Assembly (NCBI GenBank): GCA_964421955.1
Contig: CAYQYU010000003.1
Location: 1 to 64,000, forward strand
DNA length: 64,000 nucleotides
Origin: an uncultured archaeon
GTDB taxonomy: Archaea; Nanohalarchaeota; Nanosalinia; Nanosalinales; Nanosalinaceae
Reading direction: 5' to 3'
Part shown: positions 1 through 64,000 of the stretch, one piece after another
Layout: every line of letters begins with the position of its first letter
How positions within the stretch are numbered: the first letter of the stretch is position 1
Notes under the pieces: model-generated
What the model was told of the DNA's origin: nothing
The model's database searches: none
The model's input: the letters and a program-made list of their open reading frames with translations, nothing else
Position numbers and translations under genes: made by a program

Positions 1-750
1 TCATTCAAACTGCCGACCCTAGTAGTGTCCGGGACATAATAATCGACTACCGCGGTGTCGTCGCCTCCAGTGATCTCTATACCGTGGACAACATTTGAAG
101 CACCGCCCGGGTTGGAAGCATTACTGGACGATAGATCCTGAGAGTCAGTTCCTAGGCCCGAGGAGTCGACACATACCCAGTCGCTGCCATCCCACCGCAA
201 AACATCACTACCACTACAACCAGACTGCGCCAGCTGCGTACGATTAACCGCCGCATCCGCAATATTGAGATTCCCAACAAGAATCTCCGAAGTCTGAAGA
301 GAACCAGAAGAAGTTATACCCGTAACCGTCTCAGAAGAAGACGCACCACCCGAGAAGAAGTTAGTAGAAGCGGAATCCGAGTAAAGATTACCTATTGCCT
401 CCAGATCGTTACCATCAAGGCTGATCGACCTGTTGGCTATGTTTCCGACAAGCAGGGTCCGGTTGAGGCTTTCAGTACCTGTATCCTCGGGGACTGTCTG
501 GCAGACGTAGCTCCCGTTAGGGTAAACGCGTTTCACGACCTCGTTGCTTCCGGAGCAGGCGTTCGAGAAGAATCCTTCTATGTTGCTTCCTGTCAGGTTG
601 AGGTCGACACCGCCCGACCAGTTGCCCTCGTTAAGAGTCTGCTGGAAATCCTCAGTCGTCGATGCCGCAGAAACAGGTGTACAAACGTAGCTTCCGTTGG
701 GAAACACCTTCCTCACCATCTCATCAGTCGCACAAGCATCCGCAAAGAAG
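1..750. repeat. Long direct repeat, copy 1 (matches 4314..5063; bases 1..572 also match 3096..3667)
   Basis: By-eye comparison: the match to 4314-5063 ends after ...cgcaaagaag (750/5063); the match to 3096-3667 ends after ...gttcgagaagaa (572/3667). Confidence 0.9.
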
Positions 751-944
751 CTCTGTATCTGGTTGTTGTTCATGTTGAGAGGTCCCTGAGCCTGTATGCC
801 ACCCGAGGTGTTGACCTCGAACTCAAGGGTGTTCGAAGGGAAGTAGCGGAGGTTGTAGCTGGAGTTGAGGTCGAGCGCCGCTCCTGTAGTTACAAAGGCC
901 GCGAGCAGGAGGGCCGCGATTATGGTTTTCGAGAAAAGCCTCAT
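1..944 (-). CDS. Secreted repeat-rich fibre/adhesin-like protein, paralog of 2075..5371 (runs off the left window edge; missing from the ORF track)
   Basis: ATG at 944 reads MRLFSKTIIAALLLAAFVTTGAA (signal peptide), then LDLNSSYNLRYFPSNT... and continues into FFADACATDEMVRKVFPNGSYVC.... Bases 1-750 match 4314-5063. TTTAAA box at ~976-981. Confidence 0.85.
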   Translation of the reverse strand, partial: MRLFSKTIIAALLLAAFVTTGAALDLNSSYNLRYFPSNTLEFEVNTSGGIQAQGPLNMNNNQIQSFFADACATDEMVRKVFPNGSYVCTPVSAASTTEDFQQTLNEGNWSGGVDLNLTGSNIEGFFSNACSGSNEVVKRVYPNGSYVCQTVPEDTGTESLNRTLLVGNIANRSISLDGNDLEAIGNLYSDSASTNFFSGGASSSETVTGITSSGSLQTSEILVGNLNIADAAVNRTQLAQSGCSGSDVLRWDGSDWVCVDSSGLGTDSQDLSSSNASNPGGASNVVHGIEITGGDDTAVVDYYVPDTTRVGSLN

Positions 945-994
945 TCCTTCCCCGTTACTGACTTGCTCAGAACGGTTTAAACCGGTTTCCTGAC

Positions 995-1012
995 TCATGA
1001 GCACCGATCACC
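995..1012. repeat. 18-bp direct repeat tcatgagcaccgatcacc, copy 1
   Basis: Identical to 2075..2092, 1080 bp away. On the minus strand it encodes GDRCS-stop. Confidence 0.9.
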
Positions 1013-1053
1013 TGCGCAAATTTTCTTATCGCCTATCATGGACTCACTGGCCT

Positions 1054-1479
1054 TCATAACTGGTCCTCCACCCTATCCTTTATCTCTGGCAACAGGTTCT
1101 CCGCGGTTTTTATTATCTGATCGGCCTCTTTCTGCGTTATTTCTTGGGCCTCATACCTGGACTCGTTCCTGAGCTTCCTGAATCTGTGAAGCTGGTTTAT
1201 AGCTGATCGGCCGATCTCCATTCTCTCCTCCGCATACGAGATAGCCGCGACGTGATCGCTTGACTTAAAGCCTTCAGCAGCCATACCGGCTTCAACCATC
1301 TCTCTAATTGCCTCGTATACATTTTCCAGGACTTCAAAAGCGTTCGACTCTGTGAGCTCCCTATCCTTCTGGTTGTTGAACCTTCTTTCTGCGCGTTGAA
1401 CCAAACTTCTGGCCCTCGCCTTGTCTATCTGTACTTCCTCGATTCTTCTTTCCTCCCTTAACTCCTCGAAATCATTCAT
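1054..1479 (-). CDS. HEPN-domain protein (putative toxin)
   Basis: All-helical 141 aa with an R-x4-Y variant motif (LRNESRY) and an H-containing SSDHVA segment. Overlaps the upstream MNT gene by 4 nt. Confidence 0.8.
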   Translation of the reverse strand: MNDFEELREERRIEEVQIDKARARSLVQRAERRFNNQKDRELTESNAFEVLENVYEAIREMVEAGMAAEGFKSSDHVAAISYAEERMEIGRSAINQLHRFRKLRNESRYEAQEITQKEADQIIKTAENLLPEIKDRVEDQL

Positions 1480-1991
1480 ACCTCTAGATATCCTCTCAAA
1501 ACTATTCCGTTGGAAAGAGTTTCCAGAAAATTCTTCTTCACATCGTCCAGATCAACACTGTGCAAACTGATTTCTCTGCCCAGTTCTCCCTCGTATCTGC
1601 TGGTTTCTATATCCAGGTCACGACCATTCACAACCGCGATATCTATGTCGCTACCGGAGCTATCTTCACCTCTTGAATAACTTCCGAAGAGAACTATGGC
1701 CTCTGGAACTGCCTCTTCCTCCAGTCTCTCAATTAATCCGGTCTCCGCCAGCCTCCATAGATTAAAAGCCAGCTTGTAATCACGGAAAAGCGATGTTTCC
1801 GAAGCCCTTATACTCATCTTTACATCCCTCTCAGTTTCGACAATACCCCTTTCCTCCAGATCCTTCACAACCCTGGACACTGTGGATGGTGAAACACCCG
1901 TTTCCTCTGCAAGACCACGGACGTGGAACTCTTCACCAGGATTCAAGAATATCGTTTCAGCGATCAAACGCTTGTTTCTACTATCAAACAT
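1476..1991 (-). CDS. wHTH + minimal nucleotidyltransferase (MNT antitoxin)
   Basis: HTH (VRGLAEETGVSPSTVSRVVKDLEERGIV) plus the GS-x10-DxD motif (GSYSRGEDSSGSDID). Start moved to the ATG at 1991 (MFDSRN), which has a TATA-like box ~25 nt upstream. Confidence 0.88.
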   Translation of the reverse strand: MFDSRNKRLIAETIFLNPGEEFHVRGLAEETGVSPSTVSRVVKDLEERGIVETERDVKMSIRASETSLFRDYKLAFNLWRLAETGLIERLEEEAVPEAIVLFGSYSRGEDSSGSDIDIAVVNGRDLDIETSRYEGELGREISLHSVDLDDVKKNFLETLSNGIVLRGYLEV

Positions 1992-1992
1992 A

Positions 1993-2021
1993 TGTTTCAA
2001 TTTTGGAACAGAGTTTTTAAA
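1993..2021 (-). promoter_or_regulatory. TA promoter: imperfect palindrome (operator candidate) plus TATA-like box
   Basis: TGTTTCAAttTTGGAACA at 1993-2010 has 8-bp arms with one mismatch and lies directly upstream of the ATG. TTTAAAAA on the minus strand at ~2014-2021. Confidence 0.55.
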
Positions 2022-2074
2022 TTCTGGAGAGACCTGCCGAGAATCTTCCACCTCTGCTCCACCACATGCAGCAA

Positions 2075-2092
2075 TCATGAGCACCGATCACC
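2075..2092. repeat. 18-bp direct repeat, copy 2 (last codons of the 1098-aa gene)
   Basis: Identical to 995..1012. Confidence 0.9.
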
Positions 2093-5000
2093 CAGACACA
2101 TTCTTCCTGTCGCGTCAACCGTCTCCGTCTGGACCTCTCCCGCCACGTCAACGTTTCCACCCGTCGAAACCGTGTCGCCGCCTGAGTTGACAGTATTCAC
2201 GCGATCAATATTGTTGTTCATCATGTCGATCGACTGGTTCGCCTCATTGCCCTCCGTCAAAGTAAGATTCAGGTCCTCAACATCCTGACCGGTATCAATC
2301 GTCGAAGTACACACATACGTACCATTAGGCAACACCTCCTTCACAGCCTCATCCGTACCACAAGCATCACCATAATAACCAGTAATCGAAGCATTCGAAT
2401 CCACAAAATCAACACGAGAACCATGAACCGTTAGATTACCGGTGACGTTGACATCAAGTTTCTCAGTGCCGAGGTTGCCAAACGTGGCCTCATAACTGTT
2501 AGGTGCATTGGCGTAGGCACCTATTGCTATTGCTCCCTCAGAGGAAGCATCGGTGTTTCCTCCTAAACTTATAGCCCAGTTCTGTGTTGCATCGGCATTA
2601 CTTCCCAAAGCTATTGAACCAAAGTTGGAAGTACTTGATAGCTGACCGATCGAAATCGAATCATCTCCATCCGCCTGACCGAAAACAGCGAAAGACTGTC
2701 CATTAGTAGATCCTGCATTAGTGCCGATTGCTACAGCATCATTCCCAGAAGTAGAAACCCCGTCTCCGATGGCAATCTGTTGAAATCCGGTCGTAGAAGT
2801 ATCCACATCACCAATCCTAACTCCATCATTAAAATCGATCACGCTACTGCCATTCACAGTAATGTTATTATGATCAGTGAAACTGCCAGCATTCAGAGTA
2901 GACGCCAGATCCTCGGTACCTGTGTCCTCAGGGATTGTATCGCAGACATAGCTTCCGTTAGCATAAACACGCTTTACAACCTCATTCTGGCCGGAACACG
3001 TGTTGGCGAAGAAGTCGTTGATGTGGCCGGGACCGGTGATGTTGTTGCCTGCCATTATTATCGACTGGTTGGCGAGGTTGCCAACCGTAAGAGTCTCATT
3101 CAAACTGCCGACCCTAGTAGTGTCCGGGACATAATAATCGACTACCGCGGTGTCGTCGCCTCCAGTGATCTCTATACCGTGGACAACATTTGAAGCACCG
3201 CCCGGGTTGGAAGCATTACTGGACGATAGATCCTGAGAGTCAGTTCCTAGGCCCGAGGAGTCGACACATACCCAGTCGCTGCCATCCCACCGCAAAACAT
3301 CACTACCACTACAACCAGACTGCGCCAGCTGCGTACGATTAACCGCCGCATCCGCAATATTGAGATTCCCAACAAGAATCTCCGAAGTCTGAAGAGAACC
3401 AGAAGAAGTTATACCCGTAACCGTCTCAGAAGAAGACGCACCACCCGAGAAGAAGTTAGTAGAAGCGGAATCCGAGTAAAGATTACCTATTGCCTCCAGA
3501 TCGTTACCATCAAGGCTGATCGACCTGTTGGCTATGTTTCCGACAAGCAGGGTCCGGTTGAGGCTTTCAGTACCTGTATCCTCGGGGACTGTCTGGCAGA
3601 CGTAGCTCCCGTTAGGGTAAACGCGTTTCACGACCTCGTTGCTTCCGGAGCAGGCGTTCGAGAAGAAACCTGTAATATTTCCGACATCCTCGATGTCGTT
3701 GCCAGCAAGAACAATCGACTGGTTGGCGAGGTTGCCAACCGTAAGAGTCTCATTCAAACTGCCGACCCTGGTGGTATCCGGAACATAGTAGTCCTTGATC
3801 GCCGCATCAGTGGTAGTATCCGAAATATCGATCAGCTGCGTCACACTCGAAGCACCCGACGGAGTAGTACCGTTATCCTCGCCCAGGGTCTGGATCTCGT
3901 TGCTGGAGGAAGGATCAGAAGCGTTCAGCCAGCCCGAATCATAGATTATACCTTCTCCCGCGACACTCGAATCAAGTTCACCGCCCGAACGGGTGACCGC
4001 GTTCGAGTTTATCTGCGCATTGTTCACGATATCAGTTCCCTCCAGGTTGCCGATATCGAGAATGTTGTGGCCCGCCATGCTTATCGACTGGTTGGAAATA
4101 TTGCCCGCAGTAAGAGTCTGGTTCAGATTTTCAACTCCTGCGTCCTCCGGAATGGTTTCACACACATAGCTTCCGTTCTTGTAGATGCGTTTTACGACTT
4201 CGTTTGCACCGGAGCATTTGTTAGAGAAGAAGCCGGTGATGTTGCCCACATCCTCGATGTCGTTGCCAGCAAGAACGATCGACTGGTTCGCCAGGTTGCC
4301 CGCAGTAAGAGTTTCATTCAAACTGCCGACCCTAGTAGTGTCCGGGACATAATAATCGACTACCGCGGTGTCGTCGCCTCCAGTGATCTCTATACCGTGG
4401 ACAACATTTGAAGCACCGCCCGGGTTGGAAGCATTACTGGACGATAGATCCTGAGAGTCAGTTCCTAGGCCCGAGGAGTCGACACATACCCAGTCGCTGC
4501 CATCCCACCGCAAAACATCACTACCACTACAACCAGACTGCGCCAGCTGCGTACGATTAACCGCCGCATCCGCAATATTGAGATTCCCAACAAGAATCTC
4601 CGAAGTCTGAAGAGAACCAGAAGAAGTTATACCCGTAACCGTCTCAGAAGAAGACGCACCACCCGAGAAGAAGTTAGTAGAAGCGGAATCCGAGTAAAGA
4701 TTACCTATTGCCTCCAGATCGTTACCATCAAGGCTGATCGACCTGTTGGCTATGTTTCCGACAAGCAGGGTCCGGTTGAGGCTTTCAGTACCTGTATCCT
4801 CGGGGACTGTCTGGCAGACGTAGCTCCCGTTAGGGTAAACGCGTTTCACGACCTCGTTGCTTCCGGAGCAGGCGTTCGAGAAGAATCCTTCTATGTTGCT
4901 TCCTGTCAGGTTGAGGTCGACACCGCCCGACCAGTTGCCCTCGTTAAGAGTCTGCTGGAAATCCTCAGTCGTCGATGCCGCAGAAACAGGTGTACAAACG

Positions 5001-5371
5001 TAGCTTCCGTTGGGAAACACCTTCCTCACCATCTCATCAGTCGCACAAGCATCCGCAAAGAAGTTCTCTATGTTGTTATTGTCATTCAGGTCGAGATCCG
5101 AGTTGACCACTTCCCAGCGGACCGCGTTGGAGTTCCAGATAAGTGTTTTTACACCGGTAGAGTCCCTGAACGTTATGTTTCCATCCGTATCGTTCGCGAT
5201 TATTGACCCGGTCTCGATCTGTGTCGCGTTAGTGAGATTCTTGCCGCCGAAATCGATGTTTTCATCCGGCGGATAGAGCTCCGAGAAAGGGTGGTGCTGT
5301 GCCGCCTGCGCACCAACAAATCCCAGAAGCAGCAGACCCGCCAGCGATACCAGAATGGATTTTTGCAGCAC
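2075..5371 (-). CDS. Large secreted repeat-rich fibre/adhesin-like glycoprotein with YadA-head-like repeats
   Basis: Signal peptide MLQKSILVSLAGLLLLGFVGAQA. Six C...NG[ST]YVC modules, about nine L-x-x-TL-x-x-G[NS] motifs, two GCSGSDVLRWDGSDWVC motifs, and AIG/ALG/SIG-type head repeats near the C-terminus. Many NxS/T sequons and no C-terminal TM helix. Confidence 0.85.
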   Translation of the reverse strand: MLQKSILVSLAGLLLLGFVGAQAAQHHPFSELYPPDENIDFGGKNLTNATQIETGSIIANDTDGNITFRDSTGVKTLIWNSNAVRWEVVNSDLDLNDNNNIENFFADACATDEMVRKVFPNGSYVCTPVSAASTTEDFQQTLNEGNWSGGVDLNLTGSNIEGFFSNACSGSNEVVKRVYPNGSYVCQTVPEDTGTESLNRTLLVGNIANRSISLDGNDLEAIGNLYSDSASTNFFSGGASSSETVTGITSSGSLQTSEILVGNLNIADAAVNRTQLAQSGCSGSDVLRWDGSDWVCVDSSGLGTDSQDLSSSNASNPGGASNVVHGIEITGGDDTAVVDYYVPDTTRVGSLNETLTAGNLANQSIVLAGNDIEDVGNITGFFSNKCSGANEVVKRIYKNGSYVCETIPEDAGVENLNQTLTAGNISNQSISMAGHNILDIGNLEGTDIVNNAQINSNAVTRSGGELDSSVAGEGIIYDSGWLNASDPSSSNEIQTLGEDNGTTPSGASSVTQLIDISDTTTDAAIKDYYVPDTTRVGSLNETLTVGNLANQSIVLAGNDIEDVGNITGFFSNACSGSNEVVKRVYPNGSYVCQTVPEDTGTESLNRTLLVGNIANRSISLDGNDLEAIGNLYSDSASTNFFSGGASSSETVTGITSSGSLQTSEILVGNLNIADAAVNRTQLAQSGCSGSDVLRWDGSDWVCVDSSGLGTDSQDLSSSNASNPGGASNVVHGIEITGGDDTAVVDYYVPDTTRVGSLNETLTVGNLANQSIIMAGNNITGPGHINDFFANTCSGQNEVVKRVYANGSYVCDTIPEDTGTEDLASTLNAGSFTDHNNITVNGSSVIDFNDGVRIGDVDTSTTGFQQIAIGDGVSTSGNDAVAIGTNAGSTNGQSFAVFGQADGDDSISIGQLSSTSNFGSIALGSNADATQNWAISLGGNTDASSEGAIAIGAYANAPNSYEATFGNLGTEKLDVNVTGNLTVHGSRVDFVDSNASITGYYGDACGTDEAVKEVLPNGTYVCTSTIDTGQDVEDLNLTLTEGNEANQSIDMMNNNIDRVNTVNSGGDTVSTGGNVDVAGEVQTETVDATGRMCLGDRCS
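3096..3667. repeat. Intragenic 572-bp direct repeat (matches 4314..4885 and 1..572)
   Basis: Offset from the 4314 copy is 1218 bp = 406 codons. The protein segment is duplicated exactly. Confidence 0.9.
4314..5063. repeat. Long direct repeat, copy matching 1..750
   Basis: Direct comparison with the window start. Confidence 0.9.
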
Positions 5372-5449
5372 TTATACCTCCTAAATATATTGGGTGGATC
5401 GGCCAAATATAAAACCAAGTTTTTATTACAGCAAAGTCACTTCTTGAGT

Positions 5450-6361
5450 ATGCGCCGGAAAACCATTCTTGTCCTCCTGCTTCTTCTACTGTCAACCAGT
5501 GTTTCCGGCCTTGAGGCGTCGATAAAAAACAGTTGCGGACCGCAGGAGGAACCCTTAATCTCGATGTACAGCCTTAACAACAGCCACGCCGCTACTCCAG
5601 GACACTTCCAGTACCAGGTATGTGTGGAGGGTGAGCGGGACTTTAACATAAGAGACGAGTGCGGGCCAGAAGAGGTCAGGGTGTTCTCCCTGTTCTCGGA
5701 AAACAACTCACACATCAGCATGTACTCCAGCTACACCTACGAGGTATGCTCCAAGGATACTAGAGGCGCGGTAAGAAGCAGCTGCTTCAGTAACGAGACC
5801 GCGGCCTTCTCCGTCCACAGCGACAACAACAGTCACGTGGGAGAGGTCGGCTACTACGGCGACAACCTCTGCCTGTTCAAGCAGCCGCCGAAGAACATCA
5901 CGCTCTCGATCTCCGGCCTCTCCGGCAACTTCCAGGCCGACGACGATCCTATCGCTCAGGGCAACAACCTCAGACTAGCAGAATATCCCTACATCGTCGC
6001 GGAGAACTCGGGTAAAGTCCGCGGTATAGTGAGCTATACCGAGTTCGTGGAGCTTTCGCGCTCTAGTTCCGACAAAATATCGGTCACGCAGACCGGGCCG
6101 ACATTCCTCGTGCCGTTCACGGAAGGCGATCACCAGGTGATAGAGGACCGGCAGGAACTTGTCATAAACACCAGGTTCTTCAACGTCCTGAACCCCAGCT
6201 TCGGGTTCAACATTCCGGAACAGCCGCAGGTAAGAGTTGCGCTCAAGCCGGACCAGGACGTCGAGGGCTTCACAGGGACCCTGAGAAACAGTATCGAGAT
6301 AGCCGTGCAGAACAGGGGGCTCAAGAATGGTACCCTGACAATCAGGATAGAGCCTCCATAG
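5450..6361 (+). CDS. Secreted protein with three Cys-flanked NNSH repeats and a C-terminal domain paralogous to 7085..7639
   Basis: Start moved to ATG 5450 (MRRKTILVLLLLLLSTSVSG signal peptide). Three repeats of the form C...S..S.NNSH.....Y..C. Confidence 0.8.
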   Translation: MRRKTILVLLLLLLSTSVSGLEASIKNSCGPQEEPLISMYSLNNSHAATPGHFQYQVCVEGERDFNIRDECGPEEVRVFSLFSENNSHISMYSSYTYEVCSKDTRGAVRSSCFSNETAAFSVHSDNNSHVGEVGYYGDNLCLFKQPPKNITLSISGLSGNFQADDDPIAQGNNLRLAEYPYIVAENSGKVRGIVSYTEFVELSRSSSDKISVTQTGPTFLVPFTEGDHQVIEDRQELVINTRFFNVLNPSFGFNIPEQPQVRVALKPDQDVEGFTGTLRNSIEIAVQNRGLKNGTLTIRIEPP

Positions 6362-6367
6362 AGCCAG

Positions 6368-6970
6368 TTACTGGTTGACCTGGAACTGGCATCCTGTGAA
6401 CTGTCCGATCTGCTGGAGGTTGTTGATTCCCTGGAGAGTCGAGCCGTTGTAGTAGAAAGCCGGCACAGCCTGGATGCCCCGGTCGGCCGCTTCCTGCAGG
6501 TTATCCGGGCTGTTGACGTCTTTGTAGGTTGGCACGTACTGGACGCCTCCAAGAACCTGGATCTGCTGGACGGTTGGCGCCTGGGTCGCGTTGCCGTACA
6601 TCACGACGTTCTTGTCCTGGAGGCACTGTGAGAACTCCTCCTGCGCATCAATGACATTATTGACCTGCTCGATATCTGTCAGAGCGGTTGTCATCATCCT
6701 TCCATTTTTGGTCACAAAGTAGGTCTGTAGCTGGTTGTTGTTATCGGATACATCTACACGATATAGGCCGTCCTGCTCCTCTACACGGACAAGTTCAACC
6801 TGCTGGCCCGTCCTCTCAAGCGTCGAGACAACCTTCTCTCCCGCCTGCTGGGATGAAACATTATCCATGTTTGTTCCGAGGTATGCCGCTGCGCCACCGA
6901 TTAAAAGGCCAGCGACGAGGATTAGAACCATCATAAGATTTCCAGAGCCGAACAGGTCTTCCATGTTCAT
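6368..6970 (-). CDS. Membrane-anchored thioredoxin/glutaredoxin-fold protein lacking CxxC
   Basis: N-terminal TM helix, a DsbC-N-like segment (GLYRV...YFVTKNGR), and a C-terminal fold segment (VVMYG....GIQAVPAFYYNG...GI) without the active-site cysteines. Confidence 0.65.
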   Translation of the reverse strand: MNMEDLFGSGNLMMVLILVAGLLIGGAAAYLGTNMDNVSSQQAGEKVVSTLERTGQQVELVRVEEQDGLYRVDVSDNNNQLQTYFVTKNGRMMTTALTDIEQVNNVIDAQEEFSQCLQDKNVVMYGNATQAPTVQQIQVLGGVQYVPTYKDVNSPDNLQEAADRGIQAVPAFYYNGSTLQGINNLQQIGQFTGCQFQVNQ

Positions 6971-7084
6971 GTAACCGATTTTCTACTTTCACGCTTTTAA
7001 CTGCTTTCCTGCCCCCGAGATACTCCCGAATTTCGGGACGGGCGTATCCACATTTAATAACCGAGACAGCCCCAGTATTACTAC

Positions 7085-7639
7085 ATGAGAAAGCTGTTCC
7101 TCGGGTTTCTGGTGCTGTTTCTGGTAGGCAACGCGGCCGGGCAGAACGGCACAGATGTCAAGAACGTCAGCCTCAGCCTGGAGTTCAACCTGTCCTCCTC
7201 CGACCAGGTCTACTTCGACGGAGAAGAGGTTTCAACAGGCGAATTTAGCTCCGCAGACTTCCCTTACATCGTGTCCCAGGGTGGCGGGTACGTGTCCGGA
7301 ATTGTCGCCGACACGTTCATCCGCGCAGAGAGAAGTCTGAATGAGGAGAACCGGATCACGCTCCAGCGCGAGCCAGGGAAATCTTCATTTCTCGTACCTT
7401 TAACCTCGGGCAGCCAGTTCCAGGTGGAACGCCGCGAGGAACTCATTGTCTCAAATCAGTTTTTGAACCAGCTGATGCCCAGCTTCGGCTTCTTCATGCC
7501 AGAGGAGGCGACCGTCAAAACCGCTCTCGACCCAAACGTTACGATCAACTCCGACCTCGATCTGGACCGGGGCACATACACGCTCGAGATCAGGAAGACT
7601 GGTGAAAACAGGGTCCAGATAACAGAGAAAGAGGAGTGA
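7085..7639 (+). CDS. Secreted hypothetical protein
   Basis: Signal peptide. Shares PYIV..GIV, FLVP.T.G and PSFGF motifs with the C-terminal half of 5450..6361. Confidence 0.8.
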   Translation: MRKLFLGFLVLFLVGNAAGQNGTDVKNVSLSLEFNLSSSDQVYFDGEEVSTGEFSSADFPYIVSQGGGYVSGIVADTFIRAERSLNEENRITLQREPGKSSFLVPLTSGSQFQVERREELIVSNQFLNQLMPSFGFFMPEEATVKTALDPNVTINSDLDLDRGTYTLEIRKTGENRVQITEKEE

Positions 7640-8841
7640 AAATGATGCTCAAACGGAAAGGTCAAGCCGTTAACATCGACTGGTCGATAGGGCTCGCACT
7701 GTTCCTCACCGCGATAGTAGGCGGGGTCCTGATAACAGTCAACGGCGACACCGGCGCGATAAGGGTCTCAGAGGCCGACCAGAAAGCATTTCTAATCCAG
7801 CAGGAACTCCGGGAAGAGACCTTCCGGGAGGGGAGAACGGCGCCCTTGATAGTCGACACACCAGTCAATCTCTCGGCCTCGATACCCTTGGACAGGAGTT
7901 ACCTGTTTTCCGGTAACGCGTATCCCGGATCCGGCGCGATGGATGTTCCCGCCGAGATCAATATATCCGGCGATCGGGTTGTAACAGTTACTGGACTCGC
8001 GAACGCGTCGTTCGAAAACTCTTCCCACCAAGTCAGCTACTTCTTCTCGAATACTTCGAACCTCAGCTACTCCAACGATATAGACACCGGCGCGTGGCTG
8101 AACAACTCCCGGATACAGCTCAAACCCGGGAATAACGGCCTGGATTCCATGAGGATCGACGACCAGGAAATACTCAATGAAACCGCGGATCTCGACGGGA
8201 GCGACTTCTCGACCCAGGAAGGAGAACTCCACTCTTCCTCGCTTGACGGCGACCTGAAGATCTACAACGGCTCCCGGGAAATCATACTCGAGGACGCCGG
8301 GGAAACAACCTTCTACCTCGGAAACCTGTCGACGCTCTACTGGTACAGCGACAACTCAACCACAGGTCTTGCCGGGACAGGAAACTTCAGGAGCGGGGAT
8401 ACAAAAGGATTCACGGTCGCGAGCGACTACGGCGCGACCTTCATCGGCGACATGGAGGCGAACGTTTCAAAACCAAGCAGCTCGACCGTGAAAGCTGAGA
8501 TAAACTCTTCTCGATTGAGAATATTCCTCCACGACTCGAACTACACCGCGGGAAGAAAACGCGCACTCATCTTCGACCAGGGAGACATCTTCTTCGGCGT
8601 TGAAAAGAAGATAGAGGGCGCCTCGAAACAGAAGATAGAGCAACTCGAAAACCTGAGCCAGCGGGAGTTCGAGGACCGGCTCAGCATCGGCGACTTCGGC
8701 TACAACATAACCTTCGGGTCCCTCAAAAACGGGACCGCCATCCCCCTCGAGAACGTCGTGGTCTCGGACTCTCCGGCAGAGATGCTGGGACGCTACGGAA
8801 ACTACAGCAGAATCGAGAGCAGGGTGTCCATATGGAACTGA
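7636..8841 (+). CDS. Class III signal peptide (minor pilin-like) protein
   Basis: RKG/QAVNIDWSIGLALFL prepilin-type cleavage site followed by a hydrophobic helix. Overlaps its neighbours in an operon. Confidence 0.7.
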   Translation: MKMMLKRKGQAVNIDWSIGLALFLTAIVGGVLITVNGDTGAIRVSEADQKAFLIQQELREETFREGRTAPLIVDTPVNLSASIPLDRSYLFSGNAYPGSGAMDVPAEINISGDRVVTVTGLANASFENSSHQVSYFFSNTSNLSYSNDIDTGAWLNNSRIQLKPGNNGLDSMRIDDQEILNETADLDGSDFSTQEGELHSSSLDGDLKIYNGSREIILEDAGETTFYLGNLSTLYWYSDNSTTGLAGTGNFRSGDTKGFTVASDYGATFIGDMEANVSKPSSSTVKAEINSSRLRIFLHDSNYTAGRKRALIFDQGDIFFGVEKKIEGASKQKIEQLENLSQREFEDRLSIGDFGYNITFGSLKNGTAIPLENVVVSDSPAEMLGRYGNYSRIESRVSIWN

Positions 8842-9431
8842 TCGCTGGAAGGAAGGGATTCGTGTACACGCTGGAGGCCGTGATCGCCGCGACCCTTTTC
8901 ATCGGAATAGTTCTCGTGGTCATACCAGGGATACAGAACGACAGGCCTCCCCGAACAGTCCAGGCCACGATCCACACAGGGCTCGGGTCGCTCGACAAGA
9001 CCTACGGGCTCGAAAACAGGACACCCACGGAGATAGAGAACGCCCTGGGCGAATTCGTGCCACCGGGATACGACCATTCCGTCAGGCTGGCGAAGACAAA
9101 CACCGAGACCCGGAAGGTTACAGCACCAGCGACATACAGTCTCGATAAAAGCGGGGATCACTTCGAGGTGCAGCTCTGGATCCAGAGCGCCAGCAATCTC
9201 GACGTCAAGTTCAACGGCGAGAAACTGCTTGAGAACTACTCCACCTCCGGGTACCAGGCATTCGAAGTTTCCACCGGAACGGGCGAACTCAACTTTACAG
9301 GAACTGGAAAAGCAGTCTTTGACTTTGACGCGTACTCCTACACCAGCGGGATTCCCGACAGGAAAAACGTGATATCGGTCAACTACCTCACTGGCGAAAC
9401 GGAGGTGCAGACATTCCTGTGGTCCGAATGA
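8832..9431 (+). CDS. Class III signal peptide (minor pilin-like) protein
   Basis: RKG/FVYTLEAVIAATLFIGIV. Confidence 0.7.
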   Translation: MELIAGRKGFVYTLEAVIAATLFIGIVLVVIPGIQNDRPPRTVQATIHTGLGSLDKTYGLENRTPTEIENALGEFVPPGYDHSVRLAKTNTETRKVTAPATYSLDKSGDHFEVQLWIQSASNLDVKFNGEKLLENYSTSGYQAFEVSTGTGELNFTGTGKAVFDFDAYSYTSGIPDRKNVISVNYLTGETEVQTFLWSE

Positions 9432-9976
9432 GATCCGGCAAAGGCCAGGCATTCGTCATAGGCTCGTTGATCTTCAGCACCCTGCTGATCCTGCTCTTCC
9501 TGGCAACGGGACCCTCGATACTGGGCTCGAAGACCAATGCCAACAAGTTCTTCAGCCAGACCCTGGAAGAATCCACAGACATCATGAACGACGCGATGAG
9601 AGATAACCGGTCGATAGGCCATACAAAGCGGAGAATGTACAGTTACAACCAATTCCTCGAAAGGAAGTCAAAGGAGAAGGGGATAAAATACCGGAGCTAC
9701 GATCTCATAGTCCTGCCCGGAAAAGGCGACGCAGCATTCATCAACTACTACAAGCACGAACTCGACGCAAAACTCTGGATAGACGGCAGCTGGACCAATA
9801 TCACAGTCTCACCAGAGCAGAGCTTCGAGACCAGTTTCCCGACAGGGAAAGTGAGTATAAAGTTGATCGTACAGGGAGAAGGCAGCCACAGTTTTGACGC
9901 GGTGTCGCCCCGGCTGGTAAAACATTCGATAATGGAGTCCGAAGACGAGAACTGGGAGAACACGCTTCTAGGGTAA
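9428..9976 (+). CDS. Class III signal peptide (minor pilin-like) protein
   Basis: GKG/QAFVIGSLIF. ATGA overlap with the upstream stop places the start at 9428. Confidence 0.7.
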   Translation: MRSGKGQAFVIGSLIFSTLLILLFLATGPSILGSKTNANKFFSQTLEESTDIMNDAMRDNRSIGHTKRRMYSYNQFLERKSKEKGIKYRSYDLIVLPGKGDAAFINYYKHELDAKLWIDGSWTNITVSPEQSFETSFPTGKVSIKLIVQGEGSHSFDAVSPRLVKHSIMESEDENWENTLLG

Positions 9977-10009
9977 CCATTTAAGCCCGGAAGAGGAAAT
10001 TTTTACACG

Positions 10010-10738
10010 ATGCGCAAGGGAGTCTCTGAGATCGCAACAGCCGCCCTCTACGTCGGGATAACCATTTCTGCGATATCGATCGCTCTATCCGCAGGGCTGC
10101 CGGCGCTCGAAAACATGAGAGATGCCGCCGCGATCAGGAAAGCACAGACATTCATGCAGGACCTAGATGCAAACGTCCAGGAAATTGTGGCCGAAGGGGA
10201 GGGCTCCACGAGAACCGTTGAGGTAAGCTTCGACCGCGGAGAGGTGTACTTTGACAACGAGACAGAGTCTCTGATTTATGAGCTCGACACCGGCTCACAG
10301 GTCATATCACCCCAGTCATCCAGCCGCTCAGGAAATGTAGTTCTAAGCTCCAACGCCGGAGTCACAGTTGAGAACACGAGCGTGGGCGGCGTCGACTGCT
10401 ACATGATGAGAAACCAGCACATAGAGGTATGCATAAAAGAGATCGGTGGACCGGAAAACTACCAGCCTATCAACACCACCTCGGTGGTGGAGGCCTACAA
10501 CTTTACGGACCCGGACCCCGACAGGGAGTTTGGCGGCACCATGCGGATCAAGCTGAACGGCCTTGACACTACATCCTGGGGGCAGGGCTACACTGAACCG
10601 GAGGCCTACGGAGACTACCTCGGGACCGGTCGAGTGAAGGCCACTGTATCCTCCGATTTCGGTTACACCTACGACGTCATATTCGCACTTCCAACCGGCT
10701 CGGACTTCCTGAGAATCGACGTCAAGAACTTCCGATAA
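10010..10738 (+). CDS. Pilin-like protein (class III signal peptide)
   Basis: MRKG/VSEIATAALYVGITISAISIAL followed by an amphipathic helix and GEGSTR. Confidence 0.75.
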   Translation: MRKGVSEIATAALYVGITISAISIALSAGLPALENMRDAAAIRKAQTFMQDLDANVQEIVAEGEGSTRTVEVSFDRGEVYFDNETESLIYELDTGSQVISPQSSSRSGNVVLSSNAGVTVENTSVGGVDCYMMRNQHIEVCIKEIGGPENYQPINTTSVVEAYNFTDPDPDREFGGTMRIKLNGLDTTSWGQGYTEPEAYGDYLGTGRVKATVSSDFGYTYDVIFALPTGSDFLRIDVKNFR

Positions 10739-10747
10739 AGAACTCTA

Positions 10748-10800
10748 TTTTGTAATACAAAACAGATATTTACCCAGATATGATAGATTTTGTATTACAA
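10748..10800. promoter_or_regulatory. Two palindromic TTGTAwTACAA sites forming a 13-bp inverted repeat
   Basis: TTTTGTA-A-TACAAAA at 10748-10762 and TTTTGTATTACAA at 10788-10800. Confidence 0.5.
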
Positions 10801-10849
10801 TTCCGTGTTCTGGTGTAGATTATTAAGTTTTCAACAAGTGAGCAATCCT

Positions 10850-12148
10850 ATGTATTCGGAAGATATCCAGGAAGAGCTGGAAAAGAAAGACATTGATATT
10901 GGAGACCTCGTTAAGGTTTCTAGGTACGAGGGACGCCTGATGCCAAAGCCGGAGTCAGGCGACCTCGAATCAATAGTTCTAAAACTAGACAACGGCTACA
11001 ACATAGGCGTCAAAGGCGACATAGAGCTTGTCGAGAAACGTGAAGAAACAGAAGTAGAGAAAACGGAAGTGGAACACCAGGAAGGAAATCCCGACATCCT
11101 TCTCCTTCACACAGGAGGAACCATAGCCTCCCGTGTCTCTTACGAAGAGGGTGGTGTAGAACCTGCTTTCGATCCTGAAGACATAGTCGAAATGTATCCT
11201 GGAGTTGCTGAAGAAGTCAACATACACTCACAGGTAATACGGAAGATGTACTCCGGGGACGCAGAGCCAGAGCACTGGCAGGAAATCGCGGAGAAGATCG
11301 ATGAGGAGAAGAGCGACTATGACGGTATAATCGTGGGTCACGGAACCGACACGATGGAGTACACCGGTTCCGCACTTACTCTTATGCTAAAAGGTATCGA
11401 CATCGGTGTAATGCTGGTAGGATCACAGCGCTCCTCGGACCGCCCGAGCAGCGACGCCTCGATGAACCTCTACTGTGCCATAAAGTTCCTGAAAGATACC
11501 GACTTCCAAGGCATCGGAATCTGCATGCACAAATCAACGAACGACAATGAATGTGTTATACTTCCTGGCGCCAAATCCAGGAAGATGCATACCTCGAGAA
11601 GAGATGCTTTCCAAGCCATAAACACCGATCCACTTGGAACTGTGAACTACCAGACCGGGGAGATAGAACAGAACTTCGAACTTCAGAGAGAAGAATACGA
11701 AAAGCGGACGGAGCTGGAGACAAATGTCGGCTTCCTGAAAACAAGGCCAGGAATAGAACCAGAAGAGATCGAGTTCATGATAGAACAGGACTACGACGGC
11801 GTCATTCTAGAAGGAACCGGGCTAGGCCATATGCCTGTCAACAGCTTTGACGAGTACACAGAACACCATGAAGAGATACTGGAAAAACTTGAGGAACTTG
11901 CGGATAATTCCCTGACTGTGATGAGTTCAAAGTGTCTCAACGGCCGGATCGATATGGATATCTACCAGTACGGACTCAAGATCCAGGAGGCAGGAGTAAT
12001 CAGCGCGAAAGATATGCATCCAGAACTCGCATACGTAAAACTGATGTGGAGCCTCGGCCAGGCAGAGGATCGGGAAGAGGCTGAAAAGCTCTTCCAGGAA
12101 AACTTTAACGGAGAGATAGAGGAAAGAACGCTCTACAGGGAACAATGA
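10850..12148 (+). CDS. gatD: Glu-tRNA(Gln) amidotransferase subunit D
   Basis: KLDNGYNIG N-domain and asparaginase motifs TGGTIAS, HGTDTM, GSQRSSDRPSSD, RKMHTSRRDAF. Start at ATG 10850. Confidence 0.97.
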   Translation: MYSEDIQEELEKKDIDIGDLVKVSRYEGRLMPKPESGDLESIVLKLDNGYNIGVKGDIELVEKREETEVEKTEVEHQEGNPDILLLHTGGTIASRVSYEEGGVEPAFDPEDIVEMYPGVAEEVNIHSQVIRKMYSGDAEPEHWQEIAEKIDEEKSDYDGIIVGHGTDTMEYTGSALTLMLKGIDIGVMLVGSQRSSDRPSSDASMNLYCAIKFLKDTDFQGIGICMHKSTNDNECVILPGAKSRKMHTSRRDAFQAINTDPLGTVNYQTGEIEQNFELQREEYEKRTELETNVGFLKTRPGIEPEEIEFMIEQDYDGVILEGTGLGHMPVNSFDEYTEHHEEILEKLEELADNSLTVMSSKCLNGRIDMDIYQYGLKIQEAGVISAKDMHPELAYVKLMWSLGQAEDREEAEKLFQENFNGEIEERTLYREQ

Positions 12149-12417
12149 CTTCACAGGACTACCTGGACGCGGTTCTCCACAGCCATAAATACGAGGAAGA
12201 AGGCCTCAAGTACTATACCGGAACTGGGTCAGAAGACCCTATCGAGCTTCTCAGAGAGTATGCAAGAGACCTTGACCTGGAAATCCCCTCAGAACTTGAA
12301 GAAGACGCAGAAGTAAGACAGAGGATACGCCAGCAGAACGATAAAGGCTTCCAGTACTTCACGGAAGCCCTTGACTTCATAGCAATGGAAACTCTACTGG
12401 AGGACGACGAATTATGA
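12145..12417 (+). CDS. Hypothetical acidic protein
   Basis: 90 aa, ATGA-coupled to both neighbours, acidic composition. Confidence 0.65.
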   Translation: MTSQDYLDAVLHSHKYEEEGLKYYTGTGSEDPIELLREYARDLDLEIPSELEEDAEVRQRIRQQNDKGFQYFTEALDFIAMETLLEDDEL

Positions 12418-12950
12418 CTGAGATATACGGCGTAACCGGTATGCCTCTATCAGGTAAAACCACCGTAGCAGAGAAGATGGAGGACCTGGGATTCACTGTC
12501 CTCGACATGGGAGACGTCGTGAGGATCGAGATGGAGAAAAGAGGGATTCCAGCCGGAAACGAGGGCAATTTTGTGAACATGATGAGAGACGAGCACGGCA
12601 TGGACGCGATCGCACAGCTCTCCACGCCGTATCTAGAGGAGATCATAGACGAGAAAGAAAAGATCGTTATAACCGGGATGAGGAGCTGGGACGAGAAACA
12701 GAAGTTTGAAGATGAGACAGGGGAGGAAATAGAAGTTATCGCGGTCTGGAGCTCCAAGGAGACCAGGAAAGAAAGACGTAAAGAAAGGCAGAGAGAGGAG
12801 GACGTCAAGGGACAGGACTTCCGAGAGCGGGATCTCCGGGAGATAGAAAACGGTGTCGCGAAGCTGCTCGCACTGTCTGACCACATGATTGAAAACGATG
12901 GCGTATCCATCGAGGAACTACGGCAAGAGGTGGAAGAAGTTGTGGGGTAA
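12414..12950 (+). CDS. P-loop nucleotide kinase (UPF0200/dephospho-CoA kinase-like)
   Basis: GVTGMPLSGKTT, DMGDVVR, RDLRE...G motifs. Confidence 0.85.
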   Translation: MTEIYGVTGMPLSGKTTVAEKMEDLGFTVLDMGDVVRIEMEKRGIPAGNEGNFVNMMRDEHGMDAIAQLSTPYLEEIIDEKEKIVITGMRSWDEKQKFEDETGEEIEVIAVWSSKETRKERRKERQREEDVKGQDFRERDLREIENGVAKLLALSDHMIENDGVSIEELRQEVEEVVG

Positions 12951-13242
12951 TAGATTCCGCGGTTACACCTTCGAGAACCCTGAAGCCGTTATAGAGGAAC
13001 TACCCTACCAGACGGTCGAGAACGGTTCCCTGGATTTCGGGGTCAGGACGGGCAAAAACGGCCAGGAACTCTGGAACAAGATATACTCGGTGCTTGAAGA
13101 ACGGCTGAACCTGGAACTAACCCCTTCCCCGAGAAACGCGGACTTGGTATATGATAAAGATGCAGAGGAAATTTATGCCCTGACACCGGATGCTATCGAC
13201 GATCTCGAGGATATGGAATACACTGAGAAAGAGTTTATCTAG
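12940..13242 (+). CDS. Hypothetical protein
   Basis: Open frame filling the gap before gatE. Probable TTG start at 12940 after GAGGTGG; start uncertain. Confidence 0.5.
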   Translation: MWGNRFRGYTFENPEAVIEELPYQTVENGSLDFGVRTGKNGQELWNKIYSVLEERLNLELTPSPRNADLVYDKDAEEIYALTPDAIDDLEDMEYTEKEFI

Positions 13243-13255
13243 AGGATCTACGACG

Positions 13256-15112
13256 ATGGAATACGAAGAACTCGGCTTCAAGTGTGGTATAGAAATCCAC
13301 CAGCAGCTCGCAACTGATGAAAAACTCTTCTGTAGCTGCCCTGTAGAAATGGAAGACGAAGTGCCCGATGCAAAAGTTGAGCGTTACCTGAAGGCGGTCG
13401 CCGGCGAGACCGGGGAGAAGGATCTTGCCGCCCGTATCGAGGACGTGAAATCCCGGAAGTTCGTCTACAATTATTACAACAGGAACAACTGCCTGGTAGA
13501 ACTCGACGAGGAGCCGCCGCACCCTCTTAACCCAGAGGCACTGAACACCGCATTAACGTTCGCAAGGATAGTTGACGCAGACATACCAGACGAGATACAG
13601 GTGATGAGGAAACTCGTGGTCGATGGCTCCAACACCTCGGGTTTCCAGCGTACTGCGATGATCGGGCTCAACGGAGAAATCGAGACGGAGACCGGTGAGG
13701 TAGAGATAGAGGACATAGAGCTGGAAGAAGAATCCGCCGGCATACATGCACGGGAAAAAGATCAGGCGATCTACGATCTCAACCGGCTAGGAATCCCTCT
13801 CGTGGAGGTCGGAACCGATGCATCGATAAAGAACCCGGAGCACGCCAAAGAAGTCGCGACCGAGATAGGGATGCTTTTACGGTCGACAAATAAGGCAAGA
13901 AGAGGTCTCGGAACCATAAGACAGGACGTCAACGTCTCCATAGCAGAAGGCTCGCGCGTCGAAATCAAGGGCTTCCAGGACGTCGAGAATATCGACAGAT
14001 TGATCGAACTTGAGGTCGAGAGGCAGAAGAATCTTGTTGACCTCGGGGAGGAACTGGGCGACACGGATGTCGAGACCAGTGAGGTTACCGGCATCTTTGA
14101 AGGCTCGGAAAACGATATTATCTCGACCGTTCTTGAGAACAATGGTGCGGTCTACGCCGTGAAACTGCCCGGGCTCGCTGGACGGATGAAGGAGAACATA
14201 TCGGGCGACAGATATCTCGCACTTGAACTTGTCGACTACGCCAAGAGCCGCGGACTGAAGGGAATGATCCACACTGACGAGGAAATAGAGAACTACGGGC
14301 TAGTGGACGAGTTTGAAGAACTGGGAGAAGATATGGTAAGGGAAGATGAAGACGTGCTCGCGATACTCGCAGGACCCCAGGAACAGGCCCAGGAAGCCGC
14401 GGAGGCTGTAAAGCAGCGGGCCGAGATGATCTACCTGGGCGAGGTACCTGAGGAGACCCGGAACGCGGAGCAGGACTTCACAACCTCCTACTCCCGGCCG
14501 CTACCCGGTGCAGCAAGAATGTACCCCGAGACGGATATTCCCCCGATCACTGTTAGCAAGGAAGATATTGAGGAAATCGATGAGAATCTTCCCGAGACCC
14601 TGGAGGAGCGAAGGGAAAAGTACGCCGACGAAATCGGAGATGAACTCGCGTCACAGATAGTTTCGAGCCCTCTACTGACGCTTTTCGAGGATTTCAAAGA
14701 TCACGTGGAGCCAAGGCTTGCCGCGAACATATTCACCAACATATACGCAGGCCTGGAAGCAGAAAATGTCCCCGTGGAGAACCTGGAGAGGCCGCACTTT
14801 GAAGCCCTGTTTAGCTCGCTAGAGTCAGGCGATGCGGAGAAAGGAGATGTTGAAAAACTGCTCGAGTCGCTCGCCGAACGCAGCAAAGAGGATTCTGAAG
14901 AAGTTGTTGAGGATGTTCTCGCTGGGAAATCCTCGGAGGAAGAGATCAGGGAAGCAGTAAAGGAAGTACTGGAAGAAAAGTCAGAGATGGTTGAGGAACA
15001 GGGAATGCACGCCCAGGGCGCGTTGATGGGTGTGGTGATGCAGCACGTCGAGGCATCGGGCGACACAGTTTCCCGGATTCTGCGAGATGAACTGGAGAAC
15101 AGGCTAGGATAA
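13256..15112 (+). CDS. gatE: Glu-tRNA(Gln) amidotransferase subunit E
   Basis: GIEIHQQL..KLFC, MRKLVVDGSNTSGFQRT, RGLGTIRQDVNVSI, RPLPGAARMYPETD. Confidence 0.97.
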   Translation: MEYEELGFKCGIEIHQQLATDEKLFCSCPVEMEDEVPDAKVERYLKAVAGETGEKDLAARIEDVKSRKFVYNYYNRNNCLVELDEEPPHPLNPEALNTALTFARIVDADIPDEIQVMRKLVVDGSNTSGFQRTAMIGLNGEIETETGEVEIEDIELEEESAGIHAREKDQAIYDLNRLGIPLVEVGTDASIKNPEHAKEVATEIGMLLRSTNKARRGLGTIRQDVNVSIAEGSRVEIKGFQDVENIDRLIELEVERQKNLVDLGEELGDTDVETSEVTGIFEGSENDIISTVLENNGAVYAVKLPGLAGRMKENISGDRYLALELVDYAKSRGLKGMIHTDEEIENYGLVDEFEELGEDMVREDEDVLAILAGPQEQAQEAAEAVKQRAEMIYLGEVPEETRNAEQDFTTSYSRPLPGAARMYPETDIPPITVSKEDIEEIDENLPETLEERREKYADEIGDELASQIVSSPLLTLFEDFKDHVEPRLAANIFTNIYAGLEAENVPVENLERPHFEALFSSLESGDAEKGDVEKLLESLAERSKEDSEEVVEDVLAGKSSEEEIREAVKEVLEEKSEMVEEQGMHAQGALMGVVMQHVEASGDTVSRILRDELENRLG

Positions 15113-15139
15113 TAACTTTTTCTGGATGAAAGTTCGAGC

Positions 15140-15457
15140 ATGACACTAGGTGGACCTACTTACAGATCATTCGAAGAGATTTACAGAACCATTGAGGAGA
15201 TAGGTAGTGGAGACGTTGAAACAGTGGGCCACCGCGTAGACGGGGCAGAGTTAATAGAAGAACCCGAAAAAGCAAACGCAAGCGAGTATAAATGGATTAG
15301 AATGGAAACCGAACTGACGAGAGTCGAGTACTGGCCCGAATATGAGAAAATTCATGTAAATTACAGGGATGACGTAGGTTACAGAGCCGAGAACGAGAGC
15401 TCAGACCCCGCATCCGAAACTTTCAAGCACCTCATACCATCCAGAATATTCGACTGA
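15140..15457 (+). CDS. Hypothetical protein
   Basis: 105-aa acidic ORF in strand with its neighbours. Confidence 0.6.
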   Translation: MTLGGPTYRSFEEIYRTIEEIGSGDVETVGHRVDGAELIEEPEKANASEYKWIRMETELTRVEYWPEYEKIHVNYRDDVGYRAENESSDPASETFKHLIPSRIFD

Positions 15458-15544
15458 AGGCGTAACAACTCTTTTTGTAACCGCATCGATTGGTTTTTAT
15501 AATTTAACTTCGATTCTTTCGGTGTTTCTAGAGGTGAACAAAAC

Positions 15545-17218
15545 ATGGCAGGACTAGGAGGACAACCTGTATTCATAATGTCGGAAGACGCTACACGGCA
15601 AACCGGTGAAGACGCTCAGGAGAATAATATCGCTGCCTGTAAAACGGTCGCGAAGGCGGTAAGGACCACGCTCGGTCCCAAAGGTATGGACAAGATGATG
15701 GTTGACTCTGTCGGCGACATAGTCGTAACAAACGACGGGGTCACGATTCTCGAGGAAATGGATCTTGAACATCCAGCGGCCAAGATGATGGTCGAAGTCG
15801 CACAGACCCAGGAAGAGGAGGTCGGCGACGGAACCACGACCGCAGTAGTGCTCGCGGGAGAACTTCTGAAGCAGGCGGAGAACCTGCTCGACCAGGAGAT
15901 CCACCCTACAATAATTACACAGGGCTTCAGAATGGCGCGACAGAGATCGACTGAAGTTCTTGAAGACATTGCGGAAGAAGTAGAGCTTGACGATGAAGAT
16001 ACGCTGGAAAAGGTGGCGATGACGGCGATGACCGGAAAAAGCGCGGAGGCAGCCCGCGATTACCTGGCCGAAATCGCGGTTGACGCGGTAACTGCAGTCG
16101 CAGAAAAGGGAGACTCGGGACTTGTCATCAACCGCGACATGATCAAGGTCGAGAAGAACCAGGGCGGTTCAGCAGAAGAAACCGAGCTCGTACAGGGCGT
16201 AATCCTAGACAAGGAAAAAGTACATAGCGGGATGCCCGACAAGATAGAAGACGCGAAGGTCGCAGTCATCAGTTCGCCGATCGAGGTGAAGGAGACAGAG
16301 ACTGATGCTGAAATAAACATAAGCGACCCCGCACAGATGAAGAATTTCGTCGAGCAGGAGGAAGCCCAGCTCAAGGAGATGGTCGAGGCCATCAACGACG
16401 CGGGCGCTAACGTGGTCTTCTGCCAGAAAGGCATCGACGATATTGCACAGCACTACCTCGCCAAGAAGGGAATCTTCGCCGTGAGAAGAGTCTCTTCCAG
16501 CGACGTCGAGAAGCTGGCGAAGGCAACAGGAGCCTCGATCGTGACCTCGGTCGACGACATAGAGGCCAGCGATCTCGGAGAAGCAGGAACAGTCGGGCAG
16601 AAGAGAGTCGGTGGAAATGCGATGACCTTTGTCCAGGACTGTCCCGAGGCGAAGTCCGTCTCGATACTTATCAGAGGCGGAACCGAACACGTGGTGGACG
16701 AGATCGAGCGTGCTATGGAAGACGCTCTTGGAAGCGTTGCAAGCGCTCTCAAAAACGGTCGCATCGTCGGAGGTGGTGGCGCGACGGAAGTCGAGCTCGC
16801 CCGCGAACTCCGGGATCACGCGGACTCTGTCGGTGGAAGAGAACAGCTCGCGATAAATGCTTTTGCGGACGCTCTCGAGGTCCTTCCAAGAACGCTTGCG
16901 GAGAACGCCGGCTTCGATCCGATAGACACGCTGGTCGAACTGAGGAACAAACACGAGTCCGGCGCGAAATGGGCCGGAATCGACGTAACCTCTGGCAAGT
17001 CAGAGGCGCTGTTCGAGAAAGGTGTCGTAGAGCCGAAGCAGACCAAGACCCAGGCCGTCCAGTCCGCGAGCGAGGCCGCGGAAATGATCCTCCGGATCGA
17101 CGACGTGATAAGCGCGTCAGGAATGGGTGGAGGAGACGACGCAGGAGGCGGACCTCCCGCGGGCGGAATGCCTGGTGGAGGAGGCATGCCCGGCGGTATG
17201 CCAGGCGGGATGATGTAA
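15545..17218 (+). CDS. ths: Thermosome (group II chaperonin) subunit
   Basis: [28 protein letters not shown] and a GGM-rich C-tail. SD GAGGTGA upstream. Confidence 0.98.
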
Positions 17219-17290
17219 ACGCCTGCTGAACACAGGAACTCTAAGTTCCTGTTCGAGCAGACATCAGAGAGGAAGTCTGCGGCGCGCGTC

Positions 17291-17340
17291 AAGCCGTTCA
17301 TGGAACGGCTTTCAACATTTCTACCTTTTTCTATTTCTTA
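17291..17340 (+). terminator. Hairpin plus pyrimidine/T-rich tract after the thermosome gene
   Basis: AAGCCGTTC-atg-GAACGGCTT followed by tttctacctttttctatttctt. Confidence 0.5.
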
Positions 17341-17377
17341 GACAGTTCCAAAAGAGTTCGGCTCTAACACACTTTGT

Positions 17378-17701
17378 ATGGCTAATGATATCTCAAGCCT
17401 TTGGGAACTCTTTCACGATAGAATGTGGCTCATAATTATCTCTTCTTTTTGGTCAGGTTACTCCACCCTTTTCGTTTTAAGAAACGACTTCCTAACTAGC
17501 GAATTAGGATATATAGACAAGATATCGGTTAGTATAGGCCCCGGACTAATTATCACCTTAATGACTTTCGCCGGAATTATGTTCCTACAGAAAGTCTGGT
17601 CTGGAGAACTCAACAAAGACAGAGCAGCAGAAAAAACATTCGAAATAATCGTGAGCTACGGCTCCGTCATTATTACCTTCAAGCTACTTGGAGTTCTCTA
17701 A
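17378..17701 (+). CDS. AT-rich small membrane protein
   Basis: 107 aa with about three hydrophobic segments; visibly lower GC than its flanks. Confidence 0.6.
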   Translation: MANDISSLWELFHDRMWLIIISSFWSGYSTLFVLRNDFLTSELGYIDKISVSIGPGLIITLMTFAGIMFLQKVWSGELNKDRAAEKTFEIIVSYGSVIITFKLLGVL

Positions 17702-17823
17702 TAAAAAGCCGGCTGGAGCCTTTTGGCGGAACGCCGAGCCTGATGATCGAACTTTCAGAAGTTCGAACCACTCCTTATAAATACCGGGATTGGGAATTTC
17801 TTGGTGTATACGAGGTATATGCT

Positions 17824-18504
17824 ATGGCTGACGATGAAGTGGATCTAGGCGACGAAACAGACGATTACGAGGTTGTCCCTATCGGGCCTATTCGAAGGCT
17901 GGAAAAGAGAATGGATAATATCGAGACAAAGGCCACGAACAGCGGCACCGATCACGAGGTAATCAGGGACGTTATCGACATCATGAAGTCGAACCAGAAG
18001 ATTGTCAACGATATGACCGAGTCGACCCACGAGCTCAAGAACGAGGTCGAGGACCTTACATACAAGATGGACGAGGTCGTCGACAACATGAACGAGTTCA
18101 TGGATCTGCTGAAGGAAGCATCAGAGATGGATATGGAGGGAGAGATGGTCGGTGATATCCAGTCCCGTGTCGCGAACGCGATCGGCGACAGAATGGACGA
18201 GGTCGTCAAGGATCTGCAGGAATCAAACCAGCAGGTCGTGGACTCGCTGGAAGGCATAAACGAGAGTATCAGGCGTTCATACGCGGCACAGCAGAACCAG
18301 AGCCGCAGATCCGGAGGTCAGGGAGGAAGTAGGAACTCCGGGAGAGGGATGACCGACAGATCCCGCCAGTCCGGACAGGAATCTCAGGGCCGTTCCCGGC
18401 AGCAAGGACAGGAACAGCAACAGGCACAGCAGGGAGGAGGTAGTGACGAGAGGATGAGAAAACTCCGGAAACGGTTTAATAACGAAACAAATGAAGAGTC
18501 GTGA
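17824..18504 (+). CDS. Coiled-coil protein with low-complexity G/S/Q/R tail, first gene of the pilus locus
   Basis: Start at ATG 17824 (MADDEV) after GAGGT. Heptad-like core, overlaps the pilin gene. Confidence 0.75.
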   Translation: MADDEVDLGDETDDYEVVPIGPIRRLEKRMDNIETKATNSGTDHEVIRDVIDIMKSNQKIVNDMTESTHELKNEVEDLTYKMDEVVDNMNEFMDLLKEASEMDMEGEMVGDIQSRVANAIGDRMDEVVKDLQESNQQVVDSLEGINESIRRSYAAQQNQSRRSGGQGGSRNSGRGMTDRSRQSGQESQGRSRQQGQEQQQAQQGGGSDERMRKLRKRFNNETNEES

Positions 18505-19031
18505 TCCAGCCCAATATTTCTAGAAAAGGGATTACTCCCGTAGTTGCAACTGTACTGCTTATCACTATCAGCGTTGCAGCCACTGCTTCTGCCTACACAT
18601 TCATAACCAAGACACAGAAACAGGTCGGGGAATCATTCGAGCAGGACCTTAACCAGGAAGAGAGAAGGATGCAGTCGGATATCAATATCGAGTATGCTTA
18701 CAACAGTACAGGAAGATTCGTGTTCATGAACGTAAGGAATACCGGTTCTGTAACGCTTCCCGTGAACAAGAGCGGAAGAAAGTATCTCACCCTTTACGCG
18801 GATGGTAGACCTGTAAGTTCCAGCGCCGGCGACAACGGCCAGGGATGGAAATACGCGGACCCCTCGCATGACATCTCAAATGAAGATCATCTCGATCCTG
18901 AAGAACTTCTCACCATCAATACAACCGTTAGATTCCCCTCATCCGGCAACAGCAAATCATTCAAACTTGTAGGCTCTTACGACACCTCAGACTCCCACGT
19001 TTGCTATAACTCGGGAACAGCGTCTTGCTAA
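18501..19031 (+). CDS. Type IV pilin (archaeal pilin/archaellin-type N-terminus)
   Basis: RKG/ITPVVATVLLITISVAATASAY and VRNTG motif. Confidence 0.88.
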   Translation: MIQPNISRKGITPVVATVLLITISVAATASAYTFITKTQKQVGESFEQDLNQEERRMQSDINIEYAYNSTGRFVFMNVRNTGSVTLPVNKSGRKYLTLYADGRPVSSSAGDNGQGWKYADPSHDISNEDHLDPEELLTINTTVRFPSSGNSKSFKLVGSYDTSDSHVCYNSGTASC

Positions 19032-19083
19032 GTTAAGTTATTTAAGTAAGGTGAAGAAAAACAACTCCAGAGGATTGGAATAC

Positions 19084-19611
19084 ATGAGAAAAGGTATCAC
19101 ACCTGTGATAGCAATTGTCCTGCTACTACTGATCACAGTAGGAGCTGTAGGAGTTGTCTGGACACAGTTCCAGAGCCTTACAGGCAACCCCGAGGATGAT
19201 TTCAGTCAACAGCAACAGGTCAGGAACACTGAACTATCTTTTAGTTCAGTCTACAACAACGACACCTCGCAGACTGCTCCAGTAGGTGACTCGATCAACA
19301 TCACGATCAGGAACACCGGTAGCGTGGCGATCAACGTAACCGAGGACCTGGAAATCTCGTTCGTTCCACAGGATTCGGACAGCGGACTGGCATTCAACGT
19401 CTATCCAGACACAGTTCAGGCCAGCTCAGACTGCTTCAACCCTCATGGCGGAGACGAGCAGATCGAGCCCAGTGAGTCCTACACCTGCAAGACAGGAATA
19501 GCATGGCCACAGCCTACCGAAAACGTAGGAATCGTTGTATCGATGCAGGGTGAAGATAAGTCTTGGTCCTACTCCTGTTCGCCTACGACCAGTAGCAGTG
19601 TAACCTGCTAA
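19084..19611 (+). CDS. Type IV pilin (probable major pilin)
   Basis: MRKG/ITPVIAIVLLLLITVGAVG and IRNTG. Own TTTAAGTA box upstream and T-rich tract downstream. Confidence 0.88.
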   Translation: MRKGITPVIAIVLLLLITVGAVGVVWTQFQSLTGNPEDDFSQQQQVRNTELSFSSVYNNDTSQTAPVGDSINITIRNTGSVAINVTEDLEISFVPQDSDSGLAFNVYPDTVQASSDCFNPHGGDEQIEPSESYTCKTGIAWPQPTENVGIVVSMQGEDKSWSYSCSPTTSSSVTC

Positions 19612-19668
19612 AACTTCCCACATTTCTTTCCACTTATTTTATATTCTACTAGATAGCTTTGTCTCTAT

Positions 19669-20316
19669 ATGGAAGGACAGACGCAGGCACTCACAGCGGT
19701 CCTTATAACTTCAGTCACGGTGGGTGCGGTTGCGACTGCCTACATATGGGGAACACCGCTGCTTGAAAAGAGACAGAGCAAGGCAGAACTACAGCAAGTT
19801 GAGGATGATGTTCTTAATCTCAGGGAAGAGATAGCATCAGTCAGCAGGAGTGGACCCCAGTCAACATCCCAGGTGGATCTAGAGGTACCCCGGGGAAGAG
19901 TAGAGGTTAATGGGCAGAACAACTACATTGAGGTACATACGCAGGCTCAGCGACCACCCTATCCCTCCGGGACATGGACACTTATCCAGGGTAAGAACCC
20001 CAGGAACCTTAGCATAGGCTCCGGAAGCTACGGCATAGAGGGAGAGGACCTTCCCGGCGTTGTCGCAGTCAGGGCCGCTTCAGGCTCAAGTTCCACAGTT
20101 GTCACGTACAGGATAGAATTCAGGAACCTCTACACCGATACCCCCACAGGAGCTGAACTCAGGAAAGTTAAGCTGAGGTCTGCAGGAAGACAGACTGCAA
20201 CCGAGGAAGCCAACCTTCTCATATCAAACATGGGCACGGAAGAAGACAGTATACAGGTCGAAACAGGAGAGACACTTCCACGGACGAAAACGATCGTAGA
20301 GATAGATCTGCAGTGA
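19669..20316 (+). CDS. Pilin-like protein
   Basis: EG/QTQALTAVLITSVTVGAVATAYIWG. Architecture similar to 10010..10738. Confidence 0.72.
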   Translation: MEGQTQALTAVLITSVTVGAVATAYIWGTPLLEKRQSKAELQQVEDDVLNLREEIASVSRSGPQSTSQVDLEVPRGRVEVNGQNNYIEVHTQAQRPPYPSGTWTLIQGKNPRNLSIGSGSYGIEGEDLPGVVAVRAASGSSSTVVTYRIEFRNLYTDTPTGAELRKVKLRSAGRQTATEEANLLISNMGTEEDSIQVETGETLPRTKTIVEIDLQ

Positions 20317-20323
20317 TTCACAG

Positions 20324-20722
20324 ATGAAAGGTCAGTACCTGGCGGTCGAGAGCGTTATGACGTTTGGAATGGGCCTGGTAGTTGCAATAGGCACAATATC
20401 CGCTTTCTCAGGTTACAAGGGCGAGATGATGGAAACCGCCAGACAGCAGCAGGTAAACGCCATAGAGTCCGAGGTATCAGCCGCTGTCCACGCACTTAGA
20501 CCGGCGGAATCAGGCAACAAACAGGTCGATTTACCCGAAACCCTGGGTGGAAGCGACTACGAGATAGCGCTGAACGGGGGAGTAAAGATATTCGTGAACA
20601 ACCAGGAATACTTTACAGAACTCTCTGATCTCGAATCCACCTACGACTTCCAGGGCTCAGCAAGCGGGGGATCAGTAAAAGTATACAAAAGGGGAAACCA
20701 ATATACTTTAAGGGCAAACTAA
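20324..20722 (+). CDS. Pilin-like protein
   Basis: MKG/QYLAVESVMTFGMG and LPETLGGSDY motif. Confidence 0.72.
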   Translation: MKGQYLAVESVMTFGMGLVVAIGTISAFSGYKGEMMETARQQQVNAIESEVSAAVHALRPAESGNKQVDLPETLGGSDYEIALNGGVKIFVNNQEYFTELSDLESTYDFQGSASGGSVKVYKRGNQYTLRAN

Positions 20723-22431
20723 TGAGTCTGAACTTCAACAACCTCATAGAAAACCTCAAGAAGGCGAAGCACCCGGAATGGTATGAAGAGGAAGAACAGG
20801 AAGAAGAGCACGACATGACAGGTGTCGAGCTGCCTGCACCGGGCAGTTTCAACCCGGAGATGGTCGAGGAAAGCGAAGAAGGAGAGAAACTTACCAATGT
20901 TGATGTGTCGTACCCTCTTGTCCCGAAAGATCCAGAACCCGGAGAAATAGTTTACGCATGGGGCCACATAACCTGGAGCGAGGAGAAGGGAGAGCTGATC
21001 TACAGGATAATTGAACCCGAGCTGACAGGAAACACACAGGAAATACTCGAAAAGATAAAGCAAATACTGGAGCGGAGTCTTGACATCCAGTTCAACGAGC
21101 TGGAGGCAGGAGAGGCCGACGAATACCTGTCAGAGAAAATCGACATGATCGTTGACAAGTACAACATCTCCCTCAGCGACCGCCAGAGAGAAATAATCCG
21201 TTACTACGCATACAGGGACTTCGCGGGACTCGGAAAGCTCCAGCCACTGATGAACGACAAGGAAGTCGAGGACATCTCCTGCGACGGCCTCGATATCCCT
21301 GTATACGCATACCACAGGAACCCCAAGTTCGGGTCTGTCAAGACAACCATTATGTGGGAAGACGAGGAAGAACTTGACAGTTTCGTCATGAAGCTGGCGC
21401 AGCGCTGCGGCCGATCTATATCGGTTTCAAGCCCGCTGCTTGACGGTGCGTTGCCCGATGGATCACGTGTACAGGCAACGCTGGCGACAGATATCGCGAG
21501 AAAGGGGAGCAACTTCACTATCAGGCGTTTCACGGAAGATCCGCTGACTCCTATCCACATGATGGAGTTCGAGACGGAAAATGCCCAGATGCTCTCATAC
21601 CTCTGGACTCTTGTCGAACACGGCAAATCAATACTTGTAGCAGGAACAACTGGTGCAGGAAAGACGTCGCAGCTGAACGCGTTATCGCTTTTCATACGAC
21701 CGGAAAAAAAGATCGTATCAATCGAGGACACGCCCGAGCTACGTTTACCTCACGACCACTGGGTGCCGGAAGTCGCGCGCTCGGGTTTCGGATCATCCGC
21801 GGAAGAAGGCGGGCAAGTATCCATGGACGATTTACTAAAAGAATCCCTGCGCCAGCGTCCGGAATACATTATTGTCGGTGAGGTCCGTGGTGAAGAGGCC
21901 TACATCCTGTTCCAGCAGATGGCAACGGGGCACACCGGCCTGTCAACGATCCACGCCGACTCGCTCGACATGCTTATGGACCGGCTGACGACAAACCCTA
22001 TCAATCTCTCTCCTGCGTTGATCGAGACTCTCGACGCAATAATGCTTATCGCAAGGATCAGGAGGAACGACAGCTATATCAGACGTATAAAGGGTATTTA
22101 CGAGATCGAGGGATATGACAAGAGAACCGGTATCGACGCGAACAAGGTCTTCGGCTGGGACCCTGAAACCGATGAATACGTGGTCGAAAACAATTCCATG
22201 CTGCTCAAACAGATCGTCGACCAGACCGGCATGGATGAGGAAGAGATCCAGCGTGAACTGGTGAACAAACAGCACGTCCTGACCTGGATGGAGGAACAGC
22301 AGCACAAGCACTACCGGAAGGTCGGGGACATAATATCTCGATACTACTCTAACTCCGAGGCAGTCCTCGAAAAGGCAACCCGCCAGGTAAACTCTGATCA
22401 AGAACAAGTAGAGTTAGAGGAGAATGCTTGA
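20722..22431 (+). CDS. pilB: Type IV pilus assembly ATPase (VirB11/ArlI/PilB family)
   Basis: Walker A GTTGAGKT, SIEDTPEL, LRQRPEYIIVGEVRG, TGHTGLSTIHA. Confidence 0.93.
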   Translation: MSLNFNNLIENLKKAKHPEWYEEEEQEEEHDMTGVELPAPGSFNPEMVEESEEGEKLTNVDVSYPLVPKDPEPGEIVYAWGHITWSEEKGELIYRIIEPELTGNTQEILEKIKQILERSLDIQFNELEAGEADEYLSEKIDMIVDKYNISLSDRQREIIRYYAYRDFAGLGKLQPLMNDKEVEDISCDGLDIPVYAYHRNPKFGSVKTTIMWEDEEELDSFVMKLAQRCGRSISVSSPLLDGALPDGSRVQATLATDIARKGSNFTIRRFTEDPLTPIHMMEFETENAQMLSYLWTLVEHGKSILVAGTTGAGKTSQLNALSLFIRPEKKIVSIEDTPELRLPHDHWVPEVARSGFGSSAEEGGQVSMDDLLKESLRQRPEYIIVGEVRGEEAYILFQQMATGHTGLSTIHADSLDMLMDRLTTNPINLSPALIETLDAIMLIARIRRNDSYIRRIKGIYEIEGYDKRTGIDANKVFGWDPETDEYVVENNSMLLKQIVDQTGMDEEEIQRELVNKQHVLTWMEEQQHKHYRKVGDIISRYYSNSEAVLEKATRQVNSDQEQVELEENA

Positions 22432-23296
22432 GACCTATGCAGAGTTCTGCTACAACCAGATCGGAAACTACGTCCTCGACTATCTGGAGTATTTCGAGGA
22501 TCTTAGACCACAGCTCTCAAAGGCAAACATAAACGTCTCGCTGCCAGAATACGTCGCCGCAATAGCCTTCTCATCACTTGTAGCATCAGTATGCAGCGTT
22601 TTCGTGCTCAGCAGCATCTTCATGGCCAGCATGGGGATCTCGGGGTTCATATTCGGAATAACCGCCTCACTGATCGTGGGTGCAGCTACCATGCTGGGAT
22701 TCTACCTCTATCCATCGATACTCATAAGGAACAGGGCCTCGAAGATCCGGGACTCCCTGCCTTTCGCGACGATGTACATGTCAACCCTCGCGGGAACCGG
22801 GACCTCGATGCAGAAGATATTTGCAGTGCTGGCGGAGCAGGAAGAGTACGGTGAAGTCGCCCAGGAGGCCGAAAAGATAAACAGGGACATAGAGACCTTC
22901 GGCATGGACATCAGCGAGGCCCTGAAAAACGCCGCTGACAGAACGCCGAGCAACGACTTCAAGGACCTTATGTGGGGAATGAACCATGTCATAACCTCCG
23001 GCGGATCACTGAGAGTCTTCCTCCAGGAAAGAGCACAGTCCCTGATGAACGAGTACCAGCGGCGCGTCGAAGAGTTTGCGAGCCAGCTCGGACTCCTGGT
23101 GGAAATGTACATTACAATTGTAATTGTCGGATCGATAATATTTACCTCGATGAGCGCCGTCATGAGCACTTTCACATCGATGCCCAGCAACGTCATCGTC
23201 ACTATCCAGATACTTACAATATTCATAGGCCTACCGCTTATATCCGGGATGTTCATAGTACTTGTCAAGGGCATGGCGCCAGGAGGAGTGAGGTGA
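22424..23296 (+). CDS. Type II secretion F / TadC-like pilus membrane platform protein
   Basis: LPFA..YM.TLAG.G, GMDISEAL...A.RTPS motifs and TM helices. Confidence 0.88.
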   Translation: MLETYAEFCYNQIGNYVLDYLEYFEDLRPQLSKANINVSLPEYVAAIAFSSLVASVCSVFVLSSIFMASMGISGFIFGITASLIVGAATMLGFYLYPSILIRNRASKIRDSLPFATMYMSTLAGTGTSMQKIFAVLAEQEEYGEVAQEAEKINRDIETFGMDISEALKNAADRTPSNDFKDLMWGMNHVITSGGSLRVFLQERAQSLMNEYQRRVEEFASQLGLLVEMYITIVIVGSIIFTSMSAVMSTFTSMPSNVIVTIQILTIFIGLPLISGMFIVLVKGMAPGGVR

Positions 23297-23334
23297 TGTC
23301 TTATGGTAGGAGAAATCCATAGAGGTGATAACAG

Positions 23335-24360
23335 GTGCTAGAGTTCTTCAGGGAAGAAGAGTACCAGAAAGGATACTCCCTTGAAGACAAGATTGTCTTC
23401 GGATCTATATTTGCAGGAGGACTACTGATAATCATAGGCATAATTATCTACAGCACAGTATCATCCCAGATGGGAAGCGCTCTGCTGCTTCTGGGACTTA
23501 TCGGAGGCATCCTGCCCTACGGCATCATATCATTCCTGAAGAACCGGGCCATAAGACAGATGGAGGACCAGTTCCCTTCCTTCCTGAAAGATCTGGCCGA
23601 ATCGAAGAGAGGAGGCATGACAATAATACAGGCCTTCGAATCCGCCAGGGAAACAGACTACGGCCGGCTGAACAGCGAGATAGAAAAGATACACAACGAA
23701 CTCACCTGGGGTATACCATTTCCCGAAGTCATGCAGAGATTCTCCCACCGGGTAAGCGACTCCGCAGTGATCCAGGAATCCATGTCTATCCTCCTCCAGA
23801 GCTTCAAGAGCGGAGGAAACATCACGAAAACTATCGAGGCTATCGCCGAGGACGCAACCGATCTTAAGGAGACTATCCAGAAGAAACAGTCAAAGATCAA
23901 ACAGCAGGTCTTCATCATGTACGTCATCTACTTCCTGTTCATCGGAATCACAATCGGAATCTACGCAATGCTTGGGCAGCTCCTCGGCCTTGGAACCGCC
24001 GGAGAAGGAGCCCTCGGAGGCCTCGACTTCCTGGGCGAGGGCGGCGGAGGCTCCGTAAACTACTGTAGTGGAGAGATAGCTGCCGCGGCACCGCTCTGCC
24101 AGACCGGGAGGCTCTTCGGCTTCGTACCAGGTAACGTGACCTCTTTCACGTCAGAGTACGCACTGAAATACAGCTACGGGAACATGGCTTACTACAAATC
24201 GCTGCTTTTCGCGATGCTCATGGTCCAGGGTGCCGCAACAGGAGCCGTGGCAGGACAGATATCTGAGGGAAGCCCGAGCGCGGGCGTCAAACACGCCCTT
24301 ATAATGCTTCCAGTGGCCTTCGTGGCATACATGTACGCAGTGGGACTGGCAGGTGTCTGA
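23335..24360 (+). CDS. Second T2SS-F / TadB/C-like membrane protein
   Basis: FPSFLKDLAES.RGGM, LTWGIPF, SGGNI, GQISEGS..AG.KH. GTG start with SD. Confidence 0.88.
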   Translation: MLEFFREEEYQKGYSLEDKIVFGSIFAGGLLIIIGIIIYSTVSSQMGSALLLLGLIGGILPYGIISFLKNRAIRQMEDQFPSFLKDLAESKRGGMTIIQAFESARETDYGRLNSEIEKIHNELTWGIPFPEVMQRFSHRVSDSAVIQESMSILLQSFKSGGNITKTIEAIAEDATDLKETIQKKQSKIKQQVFIMYVIYFLFIGITIGIYAMLGQLLGLGTAGEGALGGLDFLGEGGGGSVNYCSGEIAAAAPLCQTGRLFGFVPGNVTSFTSEYALKYSYGNMAYYKSLLFAMLMVQGAATGAVAGQISEGSPSAGVKHALIMLPVAFVAYMYAVGLAGV

Positions 24361-24408
24361 CATGTCGAAAACCGGAGATTTTCTTGTCCAGAACAGGGTT
24401 GTCCTCGA

Positions 24409-25260
24409 GTGAAGGGGCAGATAAACCTGGAGTTCCTGGCCGCTGCCCTGCTATACCTGGGAGCGCTCGGAACAATAGTAGTTCTCAGTTCAGGCACAAT
24501 ACCTGAATTCACGGAAGACATGGAGAGAGCATCCCTGAACCTGGAGGCCCGGCAGATTTCAACCAAGATCCTGACAACCTCCGGACACCACAGCTTTGGA
24601 TCAGGGGGTCCTAACTGGCACAGTAACAATACCACCGTCGATAACATAGAGGCCTTCGGACTGGCATCCGACTATCTCCAGGTTGAGAGAGACAAGATAT
24701 CCAGGATGAAAACCGCTAATCCAAGAAAGGGCTTCAACTACTTCAACTACACACAGTTCAAGAACGTTACCGGGGTCGACAACCAGTACCGCTTCAACTT
24801 CACCTGGATGCCGATAGTGGAGACACCGCGCTCATTCACCAGGGGCTCTGCACCCTTCGCGGCAAAAGACGGCAAACCCAACATCACGGAACCCAGCACA
24901 GGGTACTACATAGCATCGGGTAACGACATCCACTACGGCTCCAGCACTCTAAACGGCCGGACATATAACTTTCTGGTCACCTCCCATGACGGAGTCTACA
25001 ACACTACCTATGTATCCAATAACTGGGATTTCGGCGGATATCCTCCTCTCGGAATAGACGACAACATCAACCTCTACGGCGAGGAATACAGGATAAGGAG
25101 CATCCAGAACCGGCCGGATGAGCCGGGGTCAATGCTTATACTGGGACAGCATCTCAAAACCTTTGGAGCGAGCGTTGACTCGGATTCTACCGTTACAAGC
25201 ATGCAAAGATTTGCGCTGCTCGAGGGAGAACCACTGCGGGTGAGAGTTCTGGCATGGTAG
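24409..25260 (+). CDS. Minor pilin-like protein
   Basis: KG/QINLEFLAAALLYL. Confidence 0.7.
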   Translation: MKGQINLEFLAAALLYLGALGTIVVLSSGTIPEFTEDMERASLNLEARQISTKILTTSGHHSFGSGGPNWHSNNTTVDNIEAFGLASDYLQVERDKISRMKTANPRKGFNYFNYTQFKNVTGVDNQYRFNFTWMPIVETPRSFTRGSAPFAAKDGKPNITEPSTGYYIASGNDIHYGSSTLNGRTYNFLVTSHDGVYNTTYVSNNWDFGGYPPLGIDDNINLYGEEYRIRSIQNRPDEPGSMLILGQHLKTFGASVDSDSTVTSMQRFALLEGEPLRVRVLAW

Positions 25261-27068
25261 ACACAGCTTTCTATAGAAAACTTTCCAGGCAGCTCATGCC
25301 CGGAGGCAAACACAAGGGCATAGGATACATGATAGAGGCCATAGTCGCCACCCTGACCATACTGATATTTGCGGTCGGGAGCGTGTCCTCTCCACCGGAC
25401 CACGACTGGAACCAGTTCCAGAACCAGATAGAATCCCAGGATATATCCTACGTCCTCGAACAGTCAGGTCACATGAACAACTTCCTCCAGAGGTCGGAGA
25501 CAGGATCGATAAGGACCGCGGCAAACACGCTCTCCGGCAACATGGAGGTCTCGGGAACCGTCCAGAACCTCCCGATAAGGAGATCGGTGATAGGCTTCCA
25601 CACTCTCCAGAATGACATATACGGCTTCGACACGGTAGATGCTTCAGCAGCCCCGGACAACAGGTGCTACACCTCCAACGACCTCGAGGAAATAGTCGAT
25701 AACTCCGAGGGAAACCTGAACGATATCAAGAGAACAGAGAACGAGAGGCACGGCGTCTACCTCTACTTTGCGGATACCGACCCTAGAATATCCGCGGGCT
25801 ACGACGGTGTCGAAAATTACGACTCTGTCTGGGTTGACAACGGAACCCGGTGCCAGTTCAGCGCTTCGGAGGGGCCTCACTACATCGATGACTTCTTCTT
25901 CTGGGGCAACACTTCAGACGCAGAGGCCGACGACCACTACGACTTCAAGAACATAAGCTATGACGGCAGCAGTTTTGTCGTCTACAACGCGACACAGGTC
26001 GTAAGGTTCAGAAACACCATGAGCCAGCCGCTCAACGGCATCAACACAGACACTCACTTCGACACCTTTAACTTCTCGATCAACGATCTCGACGTCTACC
26101 GGGTTCTCGTATTCCGGAGACAGCAGACTCTCAACACACTCGATACCAACCCGGAGAGAACCAGATTACTTGACTATCTCAAGACCGGTTCCGCACTCTT
26201 CCTGATGGATATTGACCAGAGCGATATAACCAGCGGCTTCATGTCCGAAACAGGTATGGAATGGATCGATCTCGACTGGGGAGCGCCGCCCTCAAGAGCC
26301 CGTTTCTCAAACACCAGGAACTCGGAAGACGTTGAGACATATTTCCTGGGACAGAACGGTAACGATAATGCAGTCTCGCTTGATCCTGGCGGAAATATCT
26401 CATCGAGCACAGGCGATACCAAGCTATCCGGCGAAAAACTCGCCTACGCCGGCACCGGCAGATACCAGACCAGCCAGTGGAACGCCACCAACATGTCAAT
26501 GGATTCCACCGCGAGCCCTCTACCGGGATCACCGTCGCCAGCGGGCTGCTCCAACTACAAAGAAGGCACATTCTCCTTCCCTGCCGGCAACTACGATATT
26601 GTAGCGACCGAACTGGGCGAGACCAGCTGCAGCGATATATGGAGCCTGAGCATCGATCTCAACGGCAACGGCCAGATCGAACAGCCCCGGGAGGGTCCGT
26701 ACGTCAACGGCGAGCTTCTCGAAGTTGACGGCCGGAGCTACTCTGTCAGGATCTATCCCCTCACAACACCAGGATGTAGTGAAGGAGAGTGCGCAGAGTT
26801 CATAACTGCGGGAAGTGACAGGATCGAGATCGTCAACCACAGGACCAAGTTCGAGACCCAGGAGATCGAGAAATTCGCAAGGGCAGGTTACGAGCCAGTC
26901 TACAACACCGACGAGAGAAAACTTCTGGCCTCCGTGATATACTGGCTCGCGGGCGACGAGACAAACTTTGGACCGGAAGAGGCTTCGCCGACATCAACCT
27001 CTGTAGTCGGGGGTATAAAGAATACTATATACATGCCCTACAAAGTCAATTTGAGGTGGAAACAGTGA
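25254..27068 (+). CDS. Large minor pilin-like / tip adhesin candidate
   Basis: KG/IGYMIEAIVATLTILIF followed by a ~550-aa extracellular Cys-containing region. The start may be ATG 25296. Confidence 0.7.
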   Translation: MVDTAFYRKLSRQLMPGGKHKGIGYMIEAIVATLTILIFAVGSVSSPPDHDWNQFQNQIESQDISYVLEQSGHMNNFLQRSETGSIRTAANTLSGNMEVSGTVQNLPIRRSVIGFHTLQNDIYGFDTVDASAAPDNRCYTSNDLEEIVDNSEGNLNDIKRTENERHGVYLYFADTDPRISAGYDGVENYDSVWVDNGTRCQFSASEGPHYIDDFFFWGNTSDAEADDHYDFKNISYDGSSFVVYNATQVVRFRNTMSQPLNGINTDTHFDTFNFSINDLDVYRVLVFRRQQTLNTLDTNPERTRLLDYLKTGSALFLMDIDQSDITSGFMSETGMEWIDLDWGAPPSRARFSNTRNSEDVETYFLGQNGNDNAVSLDPGGNISSSTGDTKLSGEKLAYAGTGRYQTSQWNATNMSMDSTASPLPGSPSPAGCSNYKEGTFSFPAGNYDIVATELGETSCSDIWSLSIDLNGNGQIEQPREGPYVNGELLEVDGRSYSVRIYPLTTPGCSEGECAEFITAGSDRIEIVNHRTKFETQEIEKFARAGYEPVYNTDERKLLASVIYWLAGDETNFGPEEASPTSTSVVGGIKNTIYMPYKVNLRWKQ

Positions 27069-27406
27069 AAACCTGGGGGGCTCCGCGGAAAGGACAGTTC
27101 CTGCTGATCTCCTCTATAGTCCTGGGACTGATGCTCATCACTGCCGCATCCACGATCTCCCAGACCAAGTCCCGGGAATACCGGCAAGAGCCTGACGAGT
27201 ACAATGCCCACCTCATCAAACAGGAGGCGGAGAAAATCGACATGAGCAACAGCCACGAAAGGAAAGAGTTCGACAAGCTCACGGACATGGTAACCAATTA
27301 CAGGTCAACCACCCGGTACTGGCGCACACAGAACTGCTTCAACATAACTCTGCAGAACCCGAGAACTCTTATGAGACTACACGCCCCAGAGTCATTCTGC
27401 CCCTAG
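27065..27406 (+). CDS. Minor pilin-like protein
   Basis: RKG/QFLLISSIVLGLML. GTGA overlap with the upstream stop. Confidence 0.65.
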   Translation: MKTWGAPRKGQFLLISSIVLGLMLITAASTISQTKSREYRQEPDEYNAHLIKQEAEKIDMSNSHERKEFDKLTDMVTNYRSTTRYWRTQNCFNITLQNPRTLMRLHAPESFCP

Positions 27407-28590
27407 AAATCCCTGATGAACTCGACTTCATCCTCCGAAAGATCTAGCTGTTCTGCGAGATCGGGATTCTCTCCAATCATTAAAGAGAGGAACGGAATCA
27501 TCTGCTTGGAGTCCCTTTTCGAGGCGTGAAGCTTCTCTCCAACCTTTGCCGCGATCGAATCCATCCTGTTCCTCGCGGCACGGGAAGAACCCATCCGCCG
27601 GATTTTACCCGGGTACTGGTACTTTGTCCATCCCTCGTACTTCTCATCCTTTGAGAGCGAGACACCCACCGTCGTGAAAAGGTAGACATATTTCAGCAGC
27701 TTCCAGTTCTGTGTCACCCTGATACGGCCGTTGAAAACGTCTGCCCCTGAGATCCACCTGTACGCCTCCGCGACATCTCCCGGCTTCTGGTACTCCCGGG
27801 GAATATTCTCCCGGACCCACTGCATGAAGGTGTCAGCGTCCTCGTCAAGGTTGTTGGTCGCCTGTCTTGCGGTTTCGGCACTTGAAGTCTTGAAGACGAT
27901 CTTTAGCGCCTCAAAAACGTCCTGCTCCGAGTCCCTGTAACCCAGCGAATCAAGGTCTTCTGAAGTAAGTTTATCTCGCCCGAGCGCAACCGATTCAAGG
28001 TCGTTAACCGCGGATCTCATCTGGCCGCCTGCCTGTCTCGCGATTCTCTTCACCGCGTCCTCATGGTACTCTATACCCTCGCTCTCCAGTATCTGCTTGA
28101 GATGAGCATTGATCGAGTTGGTGTGGACCGATCCAAGCTCGATAAGTTCGGACTTTTCCCTCAGGGTCCGGATCTTCGAATCATACGCGTCGTTCGCGGT
28201 CATGATTACTGGGAAGCGGGAGCCGTCAACGATCCGGTTAAGCTCCTGCGTACCTCCTCTATCACCGGAGGACATTCCATCGACCTCATCGATGAGAATT
28301 ATTTTCTGGGAGCCGAAGAAAGATGCCTGGCGCGTCGCCTCCTTCAGATCCGACTTTAGTTTCTTCTTAGTGCGGACGTCAGAGGCATTGGTCTCCACGA
28401 GCTCGTACCCGAGATCGTTCGCCAACGCCTCTACAAGAGAAGTCTTGCCAGTACCTGCCTGACCGTAGAGAAGTATCGGTTTCGAGTCGTCGCCCCAGTT
28501 CTTTACAAGTTGCTTCAGTTTCTTCTTCTGCTTCGACGCGCCACGGTAATCATCGAGAGACTCCGGACGATACCTGTCAACCCACATCAT
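27403..28590 (-). CDS. rfcL: Replication factor C large subunit
   Basis: WVDRYRP, GQAGTGKTS, ETNASDVR, IDEVDGM; adjacent to the small subunit. Confidence 0.95.
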   Translation of the reverse strand: MMWVDRYRPESLDDYRGASKQKKKLKQLVKNWGDDSKPILLYGQAGTGKTSLVEALANDLGYELVETNASDVRTKKKLKSDLKEATRQASFFGSQKIILIDEVDGMSSGDRGGTQELNRIVDGSRFPVIMTANDAYDSKIRTLREKSELIELGSVHTNSINAHLKQILESEGIEYHEDAVKRIARQAGGQMRSAVNDLESVALGRDKLTSEDLDSLGYRDSEQDVFEALKIVFKTSSAETARQATNNLDEDADTFMQWVRENIPREYQKPGDVAEAYRWISGADVFNGRIRVTQNWKLLKYVYLFTTVGVSLSKDEKYEGWTKYQYPGKIRRMGSSRAARNRMDSIAAKVGEKLHASKRDSKQMIPFLSLMIGENPDLAEQLDLSEDEVEFIRDF

Positions 28591-29537
28591 TCTTCGTCCA
28601 GATCAGCTATCTTGGCGAGGAGTGCCTCGATCTGTATATCAGAGGTGCCTCCCTCGGCAATCCTGAACTCGAACTCCCCCAGGTTTTCAATTATCTCGAG
28701 CTTCCCATGCTCCGAAATGTCAAGGTCGAAAACCTCGCGGTGAATCGACCGGATAACGTCTTCACCGTCAAGACCGCGGTCAATCATTATCTCCGCAAGC
28801 TGGTCGCGGGAATCCATGAAGTCTCCCTCTAGCGCAAGCTCCAGAATTTCGTTGATCTCCTCGGGTCTAAGCGAGGCGGCGGCACCGTAAACGTCCTCCT
28901 CTCCAATCTTGTCGCGCTGGATCGCCGCGGTCTGTAGAATATTGGTTACGCGCCTGAGATCGCCCTCGGCGACACGCATAACCGCCTCAATTGCCTCCTC
29001 CGAGATCTTGAAGTCCTCTCCCTTCGCTACCCGGGTAATGTAAGTCTTCACGTCGTCCTCTTTGAGACGGTTAAACCGGAAGACGGCGCAGCGGGACTGT
29101 ATAGGATCAATTATCTTCGACGAATAGTTGCATGACAGGATAAAGCGGGTGTTACCCGAGAACTGCTCCATCGTCCTCCTCAATGCCTGCTGGGCGTCCG
29201 CGGTCAGGGCGTCGGCCTCGTCGAGAAAAATTATCTTGTAGTCGGCGTTGACAGATTTCGTCCTAGCGAAGTCCTTGATCTTCTCCCGTACAACATCGAT
29301 ACCTCTATCGTCGCTCGCATTAGTTTCCATAAAGTTCTGCTTCCATTCATCGCCGTAGAGGTCTTTTGCAAGCGCAATCGCGCTTGTGGTTTTCCCCGTA
29401 CCCGCGGGACCCGCAAACAGCAGGTGCGGGATCGAGTCCTCCTCGACGAACGCCTCAAGCCTTGAGACAATCTCCTCCTGGTTTACTATCTCGCCAAGGG
29501 TATCGGGCCGGTACTTTTCAGTCCACACGTCTATCAT
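28587..29537 (-). CDS. rfcS: Replication factor C small subunit
   Basis: WTEKYRP, GPAGTGKTT, NASDDRGIDVVR, DEADALT, IQSRC. Start MIDVW at 29537. Confidence 0.97.
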   Translation of the reverse strand: MIDVWTEKYRPDTLGEIVNQEEIVSRLEAFVEEDSIPHLLFAGPAGTGKTTSAIALAKDLYGDEWKQNFMETNASDDRGIDVVREKIKDFARTKSVNADYKIIFLDEADALTADAQQALRRTMEQFSGNTRFILSCNYSSKIIDPIQSRCAVFRFNRLKEDDVKTYITRVAKGEDFKISEEAIEAVMRVAEGDLRRVTNILQTAAIQRDKIGEEDVYGAAASLRPEEINEILELALEGDFMDSRDQLAEIMIDRGLDGEDVIRSIHREVFDLDISEHGKLEIIENLGEFEFRIAEGGTSDIQIEALLAKIADLDEE

Positions 29538-29598
29538 GCTAACTCTAGTCTTGAAAGCGGAAATCAAGCTTTTATTCTTTCATCACCCCGGCCTTTTC

Positions 29599-30090
29599 AT
29601 GATAATCACGGTCACCGGCACCCCGGGAACAGGAAAAACATCAGTCGCCCAAGAACTCCCATACGATGTTATCGACCTCACGGAGTTCGTGAAGCAGCGC
29701 TCGCTCGGCAGTGAAGGCAAAAACGAGTTCGAGGCCGAAATCCATAGAATGGTTGAAGAGCTTGAGAGAGAAGTTGACATGGAAGAGGTCGTTATAGAGG
29801 GCCACCTCGCCCATCACTTTCCCGCGGACTACTGCATCGTTCTGAGATGCGAGCCCGAAGAGCTCAGGAAGAGATTGGGAGAGAGGGACTACAGCGAAGA
29901 AAAAATCGAGGAGAACGTCGAGGCGGAGGCGCTCGACGTTATTCTACAGGAGGCGGTCGGGAAACAGGAGAACATTATCGAGATCGAAACCACTAACCGT
30001 AAACCGGAAGAGGTGGCGTCCGAAATCATCGACCGCTTAGAACATGGTGATACAGGTTATGGGAGCGTTGACTGGAGCGACTACTTCTAG
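29599..30090 (+). CDS. Adenylate kinase (AK6/Fap7 family)
   Basis: TGTPGTGKTS, IEGHLAH, RL.ERDYSEEKIEENVEAE. Confidence 0.9.
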   Translation: MIITVTGTPGTGKTSVAQELPYDVIDLTEFVKQRSLGSEGKNEFEAEIHRMVEELEREVDMEEVVIEGHLAHHFPADYCIVLRCEPEELRKRLGERDYSEEKIEENVEAEALDVILQEAVGKQENIIEIETTNRKPEEVASEIIDRLEHGDTGYGSVDWSDYF

Positions 30091-30398
30091 GCGTTCTCTT
30101 CTATCCAGTCTTTCAATTCCTCTTTCTTCATGACTCCCGCGTTCCTTGCGACTTCATCTCCGCCGCGGACGATTAAAGTGGTCGGGAGCGCTCTGACACC
30201 CATCTGCTGACCGAGCTGCTGGTGTTCCTCCATGTCTACCTTTCCAAAATTGACGTCTTCGACTTCACCGGAGACCTCCTCAAAGATCGGGGAGAACTTC
30301 TTGCAGGGACCGCACCATTCGGCCCAGAAATCTATTACCCATGTATCCTCCGAGTTTTGAATCTCGTCCAGCTTGTCCTCATCAATCGCGGTTGGCAT
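30087..30398 (-). CDS. trxA: Thioredoxin
   Basis: DFWAEWCGPCK active site. Confidence 0.95.
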   Translation of the reverse strand: MPTAIDEDKLDEIQNSEDTWVIDFWAEWCGPCKKFSPIFEEVSGEVEDVNFGKVDMEEHQQLGQQMGVRALPTTLIVRGGDEVARNAGVMKKEELKDWIEENA

Positions 30399-30451
30399 AC
30401 CCGCAGTTTCTGAATGAAGACTTAAGTAGGAACTGGTAACCTGGCCGTAAT

Positions 30452-31276
30452 CTATCCCTCGTTCATGTAGACCGTCCTGATAGGGTACGGAATATCGATT
30501 CCCTCTTCATCGAAGCGGTCCTTGATCATCTGTGTGACCTCGCTCGACGCCTGGACGATGCCCGCACGTGAAGAGCTTGTCCAGCCTCTCAGCTTCAGGT
30601 TCACCGAGGAACCTCCCAGCTCGTCAACCAGGACCTGGGGCTCCGGCTCGTCCTCGACAGTCTCCGCTTCTTCAAGAACTTCGTGGGCAATATTCTTCGC
30701 CTGCTCTATATCATCTTCGTAGCTTAAGCCGACGATCACGTCGAAACGCCGGGCATCATAAGCAGTATAGTTTATCACGATATTGTTGTAGAGTACCGAG
30801 TTCGGAACTATTACCTCCCTGCCGTCAAAGGTCTTTATCTTCGACGCCCGTAGCTGGATGTCCTTGAGCGTGCCCTCCTCTCCGTTCACCTCTATCTGGT
30901 CACCGATCTTGAAAGGCCGGTTGACCAGGATGAGTATGCCCGAGATAAAGTTGGCGATCATGTCCTTAAGCGCGAACGAGATACCCAGGCCGATAAGACC
31001 TACTGCGGCACCGATCCCCGACAGCGGGACTCCAAATACTCCAAGTATTGCCACAAATGTTAGCGGAAAAATCGCGTAGGCCGTAACCTTTTTCGCAGAG
31101 GCCGCGGCGTGTTCATCTCCGCCGCGCCTCCTTACCGCTCTCTCGACCAGGATGTTTGAGAGCCTGTTGAGCCCCCATCCCATCCCGGCGACAACCAGAG
31201 CCATCATGACAGTTCTCGAGGTAATGTTGTACGAGTTAAGAAATGCAACTGCCTCTGCGACAAGCTCCGGGGACAT
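30452..31276 (-). CDS. mscS: Small-conductance mechanosensitive channel
   Basis: GISFALKDMIANFISG..RPFKIGDQI, VIVPNS, IDIPYP. Confidence 0.93.
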   Translation of the reverse strand: MSPELVAEAVAFLNSYNITSRTVMMALVVAGMGWGLNRLSNILVERAVRRRGGDEHAAASAKKVTAYAIFPLTFVAILGVFGVPLSGIGAAVGLIGLGISFALKDMIANFISGILILVNRPFKIGDQIEVNGEEGTLKDIQLRASKIKTFDGREVIVPNSVLYNNIVINYTAYDARRFDVIVGLSYEDDIEQAKNIAHEVLEEAETVEDEPEPQVLVDELGGSSVNLKLRGWTSSSRAGIVQASSEVTQMIKDRFDEEGIDIPYPIRTVYMNEG

Positions 31277-31328
31277 ACTATGCTCAGGCTGTAGGAGCTA
31301 CATAAATCTTTTCGACACGGTTGAAACC

Positions 31329-32261
31329 ATGTACTCCCGCTTTGAAGCCATAGAGAGTATCGGGGAAGAACTCGAACAGCTCCAGAACTCGGCCGCCGCC
31401 GTCATAGGACTTGGAGCAACCGGTTCAGTTATAGCAGAGCACCTGGCGCGACATGGTGTCGACCTCGTAATCGTGGACAGGGACTACCTTGAGGAAAAAG
31501 ATATCTACACCTCGAACCTTTACAGCCGGGAACAGGCGGAAGAATCGGTTCCAAAGGCCGTGGCCGCTAGAGAAAAACTCTCGGATTTTACCCGTACTGA
31601 GGCGTATGTCGAGCACCTTGACGGCAGCAACGTTGAGATGCTGGACGATGCGGACATAATTATGGACGGTACAGACAATCTGGAGACACGGTTTCTCATC
31701 AGCGAGTACTCCAGGAAAAACAGGGTTCCCTGGGTCTACACCGCGGTGATAGCAGAACAGGGTTACTCCATGTTCTTCGACCAGGAATGCTTCAGCTGCG
31801 TTTTTGAAGAGGTGCCCGCGGGAGAACTCGATACCTGTGAGACCGCGGGAATAATGAGAGAGACCGCTGCGGTGGCTGCATCGAGAAGCACCTGGAAAGC
31901 GGTCAGGTACCTCGCAGGAAAAGAGGTGGAGAATAGATTCGAGATGTTTCCCGGCGGAAAACTCGATGTCGAGAGCCCGGGCTGCGAAGTCTGTGAGGAC
32001 GGGAAGTTTGAACACCTTGAATCTTCCAGTACCGCAGTATCCTTATGCGGGGAGAACATGTACCAGCTCGAAACAGGTACTGACGAAGCAGCGCTTGAAA
32101 GGCTCCGGGAGATGGGAGAGGTTATTGCGGACAACGACTATCTTTTAAGGACGTTAATCAATGGAAGAGAGTTTGTGCTCTTCAACTCGGGCCGGGCAGT
32201 GGTCGAGGCCCGGGACAGTAACGAGGCTGAAGCCCGCTTATCCGAAGTGCTGGGCGGCTAG
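31329..32261 (+). CDS. ThiF/MoeB (E1-like) adenylyltransferase
   Basis: GLGATG, VDRD, DGTDNLETR, CxxC pairs and TCETAG. Start MYSRF at 31329. Confidence 0.9.
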   Translation: MYSRFEAIESIGEELEQLQNSAAAVIGLGATGSVIAEHLARHGVDLVIVDRDYLEEKDIYTSNLYSREQAEESVPKAVAAREKLSDFTRTEAYVEHLDGSNVEMLDDADIIMDGTDNLETRFLISEYSRKNRVPWVYTAVIAEQGYSMFFDQECFSCVFEEVPAGELDTCETAGIMRETAAVAASRSTWKAVRYLAGKEVENRFEMFPGGKLDVESPGCEVCEDGKFEHLESSSTAVSLCGENMYQLETGTDEAALERLREMGEVIADNDYLLRTLINGREFVLFNSGRAVVEARDSNEAEARLSEVLGG

Positions 32262-32304
32262 ACGGCGGGATTTAAATTCGCACCATACAAAGCTTCTACC
32301 GGGC

Positions 32305-33147
32305 ATGGACCTGGAAGTCGACTACATAGAGTACGTGATAGAATTCTCTCTAGCACTGCTGGCGGCATCTGCAACCTACTTTTTCGATCCGTACCGGCCG
32401 CTTAGCTACGGTGTACTCCTGCTCATACCGCTGCTCTTCGGGTACACAACCTACATCTCGAGAGAAGGGTTCTCCTACTCGTCGCTCCTGGCGCTTATAG
32501 CACTGATGTTCGTGCCCCTGAACTATCTTGTCGCATCGATAGCAGTCTTCATCGCGGTCGGAAATATACTCATCTCGCTGTTCTCCGGCGGCCACAGGTT
32601 CAAGGAGTTCTACAGCTCCACGACGATCCCTCTGCTGATAACCGGCATAATTCTCGGCTCAGGGTTCTTCCTGCTCGCAACTACCAGTCCGGAGTTCGGC
32701 GACCAGTTGAGGGGCGCCACCGCCGATTTCATGGGCGAACAGGTGAGCACTGTAGTGAACGAGGCAGGGATGATAGAAGCACAGAAGGACGCACAGAAGG
32801 CAGTCATAGAGCAGACCAGTACAGCAACTGTTACCGCCACACAGGCCTACGTGATCGAAAACACGAGCCTCTCGACCCAGGACAACCTCGAGGTCATAGA
32901 CACCTTCGAATCCGCCAGGCAAGACATTCCCGAAAGGATCACTGGCAGGGCCGCGGAAAACATGGAGGGAACAAGTATCGACCTGAAGGAGAGAGTCTCC
33001 GTGCTGCTCGACAACAACCTCAGGGGGAAAGTTCTTCTCGCGCTCATACCGCTGACCGCGCTCGGACTCTACAGCCTCCAGCCACTCGTCGGATTACTGA
33101 CCGCGCTGTCTGCGCTGGCCTTCAGGAGCTACGGCGGCAAGGACTGA
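32305..33147 (+). CDS. Hypothetical multi-pass membrane protein
   Basis: Several TM helices. Start MDLEVDY at 32305 downstream of a TTTAAA box. Confidence 0.75.
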   Translation: MDLEVDYIEYVIEFSLALLAASATYFFDPYRPLSYGVLLLIPLLFGYTTYISREGFSYSSLLALIALMFVPLNYLVASIAVFIAVGNILISLFSGGHRFKEFYSSTTIPLLITGIILGSGFFLLATTSPEFGDQLRGATADFMGEQVSTVVNEAGMIEAQKDAQKAVIEQTSTATVTATQAYVIENTSLSTQDNLEVIDTFESARQDIPERITGRAAENMEGTSIDLKERVSVLLDNNLRGKVLLALIPLTALGLYSLQPLVGLLTALSALAFRSYGGKD

Positions 33148-33184
33148 ATCCACTCTATTAAAGATTCCCGCCACTTCTCAAACC

Positions 33185-35875
33185 ATGTCTGAAATAAAAT
33201 TTGTAGAAGAGGAAACCGCTTCTGAAACGCTTCCAGACGGCTTTGAGCCGTATGTCAAGCAGTGGTTTAACTCGGAGTTTCCCTCTCTTTCGGAGCCTCA
33301 GAAGTACTCCTTCGACCTGATACACAACGACGAGAACTCGCTGATATGCGCCCCCACCGGTTCAGGGAAGACCCTGAGCGCATTCCTCTCAGGCCTTAAT
33401 GAGCTGTTCTTGATGGGTGACAAGGGAGAGCTGGACGATGAGGTCTACGTCCTCTACATATCGCCTCTGAGAGCTCTTTCAAACGACATCGAGAGAAACC
33501 TGGAGGCTCCGCTCAACGGGATAAAGGAAGAGGCCGAAGAGATGGGCCGGGAAGTCCCAGAGGTCAGGTCCGCAGTCAGGACGGGCGACACATCTAGCAG
33601 CGACAGGTCAAAGATGCTGGAGAAGCCGCCACACATACTGATTACAACGCCCGAGTCGCTCGGCATAATTCTCGACTCGCCGAAGTTCAAGGAGAAGCTG
33701 AAGAACCTGAAATATGTGATCGTCGACGAGATCCACTCGCTTTCGGAGAACAAGCGCGGCGTCCACCTCTCACTGTCACTGGAGCGACTCGAAGAAATGG
33801 CGAACACCACTCCAACAAGAATCGGGCTGTCCGCGACCCAGGCACCGATCGATGAAATCGCGCGATACCTCGTGGGCTACGATGCGGATGAGGAAATCGG
33901 TACCAAAGAGGCGCAGGACGGCGACGAGGTGAAGAGTGGAGAGAAACTTGGCCGGGAAGAATACCGGTCCCGGGGCTGCAACATTGTAGACGTAGCGGCT
34001 TCAAAAGAGATCGACCTTGAAACAGTCTCGCCAGTTAGAGATCTCATCCACACACCACCAGAAGAAGTGCGCGAGGCTATGTACGACAAGATCCACAACC
34101 TGGTGCAGGACCACGACTCGACCATAATATTCACGAATACACGATCCGCAACCGAGAGAGTGGTCAACAACCTGAAGGAACGATTCCCCGACAGCTACGG
34201 CGAAAACACAGGAGCCCACCACTCCTCGATGTCCCGCGACGAGCGCTTAAAGGTCGAGGAAAAGCTGAAGAAAGGCGAGATGAAAGTCGCCGTAACTTCC
34301 ACGTCGCTCGAGCTGGGCGTGGATATTGGCTCGGTCGACTTAGTGCTCCAGCTCGGATCGCCGAAAGGCGTCGCGAGAGGAATCCAGCGTGTCGGGCGAT
34401 CGGGCCACAGGATAGGAGAGATCGCGAAGGGAAAGATGATTGTAACTGACAGGGACGAGGCCATGGAGTGCTCGGTGCTGACAAAGTGCGCGAAGGAGGA
34501 CGACCTGGACAGGATACAGATACCCACAAACTCGCTTGACGTCCTCGCACAGCATATAGTCGGGATGGCTTGTAACCGCCGCTGGGATGTGGAGCACGCA
34601 TTTAATGTCATAAGAAAGTCTTACAACTTTGTCGACCTTTCGAGGGAAGATTATGATAACGTCCTGAAATACCTCGGCGGCGAGTACGAGCTCGAAGATC
34701 AGAACGTCTACAGGAAGATCTGGATCGACCACGAGGACCAGCTGTTTGGAAGATCGGGAAAGATGACCCGGGTGATCTACATGACCAACATCGGAACGAT
34801 TCCTGATGAAACAGGCTATGACGTTCTTACCCGCGGCAACCAGAACTACGTCGGCTCCCTGGAGGAGGAGTTCCTCGACCGTCTGACGAAGGGAGACATA
34901 TTCACGCTTGGAGGTAAAACCTACCAGTTTTCTTACGCGAAGGGAATGAAAGTTTACGTCGACCCCAAGCCCCAGAAACAGCCCACGGTTCCCTCATGGT
35001 ACTCGGAACGCCTGCCCCTGAGCTATGACCTTGGTATCAGGATCGGGGAATTCCGGCGTGACGTGAAAAAGCAGATTGAACTCGGCGCGCCAGATGAGGG
35101 AATTGTGGAATGGATAATGCACAACTACTACCTGGATGAAAATACCGCGAACTCGATCTACCAGTACGTGAAGGAGCAGCACGACTTTTTCGGGGAGGTT
35201 TCGACCCACGAGGAATTCACCGTGGAGCGCTACATTGACGAGGAGAATCGGCAGAACCTTATCTTCCAGACCATCTACGGAAGAAGAACTCACGACGCGC
35301 TCGCCCGGATAATCGCCCATTTACTGCAGAAGAAGATCTCGAGCAACGTCGGCATGGTAATCGACGATAATGGATTCATACTCATAACGCCTCGACGCCC
35401 GGTCGATCTCGATGCACTCCTTGAAGACCTGACAGAGTGCGACCTCGAGGAAGAGCTGAAGGAGGCGGTGGCCAAGACCGAACTGATGAAGCGCCGTTTC
35501 AGGCACGTCGCGGGCAGAAGTTTGATGGTGCTCAGAAATTACGCGGGCAATTCGAAAACGGTCGGGCAGCAGCAGATGAAGTCTCACTTCCTGATCTCGG
35601 TGATAAGAAACCGGTACGGCGAGGACTTCCCGATGATCAAGGAGACCTACAGGGAAATAATGGAGGACGCGATGGACATCAAACACGTGCGGGAAGTAGT
35701 GGAGAAAATCGAAAATGGCGAAATAAGTTACGGACAGAAAGACTCTCCTGGAGTTCCCTCCCCGTTTTCCCACAACCTGCTGCTCCAGGGTTCGACGGAT
35801 GTAGTCAAGATGGGTGACAAGAAGGAGCGATTGCAGAAGCTGCATAAACAGGTCATGGAGAAGATCGAAGGCTGA
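33185..35875 (+). CDS. lhr: Lhr-family SF2 helicase
   Basis: APTGSGKT, DEIH, GLSAT, SLELGVDIG, QRVGRSGH, DVLAQH, NIGTIPD. Confidence 0.95.
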   Translation: MSEIKFVEEETASETLPDGFEPYVKQWFNSEFPSLSEPQKYSFDLIHNDENSLICAPTGSGKTLSAFLSGLNELFLMGDKGELDDEVYVLYISPLRALSNDIERNLEAPLNGIKEEAEEMGREVPEVRSAVRTGDTSSSDRSKMLEKPPHILITTPESLGIILDSPKFKEKLKNLKYVIVDEIHSLSENKRGVHLSLSLERLEEMANTTPTRIGLSATQAPIDEIARYLVGYDADEEIGTKEAQDGDEVKSGEKLGREEYRSRGCNIVDVAASKEIDLETVSPVRDLIHTPPEEVREAMYDKIHNLVQDHDSTIIFTNTRSATERVVNNLKERFPDSYGENTGAHHSSMSRDERLKVEEKLKKGEMKVAVTSTSLELGVDIGSVDLVLQLGSPKGVARGIQRVGRSGHRIGEIAKGKMIVTDRDEAMECSVLTKCAKEDDLDRIQIPTNSLDVLAQHIVGMACNRRWDVEHAFNVIRKSYNFVDLSREDYDNVLKYLGGEYELEDQNVYRKIWIDHEDQLFGRSGKMTRVIYMTNIGTIPDETGYDVLTRGNQNYVGSLEEEFLDRLTKGDIFTLGGKTYQFSYAKGMKVYVDPKPQKQPTVPSWYSERLPLSYDLGIRIGEFRRDVKKQIELGAPDEGIVEWIMHNYYLDENTANSIYQYVKEQHDFFGEVSTHEEFTVERYIDEENRQNLIFQTIYGRRTHDALARIIAHLLQKKISSNVGMVIDDNGFILITPRRPVDLDALLEDLTECDLEEELKEAVAKTELMKRRFRHVAGRSLMVLRNYAGNSKTVGQQQMKSHFLISVIRNRYGEDFPMIKETYREIMEDAMDIKHVREVVEKIENGEISYGQKDSPGVPSPFSHNLLLQGSTDVVKMGDKKERLQKLHKQVMEKIEG

Positions 35876-35924
35876 GCTAAACCGTACTGGTCTATTAAAA
35901 TTCACTGAGTAGAACAAAATATAC

Positions 35925-37622
35925 ATGGCGCTGCAGTCTATCCTATCCCAGTACTTCCTCAGCCCTCTCGGTCTGCTAGGGCTTCTCGGACTCATACCGC
36001 TGATAGCGTTCTACCTGATAAGACCCGAGCCCGAGGAGCGCGTGATGCCGTCGATGGCGTTCTTCATAGAGGACAAAAAGCGCGGGAAGATCGACCAGGC
36101 GCTGAACAGGATTTTGAGAAACCTGCTGCTTATAGTCCATATACTCACGATAATTGGGCTGGCGGCGGCGCTCGCTGACCTCTACATCCACGGCGAGGCA
36201 AGACCTGACCGGACCGTGATAGTTCTCGACCGGTCCGCGTCGATGCAAAACGACATGGGCGATGCGAAGAGCTTCATCAGGTCGAACCTTGGAGAACACA
36301 ACACCCTGATAGTCGCGGGAGAAGAGGTCGATGTCCCCCTGGAGAGAGCCTCGAAATCGAAAATCCGGCAGAGACTCAACTCCATCGAATCCCGGGATGT
36401 CGAGACCGACATCTCGGCAGCACTTGAAGTCGCGGCCGACTACCGCGGAACAGTAACTATAGCGAGCGACCTCGACCAGACCGTTAGCGAGCGGCCTCCC
36501 GAAGAACTGGTGAAGAACCTCGAGACCGACCGCAGCGTGAACATAATGGACGCCGACAACTCGAACTCCTGGGGCATAGTGGGTGTAAACGCGGGCCGGA
36601 AGAACAGCTCGGTCGACATCAAGAACTTCCTCGACCAGGAGAGAGAGATCACCGTAACCGTCAACGAAGATACCCGGCAGAGAACCGTTGCTGGAGGAGA
36701 GGTCGAGACAGTCGTGTTTTCATCTTCGCGGCTCAATCACGTAGAACTCGAGGATGACGAGGTAGCCGCGGACAACTCGGCGTACATCAGTGTTCCGGGA
36801 GACGAGAACTACGATGTCCTCTCCATCTCCGACTCCAGAAACCCGTACTTCAAGAAGGCCATCGAACTCATAGAGTTCACGGATATCCAGACCGCCAGAC
36901 CACCGATACAGAGACGGATCGATGCGGACATCTACGTTATAGGCGAAACATCGAGAATACTGGAGACCGAGGTAGAGAAGATCAAGAGAGATGTCGAACA
37001 GGGTGCGTCGCTCGTAGTATTTGCGCAGCCAGACATCCGTGAGAAGGGCCTTGACTTTTTGCCCTCGCTAGACGGCAGACAGAACGCCTCGGTCGAAATA
37101 GAGCGGCCGCGCAGGATAAACGTTGGAGGAACCGAAGTCTACGAACTTGAGAGCAACAGAGGAGAATCGCTTTCCGAGCCGGATAACGCTGTAAGAAAGC
37201 TTGAATACGGCGAGGGCGAAGTACTATTCTACAATATCAGGGACGAGGACTTCCACTTCGACTTCCTCTACCCGATTTTCTGGAAGGAAACGTTTGCGGA
37301 CATGGTCGGCCGGCCTTCCGTAAATGAGCTGAACATAAGAACCGGAGAACAGATCGAAGGAGACTGGGTGGAGACGCCTGAAGGAAACAGGATTCAGGGA
37401 CCAGTAACCGCGACTAATGCTGGATTCTACAATACTTCAAAGGGAGTCTACGGTGTTACTCTCACGAGCGAGGATGAATCGGACGCCGAAACCCCGGAAC
37501 TGGACCTGGGACAGGTAGATGAAGGCGGCTCGGATAAAAACCTTAAGCGGCTCGTCGTGGTGCTGCTGGCAGCCCTGGCTTTCCTGGAACTGGCTTACCT
37601 CAGATACACGGGTGACATATAG
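35925..37622 (+). CDS. BatA N-terminal + vWA domain membrane protein
   Basis: N-terminal TMs with P...MPS..F, MIDAS-like DRSASM, C-terminal TM. Confidence 0.85.
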   Translation: MALQSILSQYFLSPLGLLGLLGLIPLIAFYLIRPEPEERVMPSMAFFIEDKKRGKIDQALNRILRNLLLIVHILTIIGLAAALADLYIHGEARPDRTVIVLDRSASMQNDMGDAKSFIRSNLGEHNTLIVAGEEVDVPLERASKSKIRQRLNSIESRDVETDISAALEVAADYRGTVTIASDLDQTVSERPPEELVKNLETDRSVNIMDADNSNSWGIVGVNAGRKNSSVDIKNFLDQEREITVTVNEDTRQRTVAGGEVETVVFSSSRLNHVELEDDEVAADNSAYISVPGDENYDVLSISDSRNPYFKKAIELIEFTDIQTARPPIQRRIDADIYVIGETSRILETEVEKIKRDVEQGASLVVFAQPDIREKGLDFLPSLDGRQNASVEIERPRRINVGGTEVYELESNRGESLSEPDNAVRKLEYGEGEVLFYNIRDEDFHFDFLYPIFWKETFADMVGRPSVNELNIRTGEQIEGDWVETPEGNRIQGPVTATNAGFYNTSKGVYGVTLTSEDESDAETPELDLGQVDEGGSDKNLKRLVVVLLAALAFLELAYLRYTGDI

Positions 37623-37635
37623 TGAGGTGCTCGAA

Positions 37636-39828
37636 ATGACCGCAGGATTTGAACAACCAAGTCTTCTCGGGCTGCTTGTGCTCGCGCTGCCGGGCCTCTA
37701 CCTGGCCGTGAAGCACGAGGAGAAGTACCGGAAGCTCATCAGCCTGTCCCATTCCCTGCTCATAGCGCTCCTGGTTGTAGCGGCGGCATCACCATTCATC
37801 AGTGCAGAGGCATCCGTGATGGAACAGCCGGAAATCACGGTACTGAAGGACGAATCCTCTTCGGCAAAAATACTTGAAGACGCGGATCTGGAGCTCGAGG
37901 GCGTGAAAATCCGGGAGAAGATCATCGCCTCGGGCAATAACTCCGACCTCGAACACGGCATGCTGAGGAACCTCGACCCGAACAGTGCCTACATAGCAGT
38001 CAGCGACTTCCAGTCAGACTCCAGCCTCAAAGAAGTCGCGGACAGGTTCCAGCGGCAGAACTCGACCCTGAGCGCGTTGAGAGTCGATACAGAGGACGAG
38101 GCGTCGGTTAAGATCGAGGGTCCCGGCGCAACTGTTCCCGGTGCGACAAACCAGTTCCGCGTGAGAGTTAGGTCAACTTCCGAAATTCCCGTGCCTGAAG
38201 TAACTCTCGACGGCCAGGAAGTAGATCTAACCAGGACAGGGAACAGCACCTGGGAGTTCTCGAGGACGTTCTCCGAGAAGGGCGCGCACCGGGTGAAGGC
38301 CTCGATTGATGAAGACGACGAGTTCCGGCAGAACAACAACTATTATCACGTGGTCGAGGTCAACGAGAAACCGGAGATACTTGTTCTAGGCGTGGAAGGC
38401 GGAATCGGAGACAGGCTAGAGGAGTTCTACGAGGTCGAGCACACGGATAGTTTGCCCGACGACCTCTCGCCCTACTACACGATCATCATGAAGGAGGATC
38501 CAGCGGAGGAACCGGTCGAGTACATCTCCCGCGGAAACGGAGTGGTCTACACCGCGGATTACGAGAAAACGCTCGACACCCTCCCGGTCAAGACCGTTCC
38601 AGAGGACGAACAGAACAAGGGCGCGAAGATACTGCTGGCGATCGATATTTCAGTCGGTACAGGCGAGGGAGGTGCCGCAAAAAGGATCAAACAAGTATCT
38701 TACAACCTAGTTGAAGATCTGCCCTTCAACAACCGCGTGGGAGCAGTGGCCTACAACCGCGAGGCATATATCATGGAGAAACCTGACTCACTGTCGAAGA
38801 ATAGAAACAGGCTGAAGCAGAAGATAGCGAGGCTGGAGCCTGAAGGACCTTCGTTCCACAATAACGGGATCCTGGGAGCGAAAGAACTCCTGAACGGGAC
38901 AGGCAACATAATACTTATCTCCGACGGAAAGATCGGAGGATTAGGACAGAACAGAGACGTAGATTCAAAGGCGAAACAGGTCGCATCTGACCTGGACGTA
39001 AAACTGATAACTGTGGGCGTCGGCAAGGACAGAAACGAAGACTTCCTGAGAGATCTCGCAAGTAGAGGCAACGGCCGCTACCTCGACGCGGAGGACTCCT
39101 ACCGCCTCCAGTTCGAGTTTGAGGCCGGAGGTGCGTCGGGCGAGACTGTTCCCCTTGTGATCGTGAACCCTGATCATTTTATCACGGACGGGCTGGAGAC
39201 ATCGTCTTCCGCTACCCACTTTGACTCGGTCACGCCCCGGACCGGTGCAAAGCTGCTCGCGACTGGCACGAACGGCAAGCCGTTCCTGACGGCCTGGCGT
39301 TATGGTATAGGGCGGGTTGCGGCATTCTCTGGCGGCGACAGCGATCTTTCGCAGGTGTCCAGGACTGATCCGCTGCTGATAACAAGGGCGGTCTCCTGGT
39401 CCGTCGGCGATCCTAAGAGGAAGCAGGACCAGTGGACCCGGATAGAGAACTCCAGAAGACCGGAAGAGGTCGAGGCCCGGTCATCCGAGAAGCTGGACGG
39501 CTTCAAGAGGCAGAGTCAAGACCTCTACACCGCGACACTGGAGCCAGAATCACTTGGCTTCCACAGCGTTGCGGGCAGGCCGTACGGGTACAGTTACAAT
39601 AAAGAGATCGAGGAGATAGGGTACAGCGACAGCATGCGTGATCTGGTTAGGGATACAGGAGGTGAGGTCTACAGCCCGGACGAAACAGACGAGATAGAGC
39701 AGGACCTGACACGTTTCAGCCAGAATCAGGTTGTCACGAAAAAACCTCTTTCAAACCATTTACTCGTGGTCGCGATGGTACTTTTCCTTGGCGAGGTCGG
39801 CTACCGGAAGATGAATGGTAAAAAATGA
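37636..39828 (+). CDS. vWA domain membrane protein
   Basis: DESSS and DISVG MIDAS-like motifs, ILISDG, TVGVG, YGIGRV; N- and C-terminal TMs. Confidence 0.85.
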   Translation: MTAGFEQPSLLGLLVLALPGLYLAVKHEEKYRKLISLSHSLLIALLVVAAASPFISAEASVMEQPEITVLKDESSSAKILEDADLELEGVKIREKIIASGNNSDLEHGMLRNLDPNSAYIAVSDFQSDSSLKEVADRFQRQNSTLSALRVDTEDEASVKIEGPGATVPGATNQFRVRVRSTSEIPVPEVTLDGQEVDLTRTGNSTWEFSRTFSEKGAHRVKASIDEDDEFRQNNNYYHVVEVNEKPEILVLGVEGGIGDRLEEFYEVEHTDSLPDDLSPYYTIIMKEDPAEEPVEYISRGNGVVYTADYEKTLDTLPVKTVPEDEQNKGAKILLAIDISVGTGEGGAAKRIKQVSYNLVEDLPFNNRVGAVAYNREAYIMEKPDSLSKNRNRLKQKIARLEPEGPSFHNNGILGAKELLNGTGNIILISDGKIGGLGQNRDVDSKAKQVASDLDVKLITVGVGKDRNEDFLRDLASRGNGRYLDAEDSYRLQFEFEAGGASGETVPLVIVNPDHFITDGLETSSSATHFDSVTPRTGAKLLATGTNGKPFLTAWRYGIGRVAAFSGGDSDLSQVSRTDPLLITRAVSWSVGDPKRKQDQWTRIENSRRPEEVEARSSEKLDGFKRQSQDLYTATLEPESLGFHSVAGRPYGYSYNKEIEEIGYSDSMRDLVRDTGGEVYSPDETDEIEQDLTRFSQNQVVTKKPLSNHLLVVAMVLFLGEVGYRKMNGKK

Positions 39829-39860
39829 TGAGGACAATTACACCTAGAGGTCGATAAGAA

Positions 39861-40349
39861 ATGGAGACACCAATGTTGAAAAGAAGGCTGAACCCGTTCC
39901 TGCTCGCCTCGACAGTCCTTATACTTTCACTTCTAGCAGGACTATCGGTGCTCTACCAGGGCCAGCTTGACAACGTGGTATCCGACAGGCAGGAGCTGAA
40001 ACAGGACCTCCAGGAGACTGAGAACCAGCTCTCCAGCGTCCAGTCCGAGAACGCCAACCTGACTTCAGAGCTCAGCAAGACCCAGAGCGATCTGGACCGG
40101 TATCTCCGGCTCTACAACTCGACAAAAGAGGAGCGGAACAGCCTCAGCAACGAGGTCAACAGCCTGGAGGGCGAGGTTGACAGCCTGGAATCCCAGTTGA
40201 ACGACTTGGAACAGAATATTTCGAAGCTTAAATTTGATCTGACACGTCTGAACGACACTCTAGAACTCATATGCACCGATGACGACAACAACATAACCGA
40301 AGGCGACGAATACTGTGAGGAACACGGTTACGAGTACGAGGGAGGGTAG
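39861..40349 (+). CDS. Membrane-anchored coiled-coil protein
   Basis: N-terminal TM followed by long heptad repeats. Confidence 0.8.
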   Translation: METPMLKRRLNPFLLASTVLILSLLAGLSVLYQGQLDNVVSDRQELKQDLQETENQLSSVQSENANLTSELSKTQSDLDRYLRLYNSTKEERNSLSNEVNSLEGEVDSLESQLNDLEQNISKLKFDLTRLNDTLELICTDDDNNITEGDEYCEEHGYEYEGG

Positions 40350-40351
40350 AT

Positions 40352-41107
40352 ATGAGAGTTGAGAAGCTTCTGAAGAGGTTAAGGCGAGAGTTCATCAAGG
40401 TCAACATGATTCAGGCGATACTTGACTCCCTGCTGTTCTTTCTCTCCGCAAACCTAGTGCTGTTCCTTTTCAGTATCTCGCTGACCGCGAGCTTCGAGAA
40501 CATCGAGGTACTGGCCGCAATGACCGTTGTCTTCCTGATGGGCGACCTGGTCTACAGGACGAGGAAGTACCGGCTGGAGATATACGAGGAGAAAAACCCC
40601 GAGCTCGAAGAGATTCTGAGGACGGCGCGGGACAACCTCGACCGGCAGAACATCGTCTCCCAGGCACTTTTCGACGACCTGCTTGACCGAGCACGGACTG
40701 TCACTTCGGAGAGCATCATACCTTCGAAACGGATCATCCAGAAAATACTTATGGTCGGGCTCCTGAGTTTCCTCACCGTTTTCTCCGGTATAACAAGCTT
40801 CCAGCTGCAGGAGGACGGCGGCGAGATACTGCCTGAGGTTGACCGCATCCGGGAGCTTGTCCAGGGCAAGAAGGACGATGGCTTCCAGCTCCACAACTCC
40901 AGCCAGATTTACGGCGATTCGGAAGATATCGATGCATCGGAGATGGACATCCAGTTCAACATAACAGGAGAAGGGGAAGCCGGTGAATCATCCGGACAGG
41001 AAACGCGGTCTATAGAAGAGCTCGCGCTCGATATCTCTTCAAGCACGATGGATGAGGACCTCGAGCTGGCGAAGGAGTACAGTATAGCTATCAAGGAGAT
41101 AGGCTGA
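40352..41107 (+). CDS. Hypothetical membrane protein of the MoxR/vWA operon
   Basis: TM helices and E..NPEL.E.LRTARD motif; operonic position. Confidence 0.75.
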   Translation: MRVEKLLKRLRREFIKVNMIQAILDSLLFFLSANLVLFLFSISLTASFENIEVLAAMTVVFLMGDLVYRTRKYRLEIYEEKNPELEEILRTARDNLDRQNIVSQALFDDLLDRARTVTSESIIPSKRIIQKILMVGLLSFLTVFSGITSFQLQEDGGEILPEVDRIRELVQGKKDDGFQLHNSSQIYGDSEDIDASEMDIQFNITGEGEAGESSGQETRSIEELALDISSSTMDEDLELAKEYSIAIKEIG

Positions 41108-41155
41108 ATAATGAAAAAACAATTGTTAAAATAAGTCACTACAAAATAATCGTAT

Positions 41156-42121
41156 ATGAAGATAGAAGGAACCGACGAGGCCGGAAAGTACGAGAAAGTG
41201 AATGAAAAGCTCAACAGCATAATGACCGAGGTACAGAAGGTAATAGTCGGTCAGGAAGACGTTCTCGAAAAACTGTTGATCGCGGTTCTATGTGACGGAA
41301 ACGTCCTCGTCGAATCCTACCCCGGGCTTGGAAAGACCAAGATGATACGCACCCTTTCAGAGGTCATGGGGCTCGAGTTCTCACGGATACAGAACACGCC
41401 CGACCTGATGCCTTCAGACATTACCGGGACGCACATCATCGACGAGACCTCGGGCGACAAGGAGTTCGTCTTCCAGCGTGGACCAATCTTCGCTAACATG
41501 ATACTGGCGGACGAGATTAATAGAGCGACGCCAAAGACCCAGGCCGCGCTGCTTGAGGCGATGCAGGAGAAGCAGGTCACCGCGGGCAACCAGTCTTACC
41601 AGCTCGACAAGCCGTTCTTCCTGATGGCAACCCAGAACCCGATCGACCAGGAAGGGACCTACCCGCTGCCCGAGGCGCAGAGCGACCGGTTCCTGATGAA
41701 GGTGAAGGTTGACTACCCGGGTGAAGACGAGGAGAACCAGATCGTCAACAGGTTCACCTCCGAACTTAATTATGCCCCGGATCTCGAAAACGTCCTCTCG
41801 AAGGGCTCGGTGATCAAGATACAGGAGTTCACGACGCAGGTGCCAATCGCCGACGACATCAGAGAGAAAGCTGTAAAGATGGTCAAGAGCACCAGGGAAC
41901 ACGAAGACCTGGACTATGGCGCGTCTCCACGCGCATCTCTCGGAATAGTCAGGGCGGCGAAGGCCCGGGCGCTGATAGAGGGACGGAACCACGTTTCCGA
42001 GAAGGATATCGACGCGATGGCTGTACCTGTCATGCGGCACAGGATCGGACTCAACTTCCAGGCCGAGAAGAAGGGCAGGACTCCCGAGGACGTTATACAG
42101 GAGATAGTCGATGAATCATGA
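41156..42121 (+). CDS. moxR: MoxR-family AAA+ ATPase
   Basis: PGLGKT, RIQNTPDLMPSDITG, DEINRATPKTQAALLEAMQE, ATQNP..EGTYPLPEAQ.DRF. Confidence 0.95.
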   Translation: MKIEGTDEAGKYEKVNEKLNSIMTEVQKVIVGQEDVLEKLLIAVLCDGNVLVESYPGLGKTKMIRTLSEVMGLEFSRIQNTPDLMPSDITGTHIIDETSGDKEFVFQRGPIFANMILADEINRATPKTQAALLEAMQEKQVTAGNQSYQLDKPFFLMATQNPIDQEGTYPLPEAQSDRFLMKVKVDYPGEDEENQIVNRFTSELNYAPDLENVLSKGSVIKIQEFTTQVPIADDIREKAVKMVKSTREHEDLDYGASPRASLGIVRAAKARALIEGRNHVSEKDIDAMAVPVMRHRIGLNFQAEKKGRTPEDVIQEIVDES

Positions 42122-42136
42122 TAGGAGGCATTAAAA

Positions 42137-42997
42137 GTGGCAATAGAACTCGACTTTCTCGAAGAGCTTGACCGTTTCCAGCTCGCGTTAAAGAAGAACT
42201 CTAGAGAGCTGAGAGAGGGAGAGCAGCAGTCCGCAACTACCGGACAGGGCATGATATTCGAGGACCACAAGAAGTACGTCCCCGGCGACGATATCCGGAA
42301 GATGGACTGGAACGTTTACGCCCGGACGGAGGAACTATTCATCAAGCGTTTCGAGGAGGAGAAGAGCATCACCGTCCACGTACTCGTTGACCGCTCCTCG
42401 TCGATGGATTACGGCAAGATCAACAAGTACGAGTTCGCGTCGAAGATCGGTCTGGCGATCGCCTACATGGTCTCAAACACCAATGACCGGTTCCGCTTCT
42501 CCGTTTTTTCAGAGACTGTTACCGACATATCCTCTGGCAGGAGAAATGCGAACATGGCCGGGCTCGTCGACACCCTGAACGGGCTAAGAAAGACTCCGGA
42601 GTCGATGGTGGAACGCTGCCTGACAGAGTACGCGAGCAGGATCCAGAACAAGTCGATGGTCGTCGTGATCAGCGACTTCCTGACGGATATCGAGGGTATA
42701 GAGGCCGGAGTCGAGCGGCTTAAAGGCACAGACACCGTGCTCGTCAACACTCTCGATGTGACAGAGCTTGATCCAGACTTTGAAGGCGACGCGATCCTGA
42801 AAGATCCCGAGTCGGACTCAACCCTGAGAACCTATTTATCCCGGAGAACCAAGGAAGGCTACCAGGATCGGCTGGAAGAACACACGGACCGGATCGAGGA
42901 GATCGCAGAGAGAAACGGCGCGCGATACATAAAGCTCTCGACAGGAGACGACATCTTCGAGTCCTTTTTGAGCGTCTGGCGTCTCATGAACATGTAG
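42137..42997 (+). CDS. DUF58 / vWA-like protein
   Basis: FEDH..YVPGDDIR.MDWNVYAR, DRSSSM, ISDF. Confidence 0.92.
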   Translation: MAIELDFLEELDRFQLALKKNSRELREGEQQSATTGQGMIFEDHKKYVPGDDIRKMDWNVYARTEELFIKRFEEEKSITVHVLVDRSSSMDYGKINKYEFASKIGLAIAYMVSNTNDRFRFSVFSETVTDISSGRRNANMAGLVDTLNGLRKTPESMVERCLTEYASRIQNKSMVVVISDFLTDIEGIEAGVERLKGTDTVLVNTLDVTELDPDFEGDAILKDPESDSTLRTYLSRRTKEGYQDRLEEHTDRIEEIAERNGARYIKLSTGDDIFESFLSVWRLMNM

Positions 42998-43033
42998 CTC
43001 TCTTACAAAAGATTTCATCATCAATTGTTCTGC

Positions 43034-43771
43034 ATGAAAATACTCGGCTTTGAAACCATAGACTCGCTGCCCGCGCTCTATCACCCTGGGATGGATATGA
43101 TTGTGATCTCAGATCTGCATCTCGGGCTGGAGGGCTCGGTAACTTCAGAGGGAGGCTACATCCCGCAGTTCCAGCTTGAGGATCTGGTGGATGACCTGGA
43201 GTTCGCGAAAGAAGAGACTGGCGCATCAAGGATACTTGTCAACGGCGACCTGAAGCACGAGTTTTCAAGAACACGTTACAGTGAGCGTCAGGAGATAGAG
43301 GAGTTCATAGAGTTTCTCGATGCGATGTTCGACGAGGTTATCGTCATCCAGGGAAACCACGACACCTTTATCGAGAGTATAGTGGAAGATAACGGCGGAA
43401 AGTTCAGCAAACATTTTATTGAAGACGGCATCCTTTTCATCCACGGCCATAACAGACTCTCCGAGCTCGAGGCAGGCGACTACGAAACCCTGGTGATCGG
43501 CCACGAGCACCCGGCACTTGTACTCAAGGACGAGATCGGGGTGAAGGAGAAGGTCGACTGTTTCCTCTACGGCGAAACCCGGAGTGGGAAAAATATCGTT
43601 GTTCTTCCCGCTTTCTCGAAAATCTCGGGAGGCTCAAAGGTCAACCAGGTGCCGCAGAACCAGCTGCTCTCGCCGATTCTAAGGAACGAGGCGGATATCA
43701 GGGAGCTGAAGGCGGTCGCAGTTTCCAGGGAGGCCGGCATCTACAGCTTTCCAGAGATCGGTCTCATCTAG
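43034..43771 (+). CDS. Metallophosphoesterase (Lhr-associated MPE type)
   Basis: SDLHLG, GDLKH, GNHD, HGH, GHEHP, VLPAF. Confidence 0.9.
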   Translation: MKILGFETIDSLPALYHPGMDMIVISDLHLGLEGSVTSEGGYIPQFQLEDLVDDLEFAKEETGASRILVNGDLKHEFSRTRYSERQEIEEFIEFLDAMFDEVIVIQGNHDTFIESIVEDNGGKFSKHFIEDGILFIHGHNRLSELEAGDYETLVIGHEHPALVLKDEIGVKEKVDCFLYGETRSGKNIVVLPAFSKISGGSKVNQVPQNQLLSPILRNEADIRELKAVAVSREAGIYSFPEIGLI

Positions 43772-44949
43772 AGATAGTTTATCCAGCCGTAGACCGCGAG
43801 CACCAGGAGCATCCCTGCGATACCCGCGGCCGCGAGGAAGGAAGCGTTCAGGGACCAGATCGCGGCAACGGTACCTGCGATCACAGGTCCGAGGGTCTGG
43901 CCGGCGTGCTTGACGAACTCGAGGAATCCCGTGAGTTCTGACTCGATGTCTTCCGGCGCCGCCTCGTCGAACAGGGCGTGTAGAGGCGGCGACATGCCCG
44001 CGGAAAATAGCCGGGCGATGAAGAAAAGTATTCCTACCAGCGCTATGTCGGTGACGAAGTTCATCGATACAAGAACCGGCGCCAGCAAGAGGGAAAGCAA
44101 CGCTACGGTCTTGTGCTTTCCTATCCTGTCGGCGATATCGCCGAACACGAACTGGAAAGCCTTTGGGAGCGCGGCAGCACCGAATATGACCCCCATCATT
44201 GTGAAGTCAGCACCTATTTCGTTCAGGAGCAGGGGTATCGCGAGCCAGTAGAACGAGAAAATCACGGAGTAGAGGAAGATCAGGCTGAAAGGGAACCTCA
44301 GCTCCGACCAGTTATCCCGTAGATGCTCCCAGTCATCCACGTAGGTTCTACGGTGGAAGAGATCTTCGAGAGAATCCACGAAGCCGCGCCTGCCCTCAAG
44401 ACCTATGTAGCTCAGGAACACCGTAACCGCGAGCGCGGAAGAGAATATCCAGAACCAGAAAGGCAGGTGCCAGCCGTAGGAGGCAATCATGTAACCACCG
44501 ATTACCGGCCCCACTATTATCCCCAGGTTGGTGCCGAGCAGGAAGACAGAGACCGCCTCGGATTCAACGTCGCTATCCGCACTTTTGAGAGATACGCTCC
44601 AGCCACCATTCCATATCAGGACCTTCGACAGACCCTCTGTGGCCTTGGCAGCCACTATCAGTACTGGCGTTGCGGCCAGGTACATGAATGCGGGAAGAGC
44701 GAATATCGCGAGCCCACTGAATATAACCGCCTTCTCGCCCGCGCGCTGGACAAGGTTGCCCGCGGGAATATCAAGTAAAACAGGTATGGCGGCGGGAAGC
44801 GACGTCACTACCCCGACCAGAAAGACAGAGGCGATGTGCTGTTCAATATAGATAGGTAGAAAGTTCCAGACCGTTGAGCGGCCAATCCATGCCAGGAAAA
44901 ATACCAGTGACAGGTATTTCGATATCGCGGGTATCCTGTCGAGTTCCAC
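43768..44949 (-). CDS. MFS transporter
   Basis: About 12 TM helices with G.IADRIG and GPVIGG motifs. Confidence 0.9.
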   Translation of the reverse strand: MELDRIPAISKYLSLVFFLAWIGRSTVWNFLPIYIEQHIASVFLVGVVTSLPAAIPVLLDIPAGNLVQRAGEKAVIFSGLAIFALPAFMYLAATPVLIVAAKATEGLSKVLIWNGGWSVSLKSADSDVESEAVSVFLLGTNLGIIVGPVIGGYMIASYGWHLPFWFWIFSSALAVTVFLSYIGLEGRRGFVDSLEDLFHRRTYVDDWEHLRDNWSELRFPFSLIFLYSVIFSFYWLAIPLLLNEIGADFTMMGVIFGAAALPKAFQFVFGDIADRIGKHKTVALLSLLLAPVLVSMNFVTDIALVGILFFIARLFSAGMSPPLHALFDEAAPEDIESELTGFLEFVKHAGQTLGPVIAGTVAAIWSLNASFLAAAGIAGMLLVLAVYGWINYL

Positions 44950-45046
44950 CGAACTTCACAAATTTCGATCATATGTGCCGCGTTACGCCTGCGGCTCCAG
45001 CAACTTTCAGGTTTTCCTCCGTAGAATCCATGTACTTTTTCGGGGT

Positions 45047-45259
45047 TCAGTAGGTTATAAACTTCCCGCTGTCCTGGACTTCCTCAAGCTCTTTCTCCTT
45101 TTCTCGCTCCTTCTGCTTCTGTATAAACTCCTTCTTGGCCTCTTCCTTGAGCTTCTGGAAGCGCTCCTCTGCCTCACTGTTCTCCGTGCCTGCCTGCTCC
45201 TTCTTCAGCTTCTCGTACCGGTCGCTTGAGGACTCGTTTTCAGGTTCAAGCTCTCTCAT
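45047..45259 (-). CDS. Small charged hypothetical protein
   Basis: 70-aa E/K-rich helix overlapping the upstream gene. Confidence 0.6.
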   Translation of the reverse strand: MRELEPENESSSDRYEKLKKEQAGTENSEAEERFQKLKEEAKKEFIQKQKEREKEKELEEVQDSGKFITY

Positions 45260-45473
45260 GTTTCTTCCCCACGAAAGGTAGGTACCTGGAGACAGTTATT
45301 AGTTTCCCTATCTTCTCCGAGGTGCGTTCTATCGATTCCGCAGATCTCTCCACGGACTGGACAAGTTTGTCCAGGTTTCTCAGGATCAGGACCAGGTATA
45401 TCAGCAGTCCCAGAAAAAGCAGTTTGAGTATCACGTCAAGGACCTGGTTCAGTAACGTGAGAGTGATCACCAT
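45246..45473 (-). CDS. Small membrane protein (TM + short coiled coil)
   Basis: Hydrophobic N-terminus followed by an amphipathic helix. Confidence 0.65.
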   Translation of the reverse strand: MVITLTLLNQVLDVILKLLFLGLLIYLVLILRNLDKLVQSVERSAESIERTSEKIGKLITVSRYLPFVGKKHERA

Positions 45474-45559
45474 AACCCTGTATAGACGGTCTCGAGTTTT
45501 ATACCTGAGGGTCCGAGAAAGGCTTTTAAGCCTCTAAACCGAATTTTTCAAGTGATAAC

Positions 45560-45901
45560 ATGGTACAAGTTCCAGAAGACGTTGAAATTGCAGACCTTCC
45601 CTTCACCCATGCACGGATCAAAAGAATGGTTAGAGATGAGGCTTCAGAGGGCCAGTACGTCCGTTCAAATGTTTACTACGGCCTGAACCTCTTGCTCGGC
45701 GAGATCGCGGAGGAAATCATCGACAGGATGATGGACACCGAAGCCGCGTACGTGGAAAAACACGACCTCGACAGGGCGGCGAGGAAGTACGAGAAGGTCG
45801 AGAACATCATCAAGGAGAAGGAACGTGTAGTAAGGAAGCTAGAGGCGCTGAGCGCGGACATCGAGAGACTTTCCCGAGAGGTAGAGCAGGCAGACCACTG
45901 A
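45560..45901 (+). CDS. Histone-fold protein with C-terminal coiled coil
   Basis: LPF..ARIKRMVR helix 1, a long helix 2, VEKHDLDRA helix 3, then ~35 aa of heptads. Confidence 0.7.
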   Translation: MVQVPEDVEIADLPFTHARIKRMVRDEASEGQYVRSNVYYGLNLLLGEIAEEIIDRMMDTEAAYVEKHDLDRAARKYEKVENIIKEKERVVRKLEALSADIERLSREVEQADH

Positions 45902-45971
45902 CCTGTTCCCTCACCTGTATTCTTTCTTCTCCCCATCTACTTTTTGAAGCTTTATAACACCGCTATAATCT

Positions 45972-46313
45972 ATGAGATTCGAGGCCGAGGTTATAGCCGA
46001 AGACTTGCTGCCCGCGGTCAGAAGCATTCTCGCATCAAGGCTCCACGACGACTACGGCTTCACGCAGGAGGAGATAGCGGCGAGGCTAGAAATTACACAG
46101 CCAGCGGTTTCACAGTACCTTGGACAGACCCGGGCAGATCAGGAAGTAATCGAGAAGCTGCAGGACGACCCGCAGGTCGATATTTTACTCGACGACATCA
46201 CCTCGCTCGTGGCGAAGGATAAAGACTTCGCGAACGAGATCGGCCAGCTGATCGATACTGTTAGAGACAAGGGAATCCTGAAGGAACGGTTTGAAGGCAC
46301 GAGAAAGATCTAG
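45972..46313 (+). CDS. HTH transcriptional regulator
   Basis: LPAVRSILA..L...GFTQEEIAARLEITQPAVSQYL. Confidence 0.88.
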   Translation: MRFEAEVIAEDLLPAVRSILASRLHDDYGFTQEEIAARLEITQPAVSQYLGQTRADQEVIEKLQDDPQVDILLDDITSLVAKDKDFANEIGQLIDTVRDKGILKERFEGTRKI

Positions 46314-48358
46314 TAATCCTTGAAGCCGTCCCACTCGAACTCTTCGGCCTCCTCTTCACCGGTCATTGTCCTGATCCTTGCCATAATATCGTCGAGGCCC
46401 CGGATATCTATGTCCGAGTCAAAGAACTTGTCGAGATCCAGATTGTAATCATCGCTCCAGTATAGGAAGCCACCGACACCGCCAATTACAACCACGAACA
46501 GGCCGAAGCCTATCATCACCATTCTCCTGAGGTCTCGCCTGCTGTCGATCTTCTTTACATTTTCAAACGACTTCTCCGCGGCGCTGTAGTCCGCATCGAT
46601 ACCTTCAAGTGCTGAGGAAATCCTGTAGTATTCGCCGCTGTCACGCGCCTTCTGTGCATCTTCAACCTTCTGTTTAAAGCTTGAGAAGTTGGACTCAAAG
46701 CGCTGTTTAAGGTCGTCGCCCCAGCCATCCTTGTTGCTGGAAAAATCGCTCTGGAGCTTGCTAAGCTTCTCCTCGTACGTGGAGAGGTTTGCCTCAAGCT
46801 CCTGCTGCTGGTCCTGGTTCGCCTCGACCACAAGCGGGAAGCTCTTGGAGATCTCCGGGTAGGAGAGTGATACGGTAACATCGTATTCTCCGAGGTCCCC
46901 GTCATCGGTCTCTACCCCGAATCCCAGGGTCAAAGTATCTCCCGGCTCCATGTCGCTGACCTTCGAGGAGTCAGAAACAACTCCTTCCGCCGCGACGCTC
47001 AGGTTGGTCTCGTCGATGAAGATATCGCCGGTGTTCTCAAGTGTCACGTCAAAGCTCTCGGAGTCGCCCGCAGTGACAGAAAGATTTGAGGGCGGCGCCA
47101 GGCTTATCTCGGGCGTCGCATCCGGATCATAGGTGAAATCTATCGTCTCTGGATCACTCCATCTACCCGCGTTGTCCTTTGCACGTATGTATATTGTCTG
47201 CTCGCCCTCATCAAGGCCAGAAACGCTGGCCGAGAATTCGCCCTCGCTGTCGCTAACGTTCACCGTGTTACCGTCTCCTTCGTCTACTGAGGATTCGTAG
47301 AAGTATTCCAGTTTATCAATACCTGAAACGTCGGTGGCGGTAAACTCTACGGGGAAGTCACTGTTTACAGTACTTCCTGGTATAGAAAGGTCGAAAAGGG
47401 ATGGCGGGCTGCCGTCGAAGAAGTAGGTCTCAGTATCGCTTTCCTTGCAGTTGCCGGCCTGGTCACACATTTCAACGTAAATATCGGTCTCTGTGTCCGA
47501 GTAGTCATCGCCGTCTACTTCACAGGTGAAAGTGGTGTCGCCGCTGACCGACTGCGTCTCAGAGTCAATCTCATCGTCATTCCCATCGTAACACGTAACA
47601 GTTATGTCCGAACCCTCGTCCTCCTCACTCAGCTCGACCTCGAAATCGTACTCGTCGTCCTCGTCAAGCAGGATGTACTCCTCATCAGGAAGATCAGGTG
47701 AAGTGTCGCCGTCGTAAGAGGTGTCGACAGTGAAGTCCCAGGAACCTGTCTTCTTGTTCCCGGCCTTGTCAAATATGCTGTAATCAACAGTATAGGTTTC
47801 ATCGTTCAGGTCTTCAAGATCCAGGCTCTCGCCGACGGTCGAGTCCTCATTATCGTCTTCCGAATCCGTCACATTCAGGAAAGTGTAGTTGACCCCTGCG
47901 TCACCGTTATCAGAGGTGTCGACAGAAACCGTCGGATCGGTCTCTGAGGTGTACCCTGTAGGGGATTTGGAATCCAGCTGTGGCTTCTGGGTGTCGAAAA
48001 CTACGTCGGTTATCTCAGCGCTTCCATCGGAGTTGTTGGCTTTAAAATCATAAGTACCGTCTCCCTTGCTGGTTGTCTCGTAGGTGTAGAAGTTGTTCGT
48101 ACCCGAGGTTTCGTTGCTCAGGGAGGTGTAGTTCGATTCATCCGAGTTCTTTATCCAGAAATGAACGTATCCGGCGGTGCTCTCGGTCACGTTTAATGTA
48201 ACGTCGTTGGTTCCGAATATCTGGCCATCGGAGCTCGGGTTGTTCCAGCTCGGCGAGGCCGCCGAAAACCCGGCTACAAGGACTGCGGTTGTGGCCAGTA
48301 GAAGTACTTTAAAAACCGTGTTTCTTCTTTTCGAGAACACTGTGAAGCAATTCCTCAC
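46310..48358 (-). CDS. Cell-surface protein with Ig-like repeats, coiled coil and C-terminal TM anchor
   Basis: Signal peptide, D.AGN Ig-like motifs, LENTG CARDB-like segment, C-terminal TM helix. Confidence 0.8.
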   Translation of the reverse strand: MRNCFTVFSKRRNTVFKVLLLATTAVLVAGFSAASPSWNNPSSDGQIFGTNDVTLNVTESTAGYVHFWIKNSDESNYTSLSNETSGTNNFYTYETTSKGDGTYDFKANNSDGSAEITDVVFDTQKPQLDSKSPTGYTSETDPTVSVDTSDNGDAGVNYTFLNVTDSEDDNEDSTVGESLDLEDLNDETYTVDYSIFDKAGNKKTGSWDFTVDTSYDGDTSPDLPDEEYILLDEDDEYDFEVELSEEDEGSDITVTCYDGNDDEIDSETQSVSGDTTFTCEVDGDDYSDTETDIYVEMCDQAGNCKESDTETYFFDGSPPSLFDLSIPGSTVNSDFPVEFTATDVSGIDKLEYFYESSVDEGDGNTVNVSDSEGEFSASVSGLDEGEQTIYIRAKDNAGRWSDPETIDFTYDPDATPEISLAPPSNLSVTAGDSESFDVTLENTGDIFIDETNLSVAAEGVVSDSSKVSDMEPGDTLTLGFGVETDDGDLGEYDVTVSLSYPEISKSFPLVVEANQDQQQELEANLSTYEEKLSKLQSDFSSNKDGWGDDLKQRFESNFSSFKQKVEDAQKARDSGEYYRISSALEGIDADYSAAEKSFENVKKIDSRRDLRRMVMIGFGLFVVVIGGVGGFLYWSDDYNLDLDKFFDSDIDIRGLDDIMARIRTMTGEEEAEEFEWDGFKDY

Positions 48359-48395
48359 ATATGTTTAAGTAAATTTAACGGATGGTTGTGTTTCA

Positions 48396-48890
48396 ATGGA
48401 TTCAAAAGAGTATTCAGGAGCTTCAGGCACGAGAGTTCTCGACGTGGGTGTCGGCGATTACCGGGTTGCGGACGACGGTTACAGCGTTCTGGAGACGGGT
48501 GATGTTTTCACCTGTGTCGCGGTCGGGCTCTACGACAAGGCGACAGGTAGCCGGGGCCTGGTGCACGCAAGAACTCCTGGAGAGGACGTGGACGGTGTAA
48601 ACAGGCTGCTTGGCGAGATGGCCGAGGAACTTCCTCCTGGAGAAAGCTGGCAGGCATATGTCGTGGGCGGGGGATACGATCCGGACTGTCCGCGTCTGGG
48701 CATGAGCAACGGGAATAGCGCGAAGTCATGGCTGGAAGAGTTCGGCGTTGAAGACGTAGAACTTGAGACCGGTGGAGAGCTTAAACGCGACGTCCGGCTT
48801 CTACCGTCGGGAGAAGTCGAGATTGACGAGACAGGTATGTCCCAGTTTAACCGCAGAAACACTGGAAACGGAAGAAGGTCCCGTATCTAG
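48396..48890 (+). CDS. CheD-like deamidase-fold protein
   Basis: VGVGDY.V, TCVAVGLYD...GLVH (Cys/His pair), VVGG, ETGG...R match the CheD pattern. Confidence 0.7.
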   Translation: MDSKEYSGASGTRVLDVGVGDYRVADDGYSVLETGDVFTCVAVGLYDKATGSRGLVHARTPGEDVDGVNRLLGEMAEELPPGESWQAYVVGGGYDPDCPRLGMSNGNSAKSWLEEFGVEDVELETGGELKRDVRLLPSGEVEIDETGMSQFNRRNTGNGRRSRI

Positions 48891-49183
48891 TCATCTGCAG
48901 GTACGTATTCTGGCTCAACATCTGCAATCATTTCTTCCTCCCTGCTCCTTCTCTCTCTTTCTCTCGCGGCGTAGTACCCGTCAAGCATCTTGAAAGGATC
49001 GAAGCCGCTGTCCTCTTCCAGTCTTTCCTCCAGTTCGGCCTTTGTGCTCGTTCTTGCCTTCGACTCGAGTATTCGGTGCACGGCGTATGCCGGAACAGTA
49101 CTTACCACAGCTCCTGCCGTTGCGGCCAGGTATCCCGGGTTGTCGGCCAGTATCTGGCCGGTTCTGTAAACTATGTCTTCCAT
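48887..49183 (-). CDS. Hypothetical protein
   Basis: 98 aa with a hydrophobic N-terminal segment and GGGAG SD upstream. Confidence 0.6.
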   Translation of the reverse strand: MEDIVYRTGQILADNPGYLAATAGAVVSTVPAYAVHRILESKARTSTKAELEERLEEDSGFDPFKMLDGYYAARERERRSREEEMIADVEPEYVPADD

Positions 49184-49225
49184 AGCAATCTCCCAATAGA
49201 GAAGAAATTTTTATTAGGTTACATT

Positions 49226-49885
49226 TTATTGCTTCTGGAAGAATTCGTCGAGCTGCTCCTTGTCATCGCTCGGCCCTATAATCACAAGCTGGTCTCCCTC
49301 GTCTATCCGTATGTTCAGGTCGCCAGTGAGAACCTTATCGGGCTGGATCACCGCGGCTATCTTGAAGTGGTCAGGGAAGCTCTTTTCTTCTTGGAGTTCG
49401 GTCACCGTAGAGCCTACAAGGCCGGATTCCTCCTTTATAGAGGCCTTCAGAACCTCGCGCTCGCTGGAAAGGTTGGCTAGCTTGACCAGATACGGGTGTT
49501 CAACCGTTGACAGGAACTCGCTTATCAGCAGGTCTGTGTGCCCTATGGTCTCCGCGCCTATAACCTCGAACGCGTCGTAGTACTCATCGTCCTCGACACG
49601 GGATACGACCTTTGGAACACCATACTTCTTCCCGAGAGAGCAGATAACCATGTTCTCGTTGTCGTCCTTCGAGGTCGAGATCAAGACGTCCGCCTCGGTG
49701 ATGCCTGCATCCTCCAGCGCGGATAACGCGGTAGGTGAACGGTTGATGACCGTTGCGCCCGAGGATGAGTACAGCCGTTTGCACTTGTCCTCGTCATCAT
49801 CGATGATCACAACGTCGTGACGGTCCTCAAGCTGTTCTACAAGTCTCCTCGACAGGGTGTTGATATCCGCTATTACTACGTACAT
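49226..49885 (-). CDS. trkA: TrkA-family K+ uptake regulatory subunit
   Basis: RCK_N-like (LEDAGITEADV....D.EN...C) plus RCK_C (GDQLVIIG); next to trkH. Confidence 0.85.
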   Translation of the reverse strand: MYVVIADINTLSRRLVEQLEDRHDVVIIDDDEDKCKRLYSSSGATVINRSPTALSALEDAGITEADVLISTSKDDNENMVICSLGKKYGVPKVVSRVEDDEYYDAFEVIGAETIGHTDLLISEFLSTVEHPYLVKLANLSSEREVLKASIKEESGLVGSTVTELQEEKSFPDHFKIAAVIQPDKVLTGDLNIRIDEGDQLVIIGPSDDKEQLDEFFQKQ

Positions 49886-49886
49886 C

Positions 49887-51323
49887 CTAAGAAGAATCTT
49901 TGAACAGGTCGCTATTAAATATTGCCAGAACGGGCAGCATCTCCAGCCTTCCCGCCAGCATTCCGATAACCCACGCGACCTTTATCAGAGGCGAGATAGA
50001 CACCATCTCCTCGCCCTGAATGTAGACAGGACCCATGTTGCCGATAGAGGAGACGCTCCCGGAGAGCGCGGCCATCACATTCATGTCTGACAGCATCAGC
50101 GTCCAGAGGGTCAGGACAAAGGTGAAGGCGACCCAGGTGAAGAAAAGTACTGCGATTGTCTGGACAGTCGACCGCTCCAGTATCTCCCCATCGATTTTGA
50201 CCTCGTTGATCGCGGTCTCCGGCAGAGAGTAAGCACGTATCCGGACTTTCAGAAGCTCTATAAGCGTCTTCAGTCGGAATATCTTGAGACCTCCTGACGT
50301 AGAACCCAGTGAACCCCCGACAAACATTATTCCTATGAATGCGGCCTGTAGCGCGACCGAGAGAGACATAAGCGACATGGTGGCGTAACCGGCCGAGGAG
50401 ATTACCGCGGCAGACTGGAAGGTGGAGTCCACCAGAACGCTCTTCAAACTGTGACCGCTCATGAAAAGTTCTATCCCGGTCAGGATCGCCATCAGACCAA
50501 AGATCTGGGCATACATCTTGAACTCGGAGTTACCTATCAGCGAACTGACATCGGTCCGGAGAACACGGTAAAGCAGCACGAAGTTGACTCCTGCAAGAAA
50601 CATGAAGAACGTCGTAGCAACCGTTATAGCGGTCGAATCAAAACCTCCTATGCTCGCAGCCATTGTCGAAAAACCTCCCGTCGATATCGCCGAAAAGGCG
50701 TGTAGTATTGCGTTGAAAGGAGTCATGCCCAGAGCCACATAGGTGCCAATTATTACCGCAGTCAGGAAGCCATAGACCTTCCAGAGTGCGAAAATCGACT
50801 TTGTGAGCGACGGTCTTATCGACCCGGAATCCGTCTTGTGGGCTTCTGCCGAGAAAAGTCTTCTCGAGACGCCGCCGGATTCACGGATAACCGCGATAAA
50901 GAATGTCAGTATGCCAAGACCTCCTATCCACTGCATGAAGGACCGCCAGAAAAGCAGTGAGCGCGGGAGATTTTCGGGCGCCAGGAACATCGAGATACCG
51001 GTAGTGGTCAGGCCAGCGGCCGACTCGAAGATCGCGTCCACGAGAACCATCTCCGTGAGTAATGGTATCGAACCAAAGATCAAAGCCAGTATCCACCCGA
51101 GAACCGTCGCGAACATGGCCTCCTTGACCGTGGGAGATCCTTTATCAACACCCATCTTGATTGCGTGGCCAAGCACAAGACAAGATATAGATGCCACTAT
51201 GAACCCGGACATGTAGAATATCGACTCCCTGTAGTAGACTGCGACGAGCAGGGGTAGGGCGATGGTGAACGCGAATACCTGGAGGAAGCTGCCTACAAAC
51301 CGGAGAATAACCGGGCTACGCAT
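49887..51323 (-). CDS. trkH: TrkH-family K+ uptake membrane protein
   Basis: FES.AGLTTTG, WRSFMQWIGGLG, STGGFS, GSTSGGLK, GNMGP, GRLE. True start ATG 51323. Confidence 0.95.
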   Translation of the reverse strand: MRSPVILRFVGSFLQVFAFTIALPLLVAVYYRESIFYMSGFIVASISCLVLGHAIKMGVDKGSPTVKEAMFATVLGWILALIFGSIPLLTEMVLVDAIFESAAGLTTTGISMFLAPENLPRSLLFWRSFMQWIGGLGILTFFIAVIRESGGVSRRLFSAEAHKTDSGSIRPSLTKSIFALWKVYGFLTAVIIGTYVALGMTPFNAILHAFSAISTGGFSTMAASIGGFDSTAITVATTFFMFLAGVNFVLLYRVLRTDVSSLIGNSEFKMYAQIFGLMAILTGIELFMSGHSLKSVLVDSTFQSAAVISSAGYATMSLMSLSVALQAAFIGIMFVGGSLGSTSGGLKIFRLKTLIELLKVRIRAYSLPETAINEVKIDGEILERSTVQTIAVLFFTWVAFTFVLTLWTLMLSDMNVMAALSGSVSSIGNMGPVYIQGEEMVSISPLIKVAWVIGMLAGRLEMLPVLAIFNSDLFKDSS

Positions 51324-51419
51324 GTATTCGAAGTTCCGGCTGCGGGAATAAAAAGCTCTCCAATTAAAAAAGTTTCTCGCCAAGACTAGGATGCTCGGGC
51401 AACTGAGCGGTGATTCATA

Positions 51420-51794
51420 ATGCAAGTTACTATCGGAACACAGGATGGCGAAACCTTCCAGACAGAACTGGAAGACTCTTCTCAACTCACAGGAAAGAAA
51501 ATAGGGGAAACCTTTGACGGCGGAATCATAGGCCTCAGCGGATACGAGCTGGAGATTACCGGTGGCAGCGACAGGCAGGGATTTCCCATGAGGAAGAGTA
51601 TAGAAGGTACTGCCCGGAGAAAAGTGCTGCTCGAGGAAGGCTCTGGCACCCGGGAAAAGGAGCAGGGAATGAGGCGCAGGAAATCCGTGCGCGGAAACAC
51701 TGTTTCGGACGAGATACAGCAGCTCAACACCACTGTAGCGGAAAAAGGCAGCAAATCCGTGGAAGACCTTCTTGGTGAAGAAGAGGAAGAATAA
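51420..51794 (+). CDS. rps6e: Ribosomal protein eS6
   Basis: LEITGGSD..GFPM, RRRKSVRGN.....I.QLN. Confidence 0.96.
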   Translation: MQVTIGTQDGETFQTELEDSSQLTGKKIGETFDGGIIGLSGYELEITGGSDRQGFPMRKSIEGTARRKVLLEEGSGTREKEQGMRRRKSVRGNTVSDEIQQLNTTVAEKGSKSVEDLLGEEEEE

Positions 51795-52027
51795 TGCCGC
51801 ATTCCCGCAGAAACAGCGGATCCAGCAGGAACTACTACGGAACGACCAGTATGAAATTCTACATGTGGGCAAAGAGACAGTCGAGGAAAAAGGACAAGAT
51901 AGTTGATCAGATAGGCCAGTGCTACGGAACCGCAAGTGACAGAGCCCATTCACTGGCGGGGGACATCGGCAGTAAACTCGGGGACAAAACGGATATTGGG
52001 GAATTGCTCTCAGGGCAGGAAAAATAA
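51794..52027 (+). CDS. Small hypothetical protein with basic N-terminal half
   Basis: 77-aa ORF that fills the gap between rps6e (TAATG overlap) and eif2g. Confidence 0.5.
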   Translation: MPHSRRNSGSSRNYYGTTSMKFYMWAKRQSRKKDKIVDQIGQCYGTASDRAHSLAGDIGSKLGDKTDIGELLSGQEK

Positions 52028-52028
52028 G

Positions 52029-53216
52029 ATGACCGAAGGAATACCAGAGGCAAACATCGGGCTTGTAGGCCATGTCGACCACGGGAAGACCACGCTCACA
52101 CAGGCACTTTCGGGTAAGTGGACTGACGAGCACTCGGAAGAGTTGAGAAAGGGGATCACGATAAGGATAGGATACGCCGATATAACATACTATGACGATG
52201 ACGGGGACCTCAATGTTGATGGAGACGGCGACGAGGTTAGGACCGTCTCGCTTGTAGACGCACCGGGCCATGAGACCCTGATGGCAAACGTCCTCTCGGG
52301 CGCGGCAATAATGGACGGCGCCATACTTTTGATCGCGGCGGACGAGGACTGTCCGCAACCCCAGACACGGGAACACCTAGCTGCGCTGGACATCGCTGGC
52401 GTTGAAAATATTGTGATTGCCCAGAACAAGATTGACCTTGTCGACGAGGATCAGGTGCGTGAAAACCACGAGCAGATACAGGAGTTTGTATCCGGAACAG
52501 TCGCGGAAGAAGCACCCGTAATACCGATATCTGCACAGCACGGCGTCAACATCGATGCACTGCTCGAAGCCGTAGACGATGAAATACCCACGCCGGAGAG
52601 AGATTCTGAAGAGGAGCCAAGGATGCTTGTCGCCCGGTCATTCGACATCAACAAGCCCGGGACCTCCCCTGAAGATATCAGAGGCGGAGTAGTAGGGGGT
52701 AGCCTTATCCAGGGAGAGATAGAGGAAGGCGATGAAATCGAGCTCAGACCCGGTCCACGTATCGACAAGGAGTGGGAGCCTGTAGTCACGACAGTCGAGG
52801 GCATCATGCAGGGTTCAAAAGCCGCGGATAAAGGCACACCGGGAGGACTGCTTGCAATCGAAACCTCTCTGGATCCGTCTCTTGCAAAGTCGGACGGCCT
52901 CTCTGGCAACGTCCTCGGCAGGAAGGACGAACTTCCAGAGGTGACCCAGACAATAGAGATCGAGGTAGACCTCATGGACCGACTGGTCGGCGCGGAAGAC
53001 GAACAGGAGATCGAGAACATAAAGGAAAACGAGGCCCTGATGCTAAATGTCGGGACCGGAAAGTCCGCAGGAATCGTCACACAGGCAGGGAAGAATGTCC
53101 GCCTGGACCTGAAAGTGCCAGTGTGTGCAGAAGAAGATGATCGAGTCGCAATATCGCGCCAGATAGGCTCTCGATGGCGTTTAATCGGTCATGGGAAGAT
53201 AAGCTCGCTTGAATAA
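52029..53216 (+). CDS. eif2g: Translation initiation factor 2 gamma subunit
   Basis: GHVDHGKTT, GITIRIGY, DAPGHE, PQPQTREH, NKID, RSFDINKPG, RWRLIG. Confidence 0.97.
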   Translation: MTEGIPEANIGLVGHVDHGKTTLTQALSGKWTDEHSEELRKGITIRIGYADITYYDDDGDLNVDGDGDEVRTVSLVDAPGHETLMANVLSGAAIMDGAILLIAADEDCPQPQTREHLAALDIAGVENIVIAQNKIDLVDEDQVRENHEQIQEFVSGTVAEEAPVIPISAQHGVNIDALLEAVDDEIPTPERDSEEEPRMLVARSFDINKPGTSPEDIRGGVVGGSLIQGEIEEGDEIELRPGPRIDKEWEPVVTTVEGIMQGSKAADKGTPGGLLAIETSLDPSLAKSDGLSGNVLGRKDELPEVTQTIEIEVDLMDRLVGAEDEQEIENIKENEALMLNVGTGKSAGIVTQAGKNVRLDLKVPVCAEEDDRVAISRQIGSRWRLIGHGKISSLE

Positions 53217-53284
53217 GCCCCCTCATTTTTAAAGCCGAGTACCGTGATTACAACTTACTGTAACACCATCCGGTGGACCCTCAC

Positions 53285-54838
53285 ATGAGCTTCTTCAATC
53301 AACTCCTGACCCTTACCCAGGGCGGCGATGCCCTTGCAAGAGTCATACTTACACTCCTGATACTTCTATCAGGCCACCTGGGTGTCAAACTGCTCGGGAT
53401 TCTGGTAAGAAGGTTCTGGGTGGAGAAAGGGGACCTAAACAAGAAGCAGGTCGAGGAGCGGAACGATACTATACGACACCTGGGCTACGTACTTGACGCG
53501 GTAGTAATCGTCGCGGCACTGCTCTACCTCAACACAAACCTTACTTCAGCGTTCTCCACAGGGCTCGCAGAGTTTGTGCCCGACATGCTTTCTGCGATCC
53601 TTATCGGTCTGCTTGGCTTCATAGTGGTCAACGTAACGATAAAGGTGGGTGCTGACTTCCTGAGAACCATCGGGATCAGGAATTACTTCAGGGAGGTGGG
53701 TCTATCGGGGAGCGCTATCAACTTTGCATCCGTGCTTCTGAGAGGATTCCTGTACCTGCTAATCGCCCAGATCGCTCTCACCGAACTTGGGATAGGCGAG
53801 ACATTCATCGACAAACTCGTGACTGCCTCTTCCTGGGCCGCGGCATTCCTTATAGCCGCTCTGCTGTTCTACGGCTTCAAGGATCTTTTCCAGAACTTCG
53901 CCGCAGGTATATACCTGAAGAACTCGCAGCAGGTGAGGCCCGGCGAACAGGTCAACCTTGAACAGGGAAAAGGCGAGATCCGTGAGGTATCACTTTTCTC
54001 GACGACTATAGATACTGAAACAGGCTATACTCTTCTCACTCCAAATGCGAGAGTTATGGACTCGGAGATAAAGTTCAAGAGGACCAAGAGCGATATTGAC
54101 ACTCTGGAGGACATAAAGAGCTACTTCGTCGCTCAGCACCCTTCCTACTGCGGGCCGGCCTCCATGGAAATGGCGCTCGAAATATTCGGATACAGGCACA
54201 GCCAGGAAGAGATAGGTGAAAAAGCAGAAACCACCGAGGAAGAAGGAACCGACCGTGACAAGCTGATGGAAGCAGTGGAAGAAATGACGGAGGAAGAGGT
54301 CAGCACCGCGTACGTGGAGTACGACAAGATCACTGATATAGCGGACGAGTTCAAGACCTGGTTCAACGACGGAGCAATGATAGTTCCAAACTTCTACAAG
54401 CCAGAGCTCTTCCCAGACGCAACAACAGGACACTATGTACTGTCTGTGGGTGTCGAGGGGGACGAGATACTGGTCATAGATCCCAGCGGCCACACCGGAA
54501 GCGGCGGAGTCTACTACGTCAACAAGGACAGGCTCTACGATGCGATGGCAGAGTTCGATCATTCACGCGGATACATAATAGTCGCGCCGGAGGGAACTAC
54601 GGCGCACTGGAGGATCAAGAACGACCTGATCTATAGCGACAGGACCTATTATGATGAGCTCTCGAAGACCCTGGAAGCACGGCTTAGAAAGATAATGAGA
54701 CAGGGGGGACTCCTGAAAAATGCAATGCCTTCATCTATAAAAGACTACATGGAGGACTGGAGGACTGGAGAACGGGTTACCCGGCTCTGGAAGGCCACGG
54801 AGGGGAAAGATGAAACTTCTGAAGATAACAAGGAATGA
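53285..54838 (+). CDS. MscS-like channel fused to a C-terminal C39-like (papain-fold) peptidase
   Basis: TM helices plus KDLFQNFAAG...VRPGE...TPN (MscS beta domain). Then Q..SYCGPAS (Cys codon 54149), GHYV (His 54431), VIDP (Asp 54479). Confidence 0.85.
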   Translation: MSFFNQLLTLTQGGDALARVILTLLILLSGHLGVKLLGILVRRFWVEKGDLNKKQVEERNDTIRHLGYVLDAVVIVAALLYLNTNLTSAFSTGLAEFVPDMLSAILIGLLGFIVVNVTIKVGADFLRTIGIRNYFREVGLSGSAINFASVLLRGFLYLLIAQIALTELGIGETFIDKLVTASSWAAAFLIAALLFYGFKDLFQNFAAGIYLKNSQQVRPGEQVNLEQGKGEIREVSLFSTTIDTETGYTLLTPNARVMDSEIKFKRTKSDIDTLEDIKSYFVAQHPSYCGPASMEMALEIFGYRHSQEEIGEKAETTEEEGTDRDKLMEAVEEMTEEEVSTAYVEYDKITDIADEFKTWFNDGAMIVPNFYKPELFPDATTGHYVLSVGVEGDEILVIDPSGHTGSGGVYYVNKDRLYDAMAEFDHSRGYIIVAPEGTTAHWRIKNDLIYSDRTYYDELSKTLEARLRKIMRQGGLLKNAMPSSIKDYMEDWRTGERVTRLWKATEGKDETSEDNKE

Positions 54839-55619
54839 CTTTGAAGAGTTCGACCCACTGTTTGAAGAGGTCGAAACGGTCAACGTTGAACAGGTCGCGC
54901 CGTCGGTCATAGACGGTGAGACAGATGTAAAGATCAATGGCGGCTCGATATCGGATTACGACGCAGTCTTCACGGATATACCCCAGAAAAACGCCGTCTT
55001 CGGACGCGTCCTGCTCGAAATGATAGAGGAGGAGGGTATCCGCACCAACCATCCCTCGACCGCATTCTTCATCATGTCGAAGAAGAACTATTTGCACCAT
55101 GTACTCCACCAGAAAGACATCGACGCTTCCGCAACAGTTGTGGTTGCATCGGATAAAGCCGGCCGGAACATCGAAGACCATCTCGAGACGCCGCTGATCG
55201 CGAGAAAATTCGACCAGCTTGTGGAAGTTGAAAGCCGGCTGATCGAGGACGAGGACACAATAGAGGAATTTGTCGGCGGCACCGAGTATCCCGACGAGTT
55301 CATAGTGTTCCAGGAGCTCGAGGATGGCGACAAGTACAGGTGCCTCTACGCCGGAGGCGAAATCATATCCCTGATGGACAGCAGCGACAGCTGGCAGCTC
55401 CAGGATGAAAAACTGAAGTACTCGTCCCTTTCACAGGAGCAGAAAAAAACCGTGGAGAAAGCCGCAAAGAACATTGGAACACCCGTAGCCGAGGTAGTCC
55501 TGCGCGGCGGGAAAGTCTTCGACGTGAACCCTAACCCCGATCTGGGCCAGTACACTGAAGTATCCGGCAAAAACGCCTACGAGGCCGTTGCACAGGTCCT
55601 GAAAGGTGATATAGGTTGA
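54810..55619 (+). CDS. Divergent RimK-like ATP-grasp protein
   Basis: YDAVF, N.PS......KK, PLIARK, FQE, YRC...GGEII, DVNPNP; several motifs degenerate. Confidence 0.75.
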   Translation: MKLLKITRNDFEEFDPLFEEVETVNVEQVAPSVIDGETDVKINGGSISDYDAVFTDIPQKNAVFGRVLLEMIEEEGIRTNHPSTAFFIMSKKNYLHHVLHQKDIDASATVVVASDKAGRNIEDHLETPLIARKFDQLVEVESRLIEDEDTIEEFVGGTEYPDEFIVFQELEDGDKYRCLYAGGEIISLMDSSDSWQLQDEKLKYSSLSQEQKKTVEKAAKNIGTPVAEVVLRGGKVFDVNPNPDLGQYTEVSGKNAYEAVAQVLKGDIG

Positions 55620-55671
55620 AGCTTTCCGCAGGAAAGACTTCTGGCAAAAATCAGCCGGAGGCGGATTTTTA

Positions 55672-56559
55672 ATGAAAATGGCGATAGTGTACGGCGACAT
55701 ATCGACCACCCACCAGCTCATAATTGAAAGAGCGGAAGAGATTTTCGAGTCCGTGCTCGCAGCACCTGTTGACGGCCTGAAGTTTGCACATATTGACGGC
55801 GAGAACAAGGTAATCTACAAGGATACCGATCTGACCGAGTTCGACGCGGTCTACATAAGGACCGGGGACAAGGACAAGCTGTTCTCCGAGCACCTTACAG
55901 AGGTCCTGAATGAAGCCGGGGCAGTCACGCAGGCGGAGAACGACACCTATGCTTACGAGTCCAACAAGTTCTACTCGATGAAGGTACTGGCGGAAAACGG
56001 GGTCAAGGTTCCCGACAGCGTCTACACTCTTTCTCCTGACGCGGCAGTTGAGGCCGCGGAAAAGCTCGGCTACCCGATCATCATGAAAACTATCGGCGGG
56101 GGAGGCGGCCAGGGAGTAATGCGCGCGACCTCGGAAAACGAGCTGAAACCAGTTATGGATACCATGAAGGCCTTCGAACAGGACATCTGCCTCCAGGAGT
56201 ACAAAGAGCACGACGGCACTGACAACCGCATAATAGTCATCGGCGATCAACTGGTCGGCTACCAGCGCTCCAGCGCAGGGGACGAATGGAGGTCAAACAT
56301 ATCAGGCGGCGGAGACAGGAGAAAGGCAGAGATTACGGAAGAGATCGAAGAGTCCGCAACAAGATCCGCGAAAGCACTCGGATTCGATATCTGCGGCTGT
56401 GACATAATAGACATCGAGGACGGAGTTTACGTACTGGAGGTTAACGGAGCCTTCGGCCTTAACGAGGGAATAAATGATGTAGTCGGCGAGGACATAATTC
56501 TGCGTGTCGTCGAGGGAATGCACGAACTGGCAATTCAGCACCAGGAAGAGAAAAAATGA
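55672..56559 (+). CDS. RimK/LysX-family ATP-grasp amide ligase
   Basis: NKF....L...GV.VP, YPIIMK...GGGGQGV, LQEY, D.RIIVIG, WRSNISGGG, GCDII, LEVNG. Confidence 0.92.
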   Translation: MKMAIVYGDISTTHQLIIERAEEIFESVLAAPVDGLKFAHIDGENKVIYKDTDLTEFDAVYIRTGDKDKLFSEHLTEVLNEAGAVTQAENDTYAYESNKFYSMKVLAENGVKVPDSVYTLSPDAAVEAAEKLGYPIIMKTIGGGGGQGVMRATSENELKPVMDTMKAFEQDICLQEYKEHDGTDNRIIVIGDQLVGYQRSSAGDEWRSNISGGGDRRKAEITEEIEESATRSAKALGFDICGCDIIDIEDGVYVLEVNGAFGLNEGINDVVGEDIILRVVEGMHELAIQHQEEKK

Positions 56560-57608
56560 GAACCGGAGTCGAACTGGAGTACTGGGTTACAGACGGGAAC
56601 GGAAAGCTACGCTCCGCCGAAAAGATCGCCTCGCGACTGGATTTCGCCGAAAGAGAATTTGTCGAACCGGTACTTGAAATAAAAACGGAGCCACGAGAAA
56701 CAGTTTCTGGGTTGAGGAACGAGATCAAGAGGAAGCTCAAGAATGCCATAGAGGAGGCGGAAAGCCTCGATCTGAACATTGTCGGTCTGGGGACACCACT
56801 TCACTCGGGAGAGATCAAAACAGATGAATCGGCGAGATCAAGACTACAGGAGAAAATTGTGGGTGAACGGCTCAACTACGCCAAACACGTTGCGGGCACA
56901 CACTTCCACTTTGAACAGACCGATCCCGTGAAACAGATCAATCTCCTGACCGCGCTCGACCCCTCGCTCTCGCTTGTCAGCTCCTCACCCTACTACCGGG
57001 GCAAGAGAGTGGCAGACAATGCGAGAAACCAGATATACCGCTACAGGTGCTACGAGAAACTCTCAAAACACGGCCAGCTCTGGAACTATACCTCGAGCAG
57101 GGAAGAATGGGAGAACCGTATCGAGACGAGATTCAACGAGTTCAAGGATTTTGCGCAGGAAAAAGGGATAGATGGATCAAAGATAGAAGAGCACTTCCGC
57201 CCGGAGGACAGCATATGGATTCCCGTCAGGCTCAGGGAAAAGTTCGGAACAGTTGAATGGAGATCTCCTGATTCCGCTCTTCCCGGCCGGATAATCGAGT
57301 TGCTCGAAAAAATCAGGCATCTAGTTGAAAAAACTGGAGACAGCAGACTTGAGACAGGGAAACCCGGGATAGAACCGGGAAGAATAGTGGTGCCGGAGTT
57401 CACGGAACTTGACCGGCTCTCAAGAAACGCGATATATGATGGGCAGGAAAACGGTGAAGTCCGGAGATATCTCGAGGAACTAGGGTTTGAAAAACAGGAT
57501 TCAGTCTCCAGGGAAATTGATGCCGGGGCCAGCATAGATCGTGAGACCGCTAAAAAAATAAGACTGAAATACAGCAAAAAGCTCAAGCAGGACGTCAAAA
57601 AGCTCTAG
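56556..57608 (+). CDS. Glutamate--cysteine ligase family 2 (GCS2/YbdK-type carboxylate-amine ligase)
   Basis: GVELEYWV, EF....LEIKT, GTHFHF, SSPYY.G, W.PVRLR..FGTVEWR.PD. Confidence 0.88.
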   Translation: MRTGVELEYWVTDGNGKLRSAEKIASRLDFAEREFVEPVLEIKTEPRETVSGLRNEIKRKLKNAIEEAESLDLNIVGLGTPLHSGEIKTDESARSRLQEKIVGERLNYAKHVAGTHFHFEQTDPVKQINLLTALDPSLSLVSSSPYYRGKRVADNARNQIYRYRCYEKLSKHGQLWNYTSSREEWENRIETRFNEFKDFAQEKGIDGSKIEEHFRPEDSIWIPVRLREKFGTVEWRSPDSALPGRIIELLEKIRHLVEKTGDSRLETGKPGIEPGRIVVPEFTELDRLSRNAIYDGQENGEVRRYLEELGFEKQDSVSREIDAGASIDRETAKKIRLKYSKKLKQDVKKL

Positions 57609-57612
57609 AAAA

Positions 57613-57990
57613 ATGAAGAAGATAATCCTTGACACCAACTTCCTGGTGGCGCCCTTCCAGCTAAATCTCTCAGTTTTCGATGAACTCGAAAGACTCTACC
57701 CGCACGCGGAGACATACACCCTGGAAGACGTGATCCAGGAGGCGAAGAGCATAGAGTCCGGCAAGTACAAGGCTCTTGTCCACAAACTGGTTGAAACACA
57801 GGACATGGAGGTTCTCGAAACAGAAGGAAGCGGAAGCGTCGACGACCTGCTCGTCGATCTCGCGGACGAGTACGTGATCGCCACCAACGACAGGGAGCTG
57901 AAGCAGAGGCTGCTCGAAAAAGATGCGGAAGTCGTGATTATCCGGAGCAAGAACCATCTCGAGGCGCTTAACCGGCAGGAACTTCGATAG
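57613..57990 (+). CDS. PIN-domain protein (Utp24/Fcf1-like)
   Basis: ILDTNFL, VDD.L, ATNDREL; usual position before rpoE1. Confidence 0.9.
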   Translation: MKKIILDTNFLVAPFQLNLSVFDELERLYPHAETYTLEDVIQEAKSIESGKYKALVHKLVETQDMEVLETEGSGSVDDLLVDLADEYVIATNDRELKQRLLEKDAEVVIIRSKNHLEALNRQELR

Positions 57991-58048
57991 GAAACACCAT
58001 TTAAAACTTGCGTCGAATCTGCTTACTGTTCTGAGGTAAAAAGAATAT

Positions 58049-58609
58049 ATGTACAAGAGGCTTACAGTCCAGGACTCGGTAAGAGTACCGCCAGAGCACC
58101 TGGGAGATGACCTTGAGGAAAGCGTAAGAGCCGGACTTAGAGAAGAAGTTGAAGGAAGAATTCTATCGGAAGTAGGAGTCGTGATAGGAGTCGAAGATGT
58201 GAACTCTGTCGAGGGCGGAGATATCAGGCCTGAAGACGCAGGGGTCCACTACGAGGTCGAATACCAGGCCATCGTTTTCGAACCCGAACTGCACGAAGTG
58301 GTGCACGGCGAGGTGGTCGACATCACTGGCTTCGGCGCATTCGTTAGAATCGGGCCTTTCGACGGTCTATGCCACGTATCCCAGGTTATGGACGACTACG
58401 TCAACCACGACGAGGAAAACGACATGCTTGTATCTGACGAGAACGACTTCTCACTACAGGTCGGCGATGTACTGACCGCAAGGATAATAGCAGTCTCGCT
58501 CGAGAACCAGGAGAGCAACAAGATCAACCTCACGATGAGACAGCCAGGTCTCGGAAAGGACGAATGGATCGAGGCGCACGAGGAAGAACAGGAAGAGGAG
58601 GAAGAGTAA
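58049..58609 (+). CDS. rpoE1: RNA polymerase subunit E' (Rpo7)
   Basis: VRVPP, FGAFVRIGPFDGLCHVSQ, LTMRQPGLGK. Confidence 0.97.
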   Translation: MYKRLTVQDSVRVPPEHLGDDLEESVRAGLREEVEGRILSEVGVVIGVEDVNSVEGGDIRPEDAGVHYEVEYQAIVFEPELHEVVHGEVVDITGFGAFVRIGPFDGLCHVSQVMDDYVNHDEENDMLVSDENDFSLQVGDVLTARIIAVSLENQESNKINLTMRQPGLGKDEWIEAHEEEQEEEEE

Positions 58610-58695
58610 ATGAATTCTAAAACCCGAAATATAATGGACGCCGGAGCGCTAGCGTAGAGCGTTCCCGCGTGATCGATACTTCGCGTGAAAGTTCG

Positions 58696-58884
58696 ATGGC
58701 AGAGCGAGCGTGCAGGAACTGTAACAGAATCGTGGAAGACTCGGATGAATGCCCGGTATGCAAGAACAACGACCTTTCTAACTCCTGGAGCGGACTAGTG
58801 GTCATCTACAATCCAGAAGACTCGGATATTGCAGAAAAACTTGGAATACAGACACCGGGTCGCTACGCGATCAGGGTCAAATAA
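58696..58884 (+). CDS. spt4: Transcription elongation factor Spt4 (RpoE2)
   Basis: ACRNC...CPVC, WSG.V.I..P..S.IA..LGI..PG.YAIRV. Confidence 0.96.
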   Translation: MAERACRNCNRIVEDSDECPVCKNNDLSNSWSGLVVIYNPEDSDIAEKLGIQTPGRYAIRVK

Positions 58885-58914
58885 AAGTCTTGCCCGGAGT
58901 TGTAAAGAATACAA

Positions 58915-59373
58915 ATGGATGTCAAAATTAGCTCGGTAAAGGAAAACCCGCTGCTAGGAAGACGGGAGGTAGAGGCAAGTATCGACCACGAAGGAGAGAA
59001 AACTCCTAGCGAGGAAGATATTGTGTCAAGAATCGCGGCCGAGAACAATCTCGACGAAGAGAACATCCAGGTTGACGGAATCTACACTGGCTTCGGCTCA
59101 CAGCATTCCAGGGCGGTACTCAAAGTTTTCGAGGACTTTGAATACGACGAGGAGCTTGAAGAGGAAACGATCGAAGAGGAAGAGACTGGAAGCGGAAAAG
59201 CAACCTCAGGAGAATCAAGCGATATCGACTACGAAGAGATCGTTTCCAGCACTATTACCGATGCGAAGGACGCGCTCGGGGAACTCGATGATCCGGACTA
59301 CGAGAAGGCGCTTGAAGCCGAGGAAGCAAACAAGGACAGAAAAACCTTCAAAGAATGGCTCGAAGCGCAATAA
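58915..59373 (+). CDS. rps24e: Ribosomal protein eS24 with C-terminal extension
   Basis: ENPLLGRREV...H....TPS, I.TGFG; extra acidic linker plus ~46-aa domain. Confidence 0.9.
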   Translation: MDVKISSVKENPLLGRREVEASIDHEGEKTPSEEDIVSRIAAENNLDEENIQVDGIYTGFGSQHSRAVLKVFEDFEYDEELEEETIEEEETGSGKATSGESSDIDYEEIVSSTITDAKDALGELDDPDYEKALEAEEANKDRKTFKEWLEAQ

Positions 59374-59410
59374 AGGTTAAAAATTAGGAGAGACAGAGGT
59401 GAATTATTGA

Positions 59411-59611
59411 ATGGCGATTTTAAGGGCTGAAGAAATACGCGAAATGGATACAGGAGAGCTGAAGGAGAAACTCACCGATCTACAGAAGGAGCTTGTTGAA
59501 GAGCGGGGCCAGATCGAAGTTGGAGGCTTCGCGGACAATCCAGGACGAATTGGAGAGATGAAAAAAACTATAGCGAAGATAAAGACTGTTCTCAACGAAC
59601 GTTCTGAATAA
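59411..59611 (+). CDS. rpl29: Ribosomal protein uL29
   Basis: EIREM...EL..KL..L.KEL, NPGRI..MKKTIAKIKT. Confidence 0.95.
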   Translation: MAILRAEEIREMDTGELKEKLTDLQKELVEERGQIEVGGFADNPGRIGEMKKTIAKIKTVLNERSE

Positions 59612-59667
59612 TGACTGAAATTCAAAGAATTTCTGGCTTGCAAAAGATCACCAGAGGTGATCTTTGA

Positions 59668-59979
59668 ATGGCAGATACATGTCCCAAGTGCGGAATGCCC
59701 GAAGACCTTTGCGTCTGTGATTCTATAGCCAAGGGCGAGCAGAAGATCAGCGTCAAACTCGACACCAGGAGCTTCGGAAAGGAGATGACCGTTGTCGAAG
59801 GCCTTGACGACGGAGAGGTCGATCTCGAAGATTTAGCGTCCACGCTCAAGTCAAAACTTGCCTGTGGAGGCACCGCGAAGAACGGTCAGATCCAGCTACA
59901 GGGAGACCACACCCGGCGCATAACAGAGGTTCTCGTGGAAGAAGGCTTCGAGGAATCCCAGATCGAAGTCAACGCATAG
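59668..59979 (+). CDS. sui1: Translation initiation factor aIF1 (SUI1)
   Basis: CP.CG.P..LCVC, LKSKLACGGT.K, LQGDH. Confidence 0.96.
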   Translation: MADTCPKCGMPEDLCVCDSIAKGEQKISVKLDTRSFGKEMTVVEGLDDGEVDLEDLASTLKSKLACGGTAKNGQIQLQGDHTRRITEVLVEEGFEESQIEVNA

Positions 59980-60019
59980 GCACCAAATAGAAAAGAATCA
60001 GACATCCAAAAGTTTTCTA

Positions 60020-61072
60020 ATGTCAGAAGATTTCATCCTGCCTCCAAAATTAGAGAAAGGAGACAAAATAGCAGTTATTGGAACCTCAAGCGGAGTACAA
60101 GAGTTCCCGAAAGTTCTTGAGATAGGAGTGAAGAGACTGGAAAACCGCTTCGGACTAAATCCCGTTGTTTATGATACAGCAAGGAAAAATACGGAGTATT
60201 TGAACAGTCACCCCGAGGAGAGAGCCGAAGAATTCATGCATGCCTTTGAAGACCCGGAAACAAAGGCAGTTATAGCCTTGACTGGAGGGGATGAACAGCT
60301 CAGAACACTGAAACACCTTGAGCCGGAAAGACTGAAGGATAATCCGACGAGGTTCTACGGCATCAGCGACAACACCAACATCCATATATACCTCTGGAGT
60401 CTCGGAATACAGAGCTTCTACGGCGGTCAAATACTTGACGATTTACTGGCTGAAGGAGAACTCGGAGAGTATAACTACAAATATCTAGAGAAAGCCTTCT
60501 TTGAGGATAGTCTTGGAGAACTCAAGCCCTCTGAAAAGTTCACTGACGAATTCTTTGATCTGTTCCAAGAAGAAATTGAGGATGACAGAAAACGTTTCGA
60601 CTCCCCAAACTGGGAGTTCTGGAACTTCGATGAAGAGGTTGAAGGCAGAGTTTTCGGAGGATGCTTCGAGATAATTAACTGGCAGATGGTAGTTCAGAGA
60701 TACTTACCTGAACCCAAAAAACTTGAAGACACAGTATTGGCGCTGGAAACTTCTGAGGAAGCGCCTTCAGGAACAGAGGTCAAGAGATGGCTCACATGTC
60801 TTGGAGAAAACGGGATTCTCGATAAATTCGCCGCAATAATTGTAGGAAGACCCCCGAGATCACCTCTTCACGGCGATAATAGGGGTGAAGAGGAGAAAAG
60901 AGAGTATCACAGAAACCAGAAGAAGATTATCAAGCAAGAAGTCGAAAGATACTGCCCAGACACTCCTATAGTCTTCGACATGGATTTCGGCCATACACAC
61001 CCTAAAATACCTCTAAAATCAGGGGGAAAAATCAGGATAGAGCCTGAAAACAGAGAGATAACCTCTCTCTGA
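60020..61072 (+). CDS. S66 peptidase (LD-carboxypeptidase/MccF family)
   Basis: PPKL.KGDKIAV, GGD, G.SD.T (Ser), LETSE (Glu), DFGHT.P (His). Confidence 0.92.
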   Translation: MSEDFILPPKLEKGDKIAVIGTSSGVQEFPKVLEIGVKRLENRFGLNPVVYDTARKNTEYLNSHPEERAEEFMHAFEDPETKAVIALTGGDEQLRTLKHLEPERLKDNPTRFYGISDNTNIHIYLWSLGIQSFYGGQILDDLLAEGELGEYNYKYLEKAFFEDSLGELKPSEKFTDEFFDLFQEEIEDDRKRFDSPNWEFWNFDEEVEGRVFGGCFEIINWQMVVQRYLPEPKKLEDTVLALETSEEAPSGTEVKRWLTCLGENGILDKFAAIIVGRPPRSPLHGDNRGEEEKREYHRNQKKIIKQEVERYCPDTPIVFDMDFGHTHPKIPLKSGGKIRIEPENREITSL

Positions 61073-61095
61073 AAACAAAAGTATGAAGAAACGTC

Positions 61096-61380
61096 ATGCC
61101 AATAACACCGGAAAACCTGCCGCGCCACGAACTCATCGGCCTTGAAGCAGAAGTCCTTGAGTCGACAGACGAGAACCAGATCGGGATTTCCGGAGAGGTG
61201 CTAGACGAGACCCAGAATATGCTCCGGATCGAGGACAGGAAGGTTGAGAAGGAGAACTGTGTCTTCCGCTTCACGCTGCCCGATGGAGAAAAAGTAAAAA
61301 TTGACGGCAAGCTGCTTGCGAAGCGGCCAGAGGATCGCGTCGGAATGAAATTGCCCGGCAAATGGGAGTACGTCGACTGA
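61096..61380 (+). CDS. rnp1: RNase P protein subunit Rpp29
   Basis: HELIGL...V, GI.G.V.DET.N.L, RPEDR. Confidence 0.93.
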   Translation: MPITPENLPRHELIGLEAEVLESTDENQIGISGEVLDETQNMLRIEDRKVEKENCVFRFTLPDGEKVKIDGKLLAKRPEDRVGMKLPGKWEYVD

Positions 61381-61453
61381 GTTTCAGTTTACTACAGGAA
61401 AACTGACAGCGATACACTTCCCTTTTAAAGGTTACCTTCACTTGTGAAGGATA

Positions 61454-61581
61454 CGAGCCAACTCCGTCTGGAGTCGGATGATAACCCGATGCTCATTGTC
61501 TGAGTATCTGGTTTGACTACGATACTCTGGAGCGGCGCGTAACCTTGAAAACCTACGTGTCCGTCTTTAGAGCTTATCTGA
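61454..61581 (+). ncRNA. Candidate structured non-coding RNA (unassigned family)
   Basis: Lies in a 248-bp non-coding gap with its own TTTTAAAG box ~25 nt upstream. Several helices with G-U pairs that work only on the + strand. Confidence 0.4.
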
Positions 61582-61628
61582 CCAACTGCAGGTGGTTTAA
61601 AAAGGTTGGTTTCGAGGATTGATTCACG

Positions 61629-61943
61629 ATGTCACTTGGACTCGATATTGAAACACCCGCAGAAGAATGCGAGGACAAGAACTGTCCCTTCCACGGAAAC
61701 GTCTCTGTGAGAGGCAGTTCTTTCACCGGAGAGGTAGAGTCCACGAAAATGGATAAATCCGCCACAGTCAGGTGGGAGTACTCGGAAAAGATTCCGAAGT
61801 ACGAGAGATACGAGCGAAGGAACACCAAGATCTCTGTCCACGTACCTGGGTGTCTCGATGTTGAAGAGGGAGACTCTGTCCGGGTGGTCGAAACCCGTCC
61901 GATCTCGAAGACCAAAAGCGCAGTAATCGTGGAGGTTCAATAG
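61629..61943 (+). CDS. rps17: Ribosomal protein uS17
   Basis: C.D.NCPFHG...RG, KYERYERR, ETRPISKTK. Confidence 0.97.
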   Translation: MSLGLDIETPAEECEDKNCPFHGNVSVRGSSFTGEVESTKMDKSATVRWEYSEKIPKYERYERRNTKISVHVPGCLDVEEGDSVRVVETRPISKTKSAVIVEVQ

Positions 61944-61945
61944 AT

Positions 61946-62344
61946 ATGAAACCCGTCGGCGCCAATATTACGCGAACCCTGGACAAGGGCGCATCACTGA
62001 CGTGTGCCGACAACTCAGGGGCAAAAAAGCTGGAGATCATCGGAGTCAAGGCAAGAAAAGGCCGCCGATCAAGAAGAGAATCCGCAGGAGTCGGCGATAT
62101 AGTTACCGTCAAGATTCTGAAGGGAGACCAGGAAGTAAAGCACCAGGTCTTCGACGCAGTAATTGTGAGACAGACAAAAGAATACCAGCGACCCTCGGGA
62201 ATGAGGATCGCCTTTGAAGACAACGCGGCAGTTCTAATTGAAGAGAACGGTCTTCCAAAGGGCTCTGTCACGAGAGGACCTATCGCAAAAGAAGTGGTTC
62301 AACGCTTCTCGCCAATTGGAAAGATCGCGTCGCAGGTAGTATGA
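61946..62344 (+). CDS. rpl14: Ribosomal protein uL14
   Basis: CADNSGAK, AVIVRQ.KEY.R..G.RI.FEDNAAV. Confidence 0.97.
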   Translation: MKPVGANITRTLDKGASLTCADNSGAKKLEIIGVKARKGRRSRRESAGVGDIVTVKILKGDQEVKHQVFDAVIVRQTKEYQRPSGMRIAFEDNAAVLIEENGLPKGSVTRGPIAKEVVQRFSPIGKIASQVV

Positions 62345-63069
62345 TTATGACACAGAAGACAGACAACTGGAGCAAGGAATGGAATTCGAGCACGAATCCA
62401 TCGAAGCAGAGGAAATACAGAGAAAACGCTCCGCTTCACGTAAAAGATAAGCTTGTATCTGCGAACCTCGCCCCGGAACTCAGGGAAGAGCTCGGGACAC
62501 GTTCAATTTCAATCAGGGCCGGCGACCGAGTAGAGGTTATGCGCGGCGATGAATCCGGCAGAGAAGGTATCGTCAGCAATATCGACCGGGAAAACGAGAG
62601 AGTGTACGTCAACGGTATCGAGGTCGAGAGAGTCGACGGAACCGAGATGGAGAAGGCTCTGAGGCCGTCAAACCTCCAGGTAACCGCACTGAATATTGAA
62701 GACAACAGGAGACTCGAGAAATACGATATTGAAGACGTCGAGGCGATCGGCGTTGAGGAAGAAGAGATGGAGGAGGCACTGGAAGAAGAGGAAGAAGGCG
62801 AAATGATGCAGCAGATGCAGCAGGGCGAGAGCTCTCTGGAAAAGGATGAAGAGGAGGAAGGAGAACTAGAGGCCGAAGAGGAAGAGACTGGAGAAGATAC
62901 CGAAACATCTTCCGCGGACTACGAAGAAATCCTATCCGGGACCATCTCGGACGCAAAAGACGCACTTGAAGACCTGGAAAATCCGGACTGGGAAGCCGCA
63001 CTAAAGGCCGAAGAATCCAACAAAAACCGCACAACATTCATCGACTGGCTCGAAAAAAGAGTTGAATAA
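62341..63069 (+). CDS. rpl24: Ribosomal protein uL24 with C-terminal extension
   Basis: S..PSKQRK...NAPLH, GDRVEVMRG, PSNL; long acidic linker plus ~46-aa domain. Confidence 0.93.
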   Translation: MIMTQKTDNWSKEWNSSTNPSKQRKYRENAPLHVKDKLVSANLAPELREELGTRSISIRAGDRVEVMRGDESGREGIVSNIDRENERVYVNGIEVERVDGTEMEKALRPSNLQVTALNIEDNRRLEKYDIEDVEAIGVEEEEMEEALEEEEEGEMMQQMQQGESSLEKDEEEEGELEAEEEETGEDTETSSADYEEILSGTISDAKDALEDLENPDWEAALKAEESNKNRTTFIDWLEKRVE

Positions 63070-63071
63070 TC

Positions 63072-63734
63072 ATGGCATACAACAAGAGACTACCGGCACC
63101 GAAGCACTATCCGATCGAGAGGAAGAAGGGCAGCTACGTCTCAACAATTGAAGGATCCCGCAGCAGGGAGGATGCGATCCCGGCAGTTCTTCTTCTGAGA
63201 GATGTGCTTGGATACGCGGAAAGCGACTCCGAGGCGAAAGAAATAGTTCAGAACAGAGATCTTCTCCGGAACGGAGAAGAGGTAAGAGATGTTAGACAGG
63301 GAATCGGCGTTCTTGACGTGGTGGAGATTCCGAAGGCCGAGGAGGCCTACCGGGTTCTGAGATCCGGGAGAAAGCTGAAGTTCGTGCCTGTAACCGACGC
63401 GGAAAAGATCGTCGCGAAGATCACGGGCAAGCGGTCGGAAGGCGATGAGCACGTTTACAGCCTCCATAACGGCGAGAACTACCGTACAGATGAAGACTAC
63501 GGTACAGGAAATACGCTGGTGTTCAACTCCTCGGTGAAGGAAATTGAACTTGAGGAGGGCGCCGAAGTAATCGTAATCGAAGGACGGCACGCCGGGGAGA
63601 TAGCGGAGCTCAAGCAGGTAAACGACCGGGGATTGAATGCGGACACCGGCCTCGTGGAATCAGAGAGCGAGTTCGAGACCCGACTCGAAAACCTTGTAGC
63701 AGTAGAAAACATCGAACTGGGTGAAACCCAATAA
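63072..63734 (+). CDS. rps4e: Ribosomal protein eS4
   Basis: KRL.AP..YPI.RK, LLRDVLGYA...EAK, GRHAGE; position after rpl24. Confidence 0.93.
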   Translation: MAYNKRLPAPKHYPIERKKGSYVSTIEGSRSREDAIPAVLLLRDVLGYAESDSEAKEIVQNRDLLRNGEEVRDVRQGIGVLDVVEIPKAEEAYRVLRSGRKLKFVPVTDAEKIVAKITGKRSEGDEHVYSLHNGENYRTDEDYGTGNTLVFNSSVKEIELEEGAEVIVIEGRHAGEIAELKQVNDRGLNADTGLVESESEFETRLENLVAVENIELGETQ

Positions 63735-64000
63735 TGGCAGCAGAACAGGAAATGAAACAGATCCAGATATCGAAAGTAGTGGTCAATATTGGCGCAGGAC
63801 AGGTCGGAGACGACGTTGAGAAAGCAGTTGACCTGCTCGAGAAGTTGACTGGAAGAGAAGCGGTGAGAACGGAGTCTGGTGAGAACTCGAAGACTTTCGG
63901 CCTAAGATCAGGATTGAATATTGGCGCAAAGGTAACTCTGAGAGGAGAAGAGGCCCGCGAGTTCCTGGAGAAAGTTCTACCCGCCGCAGATAATGAAATA
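63734..64000 (+). CDS. rpl5: Ribosomal protein uL5 (truncated by the window end)
   Basis: MAAEQEMKQIQISKVVVNIGAG...FGLRSGLNIGAKVTLRG, translated by hand. Confidence 0.95.
   Translation, partial: MAAEQEMKQIQISKVVVNIGAGQVGDDVEKAVDLLEKLTGREAVRTESGENSKTFGLRSGLNIGAKVTLRGEEAREFLEKVLPAADNEI

Follow-up and report, generated by a model that had tools for sequence, protein, structure and literature searches.

A single gene in the 64,000-nucleotide stretch of DNA analysed here (the window) joins an MscS-type channel module to a C39-like peptidase domain and a conserved tail (positions 53285..54838, 517 aa from ATG; features lie on the forward strand unless stated otherwise). This fusion is conserved across the nanohaloarchaeal phylum, in many of its lineages, and a pair of RimK-type genes follows directly downstream. 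By analogy with known systems of ligases and peptidases we suggest, with a confidence that approaches but does not reach even, that the fusion contributes the membrane part and the peptidase to a RimK-type amidoligase module. Its reading frame opens at a GTG (53273), which gives a protein of 521 aa, and the ATG at 53285 gives 517 aa; residue numbers below are those of the 521-aa version, and the database copy of the protein (P0002, 517 aa) begins at the ATG. Some shorter matches (e.g. P0163, P0180 and P0183) resemble channel-only or peptidase-only halves of the protein and are indistinguishable from fragments at contig ends.

The preliminary description of this gene had left room for the fusion being a sequencing artefact. 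We regard it as genuine, because 119 other cluster representatives are near full length (81-99% of the fusion query covered, identity 50-66%) and a profile scan of genome contigs located the gene, with identical architecture, at 51 loci, three of them in complete genomes (chromosomes CP046106.1, CP012986.1 and NZ_CP180230.1). The genome scan used an alignment of the fusion and its close relatives (A1), and the loci that it returned are all of the nanohaloarchaeal type. About 45 more cluster representatives of the fusion are near full length, with identity down to 24%. Source names are attached to five of the 14 relatives of one distant representative, P0131, namely two Diapherotrites, one Iainarchaeum and two plain 'archaeon'; the fusion hence recurs in other DPANN lineages.

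The membrane part contains five hydrophobic helices (53345..53872; residues ~25-43, 70-88, 105-123, 151-169 and 182-200, taken from Kyte-Doolittle peaks and the helices of the AlphaFold2 model). Mean K+R counts of the successive loops over 120 homologues (0.1 / 7.3 / 0.3 / 3.5 / 0.3 / 4.2) alternate in a positive-inside pattern, so that the N-terminus is predicted to lie outside and the C-terminus, with the peptidase domain, on the cytoplasmic side below the pore. The pore helix is equivalent to TM3a/TM3b of MscS (53798..53923; residues 176-217), and the profile of the 120 homologues aligns with E. coli MscS residues 93-175 (E ~1e-10). In this alignment Leu197 and Tyr200 correspond to the gate residues L105 and L109, and Asn208 and Gly212 to N117 and G121, although these pairs were read by hand with a profile offset of ~+2 and are possibly off by one. 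Five residues of the region (D204, A210, G212, Y214 and L215) are the same in all 120 sequences of the fusion family. The MscS beta domain (PF00924, MS_channel_2nd; 53882..54070; residues 204-266) scores 36.2 bits at a cut-off of 20.2, its strands occupy residues 226-257 in the AlphaFold2 model (mean pLDDT 83.2 and pTM 0.48 for the fusion), and the motif LLTPNARVMD begins at residue 254. A Pfam scan of the fusion protein gave no match to the alpha/beta cage domain (PF21082, MS_channel_3rd). The earlier claim of a beta domain without a cage is hence borne out, as is that of a normal MscS at 30452, where an ORF on the reverse strand (30452..31276, 274 aa) possesses MS_channel_1st, 2nd and 3rd (PF21088; PF00924, 80.2 bits; PF21082, 48.5 bits).

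The fusion thus shares with MscS a TM3-like pore helix, hydrophobic gate positions, the conserved TM3b Asn/Gly and the beta domain, and Foldseek matches its N-terminal half to MscS (probability 1.00), YnaI, MSL10 and the miniature T. cruzi MscS. Its membrane part is most like the cage-less 'mini-MscS' forms, for instance TcMscS (PDB 9bgq) and heptamers built from MscS subunits of 171 residues (e.g. PDB 9sdg), which lack the alpha/beta domain as the fusion does. Excerpts from PMC12334622 describe the minimal cage-less fold of TcMscS as a functional channel that is still tension-gated. Proteins of ~185 aa with PF05552 and PF00924 (e.g. P0190 and P0201) are further cage-less miniature forms similar to the fusion. 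Unlike the miniature MscS, the fusion has five TM helices and a module of ~250 residues, enzyme plus tail, at its C-terminus. If the MscS part assembles as the usual heptamer, a ring of peptidases would follow, as the preliminary description had proposed.

In place of the MscS alpha/beta domain the protein has a conserved linker (54071..54124; residues 267-284, with a helix at 271-284 in the model), where T277 is invariant and R270, D274, L278 and E279 are each present in 90% or more of 120 sequences. Behind it lies the papain-fold C39-like peptidase domain (54125..54592; residues 285-440), which is recognized both by Pfam and by Foldseek. Peptidase_C39_2 (PF13529) matches residues 287-404 with 36.1 bits (cut-off 24) and Peptidase_C39 (PF03412) scores 25.5 bits (cut-off 22), while the AlphaFold2 model shows an alpha/beta domain from residue 285 to ~440 (pLDDT mostly >90 for 290-450). 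The top Foldseek match of the C-terminal half is Alr0975 in its glutathione acyl-enzyme form (E 2.4e-7, TMt 0.63; 0.58-0.63 over the Alr0975 matches), and it also matches the peptidase domains of ComA (TMt 0.74-0.77) and PCAT1 (0.69). The papain fold, on which the preliminary description had staked its reading of the C-terminus, is therefore upheld by C39 models above their cut-offs and by matches to papain-fold enzymes. The Phytochelatin model (PF05023) aligns with the fusion over profile positions 32-208 of 210 but stays below its cut-off (21.6 vs 24.9 bits), and a search of the ESM Atlas with residues 270-521 returned only clusters of the C39_2 type, at scores no higher than 0.90 (lead level).

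All four catalytic residues are encoded, namely Gln288 (54134-54136), Cys293 (54149-54151), His387 (54431-54433) and Asp403 (54479-54481), with Cys, His and Asp at exactly the codons named beforehand (54149, 54431 and 54479). The Gln-to-Cys spacing (Q288-x4-C293) is, in most fusion members, one residue shorter than in the C39 domains of PCATs, and His and Asp are 16 residues apart, which we take to be the C39 spacing. The C-terminal tail (54593..54835; residues 441-521) is helical but modelled with low confidence (pLDDT 57-65 for 450-500 and <50 for 499-521). It is strongly conserved up to about residue 508, its final ~13 residues being acidic and variable. Pairwise identity of the tail in the fusion family is 0.64-0.68, and ten of its residues (W446, R447, L452, Y454, Y460, K465, R476, G478, W496 and W506) do not vary among 120 sequences.

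The Gln/Cys/His/Asp tetrad is intact in 77 of 120 fusion relatives and in 32 of 46 distant representatives. The remaining 43 of the 120 are missing Gln, Cys or His, and the tetrad was lost in at least five separate changes on the family tree, despite which Asp403, G412, Y414 and the tail are invariant in the 120 sequences. In the 77 relatives whose tetrad is intact, conservation is highest in the papain domain (mean pairwise identity 0.67, vs 0.51 for the channel part), and the papain domains of the tetrad-lost members still show a pairwise identity of 0.52. Because the tetrad is intact here and the domain is best conserved among the members that keep it, the peptidase is very likely active in this organism, as judged from sequence. 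Given the repeated losses, catalysis is nevertheless not what all family members have in common, and as 43 relatives do without Gln, Cys or His, the conserved core function, whatever it may be, does not depend on this peptidase chemistry.

The gene upstream of the fusion, at a distance of 68 nt, encodes aIF2-gamma (51936..53216; Pfam GTP_EFTU and eIF2_C), and it holds this place in 46 of the 51 loci, the remaining five having no upstream sequence. Downstream, a degenerate RimK paralogue of 269 aa (54810..55619) overlaps the last 29 nt of the fusion and is followed by a RimK-family alpha-L-glutamate ligase of 295 aa (55672..56559) with intact ATP-grasp residues. The two are related (BLASTP E 1e-10; hhalign of their alignments, A5 vs A4, probability 99.7%, E 1e-25), but according to the hhalign alignment the paralogue is without the Gly-rich loop, the WRSNIS motif and the equivalent of Asp244. 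In the ligase K139, the G143-G148 loop, D244, E256 and N258 are invariant (47 sequences), and its assignment draws on TIGR00768 (151.1 bits, cut-off 143.4), PF08443 (1.4e-34) and solved RimK structures (E 1e-27). Among the best 120 of 215 matches to the profile of the degenerate paralogue, the named ones are nanohaloarchaeal bar one, 'Colwellia polaris'. Complex prediction for residues 270-521 of the fusion with both RimK-type proteins gave run scores of 0.00, 0.89 and 0.00 without controls, and speaks neither for nor against binding.

Wherever a locus extends far enough downstream (48 of 48), the order is fusion, degenerate paralogue, RimK, and stop/start overlaps join 38 of 44 and 26 of 42 gene pairs of this series, counts that rest on the start codons chosen in our own ORF calls. 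TrkA, TrkH, aIF2-gamma, the fusion, the RimK pair, PIN, Rpb7 and S24e are syntenic across Nanohaloarchaeota. Since the whole region is syntenic, adjacency alone could reflect a general conservation of gene order, and the case for an operon comes from the overlaps alone. We infer that the fusion is the first gene of a translationally coupled operon with the two RimK-type genes and acts together with them. The preliminary description had the architecture right, but it overlooked the RimK-type pair directly downstream, which is the most informative feature, and its comparison with ABC transporters gained no support. We also considered aIF2-gamma as a RimK target through a C-terminal Glu and rejected it, as Glu is last in only 20 of 47 loci, some of the tails being mis-framed.

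Past RimK there is a variable amidoligase island that may include a GCS2 gene, one to three ATP-grasp genes resembling YheCD/TTL and a gene for a MATCAP (DUF1704)-like peptidase. In the window the start of a GCS2/YbdK-type carboxylate-amine ligase of 350 aa (56556..57608; PF04107 42.5 bits, cut-off 21; NCBIfam matches below their cut-offs) overlaps the RimK stop by 4 nt. This gene occurs here and in 10 of the 51 loci and is accessory, not core. Of the 26 tetrad-intact loci 11 contain it, all 11 with an intact fusion Cys, and of the 15 tetrad-lost loci none does, whereas the MATCAP-like gene shows the reverse distribution (0 of 26 vs 9 of 15). These associations come down to four phylogenetically independent contrasts (sign test p 0.25 for MATCAP and 0.5 for GCS2).

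The mechanism that we propose for the amidoligase module is modelled on RimB-RimK and on the rlo operon of P. aeruginosa. In excerpts from PMC11957051, the RimB peptidase is described as binding and counteracting RimK, and the rlo operon as controlling hypoosmotic tolerance and as comprising a RimK-like ATP-grasp protein, a peptidase and a membrane protein with an inactive papain-fold (transglutaminase) domain. As depicted there, both systems resemble the fusion locus in encoding a RimK-type ATP-grasp ligase together with a peptidase, and RloB, like the fusion, is an inner-membrane protein bearing a papain-fold domain. However, the RimB and RloA peptidases are retropepsins and that of the fusion has a papain fold, and neither system seems to have the pair of active and degenerate ligases seen here. 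The analogy with RloB in particular is loose, because its transglutaminase-like domain is periplasmic and inactive, on a 7-TM body, while that of the fusion is intact and apparently cytoplasmic, on an MscS body. No retropepsin-type peptidase domain (RimB/RloA) was detected among 12 neighbouring proteins scanned.

RimK-like ligases with membrane-bound papain-fold domains have reportedly been described in the 2009 amidoligase survey of Iyer and colleagues, and MscS-type channels release glutamate. In the amidoligase module the ligase pair would build an oligo-glutamate or a related glutamyl peptide, either free or on a protein C-terminus, and the tethered peptidase would trim or turn over this product at the membrane. 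The MscS-like pore may then vent the product or couple membrane tension to glutamyl turnover, so that the module would serve glutamate or osmotic homeostasis. It counts against this proposal that the top structural match of the peptidase domain is phytochelatin-synthase-like and not a Glu-specific peptidase. A more elaborate version, to which we give only slight probability, is a mechano-enzymatic osmoregulator with seven peptidases under a cage-less pore. RimK-made oligo-glutamate would be turned into free glutamate or released at a rate that membrane tension sets by way of the conserved linker and tail. In tetrad-lost lineages the MATCAP-like peptidase would then have taken over the chemistry, the papain domain being kept as a scaffold.

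Other readings of the same protein can be weighed against the amidoligase module. It is possible, albeit rather unlikely, that the fusion is a plain osmotic safety valve whose papain-fold domain substitutes for the cage in a structural or regulatory manner (ligand or partner binding), catalysis being incidental. Some ABC exporters carry inactive C39-like domains, and the loss of the tetrad in 43 of 120 relatives by at least five changes, the invariant Asp403, G412, Y414 and tail, the identity of 0.52 kept by tetrad-lost domains and the well conserved pore helix and beta domain would all be expected of such a valve. Yet the full QCHD set persists in 77 of the 120 close relatives and in 32 of the 46 distant ones, the intact domain is the most conserved region (0.67 vs 0.51), which indicates selection on the active site, and the genome already has a canonical MscS. 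We give a small probability to a gamma-glutamyl thiol-peptide enzyme, similar to a primitive phytochelatin synthase, which would hydrolyse or transfer gamma-Glu-Cys units, supplied by the adjacent GCS2 and ATP-grasp ligases, at the pore. Alr0975, a primitive phytochelatin synthase (PDB 2bu3 and 6th5), is the top Foldseek match (E 2.4e-7, TMt 0.63) and has the same catalytic arrangement, although it is soluble and stand-alone and only 20-22% identical to the fusion domain. The near-complete alignment of the Phytochelatin model, the overlap of GCS2 with the RimK stop in the window and the fact that all 11 loci with GCS2 have an intact Cys point the same way. On the other hand, that model remains below its cut-off (21.6 against 24.9 bits), GCS2 is missing from 15 of 26 tetrad-intact loci and hence not core, its association with the tetrad comes from few independent contrasts (p 0.5), and the invariant ligase is of the RimK type, i.e. 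an alpha-glutamate ligase.

It appears improbable that the fusion works independently of the RimK genes as a tension-gated protease or a signalling device, in which opening of the MscS part would expose the peptidase or switch it on against some protein of the cytoplasm or membrane. Such a device agrees with the covalent connection of a mechanosensor-type module and an intact peptidase through a linker that is short and highly conserved, but it leaves the strict coupling to the RimK pair unexplained, lacks a candidate substrate and accords poorly with the frequent loss of catalytic residues. Least probable in our view is the channel analogue of peptidase-containing ABC transporters that the preliminary description had put forward, in which the C39 domain would cut a double-glycine-type leader and the cargo would exit via the MscS-like pore. 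The domain exceeds the Pfam cut-offs for C39 and C39_2, has the presumed C39 spacing of 16 residues between His and Asp and superposes on the peptidase domains of ComA and PCAT1 (TMt 0.69-0.77). Moreover, the C39 domains of ComA, PCAT1 and LahT share with it the papain fold, the Gln/Cys/His/Asp set and a cytoplasmic position beside a membrane conduit. In PCATs, however, C39 is N-terminal to an ABC exporter, whereas the fusion has its peptidase C-terminal to the channel, and shows no ABC transporter domain in the domain scan; its MscS-like pore is without an ATPase or other energy source. A loose pattern found 0 double-glycine-leader-like small ORFs in the 64-kb window, although a substrate may be encoded elsewhere. 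The genes conserved around the fusion encode ATP-grasp ligases instead of precursors or immunity proteins, and 43 of 120 relatives retain the rest of the protein without the catalytic residues, so that the analogy gained no positive support.

MscS relatives carry many different added sensor domains. In the literature searched, however, we found no description of an MscS relative with a peptidase or of a nanohaloarchaeal RimK system, nor of an enzyme in place of the cytoplasmic cage of a channel, an arrangement that would couple a pore or tension sensor to peptide chemistry. The genomes of these organisms are only ~1 Mb in size, and retention of the fusion in them, across many nanohaloarchaeal lineages and in other DPANN, and in a constant, compact putative operon at all 51 loci, makes an important role likely. 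That catalytic residues were lost repeatedly, possibly with another peptidase taking over, provides a natural experiment on the passage from enzyme to pseudo-enzyme, and the link to a RimK-type ligase offers a testable way into the role of such ligases in archaea. If the osmoregulator reading is true, genome-reduced DPANN cells would be able to switch between an osmotically silent polymer and a pool of osmolyte or counter-ion.

The reading frame at 53273/53285-54838 (+), of 521/517 residues, joins an MscS beta domain (residues 204-266; 36.2 bits against a Pfam cut-off of 20.2) to a C39-like domain matched by both Peptidase_C39_2 (residues 287-404; 36.1 bits, cut-off 24) and Peptidase_C39 (25.5 bits, cut-off 22). 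The Pfam Phytochelatin model also aligns over nearly its whole length, yet its 21.6 bits remain below the cut-off of 24.9. The usual MscS cage after the beta domain had been described as missing, and the alpha/beta domain that forms it (PF21082) indeed has no match in the fusion in the Pfam scan, while the normal MscS noted at 30452 is a separate protein of 274 residues (30452-31276, -) with all three MscS domains, PF21082 included. The catalytic set consists of Gln288, Cys293, His387 and Asp403 (codons 54134, 54149, 54431 and 54479, +; 521-residue numbering), and since each residue sits at the codon named in the preliminary description, what was observed there is confirmed throughout.

A word-indexed homologue search with the fusion gave 248 matches. 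The best 120 of these 248 are the window's own protein and 119 relatives (424-533 residues), which align over 81-99% of the query and are 50-66% identical to it, and their named sources are Nanohaloarchaea, including the cultured Ca. Nanohalovita, Nanohalococcus and Nanohalobium. An exhaustive search of 50%-identity representatives returned 465 matches at E <=0.001 and 55 at <=1e-30; about 45 of the distant representatives are near full length, with identity as low as 24%. One of them (P0131) has 14 relatives, five with source names (two Diapherotrites, one Iainarchaeum and two plain 'archaeon'). In a scan of one genome per species we found 51 fusion loci, three of them on complete chromosomes; 43 have nanohaloarchaeal names, seven are 'uncultured archaeon' or 'uncultured euryarchaeote', and one is labelled Colwellia polaris. 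Despite its 'Colwellia polaris' MAG title, the contig of the last (L030, JBLGBK010000004.1) has the genes TrkA through Rpb7 in complete nanohaloarchaeal order, and it has probably been binned wrongly or given the wrong label. The 119 relatives with at least 81% coverage among the best 120 of 248 matches and the 51 genome loci exclude a sequencing artefact; judged from these sequences the fusion is real and old, and we hold its architecture and conservation to be close to certain.

Several proteins share single modules with the fusion. P0190, P0201 and many matches of ~175-195 aa are stand-alone MscS-like proteins of ~185 residues, which are a likely source of the channel module; P0190 and P0201 possess PF05552 and PF00924 without the alpha/beta domain. 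P0192, a protein of 211 residues whose N-terminus is lipoprotein-like and which also has a DJ-1/PfpI domain, carries the conserved tail as well (39% identity to query residues 433-508); it may be a genuine second host of this module or a chimeric contig. The fusion C-termini of a deep-branching clade (L024, L025, L028, L034, L036, L041, L042, L044 and L050) end in a conserved '...K-L/I-D-E-F-T...', which may represent a short linear motif, and those of other clades in a loose acidic D/E-x-S/T-E/D-D/N tail.

The AlphaFold2 model, built on 120 homologues (mean pLDDT 83.2), has a pTM of 0.48, so the arrangement of its domains is uncertain. It begins with five long helices. Next come two helices resembling TM3a/TM3b (176-217) and then the beta domain, with strands at 226-257. 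A short helix (271-284) links this to an alpha/beta domain that spans 285 to ~440 with pLDDT mostly >90, and the chain closes with a helical tail (pLDDT ~57-65), disordered from 499. In Foldseek searches against the PDB the N-terminal half resembles E. coli and H. pylori MscS, YnaI, AtMSL10 and also the 137-residue T. cruzi MscS. The C-terminal half matches the peptidase domains of ComA (C39; TMt 0.74-0.77) and PCAT1 (TMt 0.69), the primitive phytochelatin synthase Alr0975 (E 2.4e-7, TMt 0.58-0.63) and the pseudomurein endoisopeptidase PeiR (TMt 0.56); together with the Pfam scores these papain-fold matches bear out the C39-like domain reported behind the beta domain. The family profile aligns with E. 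coli MscS residues 93-175 (E 1e-10) and with 171-residue MscS chains deposited as heptamers. Leu197/Tyr200 correspond to the gate positions L105/L109 of E. coli MscS, and Asn208/Gly212 to N117/G121, equivalences that may be off by one because they were taken by hand from the profile alignment. Five hydrophobic peaks and an alternating mean K+R content of the loops (0.1 / 7.3 / 0.3 / 3.5 / 0.3 / 4.2 in 120 homologues) give a predicted topology with the N-terminus out and the C-terminus in, the same sense as in MscS, which places the peptidase domain in the cytoplasm.

Asp403 is invariant in the 120-sequence alignment (best 120 of 248); 84 of the sequences have Cys293, 82 have His387 and 82 have Gln288. 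The full set is kept in 77 of the 120, at least one of Gln, Cys and His being missing in 43. It is also kept in 32 of 46 near-full-length distant representatives (the partial P0123, P0158, P0163, P0164, P0165 and P0171 left out). A quick maximum-likelihood tree built from 47 fusion proteins encoded at the loci (fragments L047 and L048 excluded) shows at least five changes between the intact and non-intact states. Mean pairwise identity is 0.67 for the papain domain and 0.51 for the channel part where the tetrad is intact, and 0.52 and 0.57, respectively, where it is lost, while the tail remains at 0.64-0.68 in both. Because of this distribution, the changes on the tree and the region-wise identities, we read the family as descending from a probably active, strongly constrained enzyme, the window's copy included, which repeatedly became a pseudo-enzyme with a retained structural role.

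Downstream of the fusion, a 269-residue frame whose start overlaps its last 29 nt encodes a degenerate paralog (pseudo-RimK) of the next gene, a RimK-family alpha-L-glutamate ligase (55672-56559, +; TIGR00768, 151.1 bits against a cut-off of 143.4). The two are related at E 1e-10 (BLASTP) and at 99.7% probability, E 1e-25 (hhalign), and in the latter alignment the Gly-rich loop, WRSNIS motif and Asp244 equivalent are not retained in pseudo-RimK. The RimK itself matches solved RimK structures at E 1e-27, and its ATP-grasp residues are invariant among 47 orthologs. The order fusion, pseudo-RimK, RimK is found in 48/48 loci with downstream sequence, the remaining 3/51 stopping within the fusion. 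Stop and start codons overlap in 38/44 fusion/pseudo-RimK and 26/42 pseudo-RimK/RimK pairs, counts that come from our own ORF calls and vary with the nearest-to-expected start-codon rule applied.

Gene content past RimK is variable. A GCS2/YbdK-type carboxylate-amine ligase overlaps the RimK stop by 4 nt in the window and lies downstream of RimK in 10 other loci. About 23 loci possess an 'amidoligase island', absent from the window, in which YheCD/TTL-like ATP-grasp genes, one to three per locus, lie convergent to RimK (e.g. L008:9191-11405, L020:9167-10099, L002:10230-11174), with a MATCAP (DUF1704)-like peptidase also in ~10. Nanosalina-type and deep clades instead have an unassigned, conserved ~344-residue protein convergent to RimK (L013:9278-10312, -; counterparts in 15 loci, e.g. 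L018, L022 and L036), for which no Pfam family was found and one member has a weak sub-threshold MobB-like match. Among 41 scored loci (fragments L047 and L048 dropped, as were L001, L009, L017, L032, L033 and L039, too short downstream), the MATCAP-like gene occurs in 0/26 tetrad-intact and 9/15 tetrad-lost loci, and GCS2 in 11/26 and 0/15. That neighbor genes track the tetrad state is suggestive but not significant. Only four phylogenetically independent contrasts are available: MATCAP goes in the same direction as tetrad loss in ~3 and in the other in 0 of 4 (p 0.25), and GCS2 in the opposite direction in 2 of 4 (p 0.5).

Other genes of the window deserve mention. aIF2-gamma (51936-53216, +) lies directly 5' of the fusion on the same strand in all loci with upstream sequence (46/51). 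The eukaryotic ATP-grasp protein CDC123 reportedly binds eIF2-gamma; a C-terminal Glu is present in 20/47 aIF2-gamma proteins, which gives no support to aIF2-gamma as a RimK target. In an 829-residue frame (49887-52376, -) the TrkH gene is prolonged upstream by an open frame that enters the aIF2-gamma gene on the opposite strand; the TrkH Pfam match is confined to the 504 residues beside the stop, and the full-length frame is unlikely to be real. A 682-residue protein (46310-48358, -) with Big_13, CARDB and Y_Y_Y-like repeats is likely a surface protein. About 2.4 kb 3' of the ligase genes, an S66 LD-carboxypeptidase homolog (60020-61072, +; Peptidase_S66 and S66C) is encoded in an archaeon that should be without murein.

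RimK-type ligases are known to have a dedicated peptidase as partner: RimB binds RimK and strips the glutamates that RimK adds, and the P. aeruginosa rlo pathway, which controls hypoosmotic tolerance, unites the RimK-like ATP-grasp RloC, the peptidase RloA and the inner-membrane RloB, itself with a papain-fold, inactive transglutaminase domain (PMC11957051). The same three ingredients occur here in another form: RimK comes as an active/degenerate pair, the peptidase has a papain fold, and the membrane body derives from the channel family of the osmotic-shock response. Moreover, TcMscS, a cage-less MscS form, is a functional tension-gated channel (PMC12334622). From these precedents we propose as the likeliest reading, at a shade below even confidence, a RimK-type module that ligates and cleaves glutamyl peptides, to which the fusion would contribute the membrane part and the peptidase, the latter working where the MscS-like pore opens to the cytoplasm.

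There are four rivals to such a module. In one, the protein is a plain valve with the papain-fold domain as a structural pseudo-cage, for which the tetrads lost in some relatives speak and against which those kept in most; in another, it is a phytochelatin-synthase-like gamma-glutamyl enzyme, for which the Alr0975 match speaks and against which the sub-threshold Pfam score. An archaeal C39-like protein with non-peptidase activity was reportedly described in 2026, and the chemistry of this fold family is not safely deduced from fold alone. A free-standing tension-gated protease, also suggested in the preliminary description, is a further rival, which leaves the constant RimK neighbors unexplained. 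The analogy to peptidase-containing ABC transporters drawn there has the least support, despite the PCAT1 and ComA matches, because no leader-like ORFs were seen in the 64-kb window, an MscS-like pore is without an energy source and the neighbors of the fusion are ligases.

Relatives carry automatic annotation labels, either 'C39 family peptidase' or 'mechanosensitive ion channel domain-containing protein', and the fusion sequences are therefore already on record. Full-text literature searches turned up no description of an MscS-peptidase fusion or of the fusion/RimK operon, although supplementary files of nanohaloarchaeal genome papers could list it. The fusion is of real interest to both channel biology and DPANN physiology.

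Follow-up and report, generated by a model that had tools for sequence, protein, structure and literature searches.

A fusion of an MscS-type channel with a papain-fold domain is encoded next to a RimK-type ligase and its dead paralogue between the eIF2γ and PIN genes of nanohaloarchaea

Gene content of the eIF2γ-PIN interval

The stretch of DNA analyzed here (64,000 nt of contig CAYQYU010000003.1, referred to as the window) belongs to a nanohaloarchaeal genome of 0.92 Mb. Four co-oriented ORFs fill the interval (53285-57608) between the genes for eIF2γ (52029..53216) and a PIN_9 protein (57613..57990), two conserved flanks assigned by Pfam; all features described below are on the + strand. 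It had been proposed in an earlier note on this DNA that the four genes form a functionally linked insertion, and they are present as it described. Packing is tight: 68 nt separate eIF2γ from the first gene, a fusion of an MscS-type channel and a papain-fold domain; the fusion gene overlaps the second gene, an apparently dead RimK paralogue, by 29 nt; the RimK and GCS2 genes overlap by 4 nt; and 4 nt remain before the PIN gene. In two related genomes, G040 (93% complete) and G045 (88% complete), PIN lies directly 3' of eIF2γ, and neither the fusion nor any RimK family match was found anywhere in either genome. The eIF2γ-PIN adjacency is the ancestral junction into which the module was inserted, and the proposed insertion is borne out by the uninterrupted site of these two genomes. 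The module is located within the translation superoperon, and TrkA/TrkH K+ uptake genes lie immediately upstream in most loci. The genome also carries an ordinary MscS of 281 aa (window 30776-31012).

The MscS–papain-fold fusion protein

The fusion gene (53285..54838) encodes 517 aa with the ATG at 53285 as start, or 521 aa from an alternative upstream GTG at 53273, and was assigned by Pfam, an AlphaFold model (pLDDT 86) and Foldseek. MS_channel_2nd (36.2 bits), Peptidase_C39_2 (36.1) and Peptidase_C39 (25.5) all pass their Pfam cut-offs; Phytochelatin, at 21.6 bits, is under its cut-off of 24.9. The membrane part (~aa 1-262; 53285..54070) comprises five predicted TM helices followed by the MscS beta-domain, with helices at 16-46, 53-82, 84-129, 142-167 and 174-213 and strands at 222-263 in the AlphaFold model; the fifth and last predicted TM helix is the MscS pore helix. 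On the 521-aa ORF, PF00924 spans 204-266 and PF05552 spans 93-135. The C-terminal part is probably cytoplasmic, judging from the homology to MscS and from where the basic loops lie.

This part begins with the papain-fold domain (~aa 266-435; 54080..54589; Pfam and Foldseek), which is of the C39_2 or phytochelatin-synthase-like type and has Q284, C289, H383 and D399 all intact in the window. Foldseek matched the fusion model to MscS structures and to the primitive phytochelatin synthase Alr0975 of Nostoc, the top structural match of the papain domain being Alr0975 with its glutathione acyl-enzyme (2bu3; 198 columns, E 2.2e-7, TMt 0.64); comparison with the ComA C39 domain gave TMt 0.74-0.76. 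Further downstream lies a conserved C-terminal helix (aa 456-476, YYDELSKTLEARLRKI...; 54650..54712), the predicted docking site for RimK and its dead paralogue, in which Y456 is invariant among 61 sequences and K461, E464 and L467 are each conserved in at least 90%. The acidic C-terminal tail (aa 497-517; 54773..54835) is disordered (pLDDT <50) and ends in Glu in the window; across 47 orthologues it is poorly conserved, and only about one third are Glu-terminal.

Cytoplasmic or sensor domains have been added to other MscS-family channels too, among them the cyclic-nucleotide-binding bCNG channels, MscK and MscCG. The fusion resembles these in its pore helix and beta-domain, additional N-terminal TM helices and non-canonical C-terminal domain, but here a papain-fold (pseudo)peptidase and a predicted ligase-docking helix make up that domain, an architecture of which our literature searches gave no example. 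The MscS-C39 combination to which the earlier note had drawn attention proved to be conserved, being present in 52 of 57 genomes of the same order.

One RimK ligase and one pseudo-ligase

Two ATP-grasp ligases had been proposed, of which only one retains its catalytic residues. The RimK-type alpha-L-glutamate ligase (55672..56559; 295 aa; Pfam RimK E 1.4e-34) scores 151 bits against TIGR00768 (rimK_fam; cut-off 143), and its S6-ligase equivalog score of 110.6 is far under the cut-off of 331. Its nearest solved structures are RimK 5zct and 4iwx (E about 5e-43), and it also matches GSH-S_ATP (3e-13). K139, the Gly loop, R207-S208-N209, D244, E256 and N258 are invariant in 43/43 RimK sequences, and judged from these residues RimK keeps the complete catalytic set.

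The second gene (54810..55619; 269 aa) has no Pfam match and only weak rimK_fam/MptN matches (E about 1e-5 to 1e-6). Its AlphaFold model (pLDDT 94) shows the RimK fold (TM 0.86 to 7qyr), CDC123 is absent among the structure matches listed, and hhalign aligns it with the RimK profile at a probability of 99.6. The only invariant residues are P128, Y204 and G223, and no ATP-grasp catalytic column is retained: the Gly loop, R207/S208/N209, D244, E256 and N258 (RimK numbering) are missing. On these residue states the second gene product appears to be a catalytically dead pseudo-enzyme.

A variable slot with GCS2 or MATCAP-like genes

The fourth gene (56556..57608; 350 aa) encodes a GCS2/YbdK-type carboxylate-amine ligase (Pfam GCS2 42.5 bits vs. 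a cut-off of 21; E 2.9e-6 against the YbdK 1r8g profile), which falls far under the NCBIfam cut-offs for gamma-glutamylcysteine ligase and YbdK. Residues E6, E8, E34, E41, H116, H118, R227, E234 and R236 are invariant in the 10 sequences. GCS2 occurs in 10 of 39 complete slots, the other 29 having the core trio without it, and all 10 loci, the window included, have an intact Q-C-H-D set. GCS2 is a type-specific accessory in a variable slot; the neighbourhood with the fusion is conserved for RimK, which is invariably present, but not for GCS2.

The peptidase step that had been proposed is likewise upheld only in part. Q-C-H-D is kept in 24 of 48 loci, the window among them, but Cys or His is gone in the other 24, and peptidase residues are missing in 43 of 119 database homologues; catalysis by the papain domain is therefore not universally required. 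A gene for a MATCAP-like zinc peptidase occupies the slot in 17/24 Cys/His-less loci vs. 0/24 Q-C-H-D loci, and HExxH is kept in 17/17 of these genes. Six loci with a dead papain domain have no MATCAP in the slot, and in three such genomes (G015, G027 and G028) none was found genome-wide; some Q-C-H-D genomes have a canonical MATCAP located elsewhere. Accessory enzymes across the loci include TTL-like, MATCAP-like and M14-like (AstE) types.

For the module type of the window, one could propose that glutathione- or phytochelatin-like peptides are made or processed at an efflux channel. In this scheme GCS2 would be a gamma-glutamylcysteine ligase, the second ligase, RimK, would resemble glutathione synthetase, and the papain domain would work as a transpeptidase or hydrolase in the manner of phytochelatin synthase. 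Such a pathway would fit the Alr0975 match, the GSH-S_ATP match of RimK and the confinement of GCS2 to Q-C-H-D-intact loci. We consider it improbable, since the Phytochelatin score of the papain domain and, by far, the NCBIfam scores of GCS2 stay below their cut-offs, the second ligase is much nearer to RimK than to GshB, and 29/39 complete loci do without GCS2.

Conservation and exchange of the module

All 47 related loci with downstream sequence, from three families, have the order eIF2γ > fusion > dead RimK > RimK, and eIF2γ lies 5' of the fusion in all 45 loci that extend that far upstream. The catalytic state of the papain domain switches only twice, both on the C-domain tree and on the tree of the two ATP-grasp proteins (grasp1+RimK); a sign test that used a tree built on eIF2γ therefore overstates independence, and the pairing of a dead papain domain with MATCAP has only two independent origins. 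Whole module types have been exchanged between genera, and co-inheritance is module-wide. A chance packing of four unrelated genes might be suspected from the high gene density of this small genome and from GCS2, which is not co-conserved with the other three genes, but it is highly improbable in view of the synteny over three families, the co-absence in two genomes, the module-wide co-inheritance and exchange, and the strong predicted complex described below. The gene arrangement at this locus is not due to chance, and the conserved unit consists of three genes (fusion, dead RimK paralogue and RimK). The co-occurrence of all four genes, on which the earlier note had staked its proposal, thus extends to these three and fails for GCS2 because the latter is a type-specific accessory.

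Predicted complex of the channel with the RimK pair

Structure prediction of the channel with RimK and dead RimK gave an ipSAE of 0.88 (0.85, 0.89 and 0.88 in individual runs), compared with 0.00 for the best of 3 controls. In the calibration, 58 of 80 solved complexes and 2 of 110 mismatched pairs attained this score, counts that apply only roughly here because the prediction ran on three chains with alignments of our own; the score expresses the model's self-confidence and is not a measurement. The runs have at least 95% of contacts in common, with partner pLDDT of 80-82. Predicted interface residues on the channel are 437-476, and the interface helix includes the conserved K461 and E464, adjoined by the invariant residues Y456 and R443; the interface also includes G223 (invariant) and V98 (conserved) of the dead paralogue and the invariant G237 of RimK. 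The conserved C-terminal helix of the channel is thus predicted to dock on the RimK/dead-RimK pair.

This prediction bears on the possibility that the ligases act on a translation component from a neighbouring gene, such as eIF2γ or the poly-Glu C-terminus of eS6, by analogy with RimK on bacterial S6, the channel being a mere neighbour or a sensor. The position within the translation superoperon and the C-terminus of S6e, which in the family of the window is EE or a longer acidic run at most loci, are in line with such a role, as is the binding of eIF2γ by the eukaryotic ATP-grasp protein CDC123 described in PMC4431377. Acidic tails are common here, RpoE likewise being poly-Glu-terminal; the flank is a plain ancestral eIF2γ-PIN junction; the dead paralogue has the RimK fold, with CDC123 absent among the matches listed; and it is the channel helix on which the ligase pair is predicted to dock. 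A translation-linked target is on this evidence quite improbable.

Proposed mechanism

Gene content, synteny, residue states and the joint absence of fusion and RimK were observed, and together with the predicted docking they suggest that the fusion, RimK and dead RimK probably act jointly. We propose, with a probability of about 0.5, that the whole module works as a single physical machine mounted on the cytoplasmic side of a mechanosensitive channel; from this we infer a substrate, a chemistry for the GCS2 step and a physiological output as follows. The papain domain, helix and floppy acidic tail would stand where MscS proteins normally have their alpha-beta and barrel domains, and live RimK and its dead paralogue (adaptor or scaffold) would sit together on the channel helix. 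With ATP, RimK would add alpha-linked glutamates onto a C-terminus that is kept close to the channel, the tail of the channel itself being the leading candidate. This tail would often need prior trimming because it is poorly conserved and Glu-terminal in only about a third of 47 orthologues. The RimK product may then be cut off as short oligoglutamate. A peptidase would undo or free the product; this enzyme would be the channel-borne Cys-His domain in window-type loci and the slot-encoded MATCAP-like zinc peptidase in its place in dead-papain loci. GCS2 of the window would be a second, type-specific ligase, probably adding a differently linked (gamma-glutamyl-type) residue that the live Cys peptidase could handle. 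The output may be tuned channel gating or solute release at osmotic downshift. The earlier note had suggested as product either a glutamyl peptide, with a role as osmolyte or counter-ion, or a reversibly glutamylated protein, and the results accord with both.

Free glutamate may equally be the substrate of RimK. RimK would then join cytosolic glutamate into free oligo- or poly-alpha-glutamate with no protein modified, the polymer would store anions in an osmotically 'silent' form or balance K+ as its counter-ion (the first option above), the peptidase would regenerate glutamate, and the MscS pore would vent glutamate or K-glutamate on downshift. Glutamate passes through MscS-family channels, and the TrkA/TrkH genes just 5' in most loci would suit a K+ counter-ion. 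A free product would leave the docking helix and the dead-paralogue adaptor on the channel without reason. Nor would it account for accessory enzymes of the TTL-like, MATCAP-like and M14-like kinds, as their relatives in eukaryotes work on protein C-termini. We regard it as unlikely, although the two bacterial systems below speak for it.

Comparison with known systems

No ligase/peptidase system built on an MscS channel came to light in our literature searches, and the earlier note knew of none either. The closest studied analogue is RloABC of Pseudomonas. As described in PMC11957051, the RimK-like RloC, RloB (7TM with an inactive transglutaminase, papain-fold domain) and polyglutamate-cleaving peptidases, including the retropepsin-like RloA, form one pathway needed by P. 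aeruginosa in hypo-osmotic stress; the peptidase is required only if ligase and membrane protein are present, and the hypo-osmotic death of mutants is rescued by loss of either, which would also fit a free product. On that account both systems combine a RimK-like cytoplasmic ligase, a peptidase for acidic chains and an inner-membrane protein with an often or always inactive papain-superfamily domain, and both have a hypo-osmotic link, by phenotype in Pseudomonas and via the MscS channel here. They differ in the membrane part (7TM vs. MscS), in the papain domain, which here is of C39/PCS type, probably cytoplasmic and catalytically intact in half of the loci, and in the peptidases (aspartic in Pseudomonas; Cys, MATCAP or M14-like here); the present module also has an archaeal host and always a dead RimK paralogue. 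A Pfam search of the window genes gave no sequence match to Rlo families.

In the RimK/RimB/RimA system, as described in PMC11957791, RimK glutamylates the RpsF C-terminus and makes poly-alpha-glutamate, and its partner, the peptidase RimB, trims this polymer and stimulates its synthesis, which again would be compatible with a free product. The present RimK is nearest to solved RimK structures and above the rimK_fam cut-off, a ligase and a trimming peptidase would likewise share one complex (predicted here), and rim genes are reported there to evolve out of step with their hosts, like the module types here. Unlike that system, the present module has no retropepsin-like or EAL partner, its RimK scores far under the S6-ligase equivalog cut-off, and the predicted partner is a membrane channel; bacterial-type S6 is not known from archaea.

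The eukaryotic tubulin tail code employs TTL/TTLL ligases, vasohibin, MATCAP and cytosolic carboxypeptidases. The module differs from it in that there is no tubulin and protein-tail modification is proposed only; by analogy only, both have ATP-grasps (RimK/TTL-like), MATCAP, a Cys peptidase of the papain superfamily and M14-like enzymes (AstE here), families that come together at one locus in the module, where MATCAP and the live Cys peptidase are alternatives. Iyer, Abhiman, Burroughs and Aravind reportedly predicted in 2009 amidoligase-peptidase gene neighbourhoods in which RimK-like and other ATP-grasps and GCS2-type COOH-NH2 ligases co-occur, together with DUF1704/MATCAP, AstE/M14-like and papain-fold peptidases, as they do here.

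Genes Between eIF2γ and PIN

The earlier note had described four co-oriented genes inserted between the genes for eIF2γ (52029-53216) and a PIN_9 protein (57613-57990), and this insertion was borne out. The genes overlap or are separated by at most 68 nt, and they come from an assembly of 922,649 bases in 27 contigs with a completeness of 98.8%, whose organism belongs to the nanohaloarchaea to judge from the names that homologues carry. The first gene (53285-54838, + strand) encodes a 517-aa fusion of an MscS-type channel and a papain-fold domain, with matches above cut-off to PF00924 (36.2 bits), Peptidase_C39_2 (PF13529, 36.1 bits) and Peptidase_C39 (PF03412, 25.5 bits). It is followed by a gene without Pfam match and with weak matches only, to rimK_fam/MptN models (54810-55619, +), by a RimK-family ligase gene (55672-56559, +; PF08443, 1.4e-34; TIGR00768, 151.1 bits vs. 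a cut-off of 143.4) and by a GCS2-family ligase gene (56556-57608, +; PF04107, 42.5 bits vs. a cut-off of 21).

The fusion was scored as present when a match covered most of the protein or its C-terminal domain at E ≤ 1e-60. It is present in 52 out of 57 genomes of the same order and in none of the four outgroup genomes. Forty-seven loci from three families were mapped by tblastn with the window proteins and representatives of the other locus genes (loci carry L numbers, related genomes G numbers). The eIF2γ gene stands before the fusion in 45/45 loci that reach upstream, and in all 47 loci with downstream sequence, the window counted, the fusion is followed by a Pfam-less RimK-like gene and then by RimK. 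In genomes G040 (93% complete) and G045 (88% complete) PIN comes directly after eIF2γ; the fusion was not found in either genome, and the RimK family has no match anywhere in the two. Fusion and RimK are present together and absent together, and the statement that eIF2γ and PIN are normally neighbors is true within this lineage, because the two genes are uninterrupted in G040 and G045 and the trio of fusion, RimK-like gene and RimK is syntenic. A conserved neighborhood of the fusion with RimK and GCS2, which had been put forward for checking, was found for this trio but not for GCS2, which occupies 10 of the 39 complete slots between RimK and PIN. The conserved unit is three genes, not four. 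No family of the PADLOC anti-phage defense models matched any of six proteins; for this reason, and because the site is fixed and inherited, a reading as a defense system was rejected.

The Channel Fusion Protein

The AlphaFold model of the fusion (pLDDT 86, pTM 0.54) has five long helices, the fifth being the MscS pore helix, and then a beta-domain, a mixed alpha/beta domain (266-435), helices at 439-445, 461-476 and 483-495, and a disordered tail (497-517). Pore helix and beta-domain place it in the MscS family: the PF00924 score lies above the cut-off of 20.2 bits, and Foldseek matches the first part of the protein to E. coli MscS (4hwa and 2oau) at E about 1e-6. The canonical MscS alpha-beta domain and C-terminal barrel were not found (NCBIfam MscS models score 28 and 20 bits vs. 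cut-offs of 321 and 400); in the model the papain-fold domain stands after the beta-domain, instead of the canonical cytoplasmic domains. From MscS topology and the basic loops, the papain-fold part is probably cytoplasmic.

The top Foldseek match of this C-terminal domain is Alr0975, a primitive phytochelatin synthase of Nostoc (E 2.2e-7, TMt 0.64, 198 columns), and further matches are the C39 domain of ComA (TMt 0.74-0.76) and the pseudomurein endoisopeptidase PeiR. Phytochelatin synthase PF05023 scores 21.6 bits vs. a cut-off of 24.9, and the Alr0975 match, made with a predicted structure, shows resemblance and not membership in that family. Membership in the Peptidase C39 families is given by the two Pfam scores, the papain fold and the catalytic Gln, Cys, His and Asp, which in the window copy are Q284, C289, H383 and D399 (Q-C-H-D). 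Neither an ABC transporter nor a small precursor ORF was found in the locus, that is, neither the exporter partnership nor the double-glycine leader of C39. Q-C-H-D is complete ("live") in 76 out of 119 full-length database homologues and in 24/48 loci, and Cys and/or His is gone ("dead") in 43/119 homologues. A search of the C-terminal 252 residues against 1.84 billion representatives gave 102 matches at E ≤ 1e-3, about half of them ~500-aa proteins aligned at the same position and hence the same fusion; the remainder are mainly shorter, and a C39/C39_2 domain was found in 11/11 shorter homologues scanned.

Because four distant homologues from metagenome or NCBI records (P0165, P0169, P0172 and P0177; 24-34% identity) are lysine-rich and non-acidic and have the same architecture, the fusion may also occur outside halophiles. 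Inspection of their sequences found the conserved helix region WRI...LYY...ER.LK and no catalytic Cys or His. Near the C-terminus, the fusion tails carry (K/Q)(L/I)DEFT in most loci of families f3 and f4 (L021, L024, L025, L029, L030, L050-L055, L057), and tails of family f1 tend to end in DE(A/T)SE(D/N)N-like strings. A partner enzyme may recognize the conserved tail motif as a linear motif. In locus L040 (G002:C89, from a MAG) the RimK match contains an in-frame stop and the tail of the fusion is aberrant; either the module is decaying in that lineage or the assembly is in error. The fusion is not the sole MscS protein of the genome: a second, ordinary MscS-type gene lies at 30776-31012 (-), with an open frame of 281 aa.

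The RimK Pair and GCS2

The product of 55672-56559 belongs to the RimK family by its TIGR00768 score above cut-off and by catalytic residues invariant in 43/43 orthologues (K139, G143/145/146/148, Q175, D184, R186, R199, R207-S208-N209, D244, E256 and N258). The nearest solved structures are RimK 5zct and 4iwx (E about 5e-43). It falls short of the equivalog for S6--L-glutamate ligase, or RimK proper (PRK10446, 110.6 vs. 331); archaea are known to lack bacterial S6.

The upstream gene product (54810-55619) lies outside the RimK family (TIGR00768, 24.2 vs. 143.4). P128, Y204 and G223 are the only invariant residues among 45 orthologues, and in a profile-profile alignment with RimK (probability 99.6) the Gly loop, R207/S208/N209, D244, E256 and N258 are replaced. 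Its AlphaFold model (pLDDT 94) has the RimK fold, with a TM of 0.86 to P. aeruginosa RimK 7qyr at about 20% identity. Of the two ATP-grasp ligases counted in the earlier note, only RimK keeps the catalytic set; the upstream gene is RimK-like in fold alone and, to judge from its residues, encodes a putative pseudo-enzyme (dead RimK). A role like that of CDC123, an ATP-grasp protein that binds eIF2γ, was considered and dropped, since the fold is RimK-like and the predicted partner is the channel.

The GCS2/YbdK assignment of the fourth gene is given by the PF04107 score and by invariant residues of metal- and substrate-binding type (E6, E8, E34, E41, H116, H118, R227, E234 and R236). The protein is placed neither in the YbdK subfamily (TIGR02050, 53.3 vs. 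176.4) nor among glutamate-cysteine ligases (33 bits or less vs. cut-offs of about 400). A glutathione/phytochelatin-like role of the module, which would agree with the Alr0975 fold match and the GCS2 association, is at odds with the family scores and with the 29 complete loci that have no GCS2.

Predicted Assembly

RimK, dead RimK and channel residues 264-517 were co-folded, each with its own alignment. The ipSAE was 0.88 (0.85, 0.89 and 0.88 in the runs), and the best of three controls, one of them with RimK replaced, gave 0.00. The ipSAE mark is reached by 58/80 solved complexes and 2/110 mismatched pairs, a calibration that is only rough here because own alignments and three chains were used. 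The runs have at least 95% of contacts in common, with a partner pLDDT of 80-82. The predicted contact involves helix 458-476 and residues 437-442 of the channel, residues 73-88, 98, 102 and 220-224 of dead RimK, and residues 89-91, 105-110 and 231-237 of RimK; these stretches include or adjoin the most conserved residues (Y456, K461 and E464 of the channel, V98 and G223 of dead RimK, G237 of RimK). To our knowledge, no such complex has been solved. The co-fold supports, short of showing it, binding of the RimK pair to the channel helix.

The Variable Slot and Module Types

The contents of the slot between RimK and PIN differ among loci. They may be GCS2, one to three YheCD/TTL-like ATP-grasps on the opposite strand, MATCAP/DUF1704-like proteins, AstE/aspartoacylase-like (M14-type) proteins, an additional RimK, a MobB-like P-loop protein, or a ~340-aa protein (unk344) for which the Atlas gives DUF1611/MobB-like clusters as neighbors (score 0.98, to be taken as no more than a lead) and that shows no relation to the GCS2 profile. 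Every complete slot with GCS2 belongs to a locus with Q-C-H-D intact. Seventeen loci carry MATCAP-like genes, and each of these loci has lost Cys and/or His, against 0/24 loci with Q-C-H-D; HExxH is kept in 17/17 of these in-slot genes. This looks like the replacement of one peptidase by another, with GCS2 tied to the live Cys peptidase. Genome-wide, canonical MATCAP is encoded elsewhere in several Q-C-H-D genomes, and no MATCAP was found in genomes G015, G027 and G028, which have a dead domain. With these exceptions a genome-wide anti-correlation of MATCAP and live Cys is imperfect and was rejected; the pattern holds in the slot only.

When eIF2γ and the N-terminal part of MscS are combined in one tree, it shows at least 11 changes of catalytic state, and among seven independent pairs MATCAP is opposite in 5-6 and in the same direction in none (p 0.03-0.06). 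We downgraded this result because the state changes only twice on the module's own trees, that of the C-terminal domain and that of dead RimK plus RimK. Loci L019 and L041, from the same genus, are 90% identical in eIF2γ, 67% in RimK, 46% in the C-terminal domain and 60% in dead RimK; the corresponding values are 74, 86, 81 and 66% for L041 and L018, from different genera, and 86, 42, 48 and 34% for L027 and L048, again from one genus. Because flanking eIF2γ and the module disagree in these identities, the module probably exists as a few old types that have been swapped between genera at the same site. Given such an exchange of few old types, the combination of a dead domain with MATCAP would have arisen twice, with different MATCAP subtypes, and not seven times.

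Type I, that of the window, has RimK2, a live domain and GCS2 with or without YheCD, and Type II has RimK2, a dead domain and YheCD with or without MATCAP. RimK4 is found in Type III, with a live domain and a DUF1611-like protein, AstE or GCS2, and in Type IV, with a dead domain, AstE, RimK3 and MATCAP. In five genera (locus pairs L019/L041, L039/L015, L045/L014, L027/L048 and L024/L028) the module from fusion to slot is of different type and the flanking eIF2γ is 78-90% identical; replacement of module types by recombination at the fixed site is suggested.

Proposed Mechanism

As described in PMC11957791, the C-terminus of bacterial S6 is glutamylated by RimK, an enzyme that also makes poly-alpha-glutamate and whose peptidase partner RimB trims the chains and stimulates synthesis. 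The P. aeruginosa pathway described in PMC11957051 comprises RloC, which is RimK-like, RloB, a membrane protein with 7TM and an inactive transglutaminase, and RloA peptidases that cleave polyglutamate; a triple-peptidase mutant is reported there not to grow in hypo-osmotic stress unless rloB or rloC is deleted. From this Rim and Rlo principle, we read the trio as a putative channel-tethered version. The pair of live and dead RimK would dock on the channel and add glutamates to a carboxyl terminus held there, the prime candidate being the channel's own tail. A peptidase would remove or release the glutamates, in cis where Q-C-H-D is intact and otherwise through a MATCAP-like protein, and in the window GCS2 would add a second kind of amide bond. 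In the main rival explanation, the product would be free oligoglutamate, released or degraded at the pore.

A link of this putative tethered module to osmotic downshift is suggested by the kinship of the channel with MscS, by the phenotype of the Rlo mutant and by the TrkA/TrkH genes next to the module. TrkA (49226-49885, -) and a TrkH-like K+ uptake gene (about 49887-51350, -) lie divergently upstream of S6e-eIF2γ, and most fetched loci long enough to cover this region have TrkA at the corresponding place. It is conceivable, albeit unlikely in our estimate, that an archaeal "tail code" operates on the ion channel, in which tethered RimK, GCS2 or TTL-like ATP-grasp ligases would extend or cap the disordered acidic C-terminus of the channel and the in-cis Cys domain, MATCAP or M14-like proteins would trim it, setting the gating threshold. 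If true, tubulin tail modification would have a prokaryotic parallel, with the same enzyme families and with writer/eraser cassettes swapped between genera.

S6e (51420-51794) ends in GEEEEE and RpoE (58049-58609) in EEQEEEEE, with EE-rich tails in most orthologues of the window family (loci L013-L059); these Glu tails could be RimK acceptors. As a RimK substrate eS6 was rejected, acidic C-termini being general in this proteome.

Comparison With Known Systems

Rim and Rlo are precedents for combining a RimK-type ligase with a trimming peptidase and with a papain-superfamily domain on a membrane protein. The gene-neighborhood predictions of Iyer et al. 2009 are said to describe the same kind. 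By analogy the module would work like RloABC, yet it is no member of that system: the ATP-grasp is the only shared component, and no transglutaminase-7TM or aspartic peptidase family matched the window genes or 29 scanned slot proteins. By their family scores, the components are divergent members of known families. The features that appear to be new are the fusion to MscS, a dead RimK paralogue that is always present, the predicted docking helix, the occurrence in an archaeon and the exchange of writer/eraser cassettes. No published description of the module was found in the literature, and nothing for nanohaloarchaea; supplementary gene lists of genome papers may include such genes.

Nanohaloarchaea are metabolically poor, and their genomes measure about 1 Mb. 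Because the module is retained at one fixed site in 52/57 sampled genomes of such a lineage, it probably plays a central part in how these archaea live on a host cell in saturating salt. The module is a tractable system for the study of an MscS channel with a (pseudo)peptidase in place of its cytoplasmic cage, of a pseudo-enzyme paired with a live paralogue, and of a RimK ligase outside bacteria with a predicted non-ribosomal partner. It also provides a tie to the unexplained Pseudomonas Rlo pathway, in which a RimK-like ligase and a papain-fold protein of the membrane are connected with survival in hypo-osmotic stress; both systems may follow a common principle, acidic peptide chemistry at the membrane in osmotic control. 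The interchangeable ligase/peptidase cassettes are natural "experiments" on writer-eraser matching.

Other Genes of the Translation Superoperon

An S66 LD-carboxypeptidase/MccF-like gene (PF02016 and PF17676; 60020-61072, +) lies between SUI1 and an RNase P subunit gene in the ribosomal superoperon of this archaeon, which is without murein. It is absent from that site in the four related loci that reach it (L016, L036, L037 and, up to SUI1, L017). The S66 family is present in 16/61 relatives at other sites, and no link to module type was seen. Locus L016 of genome G013 has two tandem SUI1 (aIF1) matches at 15435-16003.
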